A stretch of 64,000 nt of DNA from IMG/VR virus record IMGVR_UViG_3300028072_000006, positions 7,416 through 71,415 of that record. One strand, given 5' to 3'. Positions within the stretch are counted from its first letter, which is position 1; the number at the start of each line of letters is the position of its first letter. Origin of the DNA: a virus (taxonomy: Duplodnaviria; Caudoviricetes). Below the pieces are notes generated by a model that saw only the letters and a list, made by a program, of their open reading frames with translations, ran no database searches and was not told the DNA's origin. Positions 1 to 64,000 of the stretch are shown here, piece by piece. Both the position numbers and the translations under genes were made by a program.

Positions 1-14
1 CGTGTCATCCTCAA

Positions 15-73
15 GGTCGAAACGAGAGCTTTTACTGCTCTCGTCCACGGGTACAACCCGTGCTGATGAGACT
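15..73 (+). ncRNA. Type II hammerhead ribozyme HH1 (predicted cleavage after C45)
   Basis: GGTC(15-18) GAAA(19-22), stem III CGAGAGC/GCTCTCG, TC(44-45), stem I CACGGG/CCCGTG, CTGATGA(63-69), GACT(70-73) closing stem II. Confidence 0.92.
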
Positions 74-85
74 AGGAGAGAAAAA

Positions 86-397
86 TTGACGAAACCCAAT
101 CGCGGAAGTTGAAGTCAAGGAAGTGGTCAAAAGTTTAACTCCGGCAAACCGGGATGCGGCTGCGGCTGCCGCGGAAACTACCGGGTCAACCCGGAGCACA
201 TCGCTTTCGCGAACGAACGGCGCGGGTACGAGTACGAAGCCGAAGAGATCAACCTCGCGCAGGTTAAGCGAGTTCTGAACATCCTAAAGTCTCGGGAAGC
301 TGAGGTCAAGGTTACGTTAACGGAAAAAGAAGTAATCTACTTCATCGAAGCCGAGCGATACTACTGGGTGTTTGTCAAGGTCGAAACGAGAGCGTAA
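86..397 (+). pseudogene. Small early protein with SGKPGCGCGCRGNY motif; 5' part disrupted (in-frame TGA at 110-112)
   Basis: AGGAGAG RBS, then TTG at 86. The same frame is open from 113 to TAA 395-397 and reads as protein (FNSGKPGCGCGCRGNYRVNPEH...YWVFVKVETRA). Not in the ORF track. Confidence 0.6.
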
Positions 398-434
398 GCT
401 CTCGTCCACGGGTTACACCCGTGCTGATGAGACC
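379..434 (+). ncRNA. Type II hammerhead ribozyme HH2 (cleavage after C406)
   Basis: GGTC GAAA, CGAGAGC-GTAA-GCTCTCG, TC, CACGGG..CCCGTG, CTGATGA(424-430), GACC. Confidence 0.95.
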
Positions 435-452
435 CAGTTTGAGGAGAGAAAA

Positions 453-839
453 ATGAACGTCATCGACAAGAACAACCTGAAGATCATCTCCGCCGACATC
501 GAAAAAGCTCTCGAGTCGGTGGCGAAGAAACACGGGGTCAGCTTGACCCGTGGCCGCGGAAAGTACAGCAACGCTTCGACCGGGTCGCTGGTGATCGAGA
601 TCGCGACGATCGGTGTGGACGGAACGGTCGAGAGCCGGGAACGCAGCGACTTCAAGCGGCTGCACGACTTGTACGGTCTGTCGCTCGACGCTCTCGACGC
701 AGAGTTTACCGCGAACGGCTCGACATACCGCATCATCGGCTTGGACTTGGGACGGCGCAAGCGACCGATTCTCTGCGAGGCGAACGGGCACCAGTACCTG
801 TTCCCGTCTGAGCAGGTCAAGCATCTTCTGAACCGCTAG
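453..839 (+). CDS. Hypothetical early protein (128 aa)
   Basis: GAGGAG RBS at 441-446 before ATG 453; the ORF-track start at 372 runs through the ribozyme and is unlikely. Confidence 0.8.
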   Translation: MNVIDKNNLKIISADIEKALESVAKKHGVSLTRGRGKYSNASTGSLVIEIATIGVDGTVESRERSDFKRLHDLYGLSLDALDAEFTANGSTYRIIGLDLGRRKRPILCEANGHQYLFPSEQVKHLLNR

Positions 840-890
840 GTCGAAACTCCCGCAAGGGAGTCTGCCCGTGATACGGGCACTGATGAGACC
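839..890 (+). ncRNA. Type II hammerhead ribozyme HH3 (cleavage after C862)
   Basis: GGTC GAAA, CTCCC-GCAA-GGGAG, TC, TGCCCGT/ACGGGCA, CTGATGA(880-886), GACC. Confidence 0.95.
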
Positions 891-903
891 GAGGAGAGAA
901 CAG

Positions 904-1386
904 ATGAACGACAACCGAATCAAAAAAGCCGTCGAGCAAGCGAGCACCGCGTTCTGGGCACAGATCGTGAAAAACTTTCCCGAGGCGGTGTACGGCGACC
1001 TGGACCCTGAGGTTACCGTGCGGCTGCGCCGCGAGCAGGAAGCCGCCGTCAAGCGTTGGGTGCAGCTCAACATCCCCGTGTACTACCACGAAGTGGCCGA
1101 CAAGCTGGCGGCGAAGGGGTTTGACGCGGAACTCGAAGTCACGGGCGGCGGAATCACCTGCGTCATGGTCCGCATCGGCCGCTTCCAGTTCTGGTGGGGA
1201 ACGGCGAACGAGAACTGGGGAGCAGATGTTTGGGTGGACGGCGACTTCTGGGACGGACACTCGCTCGAGATCGCCAACTGCGCGTCGGACAGCTCCGACT
1301 ACTACAAGGTGGCTGAGCTGATCGCCCGGCACTCGCTGGTGTTCGAGAAGCAGCACCGGAAAGACCAGGTCGAAACGGGGTCTTAG
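904..1386 (+). CDS. Hypothetical early protein (160 aa)
   Basis: GAGGAG RBS at 891-896, ATG 904; stop lies in the HH4 stem III loop. Confidence 0.8.
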   Translation: MNDNRIKKAVEQASTAFWAQIVKNFPEAVYGDLDPEVTVRLRREQEAAVKRWVQLNIPVYYHEVADKLAAKGFDAELEVTGGGITCVMVRIGRFQFWWGTANENWGADVWVDGDFWDGHSLEIANCASDSSDYYKVAELIARHSLVFEKQHRKDQVETGS

Positions 1387-1423
1387 CACCCCGTCTGCCC
1401 GTGACACGGGCACTGATGAGACC
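1368..1423 (+). ncRNA. Type II hammerhead ribozyme HH4 (cleavage after C1395)
   Basis: GGTC GAAA, CGGGGT/ACCCCG, TC, TGCCCGT/ACGGGCA, CTGATGA(1413-1419), GACC. Confidence 0.95.
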
Positions 1424-1437
1424 ACAAGGAGAGAACA

Positions 1438-1704
1438 ATGTTACAGCAGCAGCAATACCTCGCGTCATTCCAGAAGCAGTACCTCACCCGCTGCTCCAAC
1501 TGCGGCGGAAAAACTTCCAAGAAGTACGCCAAGGAGCACGCCGGCCAGTGCAAGGTCTGCGTCACCGGGGAGTCCGGGGCGAACCTGTACAAGTGCCCGG
1601 ACTGCGGCGAACGCCGGCTGACCCTGTACCAGAAGCGCAACGGGTACCACTGCGACACCTGCACCCGCAACGTCGAGCAGACGGGCGGGGTCTACGGTTG
1701 GTAA
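1438..1704 (+). CDS. Small Cys-rich (four CxxC) zinc-finger-like protein
   Basis: AGGAGAG RBS; CSNC, CKVC, CPDC, CDTC. Confidence 0.75.
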   Translation: MLQQQQYLASFQKQYLTRCSNCGGKTSKKYAKEHAGQCKVCVTGESGANLYKCPDCGERRLTLYQKRNGYHCDTCTRNVEQTGGVYGW

Positions 1705-1756
1705 GGTCGAAACGGTCTTCGGACCGTCTGCCCGTGACACGGGCACTGATGAGACC
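1705..1756 (+). ncRNA. Type II hammerhead ribozyme HH5 (cleavage after C1728)
   Basis: GGTC GAAA, CGGTC-TTCG-GACCG (UUCG tetraloop), TC, TGCCCGT/ACGGGCA, CTGATGA(1746-1752), GACC. Confidence 0.95.
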
Positions 1757-1776
1757 CACACAAGGAGAGAAAACTT

Positions 1777-2037
1777 ATGACTGGAGAATGCCCCGCCTGC
1801 CGAGCGGCTGGAAGCATCGGCATCGTCTGCGCACGTTGCAAGAAAGCGACGATCATGCCCGTCAACCACACGCTGTCGCACCAAGTCTGGGCGTCGCAGG
1901 ACCTGAAGATCAACGGCGTCGGCTTCAGCACCCCCGTGCTGCTCGCCGCGTTTCTGATGCGGATCGACGCGGACACCTGGGCGGATGAAGTTTCCCGGCT
2001 GCACTCGGAGTTCAAGGTGGAGGTACGAACGCTGTGA
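1777..2037 (+). CDS. Hypothetical protein with two CxxC motifs
   Basis: AGGAGAG RBS; CPAC and CARC. Confidence 0.7.
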   Translation: MTGECPACRAAGSIGIVCARCKKATIMPVNHTLSHQVWASQDLKINGVGFSTPVLLAAFLMRIDADTWADEVSRLHSEFKVEVRTL

Positions 2038-2246
2038 AAAACTTGCCAAGAGGTTATCGAATCGCGCACGACGATGACGGCGGATGGTCACTAATTGATC
2101 GCAACAAGAATGCCATCGCGTTTCACATGTACCCTTCAAGTCGTCGCAAAGCAGCCGCTACCTTAGTTCAAGCTTGTAAAAAGTTAAAGCGACTTGCTTC
2201 TAGACACAAGAAGATAACTATGAAGCTGTGGAATGAATCACGATAA
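2034..2246 (+). CDS. Hypothetical basic protein
   Basis: GTGA overlap with the previous gene; no ribozyme between the two. Confidence 0.55.
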   Translation: MKNLPRGYRIAHDDDGGWSLIDRNKNAIAFHMYPSSRRKAAATLVQACKKLKRLASRHKKITMKLWNESR

Positions 2247-2248
2247 AA

Positions 2249-2300
2249 GGCCGAAACGCCCGCAAGGGCGTCCACGGGTATCGCCCGTGCTGACGAGGCC
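2249..2300 (+). ncRNA. Type II hammerhead ribozyme HH6 (cleavage after C2272), CUGACGA variant
   Basis: GGCC GAAA, CGCCC-GCAA-GGGCG, TC, CACGGG/CCCGTG, CTGACGA(2290-2296), GGCC; compensatory stem II change. Confidence 0.95.
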
Positions 2301-2327
2301 CGTCAAGAAATTTCTAAGGAGAGAACC

Positions 2328-3080
2328 ATGCCAGACAACAAAAGTATCTCGGCCCTTCTTTCGAGCAGCAAGAGCGTGGAGGTCAACCGCGAGCAGCTGG
2401 GTAAGATCAAGTGCCCGAAGCCGACGGAGTCGCACAAGCCCGTGCCGCACCTCGAGCTGGTCGAGACTTTGGAGGACCGGCTGAAGACGGTCATGGGCGC
2501 GAAGATCATCAAGGAGCAGTTCGCCGTCCGCCGCGAAGGTTCGACGCTGTTCGGCGTGATCACGCTGAAGTACCAAGACACAGAGGACGGTGCAGCGGCC
2601 ATCGGGCTGCGCACCTCGAACGACCGCTCGATGAGCCTGCAGTTCGTCGCCGGTCTCAACGTCTTCGTCTGCGACAACATGTGCTTGCGCGGCGACATGA
2701 TCATGCTCAAGCGCATGCACACTCGGAAGCTCAACCTCGTCGAGGAGATCGACCTCGGGCTGAGCCGCTTCAAGGACCACTACAAGCTGCTGACCGACGA
2801 GGTCGCCAAGCTGCACAAGATCAAGCTGACGACCCCGGAGGCAAAGTCGATGATCCACGACGCCTTTGTCGACCAGCAGATCATGCCCCTGCGCTATCTC
2901 GCGGAGGTCAGCCGGGAATACTTCAAGCCGCGTCACGCGGAGTTCGCTCCGCGAACCGCGTGGAGCCTCCACAACGCGTTCACCGAGGTCGCCAAGCAGA
3001 TGCCCATGACCCCGCGCATGCACGCCACCACCGAGCTCGGCCGGTTCCTAGGCATGAGCCAAGAGAAGGAGGCCGCATAG
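2328..3080 (+). CDS. DUF932-like phage/plasmid protein
   Basis: Recognised pattern HKPVPH...IGLRTSND.S...FVCDN...RMHT; AGGAGAG RBS. Confidence 0.65.
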   Translation: MPDNKSISALLSSSKSVEVNREQLGKIKCPKPTESHKPVPHLELVETLEDRLKTVMGAKIIKEQFAVRREGSTLFGVITLKYQDTEDGAAAIGLRTSNDRSMSLQFVAGLNVFVCDNMCLRGDMIMLKRMHTRKLNLVEEIDLGLSRFKDHYKLLTDEVAKLHKIKLTTPEAKSMIHDAFVDQQIMPLRYLAEVSREYFKPRHAEFAPRTAWSLHNAFTEVAKQMPMTPRMHATTELGRFLGMSQEKEAA

Positions 3081-3131
3081 GTCGAAACGCCCGCAAGGGC
3101 GTCCACCCGTCAAGCGGGTGCTGATGAGACT
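3080..3131 (+). ncRNA. Type II hammerhead ribozyme HH7 (cleavage after C3103)
   Basis: GGTC GAAA, CGCCC-GCAA-GGGCG, TC, stem I CACCCG/CGGGTG (covaries with other copies), CTGATGA(3121-3127), GACT. Confidence 0.95.
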
Positions 3132-3145
3132 AAAGGAGAGCGGAG

Positions 3146-3364
3146 ATGAAACTTTCAAAAGTTGTTTTGTACTTTACCAACAAGCAGCAGAACATCGTCA
3201 TCAACCACGTGAATCAAATTATTCCGTTGGAGGCGACGATCCTGGTTCGAACTCCGGAAACGGACTACAACGTCGAGCGCCGTAACCTGCTGTACTACAC
3301 CGAGACTTGGGTCGACGAGCTGTCAACCAACGACCGAAAAGTATTGCGCCACGCCGGAGAGTAA
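3146..3364 (+). CDS. Hypothetical early protein
   Basis: AGGAGAG RBS; lies between HH7 and HH8. Confidence 0.7.
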   Translation: MKLSKVVLYFTNKQQNIVINHVNQIIPLEATILVRTPETDYNVERRNLLYYTETWVDELSTNDRKVLRHAGE

Positions 3365-3365
3365 A

Positions 3366-3415
3366 GGTCGAAACCCCGCAAGGGGTCCACGGGTAACACC
3401 CGTGCTGATGAGACC
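3366..3415 (+). ncRNA. Type II hammerhead ribozyme HH8 (cleavage after C3387)
   Basis: GGTC GAAA, CCCC-GCAA-GGGG, TC, CACGGGT/ACCCGTG, CTGATGA(3405-3411), GACC. Confidence 0.95.
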
Positions 3416-3430
3416 AAAAGGAGAGCAGAG

Positions 3431-3874
3431 ATGAATAACCAAGAACGAACCGCGAGTATCGTTTCCCAGGCGATCGGCGACGAGCAGGCCACGGGTCGCC
3501 AGACGGGAGTGATCCTGCAAGGTTCAAATTCCATCGTCTACCTTGAAGTTACCGGCAAGGGTTTGGCCCGCCCGTTTCGAATCCGCTACGGGCTGAGCGG
3601 CATCCTTCCCGCCTACGTCGTCTTTGAAGTTTTTGACGAGCAGTTTTCCGAGTTTCGCCCGACGCTGGTTCACTGGACGAAAGCTCTGCACTACCTTCGC
3701 GAAACGAACGCCCGCCACAGCGTTAAGCGCGTCTTGTGGGGAGACGACTTTCGGAACGGGTACACCTGTGCCAAGTGGGACAGGCTGACCTACGACGACC
3801 GCTTTCGAATCACCAACATCTACGGGGATCCGTTCATCGAGGAGCTGCCAGTTCAGGTCGAAACGGAGGCGTGA
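3431..3874 (+). CDS. Hypothetical early protein
   Basis: AGGAGAG RBS; stop TGA in the HH9 GTGA tetraloop. Confidence 0.75.
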   Translation: MNNQERTASIVSQAIGDEQATGRQTGVILQGSNSIVYLEVTGKGLARPFRIRYGLSGILPAYVVFEVFDEQFSEFRPTLVHWTKALHYLRETNARHSVKRVLWGDDFRNGYTCAKWDRLTYDDRFRITNIYGDPFIEELPVQVETEA

Positions 3875-3912
3875 GCCTTCGTCCACGGGTAACACCCGTG
3901 CTGATGAGACCT
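3855..3912 (+). ncRNA. Type II hammerhead ribozyme HH9 (cleavage after C3883)
   Basis: AGGTC GAAA, CGGAGGC-GTGA-GCCTTCG, TC, CACGGGT/ACCCGTG, CTGATGA(3901-3907), GACCT. Confidence 0.95.
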
Positions 3913-3931
3913 AAGTTAAAGGAGAGAACTT

Positions 3932-4237
3932 ATGCCGAAAACAAGCAGCCCGTTCGAAGAGGCGGTGGAGCGGTCGGAGATCATCGCCGACGCGCTCGTC
4001 CTTCGCCTCAACGCGTACCACCGCTGTGACTTTCTGGTCACGGCGATCCAGCTGCAGTCCCTACAGACCGGCGTCTTGATGATGCTGACCTCAGGGGTGA
4101 AGCTGAGCACTCCCGAGGTTGAGATCCTCGCCACCGACGAGGGGCGAGCCTTCCGGCTGTGCTCGGGAATACCCGGCTACCGTTTGGTCGAGGTGACGCT
4201 GCGCTCGATCCGCACGGGGAAGGCGGTGACGCGATGA
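3932..4237 (+). CDS. Hypothetical protein
   Basis: AGGAGAG RBS; ATGA overlap with the next gene. Confidence 0.7.
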   Translation: MPKTSSPFEEAVERSEIIADALVLRLNAYHRCDFLVTAIQLQSLQTGVLMMLTSGVKLSTPEVEILATDEGRAFRLCSGIPGYRLVEVTLRSIRTGKAVTR

Positions 4238-5001
4238 CCGACAAGATCATCGACAAGATCCGCAAGCTCAACACGCAGGCGGAGTCCGCCAGGGCGATCG
4301 GCTCGGAGGCAGAGGCTCAAGCCTTCGCCAGCAAGGTGCAGGAGATGCTGTTCCAGCACAACTTGTCTCTGACCGAAGTTTACACCAAGAGCGCGACGAA
4401 GGATGAGGAGGAAGCCGTCCGCCAAGTCTTCCGGCCGTCTGAGCACGGGCTGAAGGACAAGCGCACCCGCGTCAAGTGGACCGAGGACCTCGCCTACACC
4501 GTGGGACTCGCCAACTTCTGCGAGGTGCTCTTTCACACTGGCTCCAACTTCATCAGCTTCATCGGCTTCCAGCACAACGTGGAGGTGGCCGCGTACGTCT
4601 ACGAAGTTTTGCTGCGGTCGGCCGACCGTCTCGCCGACGCGGCGTACGGCGAGCGGTGGCGCGAGTGCGAGCGGATGGGCAGCGTCGAGTTGTGCCGGGG
4701 CTTCCGGGCGAGCTTCATGGCCGGCTTCGTGAGCCGGCTGTTCGTCCGCATCCGGGAGCGGCAGAAGCAGCAAGCCGCCTCGTCCTCGCTCGCCATCGTC
4801 GTCGTCGACCGCAGTCAGCAGGCGATCGACAAGTGGAAGCAGAACAGCGGGGTCAAGATCAAGACGGCCGAGTCGCTGAAGAACAAGATCACCAACGCCG
4901 CAGGCTACAAGCGCGGCATCCAGGCGGCGGACTCCGTCAACCTGGACCCGAAGGGTCTCAAGGACGGACCCCCGGCGAAGGTCGCGGGTGAGCTCTCGTG
5001 A
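4234..5001 (+). CDS. DUF2786-domain protein
   Basis: N-terminal IIDKIRKL...EAEAQAFASKVQEML pattern typical of DUF2786; ATG 4234 coupled to the previous stop. Confidence 0.65.
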   Translation: MTDKIIDKIRKLNTQAESARAIGSEAEAQAFASKVQEMLFQHNLSLTEVYTKSATKDEEEAVRQVFRPSEHGLKDKRTRVKWTEDLAYTVGLANFCEVLFHTGSNFISFIGFQHNVEVAAYVYEVLLRSADRLADAAYGERWRECERMGSVELCRGFRASFMAGFVSRLFVRIRERQKQQAASSSLAIVVVDRSQQAIDKWKQNSGVKIKTAESLKNKITNAAGYKRGIQAADSVNLDPKGLKDGPPAKVAGELS

Positions 5002-5115
5002 GCGGCCTGCTGATCTTCGCCGTGGTCAACATTGTCAACATCATCGCGCTCATCTTCGTGCTGCGGAGCCAAAAGGCTCCGCGGTAGAAGAACTTCAGCC
5101 GCGAGAAAATAGTTG

Positions 5116-5144
5116 TGTACAAAAAACTTCTCGCGAGGTATACT
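5116..5144 (+). promoter_or_regulatory. Sigma70-like promoter
   Basis: TGTACA-N17-TATACT; shares the TTGT(T/G)TACA upstream motif with three other sites. Confidence 0.65.
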
Positions 5145-5194
5145 TAAGAAGTTTTTGGTTCCCAGCGGTAAAATTCAACAGAGGAGAGACTCAC

Positions 5195-5845
5195 TTGCCA
5201 GAAGAAAACGCCGTACGATTCGCCGATGGAAAAGTCCACGTGTTGGACTTCAGCTTTGACATGCCGCTCGTTCAGTTCGGGTGCAACCGCCTCGCGGAGC
5301 AGATGACTGAGAAGCGGCTGACCCTCACCAACTACCGAAAGATTGCTCAGGCGCTTGGGCTCGAACTTCACGAGGCGCTTGAGATTGACTTTCTCCGCAT
5401 CTCGGTCGCCTCCGTCATGCAGCACGCGTGGTACCAGCAGATGGGCGGGGCGACCGACAAGGTGCAGAGAAACTACGAAGCACAGCTGCAAAGGCACGCC
5501 AAGCACGTAGACGACCTCAGAAAAGGAAAGGTAAAAGCCATGCCGAAGAAAGCCGCATCACCCAAGAAGACCAAGGAGCCGGACAAGCCGTTGCTGTACA
5601 AGCTGCTGTCGAGCAAGATCGGCGAGACCTTGAAGAAGAAGGTCGACAACGCCGAGACCGGGAACCACGACGCCGTTATCGTGCAGGTGTTGTCAGGGTA
5701 CGACACTCCGAAGGACCTGGACACGATCGCCGAGAAGGTCAAAGCCACAGGGCGCTACAAGACGAACGACAAGCTGCCCGCTTCGGTTCGCTGGCACTTG
5801 AATAAGCTGGAGAAGGACGGCGTCGTCGCCGCCAAGGAAGCTTAG
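5195..5845 (+). CDS. Hypothetical protein with probable C-terminal winged-helix DNA-binding domain
   Basis: GAGGAG RBS then TTG 5195; C-terminal DLDTIAEKV...SVRWHLNKLEKDGVV is wHTH-like. Confidence 0.55.
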   Translation: MPEENAVRFADGKVHVLDFSFDMPLVQFGCNRLAEQMTEKRLTLTNYRKIAQALGLELHEALEIDFLRISVASVMQHAWYQQMGGATDKVQRNYEAQLQRHAKHVDDLRKGKVKAMPKKAASPKKTKEPDKPLLYKLLSSKIGETLKKKVDNAETGNHDAVIVQVLSGYDTPKDLDTIAEKVKATGRYKTNDKLPASVRWHLNKLEKDGVVAAKEA

Positions 5846-5850
5846 GTCCA

Positions 5851-6101
5851 GGGCGTACGGCGAGACTTAGCGAGTCTCGCGAGGGTCAGTGCGTGGAGGT
5901 TGAGTCGACTCTCCTCGGCTCAGGGCTGGGAACCTTCTTCGCGCGCTGGCTCTCGCCAGGCTCGCAACGCGGACGGACGTAATTCCGGTCAGCTCAACAA
6001 TCGACGAGCCGCAGGGGTGGTTCGAGAGAAGGCGGGTGAGCAGTTATACAGTGTAGCCCGCCGCCGACTTTTCCTTGACGGGAGCGGTCGGGCCACCCTT
6101 G
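5851..6101 (+). ncRNA. Candidate structured intergenic RNA of unknown class
   Basis: Several helices: GCGAGACT/AGTCTCGC, CTGGC/GCCAG, GGCTCG/CGAGCC, and a 10-bp stem (6012-6021/6092-6101) enclosing two hairpins. Confidence 0.4.
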
Positions 6102-6127
6102 TATTTTAAAGCGAGGAGACAAACCAC

Positions 6128-6409
6128 GTGAAGGAAAAAGTAAAGGCGGTAGCTTTTGCGGTTCTCATCTCAGCCCTCATCCTAGGAGTCGAACTTGCCG
6201 CGAACCGAGCCGTGCACGGCCGGGCCGTGTTTGACCCGCACGAGTCCGGCCTGTCAGGTTACTCTGGCGGTGGAGCGGGCGGAGGCGGCGACCACGCTCT
6301 CAGCCAGAGCATGCCCAAGTGGATGCGCGACCTGTACGACTGGCTGTACGGCAAGCCGTCTATGGCTGCGTTTGGCGGAGGCGGTGGCTCGTTTTGGCGT
6401 GTTCTTTGA
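6128..6409 (+). CDS. Gly-rich protein with N-terminal hydrophobic segment
   Basis: GAGGAG RBS, GTG start, TM/signal-like N-terminus. Confidence 0.55.
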   Translation: MKEKVKAVAFAVLISALILGVELAANRAVHGRAVFDPHESGLSGYSGGGAGGGGDHALSQSMPKWMRDLYDWLYGKPSMAAFGGGGGSFWRVL

Positions 6410-6465
6410 ACTTCGGCAAGGGGCGAAGCGCGGTTCGGTAGAAGTCCGATCAAACTCCCCTCATC

Positions 6466-6485
6466 GCGCGAGGCCGCGCATTTTT
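6466..6485 (+). terminator. Possible intrinsic terminator
   Basis: GCGCG-AGGC-CGCGC followed by ATTTTT; short stem. Confidence 0.35.
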
Positions 6486-6500
6486 AACTGAGGAAAACCG

Positions 6501-7667
6501 TTGAGCTACGACAACATCCTGCTGATCAACTCCTACGCCGGCTCGCTGATGATCGCCGCGAAGAAGGAGAAGATGAACGTGCTCGCGTCCTTGGAGGACA
6601 AGGGCTACGGCATCGGCTCGCAGAAGTTGAACTACCCGAAGGAGAACTACATCGACGCCGCGCCGTGGCCGCACCCCGGCCGCGACCTGTCCAACGTCGT
6701 CACGCTCGCGCACCCCCCGTGTGCTTGCTTCTCCGTTCAGGGCGCGCAGTCTAAGAATCCAAAGACACGGGGGCTGGGCTCCGATCACTTCAAGAGCTCG
6801 CGACTCGCCATCGAGTTTGCGCTGCAGCACCGCACCGCGGCGCTCGCCGTCGAGTCCGTAATGGGCACGCTGGAGGGGGCGCGGGTGTACCACGACCGGG
6901 TCGCCAAGAAGTACGGCTATCGCCTGTACCGCGTGTTGCAGAACGCCATCACCTTCGGCGTGCCGCAGTGGCGCCAGCGCTTCTGGCTGATCATGATCCG
7001 CGAGGACCTCGCGAGGCCGAAGCTGTGGCTGCAGCACTCGTACAAGCTCAGGTCGATCGGCGAGAGCTTGCAGGGCGTCAAGCCGGGAGAAGAAAATTGG
7101 TACGTCAGGCGCGAGTTCGACAAGATCACGAAGCGCGTGCGCGACCACGGGGTCACGAAGCTGCAGCTCGAGAAGATCTTGGACGGCGACTTCGGGTATG
7201 GGAACCTGCCCATGCTCGTGGCTCGCGCTCGCGGGCTCGAGCACAAGCACGGCAAGGTCTACGACGTTTGCCGGAAGTTCGGCATCACGACCTTCTCGAG
7301 CTCGTGGCCGCTGATCCTGCACCCCGACGGCTTCACCCCCGCGGTCATGTGCACGAGCCATTTCTGGTACCAGGGCCGTCCGCTGACGATGCCTGAGTAC
7401 AACGTCGTCGCCGGCTTCCCCGCGTCCTACCAGTTCCACACGCCGAAGTTCCAGCAGTGCTTGCTATCGCGCGGCGTCGCGCCGCCTGTGGCCCGCTGGG
7501 TGCTGCAGCAGGTGCGCCACAACCTGAACGGCTGGCAGCCGAAGGGCACGGTGGGAGCCGACCACACCGCGGCGCTCGAGTCGGGCGAGGTCGCCGACTT
7601 CAGGATCAAGCGCGGAGAGATCAGACAGCGCCGCTTGTTCTACACCGGAGAAGATGAAGCTGCCTAA
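6501..7667 (+). CDS. DNA (cytosine-5)-methyltransferase, divergent
   Basis: HPPC catalytic motif IV, AVESV (motif VI), FGVPQWRQR (VIII), RPLT..E...GFP (IX), GVAPP (X); motif I is atypical (NSYAGSL). Confidence 0.8.
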   Translation: MSYDNILLINSYAGSLMIAAKKEKMNVLASLEDKGYGIGSQKLNYPKENYIDAAPWPHPGRDLSNVVTLAHPPCACFSVQGAQSKNPKTRGLGSDHFKSSRLAIEFALQHRTAALAVESVMGTLEGARVYHDRVAKKYGYRLYRVLQNAITFGVPQWRQRFWLIMIREDLARPKLWLQHSYKLRSIGESLQGVKPGEENWYVRREFDKITKRVRDHGVTKLQLEKILDGDFGYGNLPMLVARARGLEHKHGKVYDVCRKFGITTFSSSWPLILHPDGFTPAVMCTSHFWYQGRPLTMPEYNVVAGFPASYQFHTPKFQQCLLSRGVAPPVARWVLQQVRHNLNGWQPKGTVGADHTAALESGEVADFRIKRGEIRQRRLFYTGEDEAA

Positions 7668-7675
7668 AACTTTTG

Positions 7676-7704
7676 TTTACAAAGTTTTTCCATCGTTGTA
7701 TAAG
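7676..7704 (+). promoter_or_regulatory. Sigma70-like promoter (extended -10)
   Basis: TTTACA-N17-TATAAG with TG before the -10 box. Confidence 0.7.
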
Positions 7705-7711
7705 GAATATA

Positions 7712-7790
7712 GGTGACAGCAGTGTGGCTGGGTTTGCCGCGCACGCGGCTTCGCGAGCTGAAGAGCAAGTTCGATTCTTGCCTGTCGCCT
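7712..7790 (+). ncRNA. tRNA-like element (non-canonical)
   Basis: 8-bp acceptor-like stem GGTGACAG/CTGTCGCC, T arm GCAAG-TTCGATT-CTTGC, 7-bp D-like stem with GG loop, weak anticodon-like arm (loop TTCGCGA); no encoded CCA. Confidence 0.55.
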
Positions 7791-7811
7791 ATTTAAGATT
7801 GGAGAGTATTC

Positions 7812-8756
7812 TTGAAGACGATCATCCTTGAGGGCCCAGACGGTGCAGGTAAGACCTATCTCGCCGACATTCTGCAGAAGCAGCACGGGTACCGCTTCCA
7901 GCACTTCGGCGTGCCGCCGAAGGGCGTCGACATCTTCGACTTTTTCTTCAAGCCGCTGCTGCACCTGACGGGTAACGGCGAGTGGCCGAGGAGCAAGGTT
8001 GCCCCGGTAGTCATCGACCGCCTGCACCTGTCGGAGATCTACTCGCCGGTGATGCGTGGCAAGAAGTCTCCGCTAACCGAGTGCATGGCCGACATCATTG
8101 AGCGGTACGTGGAGGCAATTGACGGGCAGATCGTCCTGTGCCTGCCGCCCCGCCGTGTCGCCTTCCAGAACTGGCTGAGCCGCAAGGGCGATGAGTACGT
8201 CGACAAGGCGGAGAAGTTCCACAAGATCTACGACGGGTACGTCGAGCTGCTGCTGCAGCGCAACCGCAACTTCGTCTGGTACGATTACACGCGGTACAGC
8301 GCTTCGAGCTTCGCGCAGAGCCTGGTGACGGTCCATGGGTACCCGCTGCCCCCGGGGGTGCTTGGCTCACAGCGGCCGCGCTTCCTGTTTGTCGGCGAGC
8401 GCGCGTCGAGCGCGCCGGACTTGCCGTTCGCGACCTACAAGGGATCTTCGGGCTGGTTGCACGATTGTTTGCACGACGCGGGTTACGAAGAAGCGGACAT
8501 GGCCTTCGTCAACGCGTACGGCCTTGACAACAGCGAGAACGACCTTCCCGAGCTGGTCCTCCACCTGCGCGCTTTGCCGTACAACCTGCCGCCGCCGACC
8601 GTCATCGCCTTGGGACACGCCGCAGCGATGCGGTGCCAACAGCTTAACTTTCCGTTCGAGTCAGTTCCGCACCCGCAGCATTCGAAGAGATTCAAGTCCA
8701 AAGAGCGCGCCCAGTACGTCCGGCGGCTCGCTGAGATCAGGAGGAAGTCAAAGTAA
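7812..8756 (+). CDS. dNMP/thymidylate kinase-like P-loop domain fused to a uracil-DNA-glycosylase-like domain
   Basis: IILEGPDGAGKT and VIDR in the N-half; LFVGER...AFVNA...VIALG...VPHP in the C-half. Confidence 0.65.
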   Translation: MKTIILEGPDGAGKTYLADILQKQHGYRFQHFGVPPKGVDIFDFFFKPLLHLTGNGEWPRSKVAPVVIDRLHLSEIYSPVMRGKKSPLTECMADIIERYVEAIDGQIVLCLPPRRVAFQNWLSRKGDEYVDKAEKFHKIYDGYVELLLQRNRNFVWYDYTRYSASSFAQSLVTVHGYPLPPGVLGSQRPRFLFVGERASSAPDLPFATYKGSSGWLHDCLHDAGYEEADMAFVNAYGLDNSENDLPELVLHLRALPYNLPPPTVIALGHAAAMRCQQLNFPFESVPHPQHSKRFKSKERAQYVRRLAEIRRKSK

Positions 8757-9709
8757 TGGGGTACACTCGAAGCGACGACCAAGTGATGATCAAGTGCGGC
8801 GACATCTACCACGGGTGGACGAACCTGCTCGAGGTTCTGTTGAAGCACGGCGCGGAGTGCCGGCCGCGCGGGCAGGCCACCCGCGAGCTGATCGGCCTGC
8901 AGCTGCGCCTCGACAATCCGTTGGCCAACATCATCCGCGATCCGATCCGCAAGCTGAACATGCGCTTCATGGTCGCGGAGTGGCTGTGCACCGTCTACGG
9001 GCTGCAGGACAAGGACATCCTCACCCGCTACCTGAAGAGCTACGGGGACTTCACCGAGGACGGCGCGGGCCACAACTACCCGAGCTACGGTCCGATCCTC
9101 GCCCCGCAGTGGGCGTACATCCGCGAGTCGCTCACGCGTGACTTCTACTCGCGGCAGGCGGTGTCGACGATCTGGGCGGCGCACGGTCCGGGCGAGGCGA
9201 ACAGCAACGTGCCCTGCACCCTCTCGATCCAGTGGCTGCTGCGCCAGCCCAGCAACTTCGCGCGCTGCCTGTACACAATCGTCACGATGCGGTCTTCCGA
9301 CGCGTGGTTCGGCATCCCCTACGACGTGTTCAACTTCTCGATGTTGTCCAACTACCTCGCCAGCCAGCTCGCCAGCCAACTGCACGCCAACATCTTCCTG
9401 GGCCCGTTGATCCTGAACTTGGGCTCGAGCCACCTGTACGAGCAACACTGGGGTTTGGCCTCGGAGATCATCCAGAACCCGCAGGGAACCTGCGGCGCCT
9501 CGGACTACCTGCCCATGCACTACTCGCCGGACGGCTTGTCCAAGATCGTGCGTGACCCTGAGCTCGTCCCGGTCGTCGCCGACCGTCCGTACCTGTACCC
9601 GTGGAACGTCTACGAGAACGTGGTCCGCAGCCAGACCAACACAGAGGCGAGCGACGCGCTGTTGGAGATAAGCGAGCGGGTGGCCCGCAAGAACCGGTCC
9701 GTGTCGTGA
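8756..9709 (+). CDS. Thymidylate-synthase-family enzyme, probable dCMP hydroxymethylase/methylase
   Basis: SRQAV, catalytic PC, RSSD..FGIPYD (Asp where dUMP-specific enzymes have Asn), SHLY. Confidence 0.8.
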   Translation: MGYTRSDDQVMIKCGDIYHGWTNLLEVLLKHGAECRPRGQATRELIGLQLRLDNPLANIIRDPIRKLNMRFMVAEWLCTVYGLQDKDILTRYLKSYGDFTEDGAGHNYPSYGPILAPQWAYIRESLTRDFYSRQAVSTIWAAHGPGEANSNVPCTLSIQWLLRQPSNFARCLYTIVTMRSSDAWFGIPYDVFNFSMLSNYLASQLASQLHANIFLGPLILNLGSSHLYEQHWGLASEIIQNPQGTCGASDYLPMHYSPDGLSKIVRDPELVPVVADRPYLYPWNVYENVVRSQTNTEASDALLEISERVARKNRSVS

Positions 9710-10197
9710 CGCGCAAGACAAAAGACCAGTATTTTATGGAAATGCTCGACCTGGTCAGCGTCCGCTCGACCTGCTTCCGCCGGTCGGTCGGCGCGATCAT
9801 CGTCGACGCACAGGGGCACATCCTGGCGACGGGCTACAACGGCGTCCCCCGCGGCGTACCGCACTGCGACGCTGATCATCGGTGCGCCGGGGCGGGCGAC
9901 CAGCAAGGCGATTCACGCCGGTGCATGGCGGTGCACGCCGAGCAGAACGCGCTGACCCAGTGCCACCGCCTGGACCTCGCCTACACGATGTACGTCAGCT
10001 GCTGCCCGTGCTTCGCGTGCGCGAAGATGATCATGAACACGGTGATCGCCCGCGTGGTTGCCCAGCGGCCGTACTCGGACGACGGGGCGGAGCTGCTGCT
10101 GCGGAAGCGCGGGCTTCTCTGGATGTGGGACTTCGAAAATGCAAACGCAGTTAAGCTTTCAGCCATCAACGAAGCAAGCTCCAGTCACGACGCTTGA
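9706..10197 (+). CDS. dCMP deaminase family protein
   Basis: RSTC.RR.VGA, HAE, PCFAC zinc-deaminase motifs; GTGA coupling. Confidence 0.88.
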   Translation: MTRKTKDQYFMEMLDLVSVRSTCFRRSVGAIIVDAQGHILATGYNGVPRGVPHCDADHRCAGAGDQQGDSRRCMAVHAEQNALTQCHRLDLAYTMYVSCCPCFACAKMIMNTVIARVVAQRPYSDDGAELLLRKRGLLWMWDFENANAVKLSAINEASSSHDA

Positions 10198-12073
10198 CCC
10201 GCTCGACGACCTGCACGAGCAGTTCGTCGCCGTGGACATCGAGTCGGACGGGCTAGGACCGGGCTCGCTGCCCGTGGGCATCGTCGTGTCCGACTCGCAG
10301 AAGGACCGCTACTTGCCGTTCCGCCACCCTGACGGCCGGCAGCACACGGCGGAGAACGTCCGTCGCTGGACCATCGACCAGCTCGCCGGGCGAGACCTCA
10401 TCTTCCGCGAGGCCAAGCAGGACATGGAGTGGCTGCGGCGCTGGGGAGTGGACGTCGAGAAGCTCGGCTGCCGTCCCCACGAGGTTCAGCACGCCGCGGG
10501 CTTGCTGAACGACCACCGCCGCGTGTTCACGCTGGACGCCCTGGCGCAGGACCGGCTCGGCGTCGGCAAGGTGGAAGTTCCCACCCACAAGATCAGCGAG
10601 CTTTCCGCGGACGTCGCCGCCGTGTACGCGCGCCGCGACGGCCGCTTGACCTACGACTTGCACTTCAGCTACGAGAAAGACATTCGCAAGGAGGGTCTCG
10701 AGAAAGTTCTCGAACTTGAGGACGACCTGATCTACTGCACTGCGCACATGCAGCGGCAGGGTGTCCACCTGAACCTCGAGAAGCTTGACCGTTGGATCGA
10801 CGAGGTGACGCAAGCTCACCAAGACCGCGTGATTGAGCTGCACCGCCTTACAGGATTGCGCATCAATCCTGACTCTTCTCCAGACATGGTTAAGCTATTT
10901 TTATATTTAGGAAAATCTTTTGGCCACACCTTGAAGGGAATGCCGTCGTTCACCGATGAGTTTTTGAAAGATCACCTCGACGTTCCTGAGATCAAGCTCG
11001 CCGCGGAGATCCGCGACCTCGCGTCGCTGCTCTCCAAGTATCTGCTCAAGTACCGCCGCGACTTGCGCCCCGACGGGTTGTTGCCGTACCTGCTGCACCA
11101 GATGCGCAACGACGAGTTCGGCACGATCACGGGGCGGTACGCCGCCTCGAAGGTAAACATCCAGCAGGTGTTCAAGCCCGACAAGCAAGAGTGGCTCAGC
11201 CCCGTGACCATTCAGTGGATCATTCGCGAGCTGTTCGAGCCGCCGCCCGGGCGCCTGTGGTTTCACTGCGACGCGAGCCAGATTGAGTTTCGCCTGTTCG
11301 CGCACTACTCCTGCGTGCCGTGCACCCAACCGTGGTGCCACTTTGCTAAGTGCAAGCACCCGCGCTCGACCCGGCTGATCGACGCGTACCGCAACAACCC
11401 GGACGTCGACTTCCACGATTTTGTCACGCACGACGTCTTGAAGGACATCATGCCGCGCAGCTTGGCGAAGAACTTCAACTTTATGAAGTTGTACGGCGGC
11501 GGGATCGGTAAGGCGATGCGCATGATGAAGACCGACGATGAAGAAAAAGCGCAGGCCGCGGTCAACAAGTATGACGAAGCGTTCTCCGAGTCTGGCCGTT
11601 TGCTTCAATTTTGCTCGTGGGTCGCGGAGCACCGCGGGTTTGTCCGCACGTTCCTCGGGCGTAAGCGCCGTTACTACCCGGGCGAGCGGTTCTACTCAGG
11701 CTTGAACTCCGTCTTGCAGGGTGGCGCCGCCGACCTGATGAAGCTCAAGCTGCTGCGCGTCTACCGCGAGCTCAAGCGGGAGCTCAACCTGCGGTTCACG
11801 GTCCACGACGAGCTGAACGGCGACGTGGACGGCAGCGAGAAAGACCTGAAGCGGATCCGCGAGTGCCTCGACGTTCAAGAATTTCCGCTGCGCGTCTTCA
11901 TCAAGTGGGAGTCCAGCGTCGGTCTGAACTGGAAGCACGCGATGGCGAACGAGGCAAAATCTGATCCTCTTCCCCCTGAAACACCCGATGAGCCGCGCCC
12001 AGATGGCCGCGGAATACCTGACGAGGCGAAAGTTTATGAGAGAATTACTCATGACCCAGATAGGAGAAAGTAA
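10139..12073 (+). CDS. polA: Family A DNA polymerase with 3'-5' exonuclease domain
   Basis: VAVDIES (ExoI), DASQIEFR (motif A), RSLAKNFNF..LYG (motif B), TVHDEL (motif C). Confidence 0.93.
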   Translation: MQTQLSFQPSTKQAPVTTLDPLDDLHEQFVAVDIESDGLGPGSLPVGIVVSDSQKDRYLPFRHPDGRQHTAENVRRWTIDQLAGRDLIFREAKQDMEWLRRWGVDVEKLGCRPHEVQHAAGLLNDHRRVFTLDALAQDRLGVGKVEVPTHKISELSADVAAVYARRDGRLTYDLHFSYEKDIRKEGLEKVLELEDDLIYCTAHMQRQGVHLNLEKLDRWIDEVTQAHQDRVIELHRLTGLRINPDSSPDMVKLFLYLGKSFGHTLKGMPSFTDEFLKDHLDVPEIKLAAEIRDLASLLSKYLLKYRRDLRPDGLLPYLLHQMRNDEFGTITGRYAASKVNIQQVFKPDKQEWLSPVTIQWIIRELFEPPPGRLWFHCDASQIEFRLFAHYSCVPCTQPWCHFAKCKHPRSTRLIDAYRNNPDVDFHDFVTHDVLKDIMPRSLAKNFNFMKLYGGGIGKAMRMMKTDDEEKAQAAVNKYDEAFSESGRLLQFCSWVAEHRGFVRTFLGRKRRYYPGERFYSGLNSVLQGGAADLMKLKLLRVYRELKRELNLRFTVHDELNGDVDGSEKDLKRIRECLDVQEFPLRVFIKWESSVGLNWKHAMANEAKSDPLPPETPDEPRPDGRGIPDEAKVYERITHDPDRRK

Positions 12074-12079
12074 CAAATC

Positions 12080-13066
12080 ATGAAGATCCTGCTGACCGGC
12101 CCAACCCAGCGGATGGTGAACAGCCAGAAGCTGCGCTACGACTACCTGACTAGCGTCTACCTGCTCGTGAAGGTGCTGACCGCGCTAGGACACACGGTGG
12201 ACCACCGCCGCGTGCAGTACGGCGAGGACCTCAGCAAGTATGACCTCGCGCTGCTCGGTGCTTGCCCGCCCAAGTCCTTTACCAGCCGGCACATCACCGG
12301 GACGGCTTGGGCTCTTGAAAAAGTCAAGCGGTCTGTGCTGTTCTGCGACGACTGGTCGATCGCGAACATGGGTACGATGGTCCGCAACACGCTCAAGAAC
12401 TGGAAGCAGTACACCGACTGGTTCGGCAAGCTCGAGAAGCCGCTGGAGACCAGCGAGGAGGCTGCGGTCAAGACGTTCTTAACCCGCGTCACCCACGACA
12501 ACACGCTGCGGCTGCTCGCCCCGATGACTCCGTGGGGAAACCACAAGACGCTGATGGACGGCAACCTGCCCGTCACTCAGCTTCGGTGGTGGGATCCGTC
12601 CCCCGTGGTCGTCGTGCCGTCCTACCAACCCGCCAAGGCACGGGTGAAACAGTGGGTGTACGCTACCTTGCAAAAGCACGACGTCTGGCTGGACAAGCTG
12701 AACTGCAAGTGGGAAGTGGCGAAGTTCGGCAACTCCCGCTCCGGTCACGAGTACGTGCCGGAGAAGGAAATCCTGCAGGTCTACGCCAACTCGTGGGGCG
12801 TGCTGTGCCCGCGCTACAACCGTGCCGGGTCCGGCTGGTGGCGCGTCCGCTATCATTTCGCCGCACACGTGCGCTCCGTCTTGAAGGCTGACATCATCGA
12901 CGCAGCCTACATGGACGACAGCTACAAGAAGTCGGTCAAGACCATCGAGGAGCTCTCGCCCGCGGAGCTTGAGAAGCTCGCTCAGAAGCAACGCAACTGG
13001 TTCTTCGGGAACATCAGCACCCGCAAGCAGTGCTACGATCAAGTGGAGGAGGCCATCGCCCGATGA
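12080..13066 (+). CDS. Putative GT-B glycosyltransferase (possible DNA base glycosyltransferase)
   Basis: KILLTG...LTALGHTVD N-terminus resembles GT-B / T4 BGT-like layout; sits in the nucleotide-modification cluster; family assignment inferred. Confidence 0.45.
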   Translation: MKILLTGPTQRMVNSQKLRYDYLTSVYLLVKVLTALGHTVDHRRVQYGEDLSKYDLALLGACPPKSFTSRHITGTAWALEKVKRSVLFCDDWSIANMGTMVRNTLKNWKQYTDWFGKLEKPLETSEEAAVKTFLTRVTHDNTLRLLAPMTPWGNHKTLMDGNLPVTQLRWWDPSPVVVVPSYQPAKARVKQWVYATLQKHDVWLDKLNCKWEVAKFGNSRSGHEYVPEKEILQVYANSWGVLCPRYNRAGSGWWRVRYHFAAHVRSVLKADIIDAAYMDDSYKKSVKTIEELSPAELEKLAQKQRNWFFGNISTRKQCYDQVEEAIAR

Positions 13067-13254
13067 AAGTCGCGTTCGAGATCACGCCCAAGGAGATTGA
13101 GAAGCTGCTGTTCGAGCTCGTGCAATCCAAGCTGGGTCCTGAAGCCAAAGTGAAGTTCACCGACATCAATATTCTCGTACGTTCGAAGCAGAACTACCGG
13201 GAAAAACAGTGGGAGAAAGGTGAGCTTTGTGTTAAATTTGAGGGGGAGGTTTGA
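13063..13254 (+). CDS. Hypothetical protein
   Basis: GGAGG RBS, ATGA coupling. Confidence 0.6.
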   Translation: MKVAFEITPKEIEKLLFELVQSKLGPEAKVKFTDINILVRSKQNYREKQWEKGELCVKFEGEV

Positions 13255-13472
13255 TGCCGACCGAGGAAACTGTACGCGCGGAACTTCGCCAAGCGAAGGA
13301 CCGCGTCAAGACGCTTGAGAAGTCGATTCTGAACCTGCAGATCGAGATCGGCACGATCGACGTGTTGATGCAGCACATGCTCGCCGACCTGCGCGAGAAT
13401 ACCCCGGTACGGGTCGCTGCCGCCGTGTACTTGGGCGAGACAATCCAGCGGGTCAGCGGGTTTTACCGGTGA
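13251..13472 (+). CDS. Hypothetical coiled-coil protein
   Basis: Coupled ORF with RBS. Confidence 0.6.
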   Translation: MMPTEETVRAELRQAKDRVKTLEKSILNLQIEIGTIDVLMQHMLADLRENTPVRVAAAVYLGETIQRVSGFYR

Positions 13473-13672
13473 GGCGCCGCAAGTTCACCATCGACCAGCT
13501 GCGCCAAGACAAGCAGTGGTTGATCTGGCGCGGCTGGGCGTATCCGGGCCGCGTCGCGGCTTGCATCGTCTGCGAGACGAAGACCACGGCGCGGGTCCGT
13601 AGCGTTCACGCGACAGCGGGAGCCAACGGACCGGTCTGCTCGACCTGCGCCGCGAAGGCGAAGCTGACGTGA
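13469..13672 (+). CDS. Small CxxC...CxxC protein
   Basis: CIVC and CSTC; GTGA coupling. Confidence 0.55.
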   Translation: MRRRKFTIDQLRQDKQWLIWRGWAYPGRVAACIVCETKTTARVRSVHATAGANGPVCSTCAAKAKLT

Positions 13673-14097
13673 CCGAGTCTGAGTACACTCGCAAGCTGGT
13701 CAAGAAGCTTCGGCGGAGGTTGCCGAAGTCGGTCATCTTCAAGTTCAACGACCGGCTGACGGGCGGCATTCCCGACCTGTCCGTGACCTTGAACGGGTTG
13801 ACCACCTGGCTCGAGGCGAAGCACCTCAAGGACCAGTACGTCAGCTCGAACCAGCTGTACGGTATGATCGTCGAGGTCAAGCCCGCCCGAGACGTGCCTC
13901 GCCTGCAGTGGGAGAACCTATGGCGCCTGCGCCGCGGCTACCTGATCGTCTACACCAGCTACGGGCACGCGGTCACGCAGGTGCGCGGCAGCCGCGAGTC
14001 GGTGCTGGTGATGCGCCTGCAGCTGAGCTCGACGGGACAAATCGTCGACCAAATCGCTGAGATCGTCAAGACGCAACTCAAGGAGGAGAAAATATGA
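13669..14097 (+). CDS. VRR-NUC-like PD-(D/E)XK nuclease
   Basis: ESEY...GIPDL...WLEAK motif. Confidence 0.75.
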   Translation: MTESEYTRKLVKKLRRRLPKSVIFKFNDRLTGGIPDLSVTLNGLTTWLEAKHLKDQYVSSNQLYGMIVEVKPARDVPRLQWENLWRLRRGYLIVYTSYGHAVTQVRGSRESVLVMRLQLSSTGQIVDQIAEIVKTQLKEEKI

Positions 14098-14582
14098 GCA
14101 GCTTCGACTGGTCCCGGCAGGTTACGGAGTTTAACACGGCGAACGGCTACCCGCCGCCGCTCAAGCCGCACCTGCCGCTGGCGCCGTCCGTCTCCGCGCT
14201 GCGGCTGCACCTGATGATTGAGGAGCTCGGAGACATCAGCCGCGCGCTGAACGAGAATGACGTGGTCAAGTTGGCCGACGGAATCTGCGACATGCTGTAC
14301 GTGGTGATCGGCACCGCCGTGGAAGCGGGCCTCGGACCGATCCTGCACCTGCTGTTCGACGAGGTGCACCGCTCGAACATGACCAAGGACCTCGGCCCGA
14401 AGCACGAGGGACACCGCGGAGCCGTCAAGGGCTCGCGCTTCGAGCCGCCGCAGCTCGGCCCGATCGTCGTCCGGTACCTCGAGTCGCTGCGCGAGAGCGC
14501 GGAGCGGTCGAGCTTGCCCTGCTGCCCGGCCAACGCGAGCGACGTCTCGAAGCACAATAACTACTGCCCGAGATTCCAATGA
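14094..14582 (+). CDS. MazG-like NTP pyrophosphohydrolase
   Basis: EELGD...LADGICDMLYV...EVHRSNMTK. Confidence 0.8.
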   Translation: MSSFDWSRQVTEFNTANGYPPPLKPHLPLAPSVSALRLHLMIEELGDISRALNENDVVKLADGICDMLYVVIGTAVEAGLGPILHLLFDEVHRSNMTKDLGPKHEGHRGAVKGSRFEPPQLGPIVVRYLESLRESAERSSLPCCPANASDVSKHNNYCPRFQ

Positions 14583-14980
14583 TCGTTCTCGACCCTGGAC
14601 ACACGTATCAGCTCGCGCAGCTGGACCCGCCGCTTCTCCACGGACAGCTTCTTTGGTTTGTCAAGCGGACCGGCACAAAGTACCCGGGAAACGCAGAGCC
14701 GTCTTATCCAGGCACGACGCTGCAGGAAGTTTTGCGCGCTTGCTTAGACCGCGCGCGGTACGTCAACCAGCAAGAGCGGTGCTGGCAAACTTCGATTAGC
14801 ACGTTCCTGCTGCGCTGGTCCATCTGGCTCTACGAGCACCGTGCCGCGAAGCGCCACGGGCGTAAGTCTCCGACGGTGGCGGAAGCTGTCTCGGGGCGCG
14901 TGTGCCCAGTGTGCGGTCACTTCATGTACCGCGGCCCGGAGCACCGAACCGGCGACGACAGGCACCTAAGCTGCCGTTGA
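14579..14980 (+). CDS. Hypothetical phage protein
   Basis: Coupled ORF; GTTLQEVL..C.DR pattern. Confidence 0.6.
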   Translation: MIVLDPGHTYQLAQLDPPLLHGQLLWFVKRTGTKYPGNAEPSYPGTTLQEVLRACLDRARYVNQQERCWQTSISTFLLRWSIWLYEHRAAKRHGRKSPTVAEAVSGRVCPVCGHFMYRGPEHRTGDDRHLSCR

Positions 14981-15000
14981 AGTGCGATCACAAATAATTG

Positions 15001-15029
15001 TTTACAACGTTTCACAAGTTTTGTATATT
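15001..15029 (+). promoter_or_regulatory. Sigma70-like promoter
   Basis: TTTACA-N17-TATATT in an AT-rich gap. Confidence 0.7.
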
Positions 15030-15107
15030 CAACTTAACTTGTAGAACCCGGGGAGGTTGGTCGCCGGTTCTCAGTACAATGACCTCCTCCCCACTTCTGA
15101 AAGAACT

Positions 15108-15407
15108 ATGATTCCGCTGACCGATGAGCAGCTTGACAAGATAATGACCACGGTGGAGATGCGGGTTAACCAGCTCAACGGCGGTCACCGCCACGATCCG
15201 CTGAAGCAGATCATGAAGTTCAAGCACCGCCGCGGCAAGGGGCTGCTGTCAGGGCAAGCTCGGCCCAGCGCTAAAATTTTTTCGGCTGAAGATGCTGAAG
15301 TAATCGCCCGGGTGTTCGCGAAGCTGATGTTCGACAGTCTCAATAAAGCAATAAATTCTCGTGAAGACAGTGATTGGGAGGAGAAAAATCCATGCTTTCC
15401 TATGTGA
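15108..15407 (+). CDS. Hypothetical protein
   Basis: Open frame downstream of the promoter; start uncertain. Confidence 0.5.
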   Translation: MIPLTDEQLDKIMTTVEMRVNQLNGGHRHDPLKQIMKFKHRRGKGLLSGQARPSAKIFSAEDAEVIARVFAKLMFDSLNKAINSREDSDWEEKNPCFPM

Positions 15408-15562
15408 AGAAGTTGTGGCTCGATGAATCTGGCCAGGACCTGACCGAGTACGCCCTGCTGCTCGTGCTGCTCTCGCTCGCCGCGATCGCCTCGCTGTCTG
15501 CGCTGGGCAACGTCATCAACGGCGTGTTCTCGAACGCGGCCAAGAACCTGTCGGGTCTATGA
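15392..15562 (+). CDS. flp: Flp family type IVb pilin
   Basis: LWLDESG-QDLTEYALLLVLLSLAAIASL: short leader, G cleavage site, EY at +5/+6, hydrophobic helix, 56 aa; GGAGGAG RBS. Confidence 0.85.
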   Translation: MLSYVKKLWLDESGQDLTEYALLLVLLSLAAIASLSALGNVINGVFSNAAKNLSGL

Positions 15563-15684
15563 ACGCCGTTTGGGCCGTCGCGCGCTACATCCTGCACGAC
15601 GGGCCGTCTCTGGAGCAGCTCGCCGCTAGCTGGGCCCCGCTGCTCGTGTACCTCGCCCTGACCTTTCTGAGGAGATTGCGTTGA
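15559..15684 (+). CDS. Small hydrophobic peptide (41 aa)
   Basis: Coupled by ATGA/TTGA overlaps on both sides. Confidence 0.45.
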   Translation: MNAVWAVARYILHDGPSLEQLAASWAPLLVYLALTFLRRLR

Positions 15685-16046
15685 AGCTAACCGCCGATCA
15701 AGTTGCTGACCAGCTGTTGTTCAGGATGGGGCTCGCTCCCCACTTTTGCACTTACAATCCTCCTCGGCGGTGGCGCAAGCTGCTCGTCGCGGGGATTCAG
15801 CAAGCTCTTGACAGTGGGTACAACTTTACCTTTCGCCGCGTTCGAGACATGATCGACGATGAGTACGAGGTTCAGCAGAAAAAATTTAACTCCGTCCCGG
15901 GCTACAAGAATAAGATCGATAAAGCGCTGTGGGAAATTTTTGACAGCCCGACCCACACGAGCCGCACTCCTGCTTACATGGAGCGTCAAAAGCTCAAGAT
16001 GTGGAAGTACGACAAGAAAAAGAAAGTTTGGTCGTTCAATCTATGA
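15681..16046 (+). CDS. Hypothetical protein
   Basis: GAGGAG RBS, TTG start. Confidence 0.6.
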   Translation: MKLTADQVADQLLFRMGLAPHFCTYNPPRRWRKLLVAGIQQALDSGYNFTFRRVRDMIDDEYEVQQKKFNSVPGYKNKIDKALWEIFDSPTHTSRTPAYMERQKLKMWKYDKKKKVWSFNL

Positions 16047-17581
16047 AGATTGACCCCCGCCGCTGGAAGACGAAGCCCCGCGACCACCAAGTCATCGGCG
16101 TGCAGGCGCTTGTCGACCGCTCCCGCTTCGCGCTGTTCGACGAGATGGGCGTCGGCAAGAGCAAGCAGATCGTCGACGCGGCCTGCGAGCTCGCGGCGGC
16201 GGACGTCATCAACACGGTGGTCGTGATCAGCCCGGGGTACGTCCGCAACGTCTGGCTGTCGGCCGACCTCGACTCGCCCGGCGAGATCAAGAAGCACTCG
16301 TGGTACGCCAACAAGGTGATCGAGTACCACTCCAACGGCTTTGACTTAGTCTGGGAGGACGTGGACCTCGCCGACCGCCGCCTGCCCTGGGTCGTCACCA
16401 ACTACGAGTTTCTGCGCAACGAGGCGCGGCTGCAGAACCTGATCGACTCCGTCGGCGACAAGGCCCTGCTCGTGCTCGACGAGTCCAGCTACCTCGCCAA
16501 CCACAAGGCCCAGCAGACCAAGGCCACCCGCGACCTGCGCAAGGTCTGCGCCCGCTGCTACATCCTGAACGGCACCCCCGTGTCCAACAGCCCCCTGGAC
16601 CTCTGGAGCCAGATGGACGTGCTCGACCCGAAGATCCTCGGGCGCGCCTACCAGAACTTCTGGCACTTCCGCAACAGCATCGCGCAGTGGGGCGGGTGGG
16701 AGAACCGGACGATCCTGCAATTTTACCCGCAGGAGATCGAGCGGCTGCAGCGGTTGATCAAGCCGCACTGCCTGCGCCGGCTGAAGCGCGACTGCCTCGA
16801 CCTGCCGCCCAAGATCGGTGGGCTCGAGTCCGACACCCCGCTGCTGCGCGAGGTCAAGCTCGGCCCGAAGGCTTGGAAGATCTACTGTGAGCTGCGCCGC
16901 GAGGCGATCCTCGCGCTGCCCGACCGTGACGTCATTCCCGAGCCGAACGCCGGCGTCCGCCTGCTGCGGCTGTCGCAGATCTGCGGCGGCCACGTCTCGC
17001 ACAACAACGTGCCGCTGAGCGACGACGAGACGCTGAACCTGTTCGAGCTTCCCGGCCCCGACGTGATCGTCGAGGAGATCTCCGACGAGAAGCTGCTCGT
17101 CGCCGAGTGGATGGTCAGCGAGGTCGAAGGCGCCTCCATCGTGTGGTGTCGGTTCCGGCCCGAGCGCGAGCGGCTGGTCAAGCGGCTCCAGAAGCTGGGC
17201 ATCAAGACCTACCAGGTGTACGGCGGACAGAAAGACTCTGAGCGCGAGGCGGCCCGGGTCGCCTTCTCCGGCCCGGCCCGCGCGGGCCGCATGGTGCTGG
17301 TCGGACAGATGCGCGCGGGCGGCATGGGCTTGAACCTGACCCGTGCCACCGACGTGGTCTACCTCTCGAACGACGACTCGCTGAAGTACCGCCTGCAGTC
17401 CGAGGACCGCTCGCACCGCGACGGAACCGTCTCGCCCGTGACCTACACCGACCTGATCGCCACGGGTCCGGACGGGCAGAAGACGGTGGACGCGATCAAG
17501 TTCAAGGCGCTGCGCGCCAAGGAAGACCTGTCGGCCTGGACCTGCCGGCGCTGGCGGCGCGCCTTGGAGGAGACGGCATGA
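16043..17581 (+). CDS. SNF2-family (SF2) helicase
   Basis: DEMGVGKS, LDES, NGTP, GGMGLNL, QSEDRSHR. Confidence 0.9.
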   Translation: MKIDPRRWKTKPRDHQVIGVQALVDRSRFALFDEMGVGKSKQIVDAACELAAADVINTVVVISPGYVRNVWLSADLDSPGEIKKHSWYANKVIEYHSNGFDLVWEDVDLADRRLPWVVTNYEFLRNEARLQNLIDSVGDKALLVLDESSYLANHKAQQTKATRDLRKVCARCYILNGTPVSNSPLDLWSQMDVLDPKILGRAYQNFWHFRNSIAQWGGWENRTILQFYPQEIERLQRLIKPHCLRRLKRDCLDLPPKIGGLESDTPLLREVKLGPKAWKIYCELRREAILALPDRDVIPEPNAGVRLLRLSQICGGHVSHNNVPLSDDETLNLFELPGPDVIVEEISDEKLLVAEWMVSEVEGASIVWCRFRPERERLVKRLQKLGIKTYQVYGGQKDSEREAARVAFSGPARAGRMVLVGQMRAGGMGLNLTRATDVVYLSNDDSLKYRLQSEDRSHRDGTVSPVTYTDLIATGPDGQKTVDAIKFKALRAKEDLSAWTCRRWRRALEETA

Positions 17582-18558
17582 CGGACACCTACGACCAAGG
17601 GCGGTGGGACACGGGTAAGATATTTCCGTGGCAGAAGCACCCAGCGGACGCGCCCGCAAACTCAAAATTTTACGCCATCGAAAGCGAACCAGTTTCCTTT
17701 CGGAGCAGTGACCCCGAGCCGGTGCGCGTCAAGATCCAGAACGTGCACAAGTACGTTCTGGACCACGGGCTCGAGCACGGGTGGGACGACCTGCAGAATT
17801 TTTTCTGTTGCCGCCTGCCGTTTCCGTACATCTGTTTTTCGGAGATCTCGATGCATCGGCAGGATTTTGCGCTGCTCGTCCGCGAGATTCCCGGAGACGC
17901 TCCGATCGACGGCATCGGCATCCCGGTCAAGTCGAACGACGTCAACGACCCGTCGAGCCGCTTGAGAAAGTTTCAAGACGAGGTCAAGCCGTTCGTCTTC
18001 ATCAAGGTCGATATCGTGCACCTGAACGATCAAGAGCGGCAGATTCCGCACCAAGGAACGCTGTCGACCGACTTGATTCCGATCGACGAGAGCGGCCAGG
18101 TCCTGACGGACGCGAACGGGGTCGCCTACTTGCGCTTCTTGACGCAGTCTCGAGCTCACCTGATGCGTCCCGAGATCAAGAACGCGATGGACCTGATGCT
18201 GACCACGGTGCTGGCGGCGGTCAACTTCATGAACTGCCGCAACGTTGAGCTTGTCGACAACCCGCCGACCCGCCAGCAGCGCCGCCACGCGGAGCAGCGC
18301 GGCGAGAAGCCGCCGGTAACCTACAAGACCTTGACGCTGCGCCCGTTCGGCCGCCGCAACCGCCGCCAGCAGCGCGCGCAAGCCGGCTCGGACCGCGTCA
18401 CCGCGCTGCACATCGTCCGGGGACACTTCAAAGACTACCGCGTTGGCAGCGGTCTGGGCCGCGGACGGGCGCACGGGCTGTGGTGGTGGTCGCCGCAGGT
18501 GCGAGGCACGGACCCCACCCGGGCGGTGGTCAAGGACTACCAGGTGGAGACGGCATGA
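17578..18558 (+). CDS. Hypothetical phage protein
   Basis: Coupled ORF; C-terminal HIVRGHF...WWWSPQVRG basic motif. Confidence 0.7.
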   Translation: MTDTYDQGRWDTGKIFPWQKHPADAPANSKFYAIESEPVSFRSSDPEPVRVKIQNVHKYVLDHGLEHGWDDLQNFFCCRLPFPYICFSEISMHRQDFALLVREIPGDAPIDGIGIPVKSNDVNDPSSRLRKFQDEVKPFVFIKVDIVHLNDQERQIPHQGTLSTDLIPIDESGQVLTDANGVAYLRFLTQSRAHLMRPEIKNAMDLMLTTVLAAVNFMNCRNVELVDNPPTRQQRRHAEQRGEKPPVTYKTLTLRPFGRRNRRQQRAQAGSDRVTALHIVRGHFKDYRVGSGLGRGRAHGLWWWSPQVRGTDPTRAVVKDYQVETA

Positions 18559-18773
18559 GCACTGGCAAAATTACCGACCACGGGTGGATGGACGACGTCA
18601 GCGACAACGAGGAAGTTTTCCTCAAATTTTTTCGCGACGGAACTGGAAATATCGGCGTGCTGTACAACAAGTTTATCGTCGACAAGCTGCGGTCAAAAGA
18701 CGGAGCTTACATCCAGGAAGACCTGTTAAAATTCTTGCGGGTAACTTGCGAGCGGATTCGGAGAGTGCAATGA
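18555..18773 (+). CDS. Hypothetical protein
   Basis: GGAG RBS, ATGA coupling. Confidence 0.55.
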   Translation: MSTGKITDHGWMDDVSDNEEVFLKFFRDGTGNIGVLYNKFIVDKLRSKDGAYIQEDLLKFLRVTCERIRRVQ

Positions 18774-18988
18774 AAGCAGACAAGGTGAAGTGCCGGTGCG
18801 GGGACATGATCACGCCCGGAAACCAAGACCGCCACGAGAAGGGCTGGTGGCACCGCAACTTCGAGAAGTGCTGGGAGCTGCACGACCGCGGGTTGACCTT
18901 CGCGGAGATCGGCCGCCAGCTGGGCGCCACCCGGGTGTACGTCCGCGTCAAGATGGACCAGGGCCGCCCCGCGCAGGTGGCCGCGTGA
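18770..18988 (+). CDS. Small HTH-containing protein
   Basis: GLTFAEIGRQLGATRVYVR helix-turn-helix pattern. Confidence 0.6.
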   Translation: MKADKVKCRCGDMITPGNQDRHEKGWWHRNFEKCWELHDRGLTFAEIGRQLGATRVYVRVKMDQGRPAQVAA

Positions 18989-19245
18989 TCATCCGTCCCG
19001 AGGTGGGAACCACCAGCACCCAGAGCCAGCTCGTCGGCTGGAAGAGCGACCGCGGCGACTGGGTCGTCAAGGTGTACTTTTCTCCGAAGTTGAACAAGAT
19101 CCGCATCGCGCTGCCGGAGCTGCAAAACTTTGCGCAGGTTAAGATCGACGTGGACAACCGCTTGATCGACTTTGAGCGCGACCCGGTTGAGGCGAAGCGC
19201 GGCGTCGAGGAGCGGGAGCGCAAGGCGAAAGGATTCAAGCGATGA
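18985..19245 (+). CDS. Hypothetical protein
   Basis: GTGA coupling. Confidence 0.55.
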   Translation: MIIRPEVGTTSTQSQLVGWKSDRGDWVVKVYFSPKLNKIRIALPELQNFAQVKIDVDNRLIDFERDPVEAKRGVEERERKAKGFKR

Positions 19246-19463
19246 CCCTCAACGACCGAGTTGCTTTTCTGCTCAACCTGCGTGGGTCGGCCACCTTCGG
19301 CACCCAGGACGCGGACGACCTCGTGCTGGCCGTACAGACCTTGAAGAACGAGGGGCACGCGATCACGTGCGACGAAACCTTTGACTCGAACAAAAAGTTT
19401 CTCGACATCCGCATCTGCCACTACTTGAGCTGCGCCGCTTGCGCGAGGAGGAAACCTACGTGA
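19242..19463 (+). CDS. Hypothetical protein
   Basis: ATGA coupling. Confidence 0.55.
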   Translation: MTLNDRVAFLLNLRGSATFGTQDADDLVLAVQTLKNEGHAITCDETFDSNKKFLDIRICHYLSCAACARRKPT

Positions 19464-19852
19464 GTATCATACCTAACGAGTGCGTTGCGTGCCACAAGCC
19501 GCTCGACCCGATCTCAGTCGAAGAGGCTGAACGGCGAGAGCGCGAGGCGGTACAGATGTTCGGCGGACGCAAGGTCGTCGCGCTGCGCTTCTGCGCCGAC
19601 TGCGGCGCACTGTTCGAGAGCAAGTCAGCTTTCGAGATGATCGAAATCATCCGCCAGCGCCGCCAAAGCGACGAGCGCAAGCCTCACCTGCACTGCACGA
19701 TGTGCGGGCACTGCGTGCGACCTCCGACCGCCGCGGACCAGGCGGAGATCCTGATAGACCTGGGACGCGAGTGGAACGCGGAGACCGACCCCGTGATCTG
19801 CAGCGAGTGCGGGGAAAGTTTAGTCAAGGCCGCGAAGGCGGGGAGCAACTGA
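19460..19852 (+). CDS. Cys-rich zinc-finger-like protein
   Basis: Four CxxC pairs; GAGGAGG RBS. Confidence 0.6.
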   Translation: MSIIPNECVACHKPLDPISVEEAERREREAVQMFGGRKVVALRFCADCGALFESKSAFEMIEIIRQRRQSDERKPHLHCTMCGHCVRPPTAADQAEILIDLGREWNAETDPVICSECGESLVKAAKAGSN

Positions 19853-19853
19853 C

Positions 19854-20366
19854 ATGGGCAAGTGGACGAAGCTGCGGGGCAAGCTCGAGGTCTTCCAGAA
19901 CGAGCCGGAGTGGCAGCAGAAGGTCGACGCGTTCAAGCTTAAGTTTCTCGGCGTGGACAACACGCGGGACGCCAGTCCAGCGATGCTGGGCAAGGAGTAC
20001 GCTCTTTGCAAGCGCAAGAAGGACGAACTCGAGGACAAGATCAAAGCCCTGAACGTCGAGCTGGAAGGCCTGTCGCAGATCATCGTCGAGGTGCTCGAGG
20101 ACGAGGAAATCCAGAAGATCGAGCTCGCCTCGGGCCAGACGATCGGCATCAGCGACGAGCCGTACCCGTGGGTGGCCGATCGCCAGAAGTTCTTCGCCTT
20201 CATCAAGCGCACGGGGCAGGCGTCACTGTTGACCGTCCACTTCCAGACCATGAAGGCGCTGGTGAAAGGGTACCTCGAGCAGGGCAAGCCCGCGCCGCCG
20301 GGCATCAAGGTGTACCTGAAGACCTCCGCCACCCTGCGCAACGCGCGCAACGGAGACGGCGAGTAA
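19854..20366 (+). CDS. Hypothetical replication-module protein
   Basis: Coiled-coil N-half; typical codon usage. Confidence 0.7.
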   Translation: MGKWTKLRGKLEVFQNEPEWQQKVDAFKLKFLGVDNTRDASPAMLGKEYALCKRKKDELEDKIKALNVELEGLSQIIVEVLEDEEIQKIELASGQTIGISDEPYPWVADRQKFFAFIKRTGQASLLTVHFQTMKALVKGYLEQGKPAPPGIKVYLKTSATLRNARNGDGE

Positions 20367-20408
20367 AATTTACCCGCAGTAAAAATCTGATCCAAGGAGA
20401 CAACCGCA

Positions 20409-21248
20409 ATGCCGAAAGAAAAGGACCGCAAGCCGCAGCCGACGGCGCTGGCGACGAAGACGACCACCGCGCTGGCGGGAAAGGAGGACGTGCCCGACTA
20501 CCTCCGCCGCGCCGACGGGCAGCCCGCCGCCGGGACGGAGAATATGGACCGGAGCGACATGGCGCTGCCGCGCCTGGGCTTGTGCCAGTCGCTCTCGCCG
20601 CAGCGCAAGAAGCAAAACCCGAAGTACATCGCCGGTCTCGAGGAGGGGCAGTTCTTTAACACCCTGACCCGGGAGATCTACGGCAACACGCTGAACATCG
20701 TGCCGCTGCACTTCTACAAGACCCGCATCCGCTTCGGGGACATCGAGAAGGGCGGCGGCATCCTCTGCCAAGCGCAGGACAACAAGCACGGGCAGGGCGA
20801 CCCTGGCGGGCTCTGCCAGAGGTGCCCGCTGTCCGCCTTCAAGGACGGTGAACCCCCCGAATGCACGCAGTTCATGAACTACGCCGCGCTGGTGCTGCCC
20901 AAGGCCGGCAAGCGCGTGGAAATGGACGCCTTGCTCGTCGCCAGCTTCAAGTCTACGGGCTTGAAGATCGCGCGCGAGTGGAACTCGCTGATCCGCATCA
21001 AGAACTTGGACATCTTCGCGGGGATCTACACGCTGACCTCGACGGAGGCGAACAACGCGTCGGGCCAGAGCTGGTACCAGCCGACGGTCGCCCCGGCGGG
21101 TTTGGTCAGCCGGGAGATGTACGAGTTCGCCAAGGAAGCCTACCAGGGCGTCCGCGAGCGCAGCAACCTGGACTTCGACGTTACCGACTTGCAGGAAGAA
21201 GGTCGCGAGCCTGGGGACGAGGTCGAGGACAAGGACAGCGAAGTTTAA
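20409..21248 (+). CDS. Possible ssDNA-binding/recombination protein
   Basis: AAGGAG RBS; acidic C-terminal tail (DVTDLQEEGREPGDEVEDKDSEV); followed by a terminator. Confidence 0.45.
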   Translation: MPKEKDRKPQPTALATKTTTALAGKEDVPDYLRRADGQPAAGTENMDRSDMALPRLGLCQSLSPQRKKQNPKYIAGLEEGQFFNTLTREIYGNTLNIVPLHFYKTRIRFGDIEKGGGILCQAQDNKHGQGDPGGLCQRCPLSAFKDGEPPECTQFMNYAALVLPKAGKRVEMDALLVASFKSTGLKIAREWNSLIRIKNLDIFAGIYTLTSTEANNASGQSWYQPTVAPAGLVSREMYEFAKEAYQGVRERSNLDFDVTDLQEEGREPGDEVEDKDSEV

Positions 21249-21257
21249 CCCTCCGGC

Positions 21258-21290
21258 GGGGGCGGTTTAGGGGCCGCCTCCTTCTTTTTT
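21258..21290 (+). terminator. Intrinsic terminator
   Basis: GGGGGCGGT/GCCGCCTCC stem followed by TTCTTTTTT. Confidence 0.75.
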
Positions 21291-21302
21291 CAGAAAACTA
21301 TC

Positions 21303-21698
21303 ATGAGAAAAATTTCTGTGGTGTTGATCTTCGCCTTACTAACCGCCTCTGTGACCGACGCGCGCCCGTGGTACAAGGACTGGAAAGTCTGGACGGGAAT
21401 CGTCATAACCGCGCTGGTCACCTACAAGCAGTCAACGGTGACCGATGCGACCCGGCTGCGCGCGGGAATCGGTCAGTCCTACGGCGGCTACGGCGAGCGC
21501 AACGCGATGCGCGGGCTGGCGATCACGACACAGCTGCTGGGCGTTGCCGGCAGCTTGACGATGCGGCACGCGGAGGACCCGGCTTGGCCCGTGCCCATGA
21601 TCATCACCAACACGGTGTGGGGCGTCAGCGCGATCAGGCAGGCTGGCCGGAGTTGCAAGACCTTGGTCGTGATGGGACAGTGCCAAGACAATGATTGA
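21303..21698 (+). CDS. Secreted/membrane hypothetical protein
   Basis: Signal-peptide-like N-terminus and hydrophobic segments. Confidence 0.6.
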   Translation: MRKISVVLIFALLTASVTDARPWYKDWKVWTGIVITALVTYKQSTVTDATRLRAGIGQSYGGYGERNAMRGLAITTQLLGVAGSLTMRHAEDPAWPVPMIITNTVWGVSAIRQAGRSCKTLVVMGQCQDND

Positions 21699-21713
21699 CA
21701 AAGGAGAAGTCTC

Positions 21714-22001
21714 TTGAGCAAAAAGCTGAAGTGGATACTGATCATCCTCGCCGCGGCCGCGTTAACTTCCGGCGCGTACTTTGTAGGTAGGCGCAGCGAG
21801 AAGCGCATCACGTGGTACAGCGAGCTGGGCATGCGAACGCACGGGGTGCCGATCTACTTTCACGACACCGAGGTGCGCTGCGCGAACGGCAAGGACATCG
21901 GCCGGTTGACGATCGACCTAAACCTGAGAAATGGTGAACTGAAGGTCGTTCGCAACGACTCGAAGCTCGAGCCTAACTGCGACCCGACGGTGCTGAAGTG
22001 A
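21714..22001 (+). CDS. Membrane-anchored hypothetical protein
   Basis: AGGAG RBS; N-terminal TM helix. Confidence 0.6.
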   Translation: MSKKLKWILIILAAAALTSGAYFVGRRSEKRITWYSELGMRTHGVPIYFHDTEVRCANGKDIGRLTIDLNLRNGELKVVRNDSKLEPNCDPTVLK

Positions 22002-22475
22002 AGAAGATCGCGCAGGACCGCATGCGGTCCAAGTCCGAGCTGACCGAGGAGGAGATCAAGAAAGCGATCAACTCGATCAACGACGATGAGTCATTGACAT
22101 TCTTAGAGCGCAAGATCCTAACTGACAAGTTCAACGAAATGTTGCAGAAAAAGAAAAAGCTGCAAAAATGATGGAGTCACGCCCGATCGACAGCGGGGAC
22201 CTGAAGATCGCTACTCTTTTCGTGTGTATCGCTCTGTGGTATGTTTCTTGGTACCTGTCGGACATTCGCGATGAGCTGAAAAAGATGCGTAAAGGAGACA
22301 AAAAATAATGTATGATCGGTCGGACTTGGACCTCGCCCAGCGCGAGGCGGAGAAATTTATCGCGCAGGCTTGGCAGAAGGCGCAGCTGAAGTTGTTCGTC
22401 ATGGCCGTCTCGGTGCTGATGGACATCCGCGAGGCGTTGACCAAGACCGACGGGCAAAGGAACCGGCGCGGATGA
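21998..22475 (+). other. Three translationally coupled small ORFs (21998-22171, 22168-22308, 22308-22475)
   Basis: Overlapping stop/start junctions; below the ORF-track size cut-off. Confidence 0.45.
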
Positions 22476-22750
22476 AGTGGATCCGGGCTTACGCGATCGA
22501 GGCGGGCAACCGCAAGACTCTAATTTGGCGCATCGAGAGCCGCGAGGCGCCGTACCTCAAGCTGGGCGAGGTTCGGTTCTACCCGCAGTGGCGCAAGTAC
22601 TGCTTCTTCCCGCTCGACCGGACACTGTTCGAGCAGGACTGCTTGCGCGACATCGCCCAGTTCTGTGAGGACAAAACAGTGGAGTGGAGGCAGTCGTGCC
22701 GTCAAAGAACGAAGTCGAGCTCGCTCGACAATTCTGCGTCAAGCAGCTAG
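22472..22750 (+). CDS. Hypothetical protein
   Basis: ATGA coupling; VRFYPQWRKYCFFP motif. Confidence 0.6.
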   Translation: MKWIRAYAIEAGNRKTLIWRIESREAPYLKLGEVRFYPQWRKYCFFPLDRTLFEQDCLRDIAQFCEDKTVEWRQSCRQRTKSSSLDNSASSS

Positions 22751-22877
22751 GGACGGGCTACCAGCGCGGCGTCTTGTGGTTTCTGCGCATCATCGCGGAG
22801 ACGCTGGTCGAGATCCGTGACGAGCTGAAAGAGGAGAAGAAAAAGGTAGGTCGAGGGGAATCTCTGAGGGGAGAGCC

Positions 22878-25202
22878 ATGCCAGGGTCGAGGAGAAAAAA
22901 GTATGCGCGAAGCGACGAAACAAAATTCGTAAACATTCCCGAACGGCTGCGCGCTCTGCCGCAGTGGGTGGTTTGGCGCGCGGTCTGGAAGGAGGAGCGC
23001 GACACGTACTCGAAGGTTCCCTACACGCCCGCCACCGGGCGCGAGGCGAAGTCCAACCAGCCGGCGACTTGGGGCACGTTCTCCGAAGCAGTGGAGAAGT
23101 TCGCCCGCGACCCGAACACCCACGGGATCGGCTTCGAGTTCTCGGCCCAAGACCCATTCACCTTCGTGGACCTCGACGACGCGCGCGACCCGGAGACGGG
23201 CGACGTCGGCGACTGGGCGCAGCAGATCGTCGACAAGCTGGACTCATACACGGAGGTCAGCCCGTCCGGCACGGGGCTGCGCATCTTGGTCGAGGCGGAG
23301 CCAGTCGGTCCCGCCAAGCGGCGCGGCAAGGTCGAGATGTACTCCTTCGGGCAGTACGCGACAATCACCGGCGCGGTGGTGCGGGACAAGCCGATCGAGC
23401 CGCGTCAGGGGCAGCTCGCCGATCTGTACGCGCTGGTGTTCGGCGCGCCCGAGCCTGACACCGAGGCGAGCCCGCGCGAGCCCGCCCCGGTCGACGACGC
23501 CAAGCTAGCGCGCGTCAAGCAGATGACCGACGACGAGCTGTTCGCCAAAGCCACGGGGGCGGCCAACGGCGCGAAGTTTCTCGCGCTGTGGGAGGGGCAG
23601 AACATCGCTGACCGCTCTCAGGCCGACGCTAGCTTGTGCGCCATCCTCGCCTACTGGACCCGCGCCGACGCGGAGCGCGTGGACAAGCTGTTCCGGCTCA
23701 GCAAGCTGATGCGCAAGAAGTGGGACGAGCGCCGCGGCGACCAGACCTACGGTCAGCGCACCGTAGCCTTCGCCTGCCGCGGGGCGACGGCGCTGTACGA
23801 CCCCGACGTGGACACGAGCGGGCTGACCGCCCGCAACGACGAGTCGAACGCCCAGATCTTTATCGAGCTGTACAACGAGAAGTTCTCGTTCTGCAAGCAG
23901 TGGGACCTGTGGTTAAGCTGGACGGGCAAGACCTGGCGGGGCGATGACCTGACGAACGCGCAAGCGCGGATCGCCTGCGGCGAGGTCCGCTCTGAGCTGC
24001 TGCGGCGGATCCGCGGCTTGACCGACAACCGCGAGATCATGGCCGCCGCCAAGTGGGCGAACTCGTCCGGGGACCGCTACCGCCTGAACGCGCTCGAGGA
24101 CCGCGCCAAGCTGCGCATGCTCGCCCCGTACGATCAGTTCAATCACGACGGGTACGCGCTGGGCTGCGCCAACGGGGTGATCGACCTGCGCACGGGGGAG
24201 CTGCGCGACGGAGCTCGGGCGGACTGGATCACGCGGTCGACGGAGCTGGTGTTCGACCCGAAGCAGGAGTGCCCGCTGTTCGAGAAGTTCATGCGCGAGA
24301 TCATGCAGAACGACAAGAACATGATCGCCTACCTGTGGCGCGTGATCGGGTACGCGCTGACGGGGGACGTCACGGAGCGCGCGTTCTTCTTGTTCCACGG
24401 CGAGGGGCGGAACGGCAAGTCCACCTTCGTCGAGACCTTGAAAGCTCTGCTGGGGCCGTCCGGCCGGGGCTACGCGCAGAAGGCGCGGTTCTCGACCTTT
24501 CTGCGCAAGAGCTTCGTGGGCGGGGCGAACGACGACGTCGCGCACCTGGGCGGCGCCCGCGTGGTCGTCGCCAGCGAGGCGGACGAGCGCAACCCGCTGG
24601 ACGTCGCGCTGGTCAAGGAGCTCACGGGCGGGGACACCCACCGGGCGCGGTTCCTGTACGGGCGCGAGTTCGAGTTCGCCCCGCAGTTCAAGCTCTTCCT
24701 CGTGACTAACAAGGTTCCGCCGATCCACGAGACGACCTACGCGATCTGGGACCGCCTGCACTACGTGCCCTTCGAGTGGCGCGTGCCGGACGGCAAGGTC
24801 GACCGCGCGCTGCCGCTGAAGCTGCTGGGCGAGCTGCCGGGAATCCTGGCGCACGCGGTCCGCGCCTGCCTGGAGTGGCAGACCGACGGGCTGGCGCCGC
24901 CAGAGAAAGTCCTGCAGGCCGGACAGCAGCTGTACAAGGAGATGGACACCATCGGCGAGTTTATCAGCGAGGAGTGCGAGGTCGGCGACGCGACGAAGCT
25001 CAAGGAGACGCACAAGGACCTGTACGCGCGGTTCACCCGCTGGTGCCAGGAGAGCGGCTTGCGGTACATCCCCAGCAGCAAGACCCTGGGCAGCTACCTG
25101 CGCGAGAAGAGGTTCACCGACCGGCGGCTGGGCAAGAACATCCTGTTCTGGCTGGGAATCCGGCTGGCGAAGAAGTCCGAAGGCAGAGGAGGGGAGATCT
25201 GA
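22878..25202 (+). CDS. Primase-polymerase (AEP/NrS-1-like) fused to D5/P4-family SF3 helicase
   Basis: FVDLD, YTEVSPSGTGLR in the N-terminus; GEGRNGKST Walker A, ELTGGD, TNKVP. Confidence 0.9.
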   Translation: MPGSRRKKYARSDETKFVNIPERLRALPQWVVWRAVWKEERDTYSKVPYTPATGREAKSNQPATWGTFSEAVEKFARDPNTHGIGFEFSAQDPFTFVDLDDARDPETGDVGDWAQQIVDKLDSYTEVSPSGTGLRILVEAEPVGPAKRRGKVEMYSFGQYATITGAVVRDKPIEPRQGQLADLYALVFGAPEPDTEASPREPAPVDDAKLARVKQMTDDELFAKATGAANGAKFLALWEGQNIADRSQADASLCAILAYWTRADAERVDKLFRLSKLMRKKWDERRGDQTYGQRTVAFACRGATALYDPDVDTSGLTARNDESNAQIFIELYNEKFSFCKQWDLWLSWTGKTWRGDDLTNAQARIACGEVRSELLRRIRGLTDNREIMAAAKWANSSGDRYRLNALEDRAKLRMLAPYDQFNHDGYALGCANGVIDLRTGELRDGARADWITRSTELVFDPKQECPLFEKFMREIMQNDKNMIAYLWRVIGYALTGDVTERAFFLFHGEGRNGKSTFVETLKALLGPSGRGYAQKARFSTFLRKSFVGGANDDVAHLGGARVVVASEADERNPLDVALVKELTGGDTHRARFLYGREFEFAPQFKLFLVTNKVPPIHETTYAIWDRLHYVPFEWRVPDGKVDRALPLKLLGELPGILAHAVRACLEWQTDGLAPPEKVLQAGQQLYKEMDTIGEFISEECEVGDATKLKETHKDLYARFTRWCQESGLRYIPSSKTLGSYLREKRFTDRRLGKNILFWLGIRLAKKSEGRGGEI

Positions 25203-25203
25203 G

Positions 25204-25494
25204 ATGAACACGCGAGAACGAGCAGAAGCGCTGCGAACGGCGCTGATCACAAATTTTAAGCTAGGTGAAATTCCTGAGGTGAAAATGTTCGAGGACGCGC
25301 TGCGCGAGGAGCGCGAGGCGGAGCATAAAAGGTGGGTGGCCGCCTTCGAGGCTTACGGGTTCTACAACCCCGCGCGGCTCTACAACCCCGAGCTGCGGAT
25401 CGTCGAGCCCGACGCTCCCGCGGTGGAGATGTACGCGGAGCAGCTGCGAAAGTTCGCCGACTTCATCCACGAGCGCGACCGGGACGGGTGGTAA
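25204..25494 (+). CDS. Hypothetical protein
   Basis: RBS and ATG right after the primase. Confidence 0.55.
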   Translation: MNTRERAEALRTALITNFKLGEIPEVKMFEDALREEREAEHKRWVAAFEAYGFYNPARLYNPELRIVEPDAPAVEMYAEQLRKFADFIHERDRDGW

Positions 25495-25827
25495 ATGGAG
25501 AAAATAATGTTTGAGACTTTGTACAATAAGTACAAGCACCTAGGCTACGACCATCCCGAGATTATCGTGACCGACACGCACGCGCTCATGACGCGCGTCA
25601 CCTTCGAGAAGTTGAAGTCAAACATTTTTTCATGCGCCTACGGCGCCACCTGCTACCTCGCCTGGAACGGCATGACCCCCGCGATCTTGCTCGTCTCGAT
25701 TGATCGCTCCCCGGCGCTCGAGGTGCTGATCATCGAGGATCTCGACCCTGAAAAATCCGACCGAGAGTTTTACCTCGACGCGCGGCGGCGGCTCGACGAA
25801 GCACGCTCCAAGCCTTACGATCAGTAA
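25495..25827 (+). CDS. Hypothetical protein
   Basis: Abuts the previous stop. Confidence 0.55.
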   Translation: MEKIMFETLYNKYKHLGYDHPEIIVTDTHALMTRVTFEKLKSNIFSCAYGATCYLAWNGMTPAILLVSIDRSPALEVLIIEDLDPEKSDREFYLDARRRLDEARSKPYDQ

Positions 25828-25843
25828 CTGACGAAATAATTTG

Positions 25844-25872
25844 TTTACAGCAACAGTCAAATTTTGTTAAAT
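25844..25872 (+). promoter_or_regulatory. Possible sigma70-like promoter, perhaps giving a leaderless mRNA at ATG 25879
   Basis: TTTACA-N17-TTAAAT (imperfect -10); same TTGTTTACA motif as the other promoters. Confidence 0.45.
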
Positions 25873-25878
25873 ATCTGT

Positions 25879-26334
25879 ATGAGGACCACTGTGCATCCCG
25901 CCACCCTAACCTTGAGAATCACCGCGATCTTCTTCCTCGGGCTCGCGCTGTTCGCCTACCGTCGCGCGCACGAGACCGCCGCGCAGGAGCCCGACGTCAA
26001 GAAGATGCAGCGCGAGCTCGACGACCTCAAGGTGGAGCGCCGGCAGCACGGCATCCCCACGGGTAACTATCGCACTGACCCCTTCTACCGCGAGCTGTAC
26101 GCGGGCGTCCAGGTTTGCAAGAAGGTGAGCTGGAGCCCGGGCGTCATGGTCAACGTCACGCCCGAGGCGTGGAGCTTGCCCAAGGGTTCGACCTTGTCCT
26201 TCGACTACGAGCACAACCGCGCCGTCGAGGTTCCCCACGGCTACCTAGGTTGCGACCACGTCGAGGCGAGCGCAGCCTTCTTCGCGGAGGGAACGCTCGA
26301 GGTCATGGCGGAGCGAGAAGAGGTCAAGCCGTGA
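25879..26334 (+). CDS. Membrane-anchored hypothetical protein
   Basis: N-terminal TM helix then coiled coil. Confidence 0.6.
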   Translation: MRTTVHPATLTLRITAIFFLGLALFAYRRAHETAAQEPDVKKMQRELDDLKVERRQHGIPTGNYRTDPFYRELYAGVQVCKKVSWSPGVMVNVTPEAWSLPKGSTLSFDYEHNRAVEVPHGYLGCDHVEASAAFFAEGTLEVMAEREEVKP

Positions 26335-26897
26335 TCTGGCTGCGCGACGACGAAAAATTCTGGGCCAAGATCCTGCTGCTGATCATCGTCGGCGGGACGG
26401 CCCACCTCGCGCGCGTCATCACCGACGTCAACCGTAGCTTCGACGACGCGCGGTTCAGCTGGCGGCTCGAGCAGGCCCAGCTGTTGAACGCAACCCCCGT
26501 GTTCACGGTGGGACGGTCCTGGGGCAGCGCGAACTACGACTGGTACGCGTGGGGCGACGTGCACCCGTACTTCTTCGGCGACGACACGGCGGGGGCTCAA
26601 AATCTTGCGATGCAGGCAATCTCACGCTGGCTCAGCCGCGGCATCGTCTCGCAAGGAAACTCGGGCATCGTCGTCGGGCCGCACCCCTGCCGCCGCGAGT
26701 CCGACGGCACGTGGTGGTGCGACTTTCTGTCGCCCGAGCCGGGGCGCGGGGAAGTCCGCGGGCTGATCCTCTGGAACGAGTTTGGCAACACTGAGCTGCA
26801 GGTCAGCGGCTTCCAGCGACAATATCAGCTGGACGGCACCTGCCGGAAGATCGACGGTAAGGTGCGGGTGACCTTGCAACCGTCACTGTTGAGGTGA
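26331..26897 (+). CDS. Membrane-anchored hypothetical protein
   Basis: GTGA coupling; TM helix ILLLIIVGG. Confidence 0.6.
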   Translation: MIWLRDDEKFWAKILLLIIVGGTAHLARVITDVNRSFDDARFSWRLEQAQLLNATPVFTVGRSWGSANYDWYAWGDVHPYFFGDDTAGAQNLAMQAISRWLSRGIVSQGNSGIVVGPHPCRRESDGTWWCDFLSPEPGRGEVRGLILWNEFGNTELQVSGFQRQYQLDGTCRKIDGKVRVTLQPSLLR

Positions 26898-26901
26898 AAA
26901 C

Positions 26902-27678
26902 GTGAGCGAGACTTGGAAGAAGATCGCCGAGGCCCCTGACCACGACGTCTACCTGAGCAACCTGGGTAAGATCGCCTGGGTGGCGCTGACGAACGAGACG
27001 ATCGTGATTGAAAAAGCTTTTGACCGTTACGGACGGTTGATCTACGACCGCCACTGGCCGCAGCTAGTCAAGGAGAAACCTAATGCCGCAGGCGAGTGAC
27101 GAGCTGAGGGAGAAGTTTCCGGGGCACGACGCTGAGGCCCTGGAGGTCATCGCCGCGAACTTTACCGAAACGCGTGGGCTCATTCGCCGGAAAAGCTCAT
27201 CCTACTTACCCAACCAGCGCGAGTGGGACGCGGTCGACTATTTGATCCAAGAGTGGGACTACGTCTACTCCTGCGAGGACGGCCAGCCGGAGCGGAAGGT
27301 GCCCCCGGCACCGTCCTACACGGCGGCCTGCGAGGCAGAGCGGCTGCGAGGCGAGCTCAAGAAGAGGCGCAAGTGAGCGGCCTCGAGCTGATCGAGTGGT
27401 TGACCGTTGAGTGTGAGATGCGGAAAATACACCCGACCGACTCGGCGCTGATCCTCGTGCTGCGCGGCGTGAAAGATCTTCAGGAGATCACGCGGCAAAA
27501 GAACTACGTTGAATACATCAGGAAGACGGCGCGAACGAGCTACGAGAACCCGCGCGTCATCTTCACGTGCGAGTGGTGCGAGCCGAGCGACATCCCCGAG
27601 AAGAAGCCCGAGATCTGCCGGGTGCTGGACTGTCCGAGGCACGGGCGGTGCTGGTTTTGGCCCAAGGAGAAACCGTGA
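26902..27678 (+). other. Three small hypothetical genes (26902-27099, 27083-27376, 27373-27678)
   Basis: RBS-preceded or coupled ORFs. Confidence 0.55.
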
Positions 27679-27793
27679 TCCCAACCGACAAGCCGCCAGC
27701 GGGAGCAGCTACGTTGGGTCTAATCGTATCATTAGGGCTGCTGGCTATTGCGTTGATGGACACGATTGCGCAGATAGTTCAAGGAGTGCGCCG

Positions 27794-28009
27794 ATGACCC
27801 CAACCGACAAGCCCCGCGACCGTAAGCCTAAGTTTCGAAAGGGACAAGTTGTAAAACATCGCATTGCGGGCGGTTTCTACATGAAAATAATCGGGTACAA
27901 AAGCGATGTGGGAGGCTTTCCTGCTTGGATTGTGATGGAGCAAGGAAAGATAGGCACTTATTGGGAATGGCAATTGCGGAGACTGACTGATGCTGAGGCA
28001 GGCCGATGA
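27794..28009 (+). CDS. Hypothetical protein
   Basis: AAGGAG RBS; MTPTDKP start. Confidence 0.55.
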   Translation: MTPTDKPRDRKPKFRKGQVVKHRIAGGFYMKIIGYKSDVGGFPAWIVMEQGKIGTYWEWQLRRLTDAEAGR

Positions 28010-28239
28010 CCGACAAGCCATCGCAAGGGACGCCCCGCTACGAGGTCGGTTACAACAAGCCGATTCATGGCAACTGGGGGCTGCAGTACGAGAAGGTGCT
28101 GGAGACAAATGATCTAGTTGCTGCGAAGGCAGAGATTCGCAAGCAGATTTCGCTAGGCCATACGCGCGGCTTGCTGCTGTACGACACGGTAGAGAAAATC
28201 ATCTGCGTACAGCCCAATACGCAGGGAGGATTCGAGTGA
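28006..28239 (+). CDS. Hypothetical protein
   Basis: GAGG RBS; MTDKPSQGTPR start. Confidence 0.6.
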   Translation: MTDKPSQGTPRYEVGYNKPIHGNWGLQYEKVLETNDLVAAKAEIRKQISLGHTRGLLLYDTVEKIICVQPNTQGGFE

Positions 28240-29267
28240 CCCCAACCGACAAGCCATCGCAAGGGACGCCCCGCGCCCACGGACCATGCGATCAATGTGG
28301 ACAGCCTTGGTTAGCCCACGGAGCCTATTCTAGACAATGCCCTAACGCAGACAGCACTTACGTTGAACCGGAGGACGCGCAGCAACCCACGGCCAGCGAG
28401 CCGCCAGATCGCCCCACGATCAGAGACCTAAGAGATATTCCACTGTTTCCAGCGCCCAGCGAGCAGGAGATGGATGGGACACTGTGGCCAGAGTGCAAAG
28501 AGTTCTACGAGTTGATGCAGCAGTATCGACACGTCGCTGTTTCTGTTCCAGCGCTGGTGGTAGATCGTTACGAGGCCGTGAAAGATTGGTTGCGAGCTAG
28601 TCGGGCGGCCGGCGAGCAGTCCTGCCCAGACTGTGAACGCGCCGCGAAGCACGCTCACTCCGACGCAACCACGCCGGGATTCTTTCATGACAAGTGCCAG
28701 AAGCATCGCACGGCCAGCGCGCCATCCCGGAAGCAACGCCGCTGTGAGATTTGCCAGAGCCAAGGTCACGTCACTCTCGATCATGGTGACGCGCGAGGAT
28801 ACAGCCATTCGGTTGTGCCAGCGCCCAGCGAGCAGGAGGCGAGTGAGACCTGTACCCACTGTAGCAAGCCGATGCCTAGCGCAGCGCGCTTCTGCTTGAG
28901 CTGTTGGAATGACCTAGCGCTTAATCACACTCTCGCTCAAACCAAGATTAGTGAACAGGAGCGCGCGTTGCCGCACGTTCAAGAGACGCGCTCCCTGCTC
29001 GCCTGGGCGCTGAGCTACATCGCCGGGCTGCCTGATTTTGGCTTGTGCCTTATGCCTTTAGGAGACTACGACATTGTTCATCCGGGCGAAGGAGCTGCTG
29101 AAGCCGTGACCCGTAAGCAACTGCAGAAGCTGCGCCGCAAGCTGGCCGAGATCGAGACGCGCGTGGCGCTCGAGGACACCAACCGGGTCAGCGCGCGGTT
29201 AACACGGGTGGAGATCCTGCTGGCGATAGCACAAGTGGAGACGAAGCTGGCGAGGAGGAAGAAGTGA
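28236..29267 (+). CDS. Mosaic multi-module hypothetical protein
   Basis: Short CxxC modules joined by repeated PAPSEQE / TAS linkers. Confidence 0.6.
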   Translation: MTPTDKPSQGTPRAHGPCDQCGQPWLAHGAYSRQCPNADSTYVEPEDAQQPTASEPPDRPTIRDLRDIPLFPAPSEQEMDGTLWPECKEFYELMQQYRHVAVSVPALVVDRYEAVKDWLRASRAAGEQSCPDCERAAKHAHSDATTPGFFHDKCQKHRTASAPSRKQRRCEICQSQGHVTLDHGDARGYSHSVVPAPSEQEASETCTHCSKPMPSAARFCLSCWNDLALNHTLAQTKISEQERALPHVQETRSLLAWALSYIAGLPDFGLCLMPLGDYDIVHPGEGAAEAVTRKQLQKLRRKLAEIETRVALEDTNRVSARLTRVEILLAIAQVETKLARRKK

Positions 29268-29819
29268 CCAACACGAAAAGCTGGGAGATCGCCGTGGTCG
29301 TGCTGATCCTGTTCGTGACCGGCGCGCTGATCTTGCTGGTGCAGGAGATCTGGCTGTGAGACAGCAACGCTTTATTGTGGTTGTCCTGACGGTCTTGTAC
29401 TTCGGCTTTTTAGCGGGTTACTTTTGCGGCAAGGAAGCGAGCGAGAAGGCACAGCGGGAGCGAGAGCGCGGCGAGTACCAGAAGTATTGCCAGGACCACG
29501 ATTGTCGACCCAGCCTGTAGGAGGATCCGATGAGCGGTAAACTTGTGGCGGCCCAGGTGACTGGGCTGAAGAAGGAAAATCAAGAAATTCGCGCGCGGCT
29601 CGAGCTTCTCGAGAAGCTGGTCACCAAAGCCTGGGAGAGCGTCACGCTGCTCCAGAGTCGGTTGTACGGAGAGAAGACCGGGGAGAAGCCCAAGTGATCT
29701 GGCGCCTCAAACAGCTGTGGTACGCGCTGGACGCGTGGGCGATGGGAAACTCGTTCCGCGGCGCGTGGGATTTTTACGGGCGGCGGCGCGAGCAGCTCAG
29801 AAAGAAGGTTACTAAGTGA
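29264..29819 (+). other. Four coupled small ORFs, two with TM helices
   Basis: GTGA overlaps and GGAGG RBS; below the ORF-track cut-off. Confidence 0.45.
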
Positions 29820-30631
29820 CCGACATCCACGACGTGCAGGCCTTCTGGGACCGGCGCCCGTGCAACTTCAAGCACTCGAACAAGCCCGTGGGCTCCTCAG
29901 AGTACTTCCAGGAGGTGACGGCGCGCAAGCGACTGGTCGAGCCGCACACCCCCAGCTGGGCGGAGTTCACGAGCTGGAACGGCCGCCGCGTCCTCGAGAT
30001 CGGCTGCGGCCTGGGCACCGACGCGGTGGCCTACGCGAGCTGGGGCGCGCGTGTGACGGCCGTGGACGTATCGGCGAACAGCCTCGAGCTGTGCCGCAAG
30101 CGGGCCTGGCGGTACGGGCTGTCGGACAAGATCAACTGCGTCTGGGCCAACGCGGAGCGGCTGTCGCACTCGCTGCCGGTGCAGCCGTACGACCTGATCT
30201 ACTCGTTCGGCGCGGTGCACCACACGCCCGACCCAGAAAAAGCTTTGTCGCAGATGCGCAAGTACGCTAAGCCTGGGACGGTGCTGAAGCTGATGGTCTA
30301 CCACCGCCGCAGCTTGAAAGTGCTGGAGATCTTGCTGCGGCACGGCCAGTTTTGGAAGCTGGGCGAGCTGGTCGCCCGGCACAGCGAGGCGCAGACCGGG
30401 TGCCCGGTCACGCACACGTACACCCGGCGAGAGGCCCGCGAGCTCGTGGAGAGAGCGGGGTGGCGGGTGACCGACCTGCGGGTCGACCACATCTTCCCGT
30501 ACCGCGTGAAGGATTACGTCGAAGGACGGTACGTGAAGCGCTGGCCCTGGAGTTGGCTAGGGTACGAGACGACGCGGCGAATCGAGCGGCGGTTGGGTTG
30601 GCACATACTGATCACGGGGGTGGTGAAGTGA
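29816..30631 (+). CDS. Class I SAM-dependent methyltransferase
   Basis: VLEIGCGLG (motif I), VTAVD, YDLIYSFGAVHH. Confidence 0.85.
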   Translation: MTDIHDVQAFWDRRPCNFKHSNKPVGSSEYFQEVTARKRLVEPHTPSWAEFTSWNGRRVLEIGCGLGTDAVAYASWGARVTAVDVSANSLELCRKRAWRYGLSDKINCVWANAERLSHSLPVQPYDLIYSFGAVHHTPDPEKALSQMRKYAKPGTVLKLMVYHRRSLKVLEILLRHGQFWKLGELVARHSEAQTGCPVTHTYTRREARELVERAGWRVTDLRVDHIFPYRVKDYVEGRYVKRWPWSWLGYETTRRIERRLGWHILITGVVK

Positions 30632-30828
30632 CGACCATCGATGAGATGTACGACCTCGCCAAGCTTGAAGAGTTGATCATCGCCGTCCACCGCGAGCTGT
30701 GCCGCTTTCCGTCGCCGTTCGACAATGGCTTCGAAGAAGCTTACAAGCAGTTTTCATTCCTGGTCGCGCGGCGGTTCGAGAAGATTCACGGATTCCCGCC
30801 TGTTTTTCCTGGTTGGAAGCGACCGTAA
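30628..30828 (+). CDS. Hypothetical protein
   Basis: GTGA coupling. Confidence 0.5.
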   Translation: MTTIDEMYDLAKLEELIIAVHRELCRFPSPFDNGFEEAYKQFSFLVARRFEKIHGFPPVFPGWKRP

Positions 30829-30830
30829 AT

Positions 30831-31151
30831 TTGGAGAAGCGCGTGGTCATCGAGCGACACGGCAAGAAATTTGAGGTTTTGAACCCGGACCACTGCCTGC
30901 AAAGCCCAAACCTTTGTGTGTTTTGCGATCGCCAAGCGTACGAAGATTATTACATTCGAAGCTGGGTGCTGTTTCTCTGCCGCGAGCACTTTTGCGATCG
31001 CCAAGCGTACGAAGATTATTACATTCGAAGCTGGGTGCTGTTTCTCTGCCGCGAGCACCACCTCGTGGTGCGAATTGTCCGTACGAGCTTGAAAATTTTA
31101 TGGGTGGCGCTCGCAGTTGCCGTCGCCTTTCTGGCGCTGAAGCGGCCGTAG
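30831..31151 (+). CDS. Hypothetical membrane-anchored protein with an internal 23-aa duplication
   Basis: TTG 30831; FCDRQAYEDYYIRSWVLFLCREH twice; C-terminal TM. Confidence 0.5.
   Translation: MEKRVVIERHGKKFEVLNPDHCLQSPNLCVFCDRQAYEDYYIRSWVLFLCREHFCDRQAYEDYYIRSWVLFLCREHHLVVRIVRTSLKILWVALAVAVAFLALKRP
30921..31058 (+). repeat. Perfect 69-bp tandem duplication
   Basis: 30921-30989 is identical to 30990-31058. Confidence 0.95.
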
Positions 31152-31415
31152 ACCGGTCGGCTGACCAGGGTAAGAGACCCGCTGGGTCACCGCCGATCGG
31201 GACCCCTGAAGTAACCCTAGATCCCGCTTTTTGGTACACGGGTGGAGGCTTTGGCCGGATATGGGGCTCTTCAAAAACTCTCGCGGAGCCTGGGCCGGAA
31301 ATTGCGGCAAACTCGGGCAATATTTTTCCCATAGGCGATTATGGTTAACTAGGATTTTGAGGATTTGGGAGGCCGGGCGTTTTTCACGGGTCTCTAAGTA
31401 GTTTTGTTTGCAATA

Positions 31416-31541
31416 AAAGGTTACCGATATTTCTCAAAGGTTACCGATTCGGGCCATTCTTATCTTCCGTCCATAAGCGCATTGCTATGGAAAATAGCTC
31501 AAAAGAGCTACTTTCGGTAACTCGGTAACCCGTCGATAACC
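31416..31541. repeat. Direct and inverted GTTACCGA motifs in a non-coding gap (candidate pac/ori site)
   Basis: AAAGGTTACCGAT at 31416 and 31436; reverse copies TCGGTAAC at 31514 and 31522, degenerate at 31533; hairpin TAGCTC-AAAA-GAGCTA at 31495-31510. Confidence 0.6.
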
Positions 31542-31704
31542 CCGGCGAAAACTGTTGTGTACAAGCGGTAGCACCCCGTGGTATTCCTGTTTGCGGATCA
31601 CCAATGTCAAATCAGATCTCCTGGGTCTGGCGGTCGGGACGCCTTACGGCGGGTGTCCCGACTCTTTTTTGCAACAGCGCAATCTGCCTAAGGATCAGCG
31701 TTGG

Positions 31705-32091
31705 ATGAGTCGACCAAAACTCATGCTCCGCAAGAAGGGCAAGCCCCGTGGCAAGCCCTCCGCGATTATTCCTTACCAGTTCAAGAAAGGCCAACCTTCC
31801 CCCAACCCCGAAGGGCGGCGGCTGCAGCGTCCCACGCTCATCAGCGAAGCTCTCAAGCTCGGCTTGAAGGAGAACGCTACTAACAATGAGCAACTTTCCA
31901 AAGCTGAGTCGATCGCTAATGCTCTTCTTAATAACTCTGAGCGTGGCGATAATCAAGCCACCGCCATTGTTCTCGAGCGCACTGAAGGAAAGTCTACGCA
32001 ACACGTCGATCTTAGCGCCACTCACTCCGGAAAAATCCAAGTCGAGGCTGACGCCAGCGATGTCATTAAAAAGCTACTCCGCGAGACTTGA
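31705..32091 (+). CDS. terS: Terminase small subunit (putative)
   Basis: FKKGQPSPNPEGRR (DUF5681-type motif); directly upstream of terL. Confidence 0.7.
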   Translation: MSRPKLMLRKKGKPRGKPSAIIPYQFKKGQPSPNPEGRRLQRPTLISEALKLGLKENATNNEQLSKAESIANALLNNSERGDNQATAIVLERTEGKSTQHVDLSATHSGKIQVEADASDVIKKLLRET

Positions 32092-33712
32092 TGACCGGCA
32101 CGGTCCGAGCCTCGCTGAGGAACTTTCGGCGAAGCCCGTGGAGATTCGTGACGCGATCCTCGCGAAGCTGACGCAAGAGCAGCTCGCCAATCTCAAGTAT
32201 GATTGGAAGTTTTGGGGACGCGCCAACCAGTTTATTCCCGACGGCAATTGGCAGACTTGGATGATCAAGGCTGGCCGCGGCTTCGGCAAGACGCGTGTCG
32301 GCGCCGAAACTGTCCGCACTTGGGTCAAGACAAACCCGATCGTCAACATCATCGCCCCGACGGCGGACGACGCCCGTGATATTTGCATTGAAGGCGAGTC
32401 GGGCATCCTGAGCATCTGCCCCGAGGCGGAGAAGCCCAAGTATCTGTCGAGCAAGCGCCGGCTCGAGTGGCCTAACGGTGCCGTGAGCTTGATCTTCACC
32501 GCGGACGAGCCCGAGCGCCTGCGCGGCAAGCAGCACATGAAGCTGTGGTGCGACGAGCTCGCGGCTTGGCGGTACTTGGAGGAGGCTTGGGACCAAGCGC
32601 AGTTCGGCCTGCGCCTGGGCGACAACCCGCAGTCCATTGTGACCACCACGCCGAAGCCGCTGCCTGAGGTTAAAGAACTTCTCAACACCCCCACGACTTT
32701 TCTCACCTCAGGTACGACCTACGAGAACCGCCGCAACTTGGCCAAGGCTTTCTACCAGCGCATCATTGTCAAGTATGAAGGCACGCGGTTGGGCCGGCAG
32801 GAGCTGAACGCGGAGCTGCTCGAGGACAACCCGGGCGCGCTGTTCCACCGGACCAACATCGACCTGACGCGCTGCGACGGCGAGCTGTTCTGGAAGGTGC
32901 TGTTCGCGAAGCTGATCCGCATCGTCGGCGCGATCGACCCCGCCGTGACCTCGAACGAGGACAGCGACGAGACGGGCATCATCTTCGCGGGCATGCTGCG
33001 CTGGGAAGATGTGCCGCAAAAGTTTAAAGAGCTCTGCAAGCACGAGACCCCGCACTTCTTCACCTTCGACGACCGCTCCGACATCTACACGCCGGACGGC
33101 TGGGCTCGCGCGGCACTGGCGGGATACAAACAGTTTAAAGCGGATCGGTTGGTTGGCGAGACGAACAACGGCGGCGAGATGATCGAGTCGACGCTGCGCC
33201 ACCAGGATCAGAACGTTTCTTACATCGCGATCCACGCCAGTCGTGGAAAACAGACGCGCGCCGAACCGATCAGCGCGCTGTACGAGCAGTGCCGCGTTCA
33301 CCACGTGGGATCCTTGGGAACGCTGGAAGATCAGATGTGCGACTGGGATCCGGCCGTCTCCGTTGACAGCCCCGACCGCCTCGACGCGAACGTCTGGGCG
33401 CTCACCGAGCTTAGCGAGCACTCGCGCGAGCTGGGGCTCGTCAACTTCTTGAAAAAGCCTGACGGGGCTGCCTCCACCCTGGAGCAGCTCAACGATCAGA
33501 AGAGCGTTCCTGCCTCGGCGGTCGTCGCCGAGATGCTGAAGGGAACCACCTCATCGCTTTCTTGTCCGAACTGTCAGTCTGCGCTCGTGAGTAAAATCGC
33601 GGGAGGCCAAAACCGTTGCCAGCAGTGCGGTCATCAGTTCTGGACCAACGGCGGCGCTCCTGAGATTCCACACATGACGCGGGCTTACGTTGAGGGCTTG
33701 AGAGAGCGATAG
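32060..33712 (+). CDS. terL: Terminase large subunit
   Basis: AGRGFGKT Walker A, LRG...WCDE Walker B, IDPA...SDETG and DRLDA nuclease motifs; C-terminal CPNC/CQQC; start uncertain. Confidence 0.92.
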   Translation: MSLKSYSARLDDRHGPSLAEELSAKPVEIRDAILAKLTQEQLANLKYDWKFWGRANQFIPDGNWQTWMIKAGRGFGKTRVGAETVRTWVKTNPIVNIIAPTADDARDICIEGESGILSICPEAEKPKYLSSKRRLEWPNGAVSLIFTADEPERLRGKQHMKLWCDELAAWRYLEEAWDQAQFGLRLGDNPQSIVTTTPKPLPEVKELLNTPTTFLTSGTTYENRRNLAKAFYQRIIVKYEGTRLGRQELNAELLEDNPGALFHRTNIDLTRCDGELFWKVLFAKLIRIVGAIDPAVTSNEDSDETGIIFAGMLRWEDVPQKFKELCKHETPHFFTFDDRSDIYTPDGWARAALAGYKQFKADRLVGETNNGGEMIESTLRHQDQNVSYIAIHASRGKQTRAEPISALYEQCRVHHVGSLGTLEDQMCDWDPAVSVDSPDRLDANVWALTELSEHSRELGLVNFLKKPDGAASTLEQLNDQKSVPASAVVAEMLKGTTSSLSCPNCQSALVSKIAGGQNRCQQCGHQFWTNGGAPEIPHMTRAYVEGLRER

Positions 33713-33716
33713 AAAA

Positions 33717-33917
33717 ATGAATCAATCATCAATGTTTCGCTGCACCAACCGAGACTGTGCTTGCGTGAGTTCAATCTCGGAGGTCGGTCACCGCGACGAG
33801 ATGTGGAACGAAGAGCACGATCTCGTTCTCGTTGATCGCGTCGTCAAGAAGGGCGACATCAGGCCGGTTCCGATTTGCCCGCGCTGCGGCAGTGAAGTTG
33901 CGGAAGAAGCGCGGTAG
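33717..33917 (+). CDS. Small Cys-containing hypothetical protein
   Basis: CTNRDC and CPRC. Confidence 0.5.
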   Translation: MNQSSMFRCTNRDCACVSSISEVGHRDEMWNEEHDLVLVDRVVKKGDIRPVPICPRCGSEVAEEAR

Positions 33918-33926
33918 GAGAAGCAG

Positions 33927-34130
33927 ATGCCGATTGTTGAAATTATCATCATCTTGCTCGTGATCGGTGTGGCTGTTTGGGCGATCAACCAATACCTTGC
34001 GGCGTACATCGCCGCACCGTTCTTGAAGCTGATCAACATCGTCGCGATCGTGGGCACGATCATCTGGTTGGTGATGCTGTTGCTCGGTGCGTTTGGCGTC
34101 AACGTTTGGCATTATCGTCTTGGTCGGTGA
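33927..34130 (+). CDS. Small two-TM membrane protein
   Basis: AGGAG RBS; two hydrophobic helices; could be holin-like (unverified). Confidence 0.65.
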   Translation: MPIVEIIIILLVIGVAVWAINQYLAAYIAAPFLKLINIVAIVGTIIWLVMLLLGAFGVNVWHYRLGR

Positions 34131-34136
34131 AGCAAG

Positions 34137-34380
34137 TCTTCCCGCTCCACTCGGGAAGAAAGGGTCGGAACTTCTAGCTAGGCGGCGCGCTATGGAACAG
34201 GTGAAACTACACTTGAGCCCAATGGGGAATCGTTTGTCACCGCTGTTCGCGGCGCGCTCCCTAGCTAGAAGTCTGTGTAGGCTTGATGACCTCGGGCCTA
34301 TCATGGGGAGCTCGCAAGGCCTGACAAGCGCCAGAGTGTACGGGGACAACTGGTGGGCTCTCCATTACAAAAGGATGGGA
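34137..34380 (+). ncRNA. Candidate structured intergenic RNA
   Basis: Perfect 12-bp inverted repeat ACTTCTAGCTAG (34170-34181 / 34261-34272) closing an irregular ~100-nt hairpin, plus flanking hairpins. Confidence 0.4.
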
Positions 34381-34382
34381 TC

Positions 34383-34679
34383 GTGATCTGGTACTGGCTC
34401 GACCAACTGCTGCGCAAGATCATCTGGCTCTTCAAGCGGCCGGCACCCGTGGCCTTGGCGAGAATCAATCCGAACGCTAAGTGCCCGGGTTGCGGGGCGG
34501 AGAACGGCACGCTGCGGGCGGTGAATGTTTTCGACGGCCGGGTCTTGACCCCGAAGATTCAACACCGGTGCAACGTCTGCGGGGCTCGCGTCTTCGAGGA
34601 CACGGTGATGAAGACGACCACTGAGGTGCTGCTGCCAGCGGACGGTGTTGAAGCTGTCGGGCGGGAGACGGTGCAATGA
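34383..34679 (+). CDS. Zinc-ribbon hypothetical protein
   Basis: CPGC and CNVC. Confidence 0.55.
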   Translation: MIWYWLDQLLRKIIWLFKRPAPVALARINPNAKCPGCGAENGTLRAVNVFDGRVLTPKIQHRCNVCGARVFEDTVMKTTTEVLLPADGVEAVGRETVQ

Positions 34680-34939
34680 GCAAGGCGAAGATGGTGCAGC
34701 TTGAAAATGACCTCATCAGCTTGTGGGAAAAGTACAGCTGCAAGCCGACCTACATGCAGATGTCGCTAGGAAATTATCGCAAGCACATCGCCCCGCGCGA
34801 AGATCTGCAAGATTACGCGGTTGAATTTTTGAAGGTGTGTGACGAGAATAAAATTCCTGATGAAGCTGTCGTCGTGATCACGCCGGGCAGGCTCGCGCTG
34901 CTCGTGGATGATCAAGACCGTTTGCTTTCGTTTCGGTAA
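34676..34939 (+). CDS. Hypothetical protein
   Basis: ATGA coupling. Confidence 0.55.
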   Translation: MSKAKMVQLENDLISLWEKYSCKPTYMQMSLGNYRKHIAPREDLQDYAVEFLKVCDENKIPDEAVVVITPGRLALLVDDQDRLLSFR

Positions 34940-34942
34940 ATT

Positions 34943-37438
34943 ATGGCGTCCTCTTCGCAGAACATCGTCATCAAGCCGATCGGCAACCTGGTTGCGGCGC
35001 TGCAGCAGTACGGGCAGGACCTTTACAAGCCGCCCCCGGACACGATCCGCGGCATCGAGCCCGGCAAGTGGCCATCGCCTTACCAACCTATCAAGCCGAT
35101 CGCGCCTGACGGCACGCAACCGCTGGCCTTCCAGTTTTGGGAGTCGCAGAACCTAACCTGGACGCCGCGGCCTGACGCGGAGTACACGGCGCAGGATCTG
35201 AAGGCGTTCGCCACCTACCCGCTGGCGCGCATCTGCATCGAGAACGTGAAAGACGCGCTGGCTAAGGCCAGCTGGGAGATCCAACCCAAGCTGCAGCTGG
35301 GCGAGAACCGCAAGCAAGCGATGAAGCGCGCCAAGGGCGACCCGAACATCCTCAAGTTGTCGCGCTTCTTCGAGTACCCTGACCGCGAGCACAGCTGGTC
35401 GGAGTGGGTGCGGCCGCTGCTCGACGACCTGCTGGTCATCGACGCGCCCGCGGTGCTGGTGCGCAAGACCTACAGCGGCGTTCTCGCGGAGCTGCGCGTC
35501 ATGCGCGGCGAGATGTTCAGCCGCTACATCGACGCCCAAGGCTTCACGCCCGCGGCTCCGGACCCCGCGTACGCGCAGAACTGGTGGGGCATCCCGCTCG
35601 TAAACCTCTCGATGGACGAGCTCGTCTACAAGCCGCGCAACATCGTCCCGCGCAACACCGTGTCCTCGCAGCTGTACGGCATGAGCCCCACGGAACAGCT
35701 CGCGCCTGAGATCGAGATTGGCATGCAGCGGCTCGCGTTCATCTTGGCCTACTACAAGTTTGGCTCCGTGCCCGACGTGCTCCAGGTCGTGCCTCCCGGT
35801 ATCTCGCCGGAGCTGTTGAAGGAGACGATGCAGTGGATGAACTCGGACCTGGCCGGGAACTTGGCCAAGCGCCGGCAGATCCGCCTGATGCAAGGCTTCG
35901 CCCCGGACGGTAAGGATCAGATTCTGTTCCCGAAGGAGAAGTTGCTCTCGGACCCGTTCGACGAGATGCACATGAAGAAGATCGCCTTCGGTTACGGCAC
36001 GAGCCCGCAGCGCTTGGCGAAGCAGGTCAACCGCGCGCAGTCGCAGCAGATGGACGAGTCGGCCGACGTCGAAGGCACGCTGCCGTACTTTATCTGGTTG
36101 AAGAGCGCGATGATCGACTGGATCATCAACCGCGTCTTCATGCTGCCTGACTATGAGATGATCTTCAACCCGTACTCCGAGCCTGACCCGGAGAAGCAGG
36201 GCAAGACGATCACGGGCTACGTCGACGACGGCCTTCTGACCCCGAACGAAGGCCGCGAGCGGATGGGCGAGGAGCCGGCGAACGATCCCGGTGCGGACGA
36301 GTTGGGGCTCAAGACGGGAACCGGCCGCGTGACCTTCGCGCAGTCTGATGAGGCGCACCAGCAGACGATGGAGACGCAGAGCGCCGCGGCTGAGGCGGCG
36401 AAGAACCCTCCTGAGGACAAGGGAGCGGCGAAGCCCGATGGCAAAGACAAGAAAGACGACAAGCCCAAGACAAACGGCAAAGATGACACCGCCAAGTGGG
36501 CCCACTGCGGAGTACATAAAATTTTTGTTGGGACTTGCGCGGGCTGCCGAGAAGCAGTTGTCAAAAGCTTCGTCAATGAAAAAGCTTATCGTGAAGCCGT
36601 CCAGAAAGCGTCGAGCGAAAAGTCGGCGAAGGTAATTCACCCGGGACGCTTGCACCCGCACTCGATCCTGGCGCGTCAAAAGGTTGACAAGATCCTGCGC
36701 GACCACTTCCGGACGATGAATCGCAAGACGACCAAGGAGCTGGCGAAACAGTTGGGCTTGGCGCACCGCCACATCCAGAAGAAGAAAGTTTTGCTCAAGG
36801 CCGCGGACGAGCAGGAGGCGCTGGACGCGATCCTGCGTTCGCTCAAGCAGGAGTTTCAGTCGATTCCTGACGAGGTGCTCGCGCCGCTGGCTGAGTCTGC
36901 CTTGGCGGGAGCGGCCAACGGCTCGCTGCAGCTGAACATCACCAGCGAGGACATGCTGGGTAAGATCAACGAGACGGCTCAGGCCTGGGCCAGCAAGCGG
37001 GCGGCGGAGCTCGTGGGCATGCGGCGCAACGAGGACGGCGAGCTGGTTCCCAACCCGAACGCCAAGTGGGCGATCACGGACACTACGCGGGACAAGCTAC
37101 AGTCCATTATCGAGGATCTGTTCGGCGAGGAGACGGTCACGCTCGCCGACGTCGAGGAGCGGCTGCAGGAGGCGGGCATCTTCTCCGACACCCGCGCGAC
37201 AATGATCGCGCGCACCGAGATCACCCGGGCTCAAGTGCAGGGCAACCTCGAGAGCTGGCGGCGCTCCGGCTTGGTCGACAAGGTGAATTGGCAGCTGAGC
37301 TCGCTGCACGACAAGGACGACGTCTGCACCGAGCTGGCCGACGGTTCGCCGTACGAGCTCGAGGACGTTCCCGACTTTCCCGCTCACCCGAACTGTGAGT
37401 GCACGATCGTGCTGTCGGAGATCGGAGGAGAGGAATGA
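34943..37438 (+). CDS. Portal protein fused to a C-terminal MuF/SPP1 gp7-like head morphogenesis domain
   Basis: Position after terL; portal-like N-terminal ~450 aa; C-terminal RATMIARTE...W...C..L...PAHPNCECT MuF motif. Confidence 0.85.
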   Translation: MASSSQNIVIKPIGNLVAALQQYGQDLYKPPPDTIRGIEPGKWPSPYQPIKPIAPDGTQPLAFQFWESQNLTWTPRPDAEYTAQDLKAFATYPLARICIENVKDALAKASWEIQPKLQLGENRKQAMKRAKGDPNILKLSRFFEYPDREHSWSEWVRPLLDDLLVIDAPAVLVRKTYSGVLAELRVMRGEMFSRYIDAQGFTPAAPDPAYAQNWWGIPLVNLSMDELVYKPRNIVPRNTVSSQLYGMSPTEQLAPEIEIGMQRLAFILAYYKFGSVPDVLQVVPPGISPELLKETMQWMNSDLAGNLAKRRQIRLMQGFAPDGKDQILFPKEKLLSDPFDEMHMKKIAFGYGTSPQRLAKQVNRAQSQQMDESADVEGTLPYFIWLKSAMIDWIINRVFMLPDYEMIFNPYSEPDPEKQGKTITGYVDDGLLTPNEGRERMGEEPANDPGADELGLKTGTGRVTFAQSDEAHQQTMETQSAAAEAAKNPPEDKGAAKPDGKDKKDDKPKTNGKDDTAKWAHCGVHKIFVGTCAGCREAVVKSFVNEKAYREAVQKASSEKSAKVIHPGRLHPHSILARQKVDKILRDHFRTMNRKTTKELAKQLGLAHRHIQKKKVLLKAADEQEALDAILRSLKQEFQSIPDEVLAPLAESALAGAANGSLQLNITSEDMLGKINETAQAWASKRAAELVGMRRNEDGELVPNPNAKWAITDTTRDKLQSIIEDLFGEETVTLADVEERLQEAGIFSDTRATMIARTEITRAQVQGNLESWRRSGLVDKVNWQLSSLHDKDDVCTELADGSPYELEDVPDFPAHPNCECTIVLSEIGGEE

Positions 37439-38226
37439 CCCTGCGCAAGCTGATCGCCGCCCCCGTGGGAAACGACTCCCCGGCTCTCGACCAGATCAAT
37501 GGGGTGATGACACCGGCGATGGAGATCGACGATCAAACGGGAATCATCTACGTCGGCGGTAAGGCGCTGACCGGCGGGGGCACGGGCACTCCGGGCGACG
37601 GTAACGGGGCGGTTCAATTCAACGACAACGGAGCGTTCGGAGGCGACGCTAACAACCAGTGGAGTAAAACCACCAAGACGCAACAGATTATCGGACAGCT
37701 GTTGGTGATCAGCCCGGTTGGTGCGGGTCACTGGAGCGTCATCGGCACGGGCGCACCGAATAACTTCGTCTACGTCGGCAGCTTGGGTGACGGGGTGAAC
37801 GGCGACAAGGTTCAGATCAAGGCCGCGAACAACCCGACCTCGTCCATCGACATTCTCTCGAACGGCGACCAATTTATTTCTAGCTCCAACGGTAAGCTCG
37901 GGCTCTTCGGTTCGAAGCTGCAGATGGGAATTGCCGGGGTCGCGGGATTGCCCTTGGAGTTTCAAGGAACCTCGAGCGGGTTGGCGCAGCTCGGGGTGGC
38001 TGACGCGGCGGGAACCCCAAATCGAATTAACTTGCCGCAGGTGACGGGAAGCTTGGGCATGTTCCTGAAGACCGACGGGGCGAACCCGCAACAGTTGGTC
38101 TGGGCTTACCTGGGCACGGGCTTGGCGGTTTTCGCCAACAACGCGGCGGCGATCTCTGGAGGGTTAGTGGCGGGACAGTTGTACCGTACCGGAGCGGATC
38201 CTGACGTAGTTTGCGTGGTGCACTGA
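37435..38226 (+). CDS. Fibre/decoration-like structural protein (paralogue A)
   Basis: Gly-rich beta-type sequence; N-terminus shared with the next gene. Confidence 0.6.
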   Translation: MTLRKLIAAPVGNDSPALDQINGVMTPAMEIDDQTGIIYVGGKALTGGGTGTPGDGNGAVQFNDNGAFGGDANNQWSKTTKTQQIIGQLLVISPVGAGHWSVIGTGAPNNFVYVGSLGDGVNGDKVQIKAANNPTSSIDILSNGDQFISSSNGKLGLFGSKLQMGIAGVAGLPLEFQGTSSGLAQLGVADAAGTPNRINLPQVTGSLGMFLKTDGANPQQLVWAYLGTGLAVFANNAAAISGGLVAGQLYRTGADPDVVCVVH

Positions 38227-38227
38227 T

Positions 38228-38851
38228 ATGGGACTGCGAAAGCTGATCATGGCGCCCGTGGGAAACAACTCCCCGGTCGTCGACCAGATTAACGGCATCA
38301 TGACTCCCGCGATGGAGATCGACGACGAGACGGGGTTCATCTACGTGGGCGGACGAAAACTAGGCGGCGGCGGTGGCGGCGGGACTCCGGGCGGCGACAA
38401 CACGCAGGTGCAGATCAACGGCGATGGAGTTTTTGCCGGCAGCCCGAGCTTCACGTTTGACCCGTCGACGCTCGAGCTGCGGATCGTGAGCGGCCCGGGC
38501 ACGAGCAACTCAATCTCGCTGAACGGCGGCGGCGTCTCGCTGGTCATGGGCGAGGACGGAGCGGGCATCGTCTTCCAAGCCCCGGGCTGCGGCCTGAGCA
38601 TGAACCAAGCGGCGGAGGCCTTTATCGCCGTCGGAGCGCTGTTCACCGCGCTCGGGATTGGGTTTGGGTCGACCGGGAAGGTCGCCATCGCCGGAGCGGC
38701 GGGGCAGCTGACCTTCTTCAACGACGACTACATCAACACGGGCGGCGCGACGAAGCAGACGGTGACGGGCTCGAAGGGCGGCAACGCGGCGCTCGCCAGC
38801 CTGATCGCGGCGTTCGCGGCGTACGGGTTAATAACGGACGGGACTTCGTAG
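38228..38851 (+). CDS. Fibre/decoration-like structural protein (paralogue B)
   Basis: MGLRKLIMAPVGNNSP.. versus MTLRKLIAAPVGNDSP.. Confidence 0.6.
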   Translation: MGLRKLIMAPVGNNSPVVDQINGIMTPAMEIDDETGFIYVGGRKLGGGGGGGTPGGDNTQVQINGDGVFAGSPSFTFDPSTLELRIVSGPGTSNSISLNGGGVSLVMGEDGAGIVFQAPGCGLSMNQAAEAFIAVGALFTALGIGFGSTGKVAIAGAAGQLTFFNDDYINTGGATKQTVTGSKGGNAALASLIAAFAAYGLITDGTS

Positions 38852-38894
38852 GGGAGAAGTAGGGGCAGGGGAGAAAGAAAGGGTACCTGGGCTA

Positions 38895-39989
38895 ATGTTT
38901 GTTGTAAAGGACGCAGTTCGAGAACCGCTGTACGCCATCGTGCCATACTTCAACCCGTGGCGCTGGAAGAGTCGCGAGAAGCACACGGAGCGCGCGATCA
39001 AGCACTTCATCGACTCGGGCGCCGTGGTCGTGCTCGTCGAGGTCGGGTTCAACCGTCGCGAGCTGACCTTCGCGGACTCCGGGTTGAACGACACTCCGGC
39101 CAACTGCAACGTTCACGGCGAAGGAAAGTTTCGCCATCAATATATCGGCCTGCACTCGAAGGACGAGCTGTGGCTGAAGGAGAACGCGATCAACGTCGCG
39201 GCCAGCCGCTTGCCGTACGATTGGCAGCAGATGTGCTGGCTCGACTCGGACGTGCACTTCCTGCGGCCGAACTGGGTGGGCGAGTGCATCCACAAGCTGC
39301 AGCACTTCGGCTTCCTGCAGATGTTCAGCCACGCCCGTGACCTGGGCCCGAACTACGAGATGCTGTCGCAAGACTACCCTCACTCGGACGGCTCGAGCTT
39401 CGTCCAAGCTTGGAAGGACGGGCGGCTCGACCCGCTGGTGCGTGAAGACCTCGACGAGGTCAAGAGGGACCTGAAGAAGCTGAAAAAGTCTGTCGCCAAG
39501 CTCGAACAAGATCTTCTCAAATCTTACTACCCGTCGCGCATTTGGCCCGGGCTCGCTTGGGCCTGTACGCGCTGGGCGTGGGAGTCGGTCGGCGGTTTGA
39601 TTGACTTTGCGATTTGGGGAGGTGGTGATTGGCACATGAGCCACGCGCTGATCGAAAAAGAAGAAGGCATGATGCTGCCCGGCCTGCACCGAAACTACCG
39701 CAAGCTTGTGGACCAGTGGGCTTGGAGGTGCAAGACCGAGATCCGCAAGAATGTTGGTGTCATGGAAGGCTCGATCACGCACCACTGGCACGGACGCAAA
39801 GTCGAACGCGGCTACAACGCAAAACATCTGTTGCTGGCGCGCCTTGGTTTTGACCCGCCGCGCCACTTGAAGAAAGACCACCAGGGTTTGTACCAGCTTC
39901 ACGACGACGGCAGCGACACGTACACGAAGATGCGTGATTCGATGCGGGTCATCGCGAAGGAGCGCAACGAAGATTCGATCGACACCTGA
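38895..39989 (+). CDS. Putative GT-A-fold glycosyltransferase
   Basis: LWLKENAIN...WLDSDVHF DxD motif. Confidence 0.5.
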   Translation: MFVVKDAVREPLYAIVPYFNPWRWKSREKHTERAIKHFIDSGAVVVLVEVGFNRRELTFADSGLNDTPANCNVHGEGKFRHQYIGLHSKDELWLKENAINVAASRLPYDWQQMCWLDSDVHFLRPNWVGECIHKLQHFGFLQMFSHARDLGPNYEMLSQDYPHSDGSSFVQAWKDGRLDPLVREDLDEVKRDLKKLKKSVAKLEQDLLKSYYPSRIWPGLAWACTRWAWESVGGLIDFAIWGGGDWHMSHALIEKEEGMMLPGLHRNYRKLVDQWAWRCKTEIRKNVGVMEGSITHHWHGRKVERGYNAKHLLLARLGFDPPRHLKKDHQGLYQLHDDGSDTYTKMRDSMRVIAKERNEDSIDT

Positions 39990-40000
39990 GGAGAACTGAG

Positions 40001-40210
40001 ATGAGCTTGAACCTGAACCCGCTGGGATTGAACAGCTACGCGCCATCCAACTACGTGCAGCCGGACTACCGCACCCCGTCACTGATCAGCACCGTGGCCT
40101 CGCCCGTCGGTGCCGACGAGCTCAGCCTGCCGAACCCGATTCCCGCGTACGCACAGCCGGGAACCAGCTTTTTCATTGCGTCGAATCCTGCTAAGCCGCT
40201 AGGAAGCTAA
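40001..40210 (+). CDS. Hypothetical protein
   Basis: GAGGAG RBS. Confidence 0.55.
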   Translation: MSLNLNPLGLNSYAPSNYVQPDYRTPSLISTVASPVGADELSLPNPIPAYAQPGTSFFIASNPAKPLGS

Positions 40211-40222
40211 GAGGAGATTAAG

Positions 40223-43200
40223 TTGAAAAAGAAACTCGCAAGTTGGCTCGCTCCGCTGCTCCTGCTGCTGGGGGTTGCCGTTGTCGGGCAGAACGTTCAG
40301 ACGCAGACGCAGACGATCACCGTCTCGGGCCAGACCATCACGGTGAACAACAACCACGGCGCGCTGAAGGGCAGCTTCGTCTACGCGATCTTCGGGGCGC
40401 CGTCGACGATGTCGTTGATCATCCAGGGCTGCATCGCGAACCCGTTTTCTTGCACCACGCTCGACACGTACACGTCCACCCAGAACACGACGCGGCAGAT
40501 CAACGTTTCGACGCCCTACAGCTACTTCACGGTGCAGGGCTCTTGGACGGGCGGAGTTGCTGCTCCTGGCACTTACGTGACCGTCACCAGCTCGCTGCAG
40601 CTCGGTGGGAGCTCGGGCGGCGGCCTGGGCAACGTCACGGTGATCGGAAACCCTACGGGAACCGGGCAAGTTCCGACGACGACGTCAACGACGACGGCGA
40701 CTTGGCAGACACCGGCGGGTGGGGGAAACGTCAACGGTACGGGCCTGACGGCCAACAACGTGATGGCCGGCAACGGCACGTCGAACATCAAGGACTCGGG
40801 CATCGCCACCAGTTCACTAGCCCTAACCTCGAATCCGCTTTCGCAGTTCGCTGCTACTACCTCATCGCAGCTAGCGTCGATTATCAGCGACGAGACGGGA
40901 TCAGGCGGAGCCGTGTTTGCCACCAGCCCCACGTTGGTTACGCCAAACTTGGGAACTCCGTCGGCCGCGGTCTTGACCAATGCGACGGGGCTGCCGCTGT
41001 CCACGGGCGTGACGGGCACGCTGCCTAGCTCGGCGCTGAGCTTGAGCGACCGCTTGGTGTCGGGAACCTCCGACACGATCTTGGCGGCTGATCGCTCGAA
41101 CCGCGTCGCCTACTCTAACGCCAGCCCGATCGCGGTGACCTTGCCGCAGGCCGGCTCGACGAACTTTACCAATTTCTACACGCGGATCTCGAACCAAGGC
41201 GTCGGCCAGGTGACGGTCACGCCGACGACCTCGACGATCAACGGCGTCGCCTCAGTGCTCTTGAACCAGGGTGAGTTCTGCTTCATCACCGTGGACAGCG
41301 CCGGAACCAACTACGCGGCCGACTGTACTGAGTCGCAGATCACCTGGGGCGCCAACCTGACCCCGACTCGCTCGGCCCACGGCCTGCAGGTCGATGTGAC
41401 GGGACTCGCGCCCGCGCCCGCAGACACCGCAGCGACGCCGCACCTGTTCTTCAACCAGTACACGCAAGTCTCAGGCGTCATCGGCGCGGTGCAGCCGGTG
41501 GAGGCCGACGTTGTTAACCTCTCCACCGATCTCGCCAATCGCTTGACCACCAACACAGTGACGGCGCTGGGTGTGAACCCGAACTCGGTGGCGGCAGGCT
41601 TCATCACCGGCAGCGGCCAGTTCAAGATCACGCTGGCGAGTCCGACCACCGTGTCGTCAGTGTCGAGCTCGACGGTCAGCAACTTGTGCGGCGCCTACCA
41701 GGTGGACGCGACGCCGACCTTCGCCGAGGATTGCTGGCAGTGGCAGGACCTGCTGGGTACGGGCATCAATGACACCTCGACCTTCCGGCTCGTTCACGCG
41801 GGGTCTTCAGGCCGGACCACGGTCTCGATTCCGCAGATGTCGCAAACGGGAACGGGCGGCAACGTCGCCGTCGTCGCCAACGACGTGACGACGGGAACGA
41901 CGATTAACTTGCTGGCGAAAATCACGTCCACGGGCGCGATCAAGGCGACGACGGGTGACAAGACGACGCCAACCTTCATCGTCAGCGGCGTCCCGGGCAC
42001 GACGGGGAACGCGCAGCTGACTGTGGCAGGCATCGCGAAGTGCGTCATGGACGTCACCAACGCGAGCGGCGTGATGGGGCAGGCCGTCTACGCGTCGACG
42101 ACGACGGCGGGACAGTGCTCGACGGGAACTTCTGGGTTGACGACCAACGCGTGGATCATCGGCGTGATGGAGCAAGACTCAACGACGAGCGGGCAGGCCG
42201 CGTTCGTGCTGGTCGGTGCGGGCAGCCGCAACCTCGGTCTGTCGGGCAACGGCACGAAGCTGCAGACGACGAGCTTGGCCTCGACGACGCTGAACGACAT
42301 TACGGTGTTTGACGCGAACGGCAACACCGTTGACTCGGGAACCCCGATAACGGCAACGGCTTGCCTGCAGCTCGAGTCCTCGCTGTGCACCTCGGCGGTT
42401 GATGGTAGCGGCAACCCATCCTTTATCGCGCAAGGCTCGGCGGGCAACAACTTGACGATCACCGGGACAGGCTTGGTGGTCGTGACCGGCGGCCTGTACC
42501 AGGTCGGTACGGGAACCTACACCGACGCAATCACCGGGCTGACCTCCTCCAAGTTTTACTACGTCTACGTCAAGCAGGACACCAGCAACGCGACGCTGGT
42601 CGGAGCGGACTTCGGCGCCACTCAGCTCGCTCCCGTCTACAGTTACATCACGCCGACGGCGTGCACGGGCGCGAGCTCAACCAACCCGCAGTACTGGTTT
42701 GACCTAACGGTCCGGACGTGGAAAAAGTCGACCGCTGCGGCCTGTTCTTTCTCAGCCGCGTCTCCGACGGTCACGTTCCTGGGCGCTGTTTGGGTAACAG
42801 CGACGCCGACGATCTCTGGCGTGGCGCACGAGCCGTTCAACCTCAGCCCGTACAAGCGCTACGAGCTGTTCGGCGACGGGTTCGACGCGCAGAACGGCGG
42901 CACAGACATCACCAAGCAGGAGAAGACGAGCGGCTCGACGAACATCGACCATTGGCACACGTATACTTCTGTCCAGGCGACGGGTGCGACGCTGCAGCCA
43001 ACGAGCATCGCGAACAACGGGACGACCTCGGGCTTGATGATCTTGTACTCGCAGAACCCCGTGTTGATCGTGAACACTTCGAGCGTGTCGGCTTCCTCGC
43101 TGGGGCGTGCGGGCGCCGCGGGGCAAACGGGAGCGGGTTCGGGAGCTTCAGGTGGCGGCTATGCGGGTTCCTCGGGCGGCGGTGGTGGCGGCGGAACGGG

Positions 43201-43693
43201 AGCGGGCGGCGCGGGTGGCGGGCGCAACTACTACGGCTCGAACGGAAACAACGGTGGTTCGCCGGGCGGCGGTGCGGTGAACACGGTAGGCGGCAACGGC
43301 AACTCGACGCCGACGGGACAGATTCCGTTCTGCAAGTCGCAGCTGTACGCGGGCTTGATCGGCTCGAACGGTGGCGGTGGCGGCGGCGACGGAACGCACG
43401 CCGGCGGCGCGGGCGGGGCTTCGGGCGGCGGCGTGGTGGTTCGCGCGCCGGCGATCGTGTTGGACGCGAGCTCGAACATCACGGCCAACGGCGGCAACGG
43501 TGCGAATGGTTCAGCGGCGAACTCCGGTGGTGGCGGCGCGGGTGGCGGCGGAACGGTCTTGGTCTGCGGCGGGTACTTCTCGCTGGCGGGCACGTTCACA
43601 GCGTCGGCGGGTACGGCGGGCACGGGAGCGGGCACGGGCGGTAACGGCGGCACGGCGACGGCGGGCATCGTTCAAAAGGACAAACTCTGGTGA
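40223..43693 (+). CDS. Large Thr/Gly-rich fibre/adhesin-like protein with signal peptide
   Basis: MKKKLASWLAPLLLLLGVAVVG N-terminus; Gly-rich C-terminus similar to phage fibre tips. Confidence 0.65.
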   Translation: MKKKLASWLAPLLLLLGVAVVGQNVQTQTQTITVSGQTITVNNNHGALKGSFVYAIFGAPSTMSLIIQGCIANPFSCTTLDTYTSTQNTTRQINVSTPYSYFTVQGSWTGGVAAPGTYVTVTSSLQLGGSSGGGLGNVTVIGNPTGTGQVPTTTSTTTATWQTPAGGGNVNGTGLTANNVMAGNGTSNIKDSGIATSSLALTSNPLSQFAATTSSQLASIISDETGSGGAVFATSPTLVTPNLGTPSAAVLTNATGLPLSTGVTGTLPSSALSLSDRLVSGTSDTILAADRSNRVAYSNASPIAVTLPQAGSTNFTNFYTRISNQGVGQVTVTPTTSTINGVASVLLNQGEFCFITVDSAGTNYAADCTESQITWGANLTPTRSAHGLQVDVTGLAPAPADTAATPHLFFNQYTQVSGVIGAVQPVEADVVNLSTDLANRLTTNTVTALGVNPNSVAAGFITGSGQFKITLASPTTVSSVSSSTVSNLCGAYQVDATPTFAEDCWQWQDLLGTGINDTSTFRLVHAGSSGRTTVSIPQMSQTGTGGNVAVVANDVTTGTTINLLAKITSTGAIKATTGDKTTPTFIVSGVPGTTGNAQLTVAGIAKCVMDVTNASGVMGQAVYASTTTAGQCSTGTSGLTTNAWIIGVMEQDSTTSGQAAFVLVGAGSRNLGLSGNGTKLQTTSLASTTLNDITVFDANGNTVDSGTPITATACLQLESSLCTSAVDGSGNPSFIAQGSAGNNLTITGTGLVVVTGGLYQVGTGTYTDAITGLTSSKFYYVYVKQDTSNATLVGADFGATQLAPVYSYITPTACTGASSTNPQYWFDLTVRTWKKSTAAACSFSAASPTVTFLGAVWVTATPTISGVAHEPFNLSPYKRYELFGDGFDAQNGGTDITKQEKTSGSTNIDHWHTYTSVQATGATLQPTSIANNGTTSGLMILYSQNPVLIVNTSSVSASSLGRAGAAGQTGAGSGASGGGYAGSSGGGGGGGTGAGGAGGGRNYYGSNGNNGGSPGGGAVNTVGGNGNSTPTGQIPFCKSQLYAGLIGSNGGGGGGDGTHAGGAGGASGGGVVVRAPAIVLDASSNITANGGNGANGSAANSGGGGAGGGGTVLVCGGYFSLAGTFTASAGTAGTGAGTGGNGGTATAGIVQKDKLW

Positions 43694-45081
43694 ACCGTTT
43701 CCTGAAGCTAATTCTACCGATCGTCGTTGCTCTCGCGGCCCTGGCCTTCCCGGTCGCGCTGAAGGCTGAGGACCCGATCGACCCGCAGCTGAAGTGCTGC
43801 ACCAAGACGACTAATCCAGGCATGCCGACCTCCTTCTTCGGCATGACGCAAAACCAGTTCGGCGGCAACCACGACACGGTCGGGATCCAGTACGGGGTGC
43901 TGCGCTTCTGGGACACGGCCTGCGTCTGGGGCTTGATCGAGACGAGCCCGGGCACCTACAACTTCACTAGCTGCGACACGGAGATCAACCGTGCCGTGGC
44001 GATGAACGCGATTCCCGTGTTCGTCCTCGGACGCACGCCGGTCGCGCAGATCACGGGAACTTGCACTGGAATCTTCTCCGGAGGCTCTCCTAAGACTTGC
44101 GCGCAGCTGCCGAAGGACCTGGGTGGGGCGAACGCGATCCTGCCCGCGTTCCTGACCGCGCTGTACAACCACATCCACTCCGCGTACCCGGGAATGACTT
44201 GGTACATCGAGGGGCTGAATGAGGCTGACCTCGCTGGCGAATGCGCGCCGTCCACGGGCGGCTCGGGGCACTGTTCCGCGGTCGAGCTTGTCAAGTACCA
44301 ACAAACTTTGTACCAGACGATCAAGGCGCTGGACAACACGATCATCGTCATCGGCCCCGCGGCCTCCACGGCGAACCAGTTCGGCCCGCACCTTTACAAC
44401 GGTGTTGACGCGACGAGCGCGCCGTTCAACGGTAACGGGTTCCTAAACGCCGGCGGCGGCGCGTGGCTGGACTGGATCAACATCCACCCGTACTTCTTCT
44501 GCGGCGGGTCGGCCAGCTGCACCGTTCCCGAGACGGCCATCGGCATGATCTCGGCGCTGAAGACGGTGCTGACGACCTACGGCGTGCAGAACAAGCCCGT
44601 GGTCATGTCCGAGTCGGACTGGGGAACGGGAACGGCGAACACGCAGGCCGCGAACTTGAAGGCCGCGTACCTGGGCCGGTTGTACGCGTACCTCTGGAAC
44701 GCGGGCTACATTGGAGTTTGGTGGTACGCGTGGGACAACAACGCGACCAACTTGTCAATCGGTTTTGGCACGCTGTGTGAAGGCTCGCCCTGCACGCCGA
44801 ACTCATCGGCCACGGCGTACGCAACTTGGTACGGGTGGCTGGTCGGCTCGACGCACGCGGTTAACGGCTGCGACCCGAACAACGATGGGCACAACACTTG
44901 GTTTTGCTCGCTGGTGCAGTCGGGTGGGGTTCACGCGGCGATCATCTTCAACGCGTCAGGGCCGCGCAGCTTTTCGACCACGGGCCTGGGTTTCACGACG
45001 CAGTACTTTCAAGACGGCACGTCAGCGCCGATTGTCAGCAACACGGTGACGGCCGACATTCAACCGATACTGGTGAAATGA
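43690..45081 (+). CDS. Clan GH-A-like glycoside hydrolase (GH39/GH5-like) with signal peptide, paralogue 1
   Basis: LRFWD...W..IE...G.YNF, NEAD acid/base, MSESDWG nucleophile region. Confidence 0.7.
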   Translation: MNRFLKLILPIVVALAALAFPVALKAEDPIDPQLKCCTKTTNPGMPTSFFGMTQNQFGGNHDTVGIQYGVLRFWDTACVWGLIETSPGTYNFTSCDTEINRAVAMNAIPVFVLGRTPVAQITGTCTGIFSGGSPKTCAQLPKDLGGANAILPAFLTALYNHIHSAYPGMTWYIEGLNEADLAGECAPSTGGSGHCSAVELVKYQQTLYQTIKALDNTIIVIGPAASTANQFGPHLYNGVDATSAPFNGNGFLNAGGGAWLDWINIHPYFFCGGSASCTVPETAIGMISALKTVLTTYGVQNKPVVMSESDWGTGTANTQAANLKAAYLGRLYAYLWNAGYIGVWWYAWDNNATNLSIGFGTLCEGSPCTPNSSATAYATWYGWLVGSTHAVNGCDPNNDGHNTWFCSLVQSGGVHAAIIFNASGPRSFSTTGLGFTTQYFQDGTSAPIVSNTVTADIQPILVK

Positions 45082-46376
45082 TGCTGAGAAAAGTTCTATT
45101 CGCGATCTGGCTCTTGGTAACGCCGCAGCTCGTGGTGGCGCAGCAGAGCTGTCAGGTCGTCCCGACGGGCTCGTTGCTCAGCGCGTTCTTCTCGATGACG
45201 GCGAACACCCGCGGCGGCAGCCACGCTCCGTCGGTGACGGTCGGCGGCTTCCGGCTGTGGGACACGACCGCCGTGTGGCCGCTGTTGAACACCGCGGCGG
45301 GAACCTACAACTGGTCGGAGCTCGACGCGTGGGTGACGCAGATCGCCGGAGCGGGCGCCGACACGATGTTCACGCTCGGCCGCACGCCGTGCTGGATCGC
45401 CACGAGCTGCGTGGGCACGTACAATCCGAACGGCTCGTCGGCGCCGCCGTCGGACGTGAACAGCGACGGGACGGGAACCGACGCAACCTTGAAGGCGTTC
45501 GCCACCGCGCTGGCCACGCACTCGTTGACCTACGGCGCGAACAAGATCAAGTACTACGAATTTTGGAATGAGCCGGACTTGAACGGAACTTGGTCGGGAA
45601 CCGCGGCGCAGCTGGTGCGGATGGGCAAGGACTACTACCAGCAGATCAAGGCCGTGGACCCGGCGGCGATCATCATCGGGCCCGCGCCGTCCACGGGCAA
45701 CAGCTCAGGCATCCACTTCCTGCCGGCGTACTACGCGGCGGGCGGCGCGCCCTGGCAAGACATCGTCGGCATGCACGCGTACGTGTACAACGGCTCGAAC
45801 TTCGCCACCGTTCCCGAGGGGATCACCGTCATCATCTCGAAGCTGAAGGCGCTGATGAACGCGAACGGTATCGGCAACAAGGTGATCTGGTTTACGGAGG
45901 GAAGTTGGGGCGGTTCGCCGAACAACTCCGGCATGTCGAGCGTGCAGAAACAGATGTATCTCTCGCGCGACTTCATCTTGATGTGGGCGAACGAAGTTGG
46001 CCGATTCTACTGGTACGCGTGGGACAACCACAGCGACAACTTGTCCATCGGCTTCGGAACGCTGTGCGAAGGCACGTTCGGCTCGTGCACGCCGAACAAT
46101 ACCTCGGTCACCTACACGCAGGTCCGCAGCTGGCTGGTCGGGTCCACGCACTCGCCCAACCCGTGTTCGTTGAACTCGTCCAACGGAGTTTACAGCTGCG
46201 TGCTCACGCTGACAGGCAACGTCTCGGCGCAGATCTTATGGACGACCGGGTCGAACGTGAACATCCCCGTCTCGTCGATCTTCGGCCACTACAAGACCGC
46301 GGCGAACGCGAGCGTGACTCCGATCTCAGGAAACTCGGTCCCCGTCAGCGGTATGCCGCTCATGGTGATACCATAA
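45078..46376 (+). CDS. Clan GH-A-like glycoside hydrolase with signal peptide, paralogue 2
   Basis: FRLWD...GTYNW..LD, YYEFWNEPD, WFTEGSWG. Confidence 0.75.
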   Translation: MMLRKVLFAIWLLVTPQLVVAQQSCQVVPTGSLLSAFFSMTANTRGGSHAPSVTVGGFRLWDTTAVWPLLNTAAGTYNWSELDAWVTQIAGAGADTMFTLGRTPCWIATSCVGTYNPNGSSAPPSDVNSDGTGTDATLKAFATALATHSLTYGANKIKYYEFWNEPDLNGTWSGTAAQLVRMGKDYYQQIKAVDPAAIIIGPAPSTGNSSGIHFLPAYYAAGGAPWQDIVGMHAYVYNGSNFATVPEGITVIISKLKALMNANGIGNKVIWFTEGSWGGSPNNSGMSSVQKQMYLSRDFILMWANEVGRFYWYAWDNHSDNLSIGFGTLCEGTFGSCTPNNTSVTYTQVRSWLVGSTHSPNPCSLNSSNGVYSCVLTLTGNVSAQILWTTGSNVNIPVSSIFGHYKTAANASVTPISGNSVPVSGMPLMVIP

Positions 46377-47839
46377 TGGGCGTCAACTACACTCCGCTGG
46401 CGACGGAAATCGACCAGTGCCAATTCTGCGTTTTCTTCCCGGGAGGCGGAGTTTGCACCAACTCGCGGGTGGCTCAGGATCTAGATGTTCCCGAGAATGC
46501 GGACGGTCAAAAGATCGTTTCGATCTCGGGGTGGTGTGAGGAGTTTCAATCCAAGGTCAGCGACATGCCCGACACCAACTCGGGAACCTCAGTAAAGGCG
46601 GCGAAGATGAAGAAGCACTACAGCAAGTTCGTTCCGTTTGCGAAGGTCGATGCGGCTAAGCGGGAGGTTTGGGGGATCGTCACGGCTCAAGTTCCCGACA
46701 AGGAACGTGAGGTCTGCGACTACGCCAAGACCAAGCCTTACTACGAAGCTCTCATCGCCGAGATGAGCAAGGCGACCGACGGCCGGAACTTTATGCCGCT
46801 GCGCTACATGCACCAGAACGAGGCGGTCGGGAAGGGCATCGGCTTCGACTTCCGCGACTCGGACAAAGAGATATTCATGGGCTTCAAGGTCGTCGACGAC
46901 GAGTGCTGGAAGCTCGTGGACGAAGGAGTGCTCACGGGCTTCAGCCACGGCGGAGACTTCGTCGGGCCGCTCGTGCCGGACCCCGACTTTGAAGGCTGCA
47001 TGCGCTACGTGGCCTCGCCCGCCGAGGTCAGTCTCGTCGACAACCCGTGTCTAGCGAGCGCGCACTTTCAGTACGTGAAGGCCGACGGGTCGGACGGCGG
47101 GCTGCGGAAGTTCAAGAAGATCGACCCGAAGCTCGACGCTCCCGTCAACGTGCAGGCTCTAGTCCAAGCTGAGGTCGCCCGTGAGCTGGCCAAGTTTAAG
47201 AAGGCGGCTCCCGCGGCGGCCGATCCGAACGCGACGTTGCCGAAGAAGACCAAGAAAGTGTACGGCGAGGACCTGCCGCCGAGCGCCTTCGCCTATGTGG
47301 GAAACCTGGACAACCCGGAAACCTGGAGCGTGCCGATCAAGTTTTCGGACGACGCCACGACGAAGAAGTTCATCCGCGCTGGGCTGGTCAAGCTTCCCGA
47401 CAATCGGGTCGTGCCGAACGACAAGAAGCCGGAGGTCAAGCGCCGCATCATCCTGACGGCCAAGCAGTTCGGCGTCGATGTCGCCGACGAGGAATCGAAG
47501 ATGGCCGCGGTACGATCTTACCTGCGCAAGCAGGTGCGCGCCAAGGTCAACCGCATGATGAGCAAGCAGAAGGATCTGTCGCACAGCTTGTTCTTCATCG
47601 ACGATGATCTCGGCAAGCTCGCCAAGGGCATGCACGAGGTCAGCTGGCTGGCGCGGAACGTAAATGAGCTCGCGTACCTCGTCTATTGCGTGTGCGACGA
47701 GCAAGACTTTGAGGAGGACGAGAGTTCTCCTCTTCCGGCGATGTTGGCGGAAAACGTGAGCGGTCTACTGGATTCGCTGGTGGCGATGGCTCAAGAGGAG
47801 GCGCAAGAACTTCGAGCTGACATAAACGCAAAACTTTAG
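46376..47839 (+). CDS. Prohead maturation protease (XkdF/HK97-like) with extensions
   Basis: MH...AVGK and GVLTGFSHGG..EVSLVDNP motifs; upstream of scaffold and capsid genes. Confidence 0.75.
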   Translation: MGVNYTPLATEIDQCQFCVFFPGGGVCTNSRVAQDLDVPENADGQKIVSISGWCEEFQSKVSDMPDTNSGTSVKAAKMKKHYSKFVPFAKVDAAKREVWGIVTAQVPDKEREVCDYAKTKPYYEALIAEMSKATDGRNFMPLRYMHQNEAVGKGIGFDFRDSDKEIFMGFKVVDDECWKLVDEGVLTGFSHGGDFVGPLVPDPDFEGCMRYVASPAEVSLVDNPCLASAHFQYVKADGSDGGLRKFKKIDPKLDAPVNVQALVQAEVARELAKFKKAAPAAADPNATLPKKTKKVYGEDLPPSAFAYVGNLDNPETWSVPIKFSDDATTKKFIRAGLVKLPDNRVVPNDKKPEVKRRIILTAKQFGVDVADEESKMAAVRSYLRKQVRAKVNRMMSKQKDLSHSLFFIDDDLGKLAKGMHEVSWLARNVNELAYLVYCVCDEQDFEEDESSPLPAMLAENVSGLLDSLVAMAQEEAQELRADINAKL

Positions 47840-47886
47840 TAACTTTTTCGCGCCGCTCTCAACAGCGGCACAGGAGGAAATAAGAA

Positions 47887-48606
47887 GTGAAAATTAAACT
47901 AGATTCGCTGGAAAACCTCGCCAAGGGCATCACGCTCTTGGAGGGAGGTCTCGCCAAGGGCTACGCGCACCACACCGCGATGTCCAAGGTTCACGGCGAC
48001 ATGTCCAAGGCTCACGCCGGGCACGCGGCTCTGCACAAGGCGAAGGCCGACGGCATGGCGGACGACCACGAGGACAAACAGTACCACAAATCGAGCCACG
48101 ACTTTCACAAGGCGATGGCGGACCACCACGAGGAGGCTTGCAAGCTCCACAAGGCTCACGCTGACGCTCTCGGGAGCATGGACGGTAAATCTTCTGGAGA
48201 GGGTGATATGCAAAAGTGCGAGCATGACAAGTCGATGACTGAAGCCTGCGGCGACTGCAAGCGTGAAGCAGCTCCCGCGCTGGTCAAGGCGGATGGGCTG
48301 GACAGCGTTATCGCTAACGCGCTGGCCAACGCGGCGGCCAACCTGGGCGGCGATAAAGACTTCCAGGGCAGCTTGCAGGAGATGTTTAAGAAAGCGGTTC
48401 TCGCCAAGGCCGAGGAGCTAATGGGGGTTACCATAAAGCCCAAGGCGGGTGTGACGGGAATCAACGCCGACCCGAAGGGCAAGCCGACGCTCGTGCGGCG
48501 CGCGGGTCAGCCTGAAGAGGACGAGCAGGGTCAGGAGCAGCTCGAGGAAGCGGTTTCCCCGGCGCTGCGCCACCTCGTCAAGAGCACGGGTACCGACGAC
48601 GAGTAG
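47887..48606 (+). CDS. Putative scaffolding protein with a His-heptad region
   Basis: Helical, charged protein between protease and capsid; GGAGG RBS. Confidence 0.55.
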   Translation: MKIKLDSLENLAKGITLLEGGLAKGYAHHTAMSKVHGDMSKAHAGHAALHKAKADGMADDHEDKQYHKSSHDFHKAMADHHEEACKLHKAHADALGSMDGKSSGEGDMQKCEHDKSMTEACGDCKREAAPALVKADGLDSVIANALANAAANLGGDKDFQGSLQEMFKKAVLAKAEELMGVTIKPKAGVTGINADPKGKPTLVRRAGQPEEDEQGQEQLEEAVSPALRHLVKSTGTDDE

Positions 48607-48701
48607 CGCTGAGTTTTTTCATCCTTTTCGTTTTCCTGTCGGAACGTAAGGGGACCATCACAAAGATTTTCAGGAAAGTGAGATAAGGAGAAGAAAAAAC
48701 A

Positions 48702-50360
48702 ATGTCGGTAACTTGCAAACAAAAGGAATACGCCTTCGGCGCGCTCGAGAGCCGCAGGCAGTACACCAAGGCGATGGCGGACCCGAAGCTCGCCGCGCTG
48801 TTGGAAAAAGCTTTGGCGGTCGATCCGGCAAAGTGGCATCGTGACAACCCGTTGATTAAGGAAGCGAGTCGCGCGCTCATCAAGGCGGGCGTCTCGACGT
48901 CGTTGGGCTTCAACTTCTTCGACCTTCGCGGACCGGCGTACTTCATCTTTCCGTTGAACACGCCGTTCATCCAGATGATTCCGAAGGCGGGCAAGGTGAA
49001 CGCGGGTGTGGGCACGGCGGCGCACTGGAAGGCCACGCGCAATCCGAACTCCACCTACCAGTACGCTGGCGCGCAAGAAGGCCAGCGTGTTGGTATTGCC
49101 ACGCCAAATGAAATCGACTACCTCGCAACGTACAAGGAGCTCGGCATGGAAGCCGGGGAAACCTTCACCGCGCAGTGGGCGGGCGAAGGCTACACCGACA
49201 ACCTGGCCGACGAGCATTTCCGCAACTTGGCTCGCTTGCGCTTGCAGGAAGAGATGATGACCTTGGGCGGCAACTCCGGTACCGCCACGGGTAACCTTGG
49301 GTTTGCCCTTGGGCAAGCTCCCACCCCGACGCTCGCCCTAACCAACGGCGGCGCGCTGGGTAACGGCGCCAACGTCGCGGTCGCCGTCGTGGCGATCACC
49401 TGGATGGGAACGAACCCGGGCGGGCAAGCCGGTTATGCGGTTCCCCCGTCGGTTGTCGGCGGTCTCACCACCAACTACACCCGTCAGAACGCCGACGGAT
49501 CCACCACCAACGTGGCTTGCGGCCTCAGCGCCGTGTCCAACGTTTCTGCCGTATCCACCGCCAACGCTGCAGCTCAGAGCTTGACCGCGCGCATTCCGGC
49601 ACAGAAGGGCGCTGTCGCTTACGCTTGGTTCTGGGGCGTCAACGTGGCCGCCGCTGCGGGCAACCTGAAGCTCGGCGCCATTACCTCTTACCCCCACGTG
49701 AATATCACCAACGTGGCGTCGGGAACTCAGACCGCGAACGCCGCGGGCTTGAGCACCGACAACAGCTTCCAACCCACTGACTTCGACGGCCTGTCGACCT
49801 ACGCGTTCTTGAACGGTCTGTGGACCGACATGGACAACGGGTCGTTCACCCCGTCGGGCAACGGCATGGTCGCTGAGGTCGAGTCTGACCTTGCGGCTCT
49901 GTGGAACCTGTACCAAGCGCAGCCCGACGCGATCTGGTGCTCGTCCGATGTTCGCCAGTCGCTCGACCAAGCGGTGGTGTTCTCGCAGACGGGAACGAAC
50001 AGCTTCATCTTCAACTACGCGGGCGGTGCGCAGACCAGCGGCGTCGACGCGGGCTTCATCGTCTCGGGCTACAAGTCGAAGTACTCGATGAACCCAGCCG
50101 GCGGCGCGGTTATCCCCATCCGCATCCACCCACAGTTCCCGGCCGGAACGATGCTGTATGACATCAACACCAACCCTTACCCGCACTCGCGCATTCCTGC
50201 GGTGCGGCAGTTCCTGTTGCAGCGCGACTACTACTCCATCGAGTGGCCCGTCGTTACGCGGCAGTGGACCTTCGGCACGTACATTCACGAGGTTCTCGCG
50301 CACTACATGCCGTGGGCCTCGGCTATCCGTACGGGCATCGGTCCGTTCGTATCGCCGTAA
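48702..50360 (+). CDS. Major capsid protein (552 aa, with an Ala/Gly/Thr-rich insertion)
   Basis: Position after protease and scaffold, strong AAGGAG RBS, biased codons, DFDGL motif, downstream hairpin. Confidence 0.75.
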   Translation: MSVTCKQKEYAFGALESRRQYTKAMADPKLAALLEKALAVDPAKWHRDNPLIKEASRALIKAGVSTSLGFNFFDLRGPAYFIFPLNTPFIQMIPKAGKVNAGVGTAAHWKATRNPNSTYQYAGAQEGQRVGIATPNEIDYLATYKELGMEAGETFTAQWAGEGYTDNLADEHFRNLARLRLQEEMMTLGGNSGTATGNLGFALGQAPTPTLALTNGGALGNGANVAVAVVAITWMGTNPGGQAGYAVPPSVVGGLTTNYTRQNADGSTTNVACGLSAVSNVSAVSTANAAAQSLTARIPAQKGAVAYAWFWGVNVAAAAGNLKLGAITSYPHVNITNVASGTQTANAAGLSTDNSFQPTDFDGLSTYAFLNGLWTDMDNGSFTPSGNGMVAEVESDLAALWNLYQAQPDAIWCSSDVRQSLDQAVVFSQTGTNSFIFNYAGGAQTSGVDAGFIVSGYKSKYSMNPAGGAVIPIRIHPQFPAGTMLYDINTNPYPHSRIPAVRQFLLQRDYYSIEWPVVTRQWTFGTYIHEVLAHYMPWASAIRTGIGPFVSP

Positions 50361-50386
50361 GACAAAGTTGTAGTCGGTCGGGGCGG

Positions 50387-50414
50387 GCGGGGCAGACAAC
50401 TGCCCCGCTTGACT
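50387..50414 (+). terminator. GC-rich hairpin after the capsid gene (terminator or stabiliser)
   Basis: GCGGGGCAG-ACAA-CTGCCCCGC, weak U-tract. Confidence 0.5.
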
Positions 50415-50436
50415 TCTAAATAGGAGGTAGCTCTCG

Positions 50437-50655
50437 ATGTCACAGATTGGAACGCAAGGGCAGCAAGACCAGCGCACCGTTTTGTTTCAAGCTCTTCAAA
50501 CTGCACGGGCGGCAACCGCTTCGGCGCTTGTCACCTACAAGCAGTTGAAGACCGCTGAAGCAGCTGCGGCCGCGGCCTTGAACAACTACCGCAACTTCTT
50601 GTTCGGGAACGCGGATCACCCCGGAGTTCTCGACGGAATGGCAAACGACGTATAG
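50437..50655 (+). CDS. Small Ala-rich helical protein
   Basis: GGAGG RBS. Confidence 0.6.
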   Translation: MSQIGTQGQQDQRTVLFQALQTARAATASALVTYKQLKTAEAAAAAALNNYRNFLFGNADHPGVLDGMANDV

Positions 50656-50664
50656 AGGACGGTC

Positions 50665-51657
50665 ATGAAGGTTGCTCTGTTTTACCCGAAGAATGTCCTC
50701 GCCTCTTGGTACACGCTCGGCGGCTACCGCCTCGCGCTCGAACGACTCGGGCACGAGGTGGTAGACTGCCCGCTGCCTGGAAACCAGGTGGCGAACGTCG
50801 ACCACGTGCGCGCGAGGATGCCGACGCTCGAGAAGCTCGGTGAGCAGGACGTCGTCATCAGCGCGTTTCACGAGTACGTCCAGCCGTGGCTGGAAGCGCT
50901 GTACGGGCAAGACTGGAACAAGAGAAAGTTTCCCGTGATCGCGCGCTTCGACGAAACGATGGACCGCGTCGACCTGGGCCTGAACCAGCGGCGGGTCGAC
51001 GAGCTGAAGCGCTGGGCTGACCTCTACAGCTTTCCCGCGGCGCAGGACGCCGACAAGTACGGCGGGCAGTGGCTGCCGTTCGGCGCTGACGTGTCGATGT
51101 TTCACTCCCGAGTGGTCGAGAAAAAATACCCTCTGGGCTTCATCGGCACCGTGTACCCGTCGCGCATGAACTACCTGAATCAGCTCGGGCAGGCGATGAC
51201 CGAGGCGAAGCTGGACGTGACCTTCCAGTGCGGCCGCGCGATCATCGAAGATCTGGGCGGCCTGCGTGAGCGTGAGACGACGGAGCTGTTGGTCGAGAAC
51301 TACAACCAGATCAAAATTTTCTTCTGCCTGCCGCCAGTGTCGCGCTTGTTCGTCTGTAAGGCTTTCGAGGTGATGGCCTGCGGGACTTTCCTGATGTACC
51401 CGAAGCTGCCGGGAACCGCGTCGAAGAATCATTCCATCTTTCAAAACGGAGAGCATCTCGCCTACTACGAGGCGGGCTTCATGGAGGACAACGTCAAACA
51501 GATCAAGTTTTGGCTGGAGCATGACGAGCTACGCGAAAAGATCGCGAAGCAAGGGCGCGACTTGGTCCACAAGAAATTTACCCTGGACCAGATGTTCGAG
51601 AAGCTTCTCAGTCTCGTTCCTGAGGAAAAAATTCCCATTGCGAGGACCGCATCTTGA
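50665..51657 (+). CDS. Glycosyltransferase (CgeB-like GT-B)
   Basis: LGFIGT...R, FEVMACG.FL, EH..YY...EKIA..GR. Confidence 0.8.
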   Translation: MKVALFYPKNVLASWYTLGGYRLALERLGHEVVDCPLPGNQVANVDHVRARMPTLEKLGEQDVVISAFHEYVQPWLEALYGQDWNKRKFPVIARFDETMDRVDLGLNQRRVDELKRWADLYSFPAAQDADKYGGQWLPFGADVSMFHSRVVEKKYPLGFIGTVYPSRMNYLNQLGQAMTEAKLDVTFQCGRAIIEDLGGLRERETTELLVENYNQIKIFFCLPPVSRLFVCKAFEVMACGTFLMYPKLPGTASKNHSIFQNGEHLAYYEAGFMEDNVKQIKFWLEHDELREKIAKQGRDLVHKKFTLDQMFEKLLSLVPEEKIPIARTAS

Positions 51658-52412
51658 AAGCTTATTGGATGCCGAACACGAAGAACTGGGGTGACGTGTT
51701 CACCCCGTTTTTGTTCAAGAACGCCTTCGGGGTCGACGTCGAGTGGGCGCCGCTCGAGGAAGCCCGTGCATTTTCCTGCGGCTCGCTGCTCGAGCGGATA
51801 CCCGATAAGTACGACGGAGCGATCTTGGGCTCGGGCATGGGGTACGCGGAAACTCGCAAGAACTTGATGAAGGTGGAAGCTCCGTTCTTGCTACGTGGTC
51901 CGCTAAGCGCGGCGCGCTGCGTGTTTAACCGTCCTGTTCGCCTAGGAGATCCAGCGGTTTTAACTCGCCTGTTTGCCCCGAACGTTAACCTCAGCAAACA
52001 ATATCGTTACGGGGTTATCCCGCACCACGCGGATAAGGACAATGAAGAGTTTCCTATCTGGGCTGAAAGACACGGGGCGTTGTTGATCGACATCGAGGCG
52101 GGAGTGCAGCAGGTTATTGACGCGGTGTGCCTTTGTGAAAATATTCTTTCGAGCTCGTTGCACGGGATCATCATTGCGGACAGTTTGGGAATACCGTCGC
52201 ACCCGGTCAAGCCGTCGGCGAAGGTGTCGGGCAACGGGTTTAAGTTTGTTGACTACTACAGTACCTTCGGTGATGTTGTTGTTCCGTCAGCCTCTCTTAA
52301 CGAAGCTTGGCGGTTGTGCCGGAATCGAGACGTGAGCTCAGTCTTCGAAACGGTGTTTACCGTCTTTCAGGAGTACGTGGAGAAAAATGCTGAGACTAGC
52401 TCTGACCTTTGA
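51654..52412 (+). CDS. Polysaccharide pyruvyl transferase family (ExoV-like)
   Basis: NWGD, LGSG, RGPLS, GDPA, SSSLHGII.ADSLGIP. Confidence 0.85.
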   Translation: MKAYWMPNTKNWGDVFTPFLFKNAFGVDVEWAPLEEARAFSCGSLLERIPDKYDGAILGSGMGYAETRKNLMKVEAPFLLRGPLSAARCVFNRPVRLGDPAVLTRLFAPNVNLSKQYRYGVIPHHADKDNEEFPIWAERHGALLIDIEAGVQQVIDAVCLCENILSSSLHGIIIADSLGIPSHPVKPSAKVSGNGFKFVDYYSTFGDVVVPSASLNEAWRLCRNRDVSSVFETVFTVFQEYVEKNAETSSDL

Positions 52413-52968
52413 TGATGGACCGAGCGAGGAAAACACGATCGAGCTGTTGAACGTGTTGGACAAGCACAAGGTGAAGGCCACGTTCTTCATGATCGGGAAG
52501 TTCGTTCGTAAAAATCCTGACATCGCGCGGTTGGTCTCAAGGAAAGGCCACTGGATCGGTAACCACACGGTGAACCACCCGAAGCTGACAGAGTCGACGC
52601 CGCAGAACCTTGACTTTGAAATTTCTCACTGCAAGGAAATTTTGCAGGACGTGGTCGGCGATCACTCGAACATGTTCCGTCCGCCGTTCTTGATGTACTC
52701 CGCTGAAGTTGGCGACGCGGTCCGCGCGCACGGCTTGCGGACGATTTGGAAAGATGCCTCGGGCGGTGACGCGATGCAGCTCGGGGCGAACGTCATTGTC
52801 AATAAGGTTCGAGATGAACTGGCTCTGGGCTCGGGAGTCATCTTGCTGCACGACGGCTGCCACGACGATGACCGGGCGTCTCGGGCACACACGATCAAGG
52901 CGGTTGACATCTTAGTCACGAAGTACAAGAGTGAGGAAGTTCAATTCATCTCACCGTTGGAGTTTTAG
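52387..52968 (+). CDS. Polysaccharide deacetylase (NodB/CE4)
   Basis: LTFDDGP, ATFF, GNHT.NH, FRPP, ILLHD. Confidence 0.9.
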   Translation: MLRLALTFDDGPSEENTIELLNVLDKHKVKATFFMIGKFVRKNPDIARLVSRKGHWIGNHTVNHPKLTESTPQNLDFEISHCKEILQDVVGDHSNMFRPPFLMYSAEVGDAVRAHGLRTIWKDASGGDAMQLGANVIVNKVRDELALGSGVILLHDGCHDDDRASRAHTIKAVDILVTKYKSEEVQFISPLEF

Positions 52969-53685
52969 ATGGCGATGGAGCTTGACATGCAGGAGCTGAC
53001 CGGAGACCAGCGGGCCGCTTGCCTGGACACGGTCAGCCCGAACACGTTCTTCTTGCTCGTCGCCGATTCCCTGGCGAGCCGCTCCTCGCTGTCCGTGGTT
53101 CGGATGGGCGACGGCGAGCGGAGGTTATTCGCATACTGCCAAAATCACAAGGGACGGATTGAGCCGCCAAACTCTCCGTTCGACGAACCGTGGCTTCGCC
53201 AGTTCGGCTGCTACGGTATTGACACGGGTGAGTTGGAGAACCGGTTGCGGATCGCCGCGGAGCATTCGTCCTTCTTCGCCCCGCAGATCATGGGCATCAC
53301 GCGGCCGGAGTTCGCCGTGGCCAAGGTGTTTGCCCCGCGGGTTCGCTACGTGGACAACTGGTTTGTTCGAACCTGGAGCAAGAAGCTTCAAAACCAGTTG
53401 CTGAGCTTCGCCGGACGGGTGTTGTTCATTCACGGTGACGAAGGGGTTCGAGAATCTTTCTACCAAGCGGCGGAGTCGCAGTGCGCCGTCGAGTTGTTGC
53501 ACATGAGCACGTGGCAGGAGGCGGAGGAAACTATCCGGGTTGCGACGCTCAGCAGCGCGCCGCTGGTGCTGTTCGCCGGCGGACCGGCGAATAAGTACAT
53601 CGCCCCGCTGATCGCCAACGGCAACACAACTGTCAATAAGGTAGTTTTGGATCTTGGACAAGCGGCCGCGAGCGAGTGGATATGA
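52969..53685 (+). CDS. Putative GT-D-fold (DUF1792-like) glycosyltransferase
   Basis: SVVRMGDGE and LDLG motifs; gene context. Confidence 0.5.
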   Translation: MAMELDMQELTGDQRAACLDTVSPNTFFLLVADSLASRSSLSVVRMGDGERRLFAYCQNHKGRIEPPNSPFDEPWLRQFGCYGIDTGELENRLRIAAEHSSFFAPQIMGITRPEFAVAKVFAPRVRYVDNWFVRTWSKKLQNQLLSFAGRVLFIHGDEGVRESFYQAAESQCAVELLHMSTWQEAEETIRVATLSSAPLVLFAGGPANKYIAPLIANGNTTVNKVVLDLGQAAASEWI

Positions 53686-55070
53686 TCTCGGTCATCATAC
53701 CGACGCGCAAGAGAATCACCGAGCTGGCGCGCGCGGTGCAGTCCATTCGCGACACCTCCAAGCCAGGAGCGGTCGAGGCTGTCTGCTACGTGGACGAGGA
53801 TGATACGGACAGCGTCGCGGCCTGCCGGCGGTTGGGAGTTAAGACCAAGGTCGGTCCGCGGTTGCGCAACATCACGCAGTGTTGGAACGAGTGTGTGGAG
53901 CTTGCGGAAGGAGACATACTGTGCCAGGGCAATGACGACATCGTCTTTCGGACTCCGGGGTGGGATCGGATCGTTGAGGAAGAGTTCAAGAAGTTTGACG
54001 ACAAGGTGCTGATGGTCCATGGCAACGACGCTGGCGGGCAGCAGGATAAGTTCGGGCCGCACCCGTTTGTCCACCGCCGCTGGGTCGAGACGCTCGGGTA
54101 CTTCATCCCGCCGTACTTCTCGTCGGACTTCGGCGACACGTGGCTGAACGACCTAGCCAACGCGCTGGGCCGGCGGCGGTACCTGCCGTTCGTCGTCGAG
54201 CACATGCACTTCTTGTATGGCAAGGCGACGATCGACGACACGACTAGGGAACGGCTGAAGCGGCACGATGAAGACAACGTGGTTAAAAAGTACGAGGATC
54301 TTGCCGGCGAGCGGCAGAACGACATTCGAAAGCTGCGAGGACTGATGGCCGGCAAGCTCTGGACGATCATGATTCTGACGCAGCCGTCACGTACCAACTA
54401 TCTACGCCGGCTGCTCGACCGGCTCGAGCCGCAGGTCAAGCTTCACTTTCGAGACGTCGAGATCAACATCCGGCAGTTCGACCCGCGCTACACGCTGGGC
54501 GAGAACCGCGAGATCATGCGCCAGCAAGCCTTGGGCGAGTATATCAACTTCATCGACGACGACGACCTCGTCGCGAAAGACTACGTGACCCGGATCTTGT
54601 CGCTGTTGGCGAAGAAACCAGACTACGTCGGCTTCCGTCTGCAGTGCTACACGGACGGCAAGGAGATGAATCCGACCTTCCACTCGCTGAAGTACCCCGA
54701 GTGGACGCAAGACGACAAGGCTTACTACCGGGACATCTCGCACCTGAACCCGATGAAGGCGGAGTTGGCGCGGCTGGTTCAGATGGAGGGCGGGGTCGGT
54801 GAGGACCACCGCTGGGCTGACGCGATGCGCGGCAAGGTCAAAACGGAAGAGTACGTTGAAGACACGATGTACTTTTACTACTTCCGAACGGTCAAGGAGG
54901 AGAACGAGCAGACCCACCCGCTGGCGATCGGCAGCGTCCGAACGACGAGCTACCCAGGGAACCCGGACAGCCGGCCGTGCCGCCCGTGTCCACGGTGCCG
55001 CTCGCCGCTGACCTCGCCGCTGGGTGACGGGATTCGCTGTAAGCAGTGCGGTCTGCAGTTTAACAGGTAA
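53682..55070 (+). CDS. Two-domain GT2-like glycosyltransferase
   Basis: ISVIIPTR..GNDD; second domain GEY..FIDDDD. Confidence 0.8.
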   Translation: MISVIIPTRKRITELARAVQSIRDTSKPGAVEAVCYVDEDDTDSVAACRRLGVKTKVGPRLRNITQCWNECVELAEGDILCQGNDDIVFRTPGWDRIVEEEFKKFDDKVLMVHGNDAGGQQDKFGPHPFVHRRWVETLGYFIPPYFSSDFGDTWLNDLANALGRRRYLPFVVEHMHFLYGKATIDDTTRERLKRHDEDNVVKKYEDLAGERQNDIRKLRGLMAGKLWTIMILTQPSRTNYLRRLLDRLEPQVKLHFRDVEINIRQFDPRYTLGENREIMRQQALGEYINFIDDDDLVAKDYVTRILSLLAKKPDYVGFRLQCYTDGKEMNPTFHSLKYPEWTQDDKAYYRDISHLNPMKAELARLVQMEGGVGEDHRWADAMRGKVKTEEYVEDTMYFYYFRTVKEENEQTHPLAIGSVRTTSYPGNPDSRPCRPCPRCRSPLTSPLGDGIRCKQCGLQFNR

Positions 55071-55091
55071 CCGAAGATGAGAGGAGACTTA

Positions 55092-56342
55092 ATGTCAGGA
55101 TCGGTCGAGATCAAGAAGATCGCCGTTTGTGGATTGGGGAAGCTAGGTTCTCCGATCGCCGCGGCGTTTTCTTCGTCCGAGATTCCGGTCGTGGGATTTG
55201 ACTTAGACTCGAACAAGGTAAATAAGATCAACAGTCGGATCGCGCCTGTAACTGAGCCCGACTTGGACGAGTACCTGAAGCTGTCGACGGTGCGCAACAA
55301 CCTGCAGGCGACGACACGGGTGGACTACGCCGTCAGCTTGTCGGACGCCTGCTTGTTCGTCACGCCGACCCCGTCGCTGCCGGACGGAAGCTTTGACCAT
55401 TCGCAGCTGACGAACGCGATCATGTCTTTTGCCCGTGAGGTCGCGAAGCAGAAGCGCCGCAACTACTTTTTCATCATCAACTCGACCGTGACCCCGCGGT
55501 TTCTGGACTCGCAGGTGCTGCCGCTCGTCCAACGGTTGTGCAACTCGCTGCACCCCCGAGTGGCTTACAAGCCGGAGTTTATCGCCATCGGAACCGTCTT
55601 GCGAGACCTGCACAACCCAGACTTTCTACTGATCGGCGAGGACAGCGACGGGACAGGTGCCGCGGTGGAGGCTCTGTACCGCAACATGGTGTTCCAGAAT
55701 CCTGAGGTGAAGCACATGGCGTTGATCGAGGCGGAACTCGCAAAGATCTCACTCAACTGTGCCGTTACGATGAAGATCAGCTACGCGAACCAGGTTGGAG
55801 CGGTTGCCCGCAAGCTAGGCGCGGATCCTGTTAAAATTCTAGATGCGGTGGGGACTGACCGGCGGATCGGCAAGTTGGCGCTTCGCCCTGGGTTGCCTTT
55901 CGGCGGGCCCTGCTTTCCGCGCGACAATCGGATGTTCCGCCACGTGGCGAGCACGGTGGGGGAGGGAACGCCGATCGCCGACGCAGTTGACATCATGAAC
56001 CGCCGCGTGCTGCGCGAGCTGCTTGAGCGCGTTCCGCTCCACGGCGACGTAGGAATCTTAGGGTTGGCTTACAAGCCAGGGACTTCGCTGACCGACGAGA
56101 GCGCGGGTATGTTCTGGCGGCACGCGCTGAAGTGCCGCGGCCGGCGCGTCAAGTGCCACGACCCGCAGGCGGAGCACGACAGCACGGTCGAAGAAGTTCT
56201 AGCGTGCGAGACGGTCATCGTCGCTTGCCCGTGGCCGCAGTACCGAGATCTTCGGGTTCCTGATGGAACGGTTGTCTTGGACCCGTCGGACATTGTTCAA
56301 ACGGTGGAAAGGTATCGACCGAATATGGCGGTCAGCGCATGA
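55092..56342 (+). CDS. UDP-glucose/GDP-mannose dehydrogenase family protein
   Basis: GLGKLG Rossmann motif, VPTP-like VTPTP, NSTV, PEF, K...N, FGGPCFPRD, GLAYKP. Confidence 0.9.
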   Translation: MSGSVEIKKIAVCGLGKLGSPIAAAFSSSEIPVVGFDLDSNKVNKINSRIAPVTEPDLDEYLKLSTVRNNLQATTRVDYAVSLSDACLFVTPTPSLPDGSFDHSQLTNAIMSFAREVAKQKRRNYFFIINSTVTPRFLDSQVLPLVQRLCNSLHPRVAYKPEFIAIGTVLRDLHNPDFLLIGEDSDGTGAAVEALYRNMVFQNPEVKHMALIEAELAKISLNCAVTMKISYANQVGAVARKLGADPVKILDAVGTDRRIGKLALRPGLPFGGPCFPRDNRMFRHVASTVGEGTPIADAVDIMNRRVLRELLERVPLHGDVGILGLAYKPGTSLTDESAGMFWRHALKCRGRRVKCHDPQAEHDSTVEEVLACETVIVACPWPQYRDLRVPDGTVVLDPSDIVQTVERYRPNMAVSA

Positions 56343-57118
56343 GCTTGCAAGGTAAGAGTCTTCAGATTATGACGCCGGCGTACGGAGGAATCTTCAGCAT
56401 CAACTACGTCACCTCCCTGCTGCAGCTTGTTTTGAACCTGCAGAAGTACAACATTTCTTTCGGGTACTCGTTCATGCACAACGAGTCGCTGATTCCACGG
56501 GCGAGAAATAAGATCGTGGACATCTTCCGCAAGAAGTCGAAGTTCACTCACGCGGTGTTCATCGACTCGGACATCGGGTTTGACTTCAACGACATCTTGT
56601 CGATGTTGGAGGTCGATCGCGACATCGTCGGCGCAGGCTGCGTCAAGAAAGAAATTCGCTGGGACCGAGTTCAGCAGATTGTCAAGTCCAACGGCAAGCT
56701 GTACTCGCCGGACGAGATGTCGAAGATGGCCGGCAGCTTCGTGGTCAATCCCGCGGCGGGAAGCGCCTGGGAGTTCTCGCTGGGCGAGCCGCTCGAAGTT
56801 AAGGACTTGGGCACGGGCTTGCTGATGATCAAGCGTCAGACGTTCGACAAGTTTGTCGAAGCTTACCCCGACCGTTGGTACGAGCCGCGGTCCGACCTGT
56901 CTTGCTTGCCCGGACCGATCTACGACTTTTTCAGGACGGGGGTCAACGCAGAAACTCGAGAGTACGAGAGCGAGGACTATGGGTTTTGCACCGACTGCCG
57001 CGCCATCGGGCTGAAGGTGTGGTTGTGCCCGTGGATCAAGACAACTCACATGGGGTCGTACACGTTTGTTGGAGACATTCCCATGGTTTGTCAGTTGATG
57101 CAGGCAGAAGGATCTTAA
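56339..57118 (+). CDS. GT-A-like hypothetical protein
   Basis: ESLIPRARN, FIDSDI, SEDYGFC. Confidence 0.6.
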   Translation: MSLQGKSLQIMTPAYGGIFSINYVTSLLQLVLNLQKYNISFGYSFMHNESLIPRARNKIVDIFRKKSKFTHAVFIDSDIGFDFNDILSMLEVDRDIVGAGCVKKEIRWDRVQQIVKSNGKLYSPDEMSKMAGSFVVNPAAGSAWEFSLGEPLEVKDLGTGLLMIKRQTFDKFVEAYPDRWYEPRSDLSCLPGPIYDFFRTGVNAETREYESEDYGFCTDCRAIGLKVWLCPWIKTTHMGSYTFVGDIPMVCQLMQAEGS

Positions 57119-57224
57119 GAAGAAGGCTTGCGTTCGACAGGGCGCAGCGCTTTCATCTCTTGAGAGTGGTGGGCGGCGAAAGGAACAGTGGACTCCTCGC
57201 GCCGCCCACGCTAAGAGAGGAACG

Positions 57225-58103
57225 ATGACAGCGAACTTGATTGATCTAACTTGGCTTTCAGTCGTCAAGGACCGCGCGGGCATCAAGGGACCGGGTCAAG
57301 ACGCTGAGATCCAGGCAGCCATCACGGGCTTCAGCAAGTGGGTACTGAGCTGGGCGGAAGTTCCGACGCTGAACTCGGTCGCGACGCTGACGGAGATTTA
57401 CGACGGCAACGGCAACGACCGCTTGTACCTGCGCGGCAGGCCCGTGCTGTCCGTCAGCTCGGTGACTGCCAACGGCACGTTCGCTTACCCAGTTGTAAAT
57501 CCTGGAGACTTGAGCTCGTCAGGAGTTTTCATCGAGGACGGCAAGCGGTCCATCGCCATTCGCATGGGGACGTTTGCGGCGACCACGTTCTCCGCGCTGG
57601 GCAGATCATTTTACCTTGGCGGTCTTAATTTTCCGATCGGCACGGGAAACATCCAAGTCGCTTACAGCTGCGGGTACCCGCCGGTCACGATCTTCGACGA
57701 AGTAAACACGATCACCAACCAGACGATCACGCTGCAGGTTCAACCCTGGGTCGCTGACGCGGGCGTCGTGTCCTACCCATCTTTGAGCCCGCTGGTCAAA
57801 GTCGCGAACAGTCCGGCCAGCGGGCAGTACGCGGTCACCGTAAACGGTCTGTATGTTTTCAACGTGGCGGACAACGGGCTGCAGGTCGCCGTCAGCTACC
57901 AAGTCAACCAAGCTCCCTTCGACTTGGAGACGGCGGTCCGCAACATCGTGGCGATCAACGCGATCCGCAAGTCGACCTTGGACCTGTCCACGCGGGGGAC
58001 GACGTCGGCGGGGACGAACGCGACCACGGGCTACCGAAACTGGGCGTGGCCGCCGGAGTACCAAAAGGTCTTGGACAACTACCAGAGAAAGAGCTTGACG
58101 TGA
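57225..58103 (+). CDS. Head-tail adaptor / head completion protein
   Basis: gp6-like layout (E.YDG.G...L.L...PV..V...Y..GY) with insertion; position. Confidence 0.65.
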   Translation: MTANLIDLTWLSVVKDRAGIKGPGQDAEIQAAITGFSKWVLSWAEVPTLNSVATLTEIYDGNGNDRLYLRGRPVLSVSSVTANGTFAYPVVNPGDLSSSGVFIEDGKRSIAIRMGTFAATTFSALGRSFYLGGLNFPIGTGNIQVAYSCGYPPVTIFDEVNTITNQTITLQVQPWVADAGVVSYPSLSPLVKVANSPASGQYAVTVNGLYVFNVADNGLQVAVSYQVNQAPFDLETAVRNIVAINAIRKSTLDLSTRGTTSAGTNATTGYRNWAWPPEYQKVLDNYQRKSLT

Positions 58104-58684
58104 TCCGAATCTCCTTCGGCAACAGCGCGCAGTTTACCGCCGCTCTTAAAGCTCGACGCGAGCGCTTCGAGATTGAGATGTCGCGCGCGCTGGACATCTC
58201 GATGCTCGAGCTGCAGAAGAGGATCCAGCAGAAGCTGTCGGGCGAGGTCCTGAAGCAGCGCACCGGAAAGCTGATCGCCTCGGTGAATAAGAACCCCGTG
58301 GTCGTGGCGGGAAACAAGATCTCGGCGATGGTCACTTCGAGCGCGGGTCCCGCCTACTACGGCAGGATCCAAGAGCTGGGCAGCCCGTCCTCGTACCCGA
58401 TCTACCCGAAGAACAAACTAGCGCTCGCGTTCTTTCCGTCAGGCTCGGCGGGCGGCGGCTTCGGCCGGACCGCGCTGACCAAGCTGCGTTTCGCCGCCGG
58501 CAGCAAGCGCGGCAGCTTGCGGCCGCAGCAGTACGGAAATTTTTCAGCGGCAGGCGGCATCGTCGTCAAGAGCGTGGTTCACCCGCCGATCCAAGCTCGC
58601 CCGTTTATGTCAACGTCGCTTGAAGAGCTTCGCGGTCAAATCATCTCGCGCTTGCGCGAAGCGGCAATCAAGGCGGTAAGCTGA
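58100..58684 (+). CDS. Neck/tail component (HK97 gp10-like)
   Basis: RTGKL..S, Y..IQELG, HP...ARPFM. Confidence 0.65.
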   Translation: MIRISFGNSAQFTAALKARRERFEIEMSRALDISMLELQKRIQQKLSGEVLKQRTGKLIASVNKNPVVVAGNKISAMVTSSAGPAYYGRIQELGSPSSYPIYPKNKLALAFFPSGSAGGGFGRTALTKLRFAAGSKRGSLRPQQYGNFSAAGGIVVKSVVHPPIQARPFMSTSLEELRGQIISRLREAAIKAVS

Positions 58685-59178
58685 TGGCGACCTCCTTCGA
58701 CGACCTTGACTATCTCGAGAGCGTCTACGCGGCGCTGTTCGCCCACGTGCAGACGGCGGTGTTCGCGGCAGGGATCACGCTGCAGACCTCAACCAGGGAC
58801 GTGGTCATTCCCGACAACCCGCTAACGCGTTACCCCGACCAGCCGGCGCTGGTTCAATTCAACGGCCCAGCCCACGTGGAGCAGACCAAATTTAACTTGC
58901 CGAAGTGGACCATCACCGCGCTCGTGGCAATATACTTTCGAGCTGATGCTGCGGTTATCAAGGACCCGTTGCCGGCCACGATGGCAAATCGTCTTGTGTG
59001 GGGGATCAAGAAAATATTTGACACGACCCCTCCGTACGAGAAGCAAACGCTAGGAGGACTCGTCTATCATGCATGGATTGAAGGAGAAGTAGCTATGGAG
59101 GTGCAAGACAACCAGGCGGTCATCACCATTCCCATCTGGATGCTCGCGGGTGACGTTGGGTCGACCGCCGCGGGGTAG
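58684..59178 (+). CDS. Tail completion/terminator-like protein
   Basis: Position directly before the tail tube gene. Confidence 0.5.
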   Translation: MATSFDDLDYLESVYAALFAHVQTAVFAAGITLQTSTRDVVIPDNPLTRYPDQPALVQFNGPAHVEQTKFNLPKWTITALVAIYFRADAAVIKDPLPATMANRLVWGIKKIFDTTPPYEKQTLGGLVYHAWIEGEVAMEVQDNQAVITIPIWMLAGDVGSTAAG

Positions 59179-59239
59179 AAAAAGATTTAACGCTCAACTT
59201 CGAACCTGTCGCGAACGTTTGAGCTAAAGGAGAATAACA

Positions 59240-59983
59240 TTGAGTAACATTCAGTTCGGAACTGGAGTGGTTTACGGAAAACCGACAGCGGGAAATTTGC
59301 CTTCGTTTCCGAGCCCATTTCGCTTCGGCGTTGTGCAAGAGGTAACCGTCGACTTTAAAGCTGACCTCAAGAAACTCTTCTCGCAGCAACAGTTTCCTGT
59401 CGCCACCGCGCGCGGTAAGGTCGATGTAACAATCAAGGGAAAGCTCGCAGTGTTCGATCCGAACCTGCTCAACCAGCTGTACTTCGCGCAGCCCGCGGTC
59501 TCCGGCCGGCCGCAGATCGCCGACGGTGAGCTTCACACCGTCAACACGGCGGCGGTCACCGTCACCAACACGCCGATCCTCGAAGACTGGGGCGTGCAGT
59601 ATAAGGCCACTGGGCAACAGCTGATCAACGCCGGCGGCTTGACCCCCAACGTCGGACAGTACAATGTCAACCTGACCAGCGGCGTGTACACGTTCGCCGC
59701 CGGAGACAACACCAACGTGGTCGCGGTGTCCTACACCTACCAGGTCAACTCGGGCACGACCATCACGCTGGCTAGCCAGCTCATGGGCTACGCTCCGGAG
59801 CTGACGATGCTGCTGTACAACAACTTCCGCAACAAGTACTTCGCGGTCGAGCTGAACGACGTCACGCTAGGCTCGATCTCAATTCCGACGAAGCTCGAAG
59901 ACTTCTGGATCTCGGACTTCGACGGCGGCGCGAACGCGGACCAGTCTGGAACGCTGGGCCGGCTGTTGATGGATAACTTCTAA
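59240..59983 (+). CDS. Major tail (tube) protein
   Basis: AAGGAG RBS; FG.VQEVTVDF..D.K.LF pattern; precedes chaperone and tape measure. Confidence 0.7.
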   Translation: MSNIQFGTGVVYGKPTAGNLPSFPSPFRFGVVQEVTVDFKADLKKLFSQQQFPVATARGKVDVTIKGKLAVFDPNLLNQLYFAQPAVSGRPQIADGELHTVNTAAVTVTNTPILEDWGVQYKATGQQLINAGGLTPNVGQYNVNLTSGVYTFAAGDNTNVVAVSYTYQVNSGTTITLASQLMGYAPELTMLLYNNFRNKYFAVELNDVTLGSISIPTKLEDFWISDFDGGANADQSGTLGRLLMDNF

Positions 59984-60063
59984 AAAGTCCTCGCTCCCGC
60001 AAGGGACCAAGCTGGGGGCCGCGCATCCAGAGGAAAACGCGGATTTTTTCTAAGGAGAAACGT

Positions 60064-60420
60064 ATGGCTGAGAACAACGGCAACGGCAGGATGAAGTTCG
60101 ACGGAACCCCCGTGTTCATGGGAGGTCAAGATTGGGTCGTCCCGTCGCTGAGCACGGTACAGGCCAAGACGTACTGGCCGAAGATGGTTGAAATGGACGA
60201 AGGAGTAACGGTCGAGAATTTTCCGGAGAAGCGCTGGGTGGGGGTTGAGATCATTCACGCCGCGATGTCAAGAAATTATCCGGCGCTGACGATCGACGAA
60301 GTCGGTGAAATGGTCGACCTGATGAACTTTCGCCGGTTAATCTTGATCGTGTCGGGACAGCCAAATGCGGTTCCTGCCCCGGGGCCCGTGCCGGTCGCCG
60401 CATCTCAAAGCGTCAAGTAG
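60064..60420 (+). CDS. Tail assembly chaperone (G)
   Basis: Between tail tube and tape measure; overlapping open -1 frame continues to 60743. Confidence 0.65.
   Translation: MAENNGNGRMKFDGTPVFMGGQDWVVPSLSTVQAKTYWPKMVEMDEGVTVENFPEKRWVGVEIIHAAMSRNYPALTIDEVGEMVDLMNFRRLILIVSGQPNAVPAPGPVPVAASQSVK
60378..60384 (+). other. Candidate -1 frameshift site C CCG GGG giving a G-T-type fusion ending at 60743
   Basis: X XXY YYZ heptamer in the correct phase; -1 frame is open and protein-like (DWTWIYGTVIELTGWTWEYLD...). Confidence 0.5.
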
Positions 60421-60744
60421 ACTGGACCTGGATCTACGGGACAGTCATCGAGCTGACCGGCTGGACGTGGGAGTACCTTGACGGGCTGGATGTTTCAAAG
60501 ACTTTGGAGCTTCTGACTTACCTTGAGAGCAAGAGCGCGGCACAAGCAGAAGCTCAAACAGAGGCGAGTCCGTACCGCGAAGTTAGCGAAGCAGAAGCTG
60601 AGGAAAAGTTTAACTGGGCGGCGAGCAAGAATGAAATTTTTGACAAGTCTCCGTTCTACAACACGGGGGACGGAATATCAGAGAGGATGAGAGCTGATAT
60701 TCTCTGGGCGGAGCAGATGAAGTTGAAGATGAAAGCGAGCTGAG

Positions 60745-63666
60745 ATGGCGTCGGATACAGTTCTCGAAGCGGGAGTCGTGATTGACCTGTCGCAGGTCGG
60801 TCCGAGCCTCGACAACCTCACCAACCAGACGCAAGCGGCGACCGTCAAGATGCGTGAGAGTTTCGAGTCTGCGGCCGCCGCCGACGAGTCGGTCATCCAC
60901 AAGGTGACGGCTGCTTCGGACGAAGCCTTGAAGGGTTTCGCGAAGCTTCACGGCGGCGGCATCCTCGCCTTCGACGCACTGCGCGCGAAGGTGATCGAGT
61001 CGACCGCCGAAGTCGGCCGCCTGCGGAACGAGATCCTGCAAACGGACGATCAGGCGAAGCTCGCGCAGCTGCGAGCCTCCTTGGCCCAGGCCACGGCGGA
61101 GATGTCGGCCGCGCGCACCGAGCTGCGAGCGATGCGCTTCGAGGCAGCGGAGGCGACTGAGAAACTAAATTTAATGGGTGAGTCTCTAGGGGTTAGACTC
61201 CCTGGAGCTCTGGGGCAGCTGTTGGGACGATTGCCTGCGGTGCAAGCGGCCATGGCAGCTGCCTTCCAGATTACCTTGGTCGCCTTCTTCATCAGCATGA
61301 TCAAGGAGGGGATCGAGAAGCTTGGCGAGCTGGGCGAAGAGGCTGCGGGCTTCGGCCGCGAGGCGCAGAAGGCGTACCAGGACGTCTTGAACGCCAACCA
61401 AAAGGCGATCGTCAGCAGCATCGAGCTGCAGGATAAGATCCGGGAAATTTCAACGGTAGGAACGCAGGGTGTCGTCAAATTTGCTCTCGAGCAGAAGAAC
61501 AGCGCCGCGGCGATCCGCGACATGGGCGCCGAGCTGGGCCGCGCGAACCGGGCTCTCGCCGACCAGCAAGAGAAGATGCAGCACCTGCGCAACGCAGCTG
61601 ACTTCTGGCACGACCCGCTGTACGGTCTGACCGGGGCGACCACGGCGTTGAAGGAGGGAGAGGCGGAGCTCGAACGGTACAAGCGCACCGTGGAGGAACT
61701 CGAGCCGAAGGTTCGCGAGGCGCTGGCCTTCAAGCGGCCCAAGGAGGAGGCCACCGAGGCGGCGGCGGAGCGCGACCGTCTTATCGCGGACGAGACCGCC
61801 TCAATGGCGGCGCGCAAGCGTATCAACGACTCGTACATCAGCTACTACGAGTCGGGAATCCGGCAGCTTGCGGCGTCGCACCAGATCACGCAGGAGGCTG
61901 AGGTCGAGGCGGAGATCTCCGCCGTTAACGCGCGGCTCGAGGTGCAGCGCGAGTACACCCGCGAGCGGCTGGCGCTGTTGGCGCAAGAGGCCAAGACGGG
62001 AAAGAACGTAACCCCCGAAGTAACGGGGCTGAAGGCTGATCAAGCGGCGCAGGAAGCTGATGCGCAGCGCAAGATCAACGAGATCCGCAACAACGCGGAG
62101 ATCGAGCGTCTGGCTCATGACAACGTTGTTTCACTGGCTCTCGCTGAGTCAACCCGATCGGGAGCCGAGGCTGAAGCAAACTACGTCAAGCAGAGCGCCC
62201 GTGAGGAACTGGATTCGCGCAAGATCGGCATCGACCAGTACGTCGAGATCGTCAAGGCGGCTAACGCAAAGATTATCGAGGAGGATCGTTCGCTGTTGGA
62301 AGAGCGGCTGCGCATCGCGAGCAAGAACCCTTACGCGAATCAAGCCGACATCATCTCGATCAATCAACAGGTCGCCAACTTGAAGCAGAAGCAGCTCGCG
62401 GACGAAGCGGCGCTTGACGCTGAAGCGGCCAAGAAACGCATCGCCGACGAGAAGCGCGCAGCGGAAGAAACTCTGCGCAACACAATTCAGATCGCGAACA
62501 TCCAAGAGACTGCGGCGAAGCAATCCGACGAACGCCGACTGCGCGATCACGAGATCACGCTGACCGAGTGGGCCAACCTTGAACGAGCCGCGCTCGACAA
62601 GTGGAAGAATGACCAGCTCGCAGCGCTCGAGGCGAACGCTGAAGTTCAAAAGCGGTTGTTCGGCGAGCAGTCCACGGAGTACCGCCGTGTCCTCGACGAG
62701 ATGAGCCAGCTGCAGCTCAAGTGGGAGAACGACGTCGATCGCATTAACCAGCAGGTTGCTGCTCGCTTCCAACAGACGATGAACGTTATCTCGGGCTCGT
62801 TCAGCAATGCCTTCGGGCGTATGCTCACCGAGCACACGAGGTTCGCGAATGTGGCCGCAAACTTCTGGAACGAAATGGTTCGCGGCTGGGCGAACATGGG
62901 CTTGCAGATCGTCGCCAATTACGTTCAGACGCTCGCTAAGATTGTTGTCCAGGAAACCCTGACGGCCCTGCGCATCAACGTTATTCACTCTGGATCGGTC
63001 ACCGCTAAGAAAGCAACCGAATCTTTGTGGGATGAGTTTCTAACCGCGATCGGAGTAAAACGAGTTGCGCAAACCACCACTGAGGAAGTTGCGAAGACGT
63101 CAGAAACAACCACGGGGGTCGCTACCCGGCAAGCGGTTGAGACTGCTGGAGCCGCTGAGGCCATCGCCACCACCGTGGCAAAGAATGACGCCATTGTTGT
63201 ATCTGAAGCCGGAGCAGCTGGAGCCGCAGCCTACGCCTCAGCGATGGCTGCCTTGCCGTTCCCAGCAAACGTTGCTGCCGCTCCGGCGTTCATGGCAGAA
63301 GCAATTGCTACCGCGCTGTCCAACCTAGGGTTGGCCTCCGCGGCGGAGGGCGGCGTCCTCGACAAGGACCGCCTCGTGCAGGCCCACGCGAAGGAAATGA
63401 TCCTGCCTGCGCCGATCTCCACGGGTTTGCAGAACGTGGTCAACGCCGGTGGGTTGAACGCTCCGACCGGTGCCCCGTCGGCGCTCGCCCCGCGGGCCGC
63501 GAGCCCGGGCGGACCGACCAACCAGACGGTCAACAACCACCACACCACCCAAAACTTTGAGGTCAACCTTCACCACAGCGGACCTGACGCACGACAAGTT
63601 CTTGACAAGGAACTTCTTCCCCGTGTTCGTCAGCTGATGCGTAAGGGAGTGTTGCCCAGTGTCTAA
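60745..63666 (+). CDS. Tape measure protein
   Basis: 973 aa, Ala/Glu-rich helical, follows the chaperone pair. Confidence 0.85.
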   Translation: MASDTVLEAGVVIDLSQVGPSLDNLTNQTQAATVKMRESFESAAAADESVIHKVTAASDEALKGFAKLHGGGILAFDALRAKVIESTAEVGRLRNEILQTDDQAKLAQLRASLAQATAEMSAARTELRAMRFEAAEATEKLNLMGESLGVRLPGALGQLLGRLPAVQAAMAAAFQITLVAFFISMIKEGIEKLGELGEEAAGFGREAQKAYQDVLNANQKAIVSSIELQDKIREISTVGTQGVVKFALEQKNSAAAIRDMGAELGRANRALADQQEKMQHLRNAADFWHDPLYGLTGATTALKEGEAELERYKRTVEELEPKVREALAFKRPKEEATEAAAERDRLIADETASMAARKRINDSYISYYESGIRQLAASHQITQEAEVEAEISAVNARLEVQREYTRERLALLAQEAKTGKNVTPEVTGLKADQAAQEADAQRKINEIRNNAEIERLAHDNVVSLALAESTRSGAEAEANYVKQSAREELDSRKIGIDQYVEIVKAANAKIIEEDRSLLEERLRIASKNPYANQADIISINQQVANLKQKQLADEAALDAEAAKKRIADEKRAAEETLRNTIQIANIQETAAKQSDERRLRDHEITLTEWANLERAALDKWKNDQLAALEANAEVQKRLFGEQSTEYRRVLDEMSQLQLKWENDVDRINQQVAARFQQTMNVISGSFSNAFGRMLTEHTRFANVAANFWNEMVRGWANMGLQIVANYVQTLAKIVVQETLTALRINVIHSGSVTAKKATESLWDEFLTAIGVKRVAQTTTEEVAKTSETTTGVATRQAVETAGAAEAIATTVAKNDAIVVSEAGAAGAAAYASAMAALPFPANVAAAPAFMAEAIATALSNLGLASAAEGGVLDKDRLVQAHAKEMILPAPISTGLQNVVNAGGLNAPTGAPSALAPRAASPGGPTNQTVNNHHTTQNFEVNLHHSGPDARQVLDKELLPRVRQLMRKGVLPSV

Positions 63667-64000
63667 CTCGATCTATCCGTTCCAGCTCGACGCGCGCTGC
63701 CTAGCGTACACAGTTACGCGTTCGATGGCGTACGACACTGAGATTCAGTCGTCTCCGACTAAGGTTGAGTTTCGTCTCTCGCAACAGTACAACCCGATTT
63801 GGAAGTACATCTTGATCTACGAGCTGTTGAAAGACATTCCGAACGACCTGATTCCCGGGTTGGTCGACACTGACCTGCGAACTCTGGTTGGGTTTTACGG
63901 GCGGATGAGTGGACAGTTTGACGACTTTCTATTCGACGACCCGGACGACAACTCGGTGGGCCCGGGCCTGCTGCCTGACGGGTCGTCGAATAGAAAGTCG
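63659..64000 (+). CDS. Distal tail protein, DUF2460-like (partial, runs off the window)
   Basis: GTG 63659; VEFRLSQ..NP.W.Y.L.YE.L...GF..RMSGQFDDFLFDDPDD. Confidence 0.6.
   Translation, partial: MSNSIYPFQLDARCLAYTVTRSMAYDTEIQSSPTKVEFRLSQQYNPIWKYILIYELLKDIPNDLIPGLVDTDLRTLVGFYGRMSGQFDDFLFDDPDDNSVGPGLLPDGSSNRKS

Follow-up and report, generated by a model that had tools for sequence, protein, structure and literature searches.

An array of nine type II hammerhead ribozymes, with predicted self-cleavage, among the genes of a tailed phage

Results and discussion

Genes at the locus

The window analysed here is the stretch of 64,000 nt that covers positions 7,416 to 71,415 of the IMG/VR record IMGVR_UViG_3300028072_000006, an uncultivated free phage contig of 71,415 bp. 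The record encodes a terminase, a portal, a tail protein, PolA and a primase-helicase. The nearest relatives of the terminase (41-59% identity) are found mostly in alphaproteobacterial genomes, a weak hint towards Proteobacteria as hosts. A non-coding, operator-like control region of 550 nt lies just upstream of the window. We found no sigma-70 consensus in this control region and no sigma-70-like promoter on the gene strand within the array described below; terminator-like sites on the + strand are absent before position 4507.

The cargo genes of the array are all encoded on the + strand with an AGGAGAG-type ribosome binding site (RBS). They lie at 453-839, 904-1386, 1438-1704 (Zn-ribbon-like), 1777-2037 plus 2034-2246 (one dicistronic unit), 2328-3080 (DUF932), 3146-3364 and 3431-3874. 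A further frame on the same strand, at 86-397, starts with TTG at 86 behind an RBS, has an in-frame TGA at 110-112 and is then open up to the TAA that ends at 397, a canonical start being absent until a GTG near the 3' end. This is probably a decayed or recoded gene, and the original prediction is inaccurate here: the unit behind the first ribozyme has no intact open reading frame from its RBS. Past the last ribozyme, the + strand genes 3932-4237, 4234-5001 (DUF2786/DUF7168) and 4988-5845 overlap start to stop without ribozymes. Ribozymes are missing at the boundaries after 3911 and likewise at 2034-2037. The idea of one ribozyme per gene boundary is consequently wrong, because 1777-2037 and 2034-2246 overlap with no ribozyme in between.

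The nine elements and their fit to the genes

Nine type II hammerhead motifs are present in the window, all on the + (gene) strand and at the positions claimed earlier. HH1 (15-73, cut predicted after 45) has a 7-nt stem III loop and a stem II that ends in a G-U pair (GGUC/GACU); the preceding stop codon is located 48 nt upstream. HH2 (379-434, cut predicted after 406) carries a GUAA stem III loop, in which the TAA at 395-397 ends the long open frame 113-397. In HH3 (839-890, cut predicted after 862) the first G of stem II is overlapped by TAG 837-839, the stop of gene 453-839. The stem III loop of HH4 (1368-1423, cut predicted after 1395) holds TAG 1384-1386, the stop of gene 904-1386, and an identical stretch of 33 nt is common to HH4 and HH5 (1705-1756, cut predicted after 1728, UUCG loop). 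HH6 (2249-2300, cut predicted after 2272) is followed by HH7 (3080-3131, cut predicted after 3103), which has the stem I variant CACCCG/CGGGUG and a stem II overlapped by TAG 3078-3080, the stop of the DUF932 gene. HH8 (3366-3415, cut predicted after 3387) has the shortest stem III of the nine (5 bp with a GCAA loop). In HH9, the last of the array (3856-3911, cut predicted after 3883), the stop of gene 3431-3874 (TGA 3872-3874) sits in the stem III loop (GUGA).

The fit between ribozymes and genes is tight. In eight of nine cases the upstream stop codon is found within 5 nt of stem II, overlapping stem II or in the stem III loop, and all nine stops are 5' of the predicted cut. In three units the upstream reading frame extends into the ribozyme up to the stem III loop, and at five further boundaries the ribosome stop site is within 5 nt of, or overlaps, stem II. 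On the other side, the distance from ribozyme end to start codon is 12-27 nt with the RBS in between, in line with the expectation of an RBS and start codon close behind each element; folding leaves GGAG mostly unpaired in the predicted 3' products. The predicted cuts yield internal units of 361, 456, 533, 333, 544, 831, 284 and 496 nt (exactly the lengths listed in the original prediction), seven of these eight having a single gene and one having two.

Detection and scope

A strict pattern (GAAAC..GTC..CTGANGA) matches at 19-69, 383-430, 843-886, 1372-1419, 1709-1752, 2253-2296, 3084-3127, 3370-3411 and 3860-3907, nine matches against 0.43 in shuffled sequence. A covariance model trained on three of the nine copies returns exactly the same nine (48-85 bits, E <= 1e-13), so that pattern, covariance model and folds (see below) all support the elements at their predicted coordinates. 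No additional hammerhead copies were found across the whole 71,415-bp record, in which the elements are confined to one stretch of 3.9 kb.

The outcome of the proposed check with Rfam models is mixed. Below the gathering threshold, six of the nine copies are recognised by RF02276 (26.3-35.1 bits, E 2e-4 to 0.04), being the top RF02276 matches in the region; at the gathering threshold of 37 bits no copy is matched (the best, HH3, reaches 35.1 bits), and three copies are absent from the RF02276 matches at E <= 10. The elements resemble RF02276 type II ribozymes in their full core, capped stems I and III, open stem II and conserved A 5' of stem II. They differ from typical members by their scores below 37 bits, a 17-nt stem I hairpin, a 4-bp stem II and the lack of a pseudoknot between loop I and the 3' tail.

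Conservation of core and pairing

All nine copies, 50-59 nt in length, contain CUGANGA, GAA, the A-U pair and GUC. The invariant core comprises C3-A9 (N7 being free), G12-A14, A15.1-U16.1 and C17, where N7 is U in eight copies and C in HH6; the claim of a full catalytic core with GUC throughout is borne out. The order of parts is the same in each copy: stem II 3' strand, GAAA, hairpin III, UC, hairpin I, CUGAUGA and stem II 5' strand. This corresponds to the type II circular permutation (stems I and III capped, stem II open) in all nine, and the minimum-free-energy fold is the canonical hammerhead three-way junction in every case.

The stems diverge yet keep their pairing, as had been proposed: 99.4% of 160 cells are paired (against 31-48% in a control with slid partners), while 12 of 19 stem pairs vary and 10 of 19 are altered on both sides. 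Six copies have GGUC/GACC as stem II, and HH6 has GGCC/GGCC, a compensatory change. These stem details agree with the original prediction, to which a single deviating G-U pair in stem II of HH1 and HH7 has to be added. The stem III loops include six of GNRA type, one UUCG and two others. With the full core and covarying stems the structural call was right: by sequence and fold the nine elements are genuine type II hammerhead ribozymes, for which self-cleavage is predicted. That catalytic positions are invariant in nine diverged copies argues for selection on catalysis.

A subclass without pseudoknot

The pseudoknot of loop I with the 3' tail was reported to be critical for fast cleavage at 0.5 mM Mg2+ (Perreault et al., PMC3088659). 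In the present array no copy has such a helix of at least 4 bp (the longest loop-to-tail helices measure 1-3 bp), and for this reason fast cleavage is not assured. In type II hammerheads the pseudoknot is a majority feature and not a universal one: the nine copies fall in a pseudoknot-free subclass that accounts for about 27% of a general viral sample. In this subclass the hairpin of stem I measures 17 nt; stem II has 4 bp in 31 of 33 cases, an A lies 5' of it in 30 of 33, and position 1.7 is U in 31 of 33. Such a sharply defined pattern suggests an alternative tertiary contact, not a missing one.

It might be argued that the elements are slow, conditional or inactive: for lack of the pseudoknot they would show little cleavage at cellular Mg2+ and act mainly as intercistronic hairpins, or they would cleave in certain circumstances only, for instance when upstream translation pauses. 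Besides the absent pseudoknot, the scores of all nine under the Rfam gathering value fit this reading, as do the stop codons: with these placed within the ribozymes or directly beside them, ribosomes that terminate there have to open stem II and part of stem III, and translation could compete with ribozyme folding. Regulated cleavage has also been suggested for slow phage variants (Perreault et al., PMC3088659). Nonetheless, both the invariance of the catalytic positions over nine diverged copies and the membership of a subclass with a putative contact of its own oppose it, and we regard it as unlikely.

A related speculation, to which we also give little credit, is that the copies form a distinct, as yet uncharacterised structural subclass (17-nt stem I hairpin with U1.7, open stem II of exactly 4 bp, invariant A 5' of stem II, no pseudoknot), which uses its unpaired stem II ends in place of loop II in a loop-loop tertiary contact. 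Stop codons that supply or adjoin the A would then make cleavage sensitive to terminating ribosomes. If true, this would amount to translation-gated ribozyme punctuation, with products capped at both ends explaining the preference of phages for the type II topology.

Self-processing of the early transcript

Self-processing of a polycistronic early RNA is, in our view, the best explanation of the array and its most likely function. It seems likely that nine functional type II hammerheads lie in one rightward early operon and split the polycistronic RNA of a tailed phage of about 71 kb; in vivo cleavage, transcription of the whole array as one RNA and consequences for stability or translation are what we infer from motifs and placement. 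The operon would begin in the 550-nt control region, and each element would fold and cut itself after GUC as the RNA polymerase transcribes past. The expected products are a leader unit, the eight internal units (284-831 nt) and a tail unit with the translationally coupled genes from 3932. The two halves are joined by no more than the 4-bp stem II, both other stems being capped, so these products should separate readily. The upstream piece would keep the stop codon and have the stem III hairpin, UC and a terminal 2',3'-cyclic phosphate at its 3' end; the downstream piece would start with a 5'-OH and the stem I hairpin (without unpaired 5' base), followed by the AGGAGAG RBS and the start codon. 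The benefit is likely a separate message for each early gene, with hairpin-sealed ends and a uniform context for translation initiation, by which stability and yield would be uncoupled from neighbouring genes.

Stabilisation by the 5'-OH and insulation of the RiboJ type are plausible, though dependent on the host. RiboJ is a hammerhead insulator placed just upstream of an RBS, where it creates a defined 5' hairpin end and a context-independent translation start. Unlike the present elements it is engineered, has another topology and occurs as a single copy downstream of a promoter, which limits the comparison to a functional analogy. The opposite effect might also be envisaged: active ribozymes could serve to make the early messages short-lived and confine early expression to a brief burst, through loss of the 5' triphosphate, exposure of the 5'-OH to an RNase J-type exonuclease or uncoupling of translation. 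Motifs and placement fit this equally, the array spans only the first, presumably immediate-early, genes, and RNase J1 of Bacillus subtilis degrades the glmS ribozyme product that bears the 5'-OH. Even so, we consider it improbable: both new ends are sealed by stable hairpins without an unpaired 5' base, which looks like protection, and the weak host hints lead to Proteobacteria, which generally rely on RNase E.

Another conceivable fate of the released units is circularisation, whether by reversal of hammerhead cleavage or through an RtcB-type ligase of the host. The 5' end of a unit is the 3' half of one ribozyme and its 3' end the 5' half of the next, so the shared stem II could re-form a hammerhead; as stem II is GGUC/GACC in six copies and off by G-U only in HH1 and HH7, the ends are pairable in seven of eight units, and their chemistry would be right for RtcB. 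Perreault et al. (PMC3088659) raised the possibility, sought spliced or circular products and found none. Here the compensatory change of HH6 preserves its own pairing but puts A opposite C where the two ends of unit 5 would pair, and common descent together with the G10.1-C11.1 requirement would in any case lead to a shared stem II. We thus judge circularisation extremely unlikely.

Related systems

Self-processing as preferred here has been proposed before: hammerhead clusters in phages were suggested to process long RNAs to mRNAs of single-gene or operon length (Perreault et al. 2011, PMC3088659). The triple arrays described in that work stem from Clostridium scindens, Azorhizobium caulinodans and Agrobacterium tumefaciens (the last flanking ardA); the three tested gave the expected cleavage products in vitro and one cleaves in vivo (PMC3088659). 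Our array shares with these clusters several gene-strand hammerheads that separate the genes within a phage transcript and bound single genes or short gene blocks, as well as a variable cargo of mostly unknown genes and the same proposed role in processing. It differs from those prophage arrays, for which three elements each were tested, by nine copies in 3.9 kb on a free phage contig, all type II of one subclass with a tight stop codon-to-RBS fit, and by cleavage that is predicted from sequence. The claim that a one-per-gene array was uncharacterised can hence not be maintained: the layout is known in phages since 2011, and the present array adds a clean example to a kind of system already described.

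Hammerheads of type II topology likewise occur in Desulfovibrio vulgaris in the vicinity of hypothetical and phage-like genes, where three of them cleave in vivo and their 5'-OH and 2',3'-cyclic-phosphate ends were captured by cyPhyRNA-seq; in contrast to our array, these are three elements at separate genome locations (PMC8782182). What hammerheads do for bacteria and phages is described as largely elusive to date (PMC6765202). Existing knowledge of this kind of system is left unchanged by the array, and as an example it is of modest interest. With nine comparable cases in one transcript it would nevertheless suit experiments on ribozyme punctuation. These bear on whether such punctuation determines how stable and how productive each early phage gene is, whether type II hammerheads that lack the pseudoknot cleave fast inside cells and whether they escape standard annotation (none of the nine being found at the Rfam gathering threshold).

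Similar arrays of 4-8 elements are present in other IMG/VR contigs, among them L095 and L144 (eight each), L104, L156 and L020 (six each) and L026 (five). These show the same stop-ribozyme-RBS-start punctuation, with a stem II that is specific to the array and varying stems I and III. They belong to different phages (GC 46-66%), do not share cargo genes and are in several cases of the pseudoknot subclass.

Selection could also act mainly at the DNA level, the 50-nt repeats being homology patches for gain, loss or exchange of cassettes and RNA cleavage being secondary; that arrays of different phages have no cargo genes in common would fit this. In one population contig (L302, run SRR7687003) precisely the HH4-to-HH5 unit is missing, and a single chimeric yet intact hammerhead lies at the joint. 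However, this deletion is one Logan contig across the 33-nt repeat and could be an assembly artefact, and recombination is a by-product of any repeat. Moreover, a role as homology patches would not require the catalytic core to be invariant and the stems to covary, and divergence of the stems lowers homology, making a DNA-level role very unlikely. The punctuation of genes on which self-processing builds recurs elsewhere: among 242 type II motifs in other viral contigs, a stop triplet is adjacent in 75% and an RBS with start codon follows within 45 nt in 82%.

Nine hammerhead motifs with a complete core

With a strict type II hammerhead descriptor (GAAAC, 8-30 nt, GTC, 10-30 nt, CTGANGA) we find nine matches, all of them within 19-3907 on the + strand, where shuffled sequences would yield 0.43. 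These motifs, HH1 (15-73) to HH9 (3856-3911), were described as carrying the full catalytic core, and indeed every conserved core position is present in 9/9; the sole core variation concerns the free position N7 (C in HH6). For all nine the minimum-free-energy structure is a three-way junction (-22 to -27 kcal/mol). Cuts are predicted after 45, 406, 862, 1395, 1728, 2272, 3103, 3387 and 3883, which exactly reproduces the lengths originally given for the units, i.e. the RNA stretches between successive cuts. The claim that the stems vary yet stay paired is upheld as well: in a model-guided alignment, fitted to the structure but of short copies with stems unambiguous by eye, 99.4% of the 160 pair cells hold a standard pair, both sides have changed in 10 of the 19 pairs, and sliding the partner by 1-3 columns reduces pairing to 31-48%.

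No further copies were found in the 71-kb record with the strict pattern, a looser scan or a covariance model. The suggested upstream extension of the array is not seen either, since in the 7.4 kb preceding the window neither the covariance model nor a loose scan for the core detects anything beyond HH1. A search for degenerate copies at ribozyme-free gene boundaries and on the minus strand gave only a 12.8-bit match at chance level (41474-41527).

Fit of the ribozymes to the genes

The upstream stop codons either overlap the first G of stem II (TAG 837-839 and TAG 3078-3080), precede stem II by 0-2 nt (TAA 1702-1704, 2244-2246 and 3362-3364) or lie within the stem III loop (TAA 395-397, TAG 1384-1386 and TGA 3872-3874). 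All of these are 5' of the cut, and therefore every product keeps its stop codon. The three ORFs that enter a ribozyme all pass through it in one common frame and have C-terminal ends of the form V-E-T-x-x. Downstream, the expected ribosome-binding site and start codon are present as an AGGAGAG-type site and start, with the spacing corrected to 12-27 nt; in the predicted 3' products its GGAG is left largely unpaired.

The description "one per gene boundary" is too strict. Genes 1777-2037 and 2034-2246 overlap (GTGA) without a ribozyme, giving a dicistronic unit, and past HH9 the genes 3932-4237, 4234-5001 and 4988-5845 overlap start to stop and are ribozyme-free. Moreover, the unit after HH1 (86-397) has no intact gene: a TTG at 86 behind a ribosome-binding site runs into an in-frame TGA at 110-112, past which the frame is open for 94 codons up to the TAA in the HH2 stem III loop, its first canonical start being a GTG close to the 3' end. 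Population contigs differ in single-base insertions within this unit: one has them after 90 and 116, another after 313. The region could represent a gene in decay, a site of recoding or a leader peptide.

Position in the phage genome

The parent record is a linear IMG/VR virus of 71,415 bp with a CheckV completeness estimate of 88%, of which the window comprises bases 7416-71415. It encodes a large terminase, a portal protein, a tail protein, a family A DNA polymerase, an SNF2 helicase, a primase-helicase, DNA methylases and nucleotide-metabolism enzymes, nearly all listed genes being on the + strand, and is therefore a tailed phage. Terminase relatives are found at 41-59% identity only, mostly in alphaproteobacterial genomes, which gives a weak hint of an alphaproteobacterial host.

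In the 7.4 kb before the window, the late genes end at contig position 6624 and are followed by a hairpin with T-run and then by an AT-rich non-coding stretch of about 550 nt. Within it lie three copies of an operator-like palindrome, TAGTACTAGTACTA, at 6758-7102 of the full record (315-660 nt upstream of window base 1), the third being a 29-nt near-perfect palindrome (7074-7102). No comparable palindrome was found in the window, where a single match with two mismatches (15861-15872) is at chance level (0.61 in shuffles). The 550-nt region is probably a repressor/promoter control region; no sigma-70-type promoter was found in it. Next comes a 68-codon gene (contig 7175-7381) with the ribosome-binding context AGGAGAGAAAAATG, as in later genes, and HH1 begins 48 nt past its stop codon. 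Given the control region and this gene just upstream, the array lies right at the beginning of a rightward operon behind the main control region of the genome. We infer the label "early" from this position. A GC-rich hairpin with T-run (GCGCGAGGCCGCGC ATTTTT) at 6466-6489, immediately ahead of the cytosine methylase gene (6501), is a candidate terminator for the ribozyme-bearing operon.

Proposed RNA processing

On the gene strand no sigma-70-like promoter was detected in 1-4000 (the host promoter type may differ), nor any terminator-like site on the + strand before 4507, which is consistent with one transcript. After each cut, the 4-bp stem II would be all that joins the two halves. The RNA upstream would then finish with hairpin III followed by UC bearing a cyclic phosphate, and the downstream RNA would start with hairpin I, without any unpaired 5' base. 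In bacterial mRNA decay, 5'-end-dependent attack by RNase E is hindered by stem-loops at the 5' terminus and by non-monophosphate 5' ends; on the 3' side, hairpins and a blocked terminus likewise hinder exonucleases and polyadenylation. Both new ends thus look protected. In the type I and type III topologies, by contrast, one product would carry a single-stranded end. This favours the stabilising and insulating role originally proposed over the rival that cutting destabilises the RNA, although the outcome would depend on the RNases of the host. Circularisation of the units is another rival; in published arrays spliced or circular products were sought and none found (Perreault et al., PMC3088659). 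As for RNA repair enzymes, Pfam scans of the ORFs tested revealed no RNA ligase or polynucleotide kinase.

A pseudoknot-free structural subclass

At the gathering threshold Rfam reports nothing for the array. Assignment to Rfam holds in part at permissive thresholds, where six of the nine copies match RF02276 (Hammerhead_II) with 26-35 bits (cutoff 37) and three are still absent. Scores remain low because in the Rfam consensus loop I is longer and pairs with a tail 3' of stem II. In the array, stem I is a 17-nt hairpin and the loop-to-tail helix never exceeds 3 bp in any copy, which places the nine in a clearly delimited subclass lacking the pseudoknot. Among 120 type II motifs sampled without bias from IMG/VR, 33 have a 17-nt stem I hairpin, and these nearly always share a 4-bp stem II (31/33), an A immediately 5' of stem II (30/33) and U1.7 (31/33). 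The other sampled motifs mostly combine 21-24-nt stem I hairpins with a 3-bp stem II.

The pseudoknot is critical for high speed at 0.5 mM Mg2+, and hammerheads lacking it may rely on other contacts (Perreault et al., PMC3088659). We suggest that the open ends of stem II together with the invariant A might take the place of loop II. Slow or translation-gated cleavage is a further rival to the insulating role.

Across the sampled viral contigs (L010-L128), type II motifs fall into two structural subclasses: 17-nt hairpin, 4-bp stem II, U1.7 and no pseudoknot versus 21-24-nt hairpin, mostly 3-bp stem II and pseudoknot. In the same sample stem II is nearly constant inside an array and different between arrays.

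Comparison with known arrays

The array had been put forward as an uncharacterised arrangement. This claim is contradicted by three published triple arrays that gave the expected cleavage products in vitro, of which the Agrobacterium array did so in vivo too (Perreault et al., PMC3088659), and by multi-copy viral contigs. Type II hammerheads near phage-like genes of Desulfovibrio vulgaris also cleave in vivo (PMC8782182), and the biological role was still called "largely elusive" in a 2019 review (PMC6765202). Our survey of viral contigs did recover similar arrays: of 155 locus-strands with a type II motif, 43 have at least two, 12 at least four and two have eight (contigs L095 and L144), with the same stop-ribozyme-RBS layout. 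Nine copies are at the high end of this sample, not exceptional. Overall, the interpretation is supported in outline while the novelty is not: the array is a tidy, fairly large new example of an already known kind.

The published Agrobacterium array flanks ardA. Here the cargo (453-839, 2328-3080, 4234-5001) includes members of Y4mA_C (according to precomputed Pfam results for population contigs), DUF932 and DUF2786/DUF7168, families often met in the early-entry genes of plasmids, ICEs and prophages. As to close relatives, the DUF2786 protein retrieved just two matches (about 30% identity), and with 13 proteins compared by tblastn to 206 viral loci, shared cargo appeared only in the two loci already retrieved by that protein. 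One ribozyme compared by BLAST with cultured phages gave chance matches only.

Variation among population contigs

At least 19-25 contigs (ENA, JGI and Logan assemblies) carry the region at ≥99.9% identity and are therefore too similar for a covariation test; samples holding the phage at 99.9% identity include those behind ERZ27256716, JGI 3300028293 and SRR7687003. Within the ribozymes the sole substitution, G1401A in a single contig, disrupts pair six of HH4 stem I.

Exchange of cassettes at the DNA level is the remaining rival, on which one contig bears. In L302 (a Logan contig of SRR7687003) the 5' half of HH4 (1368-1423) is joined to the 3' flank of HH5 (1705-1756), such that L302:1538-1609 corresponds to 1368-1756. 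Exactly one 333-nt unit is missing, with the gene at 1438-1704, and an intact chimeric hammerhead remains at the joint. L302 is the only contig with this deletion, and the joint crosses a 33-nt repeat common to HH4 and HH5; recombination of the ribozyme repeats could be responsible, as could an assembly artefact over this stretch.

Three Logan contigs start at 1727, beside the HH5 cut. We rejected these starts as evidence of RNA ends, because the exact 33-nt repeat would break a k=31 assembly; two further contigs end at 1420, inside the repeat in HH4, and such ends are attributed to assembly.

In several contigs that are otherwise 99.9% identical (ERZ27256719, JGI 3300024317), a C inserted after 1628 shifts the frame of the Zn-ribbon-like gene at 1438-1704, which so appears dispensable.
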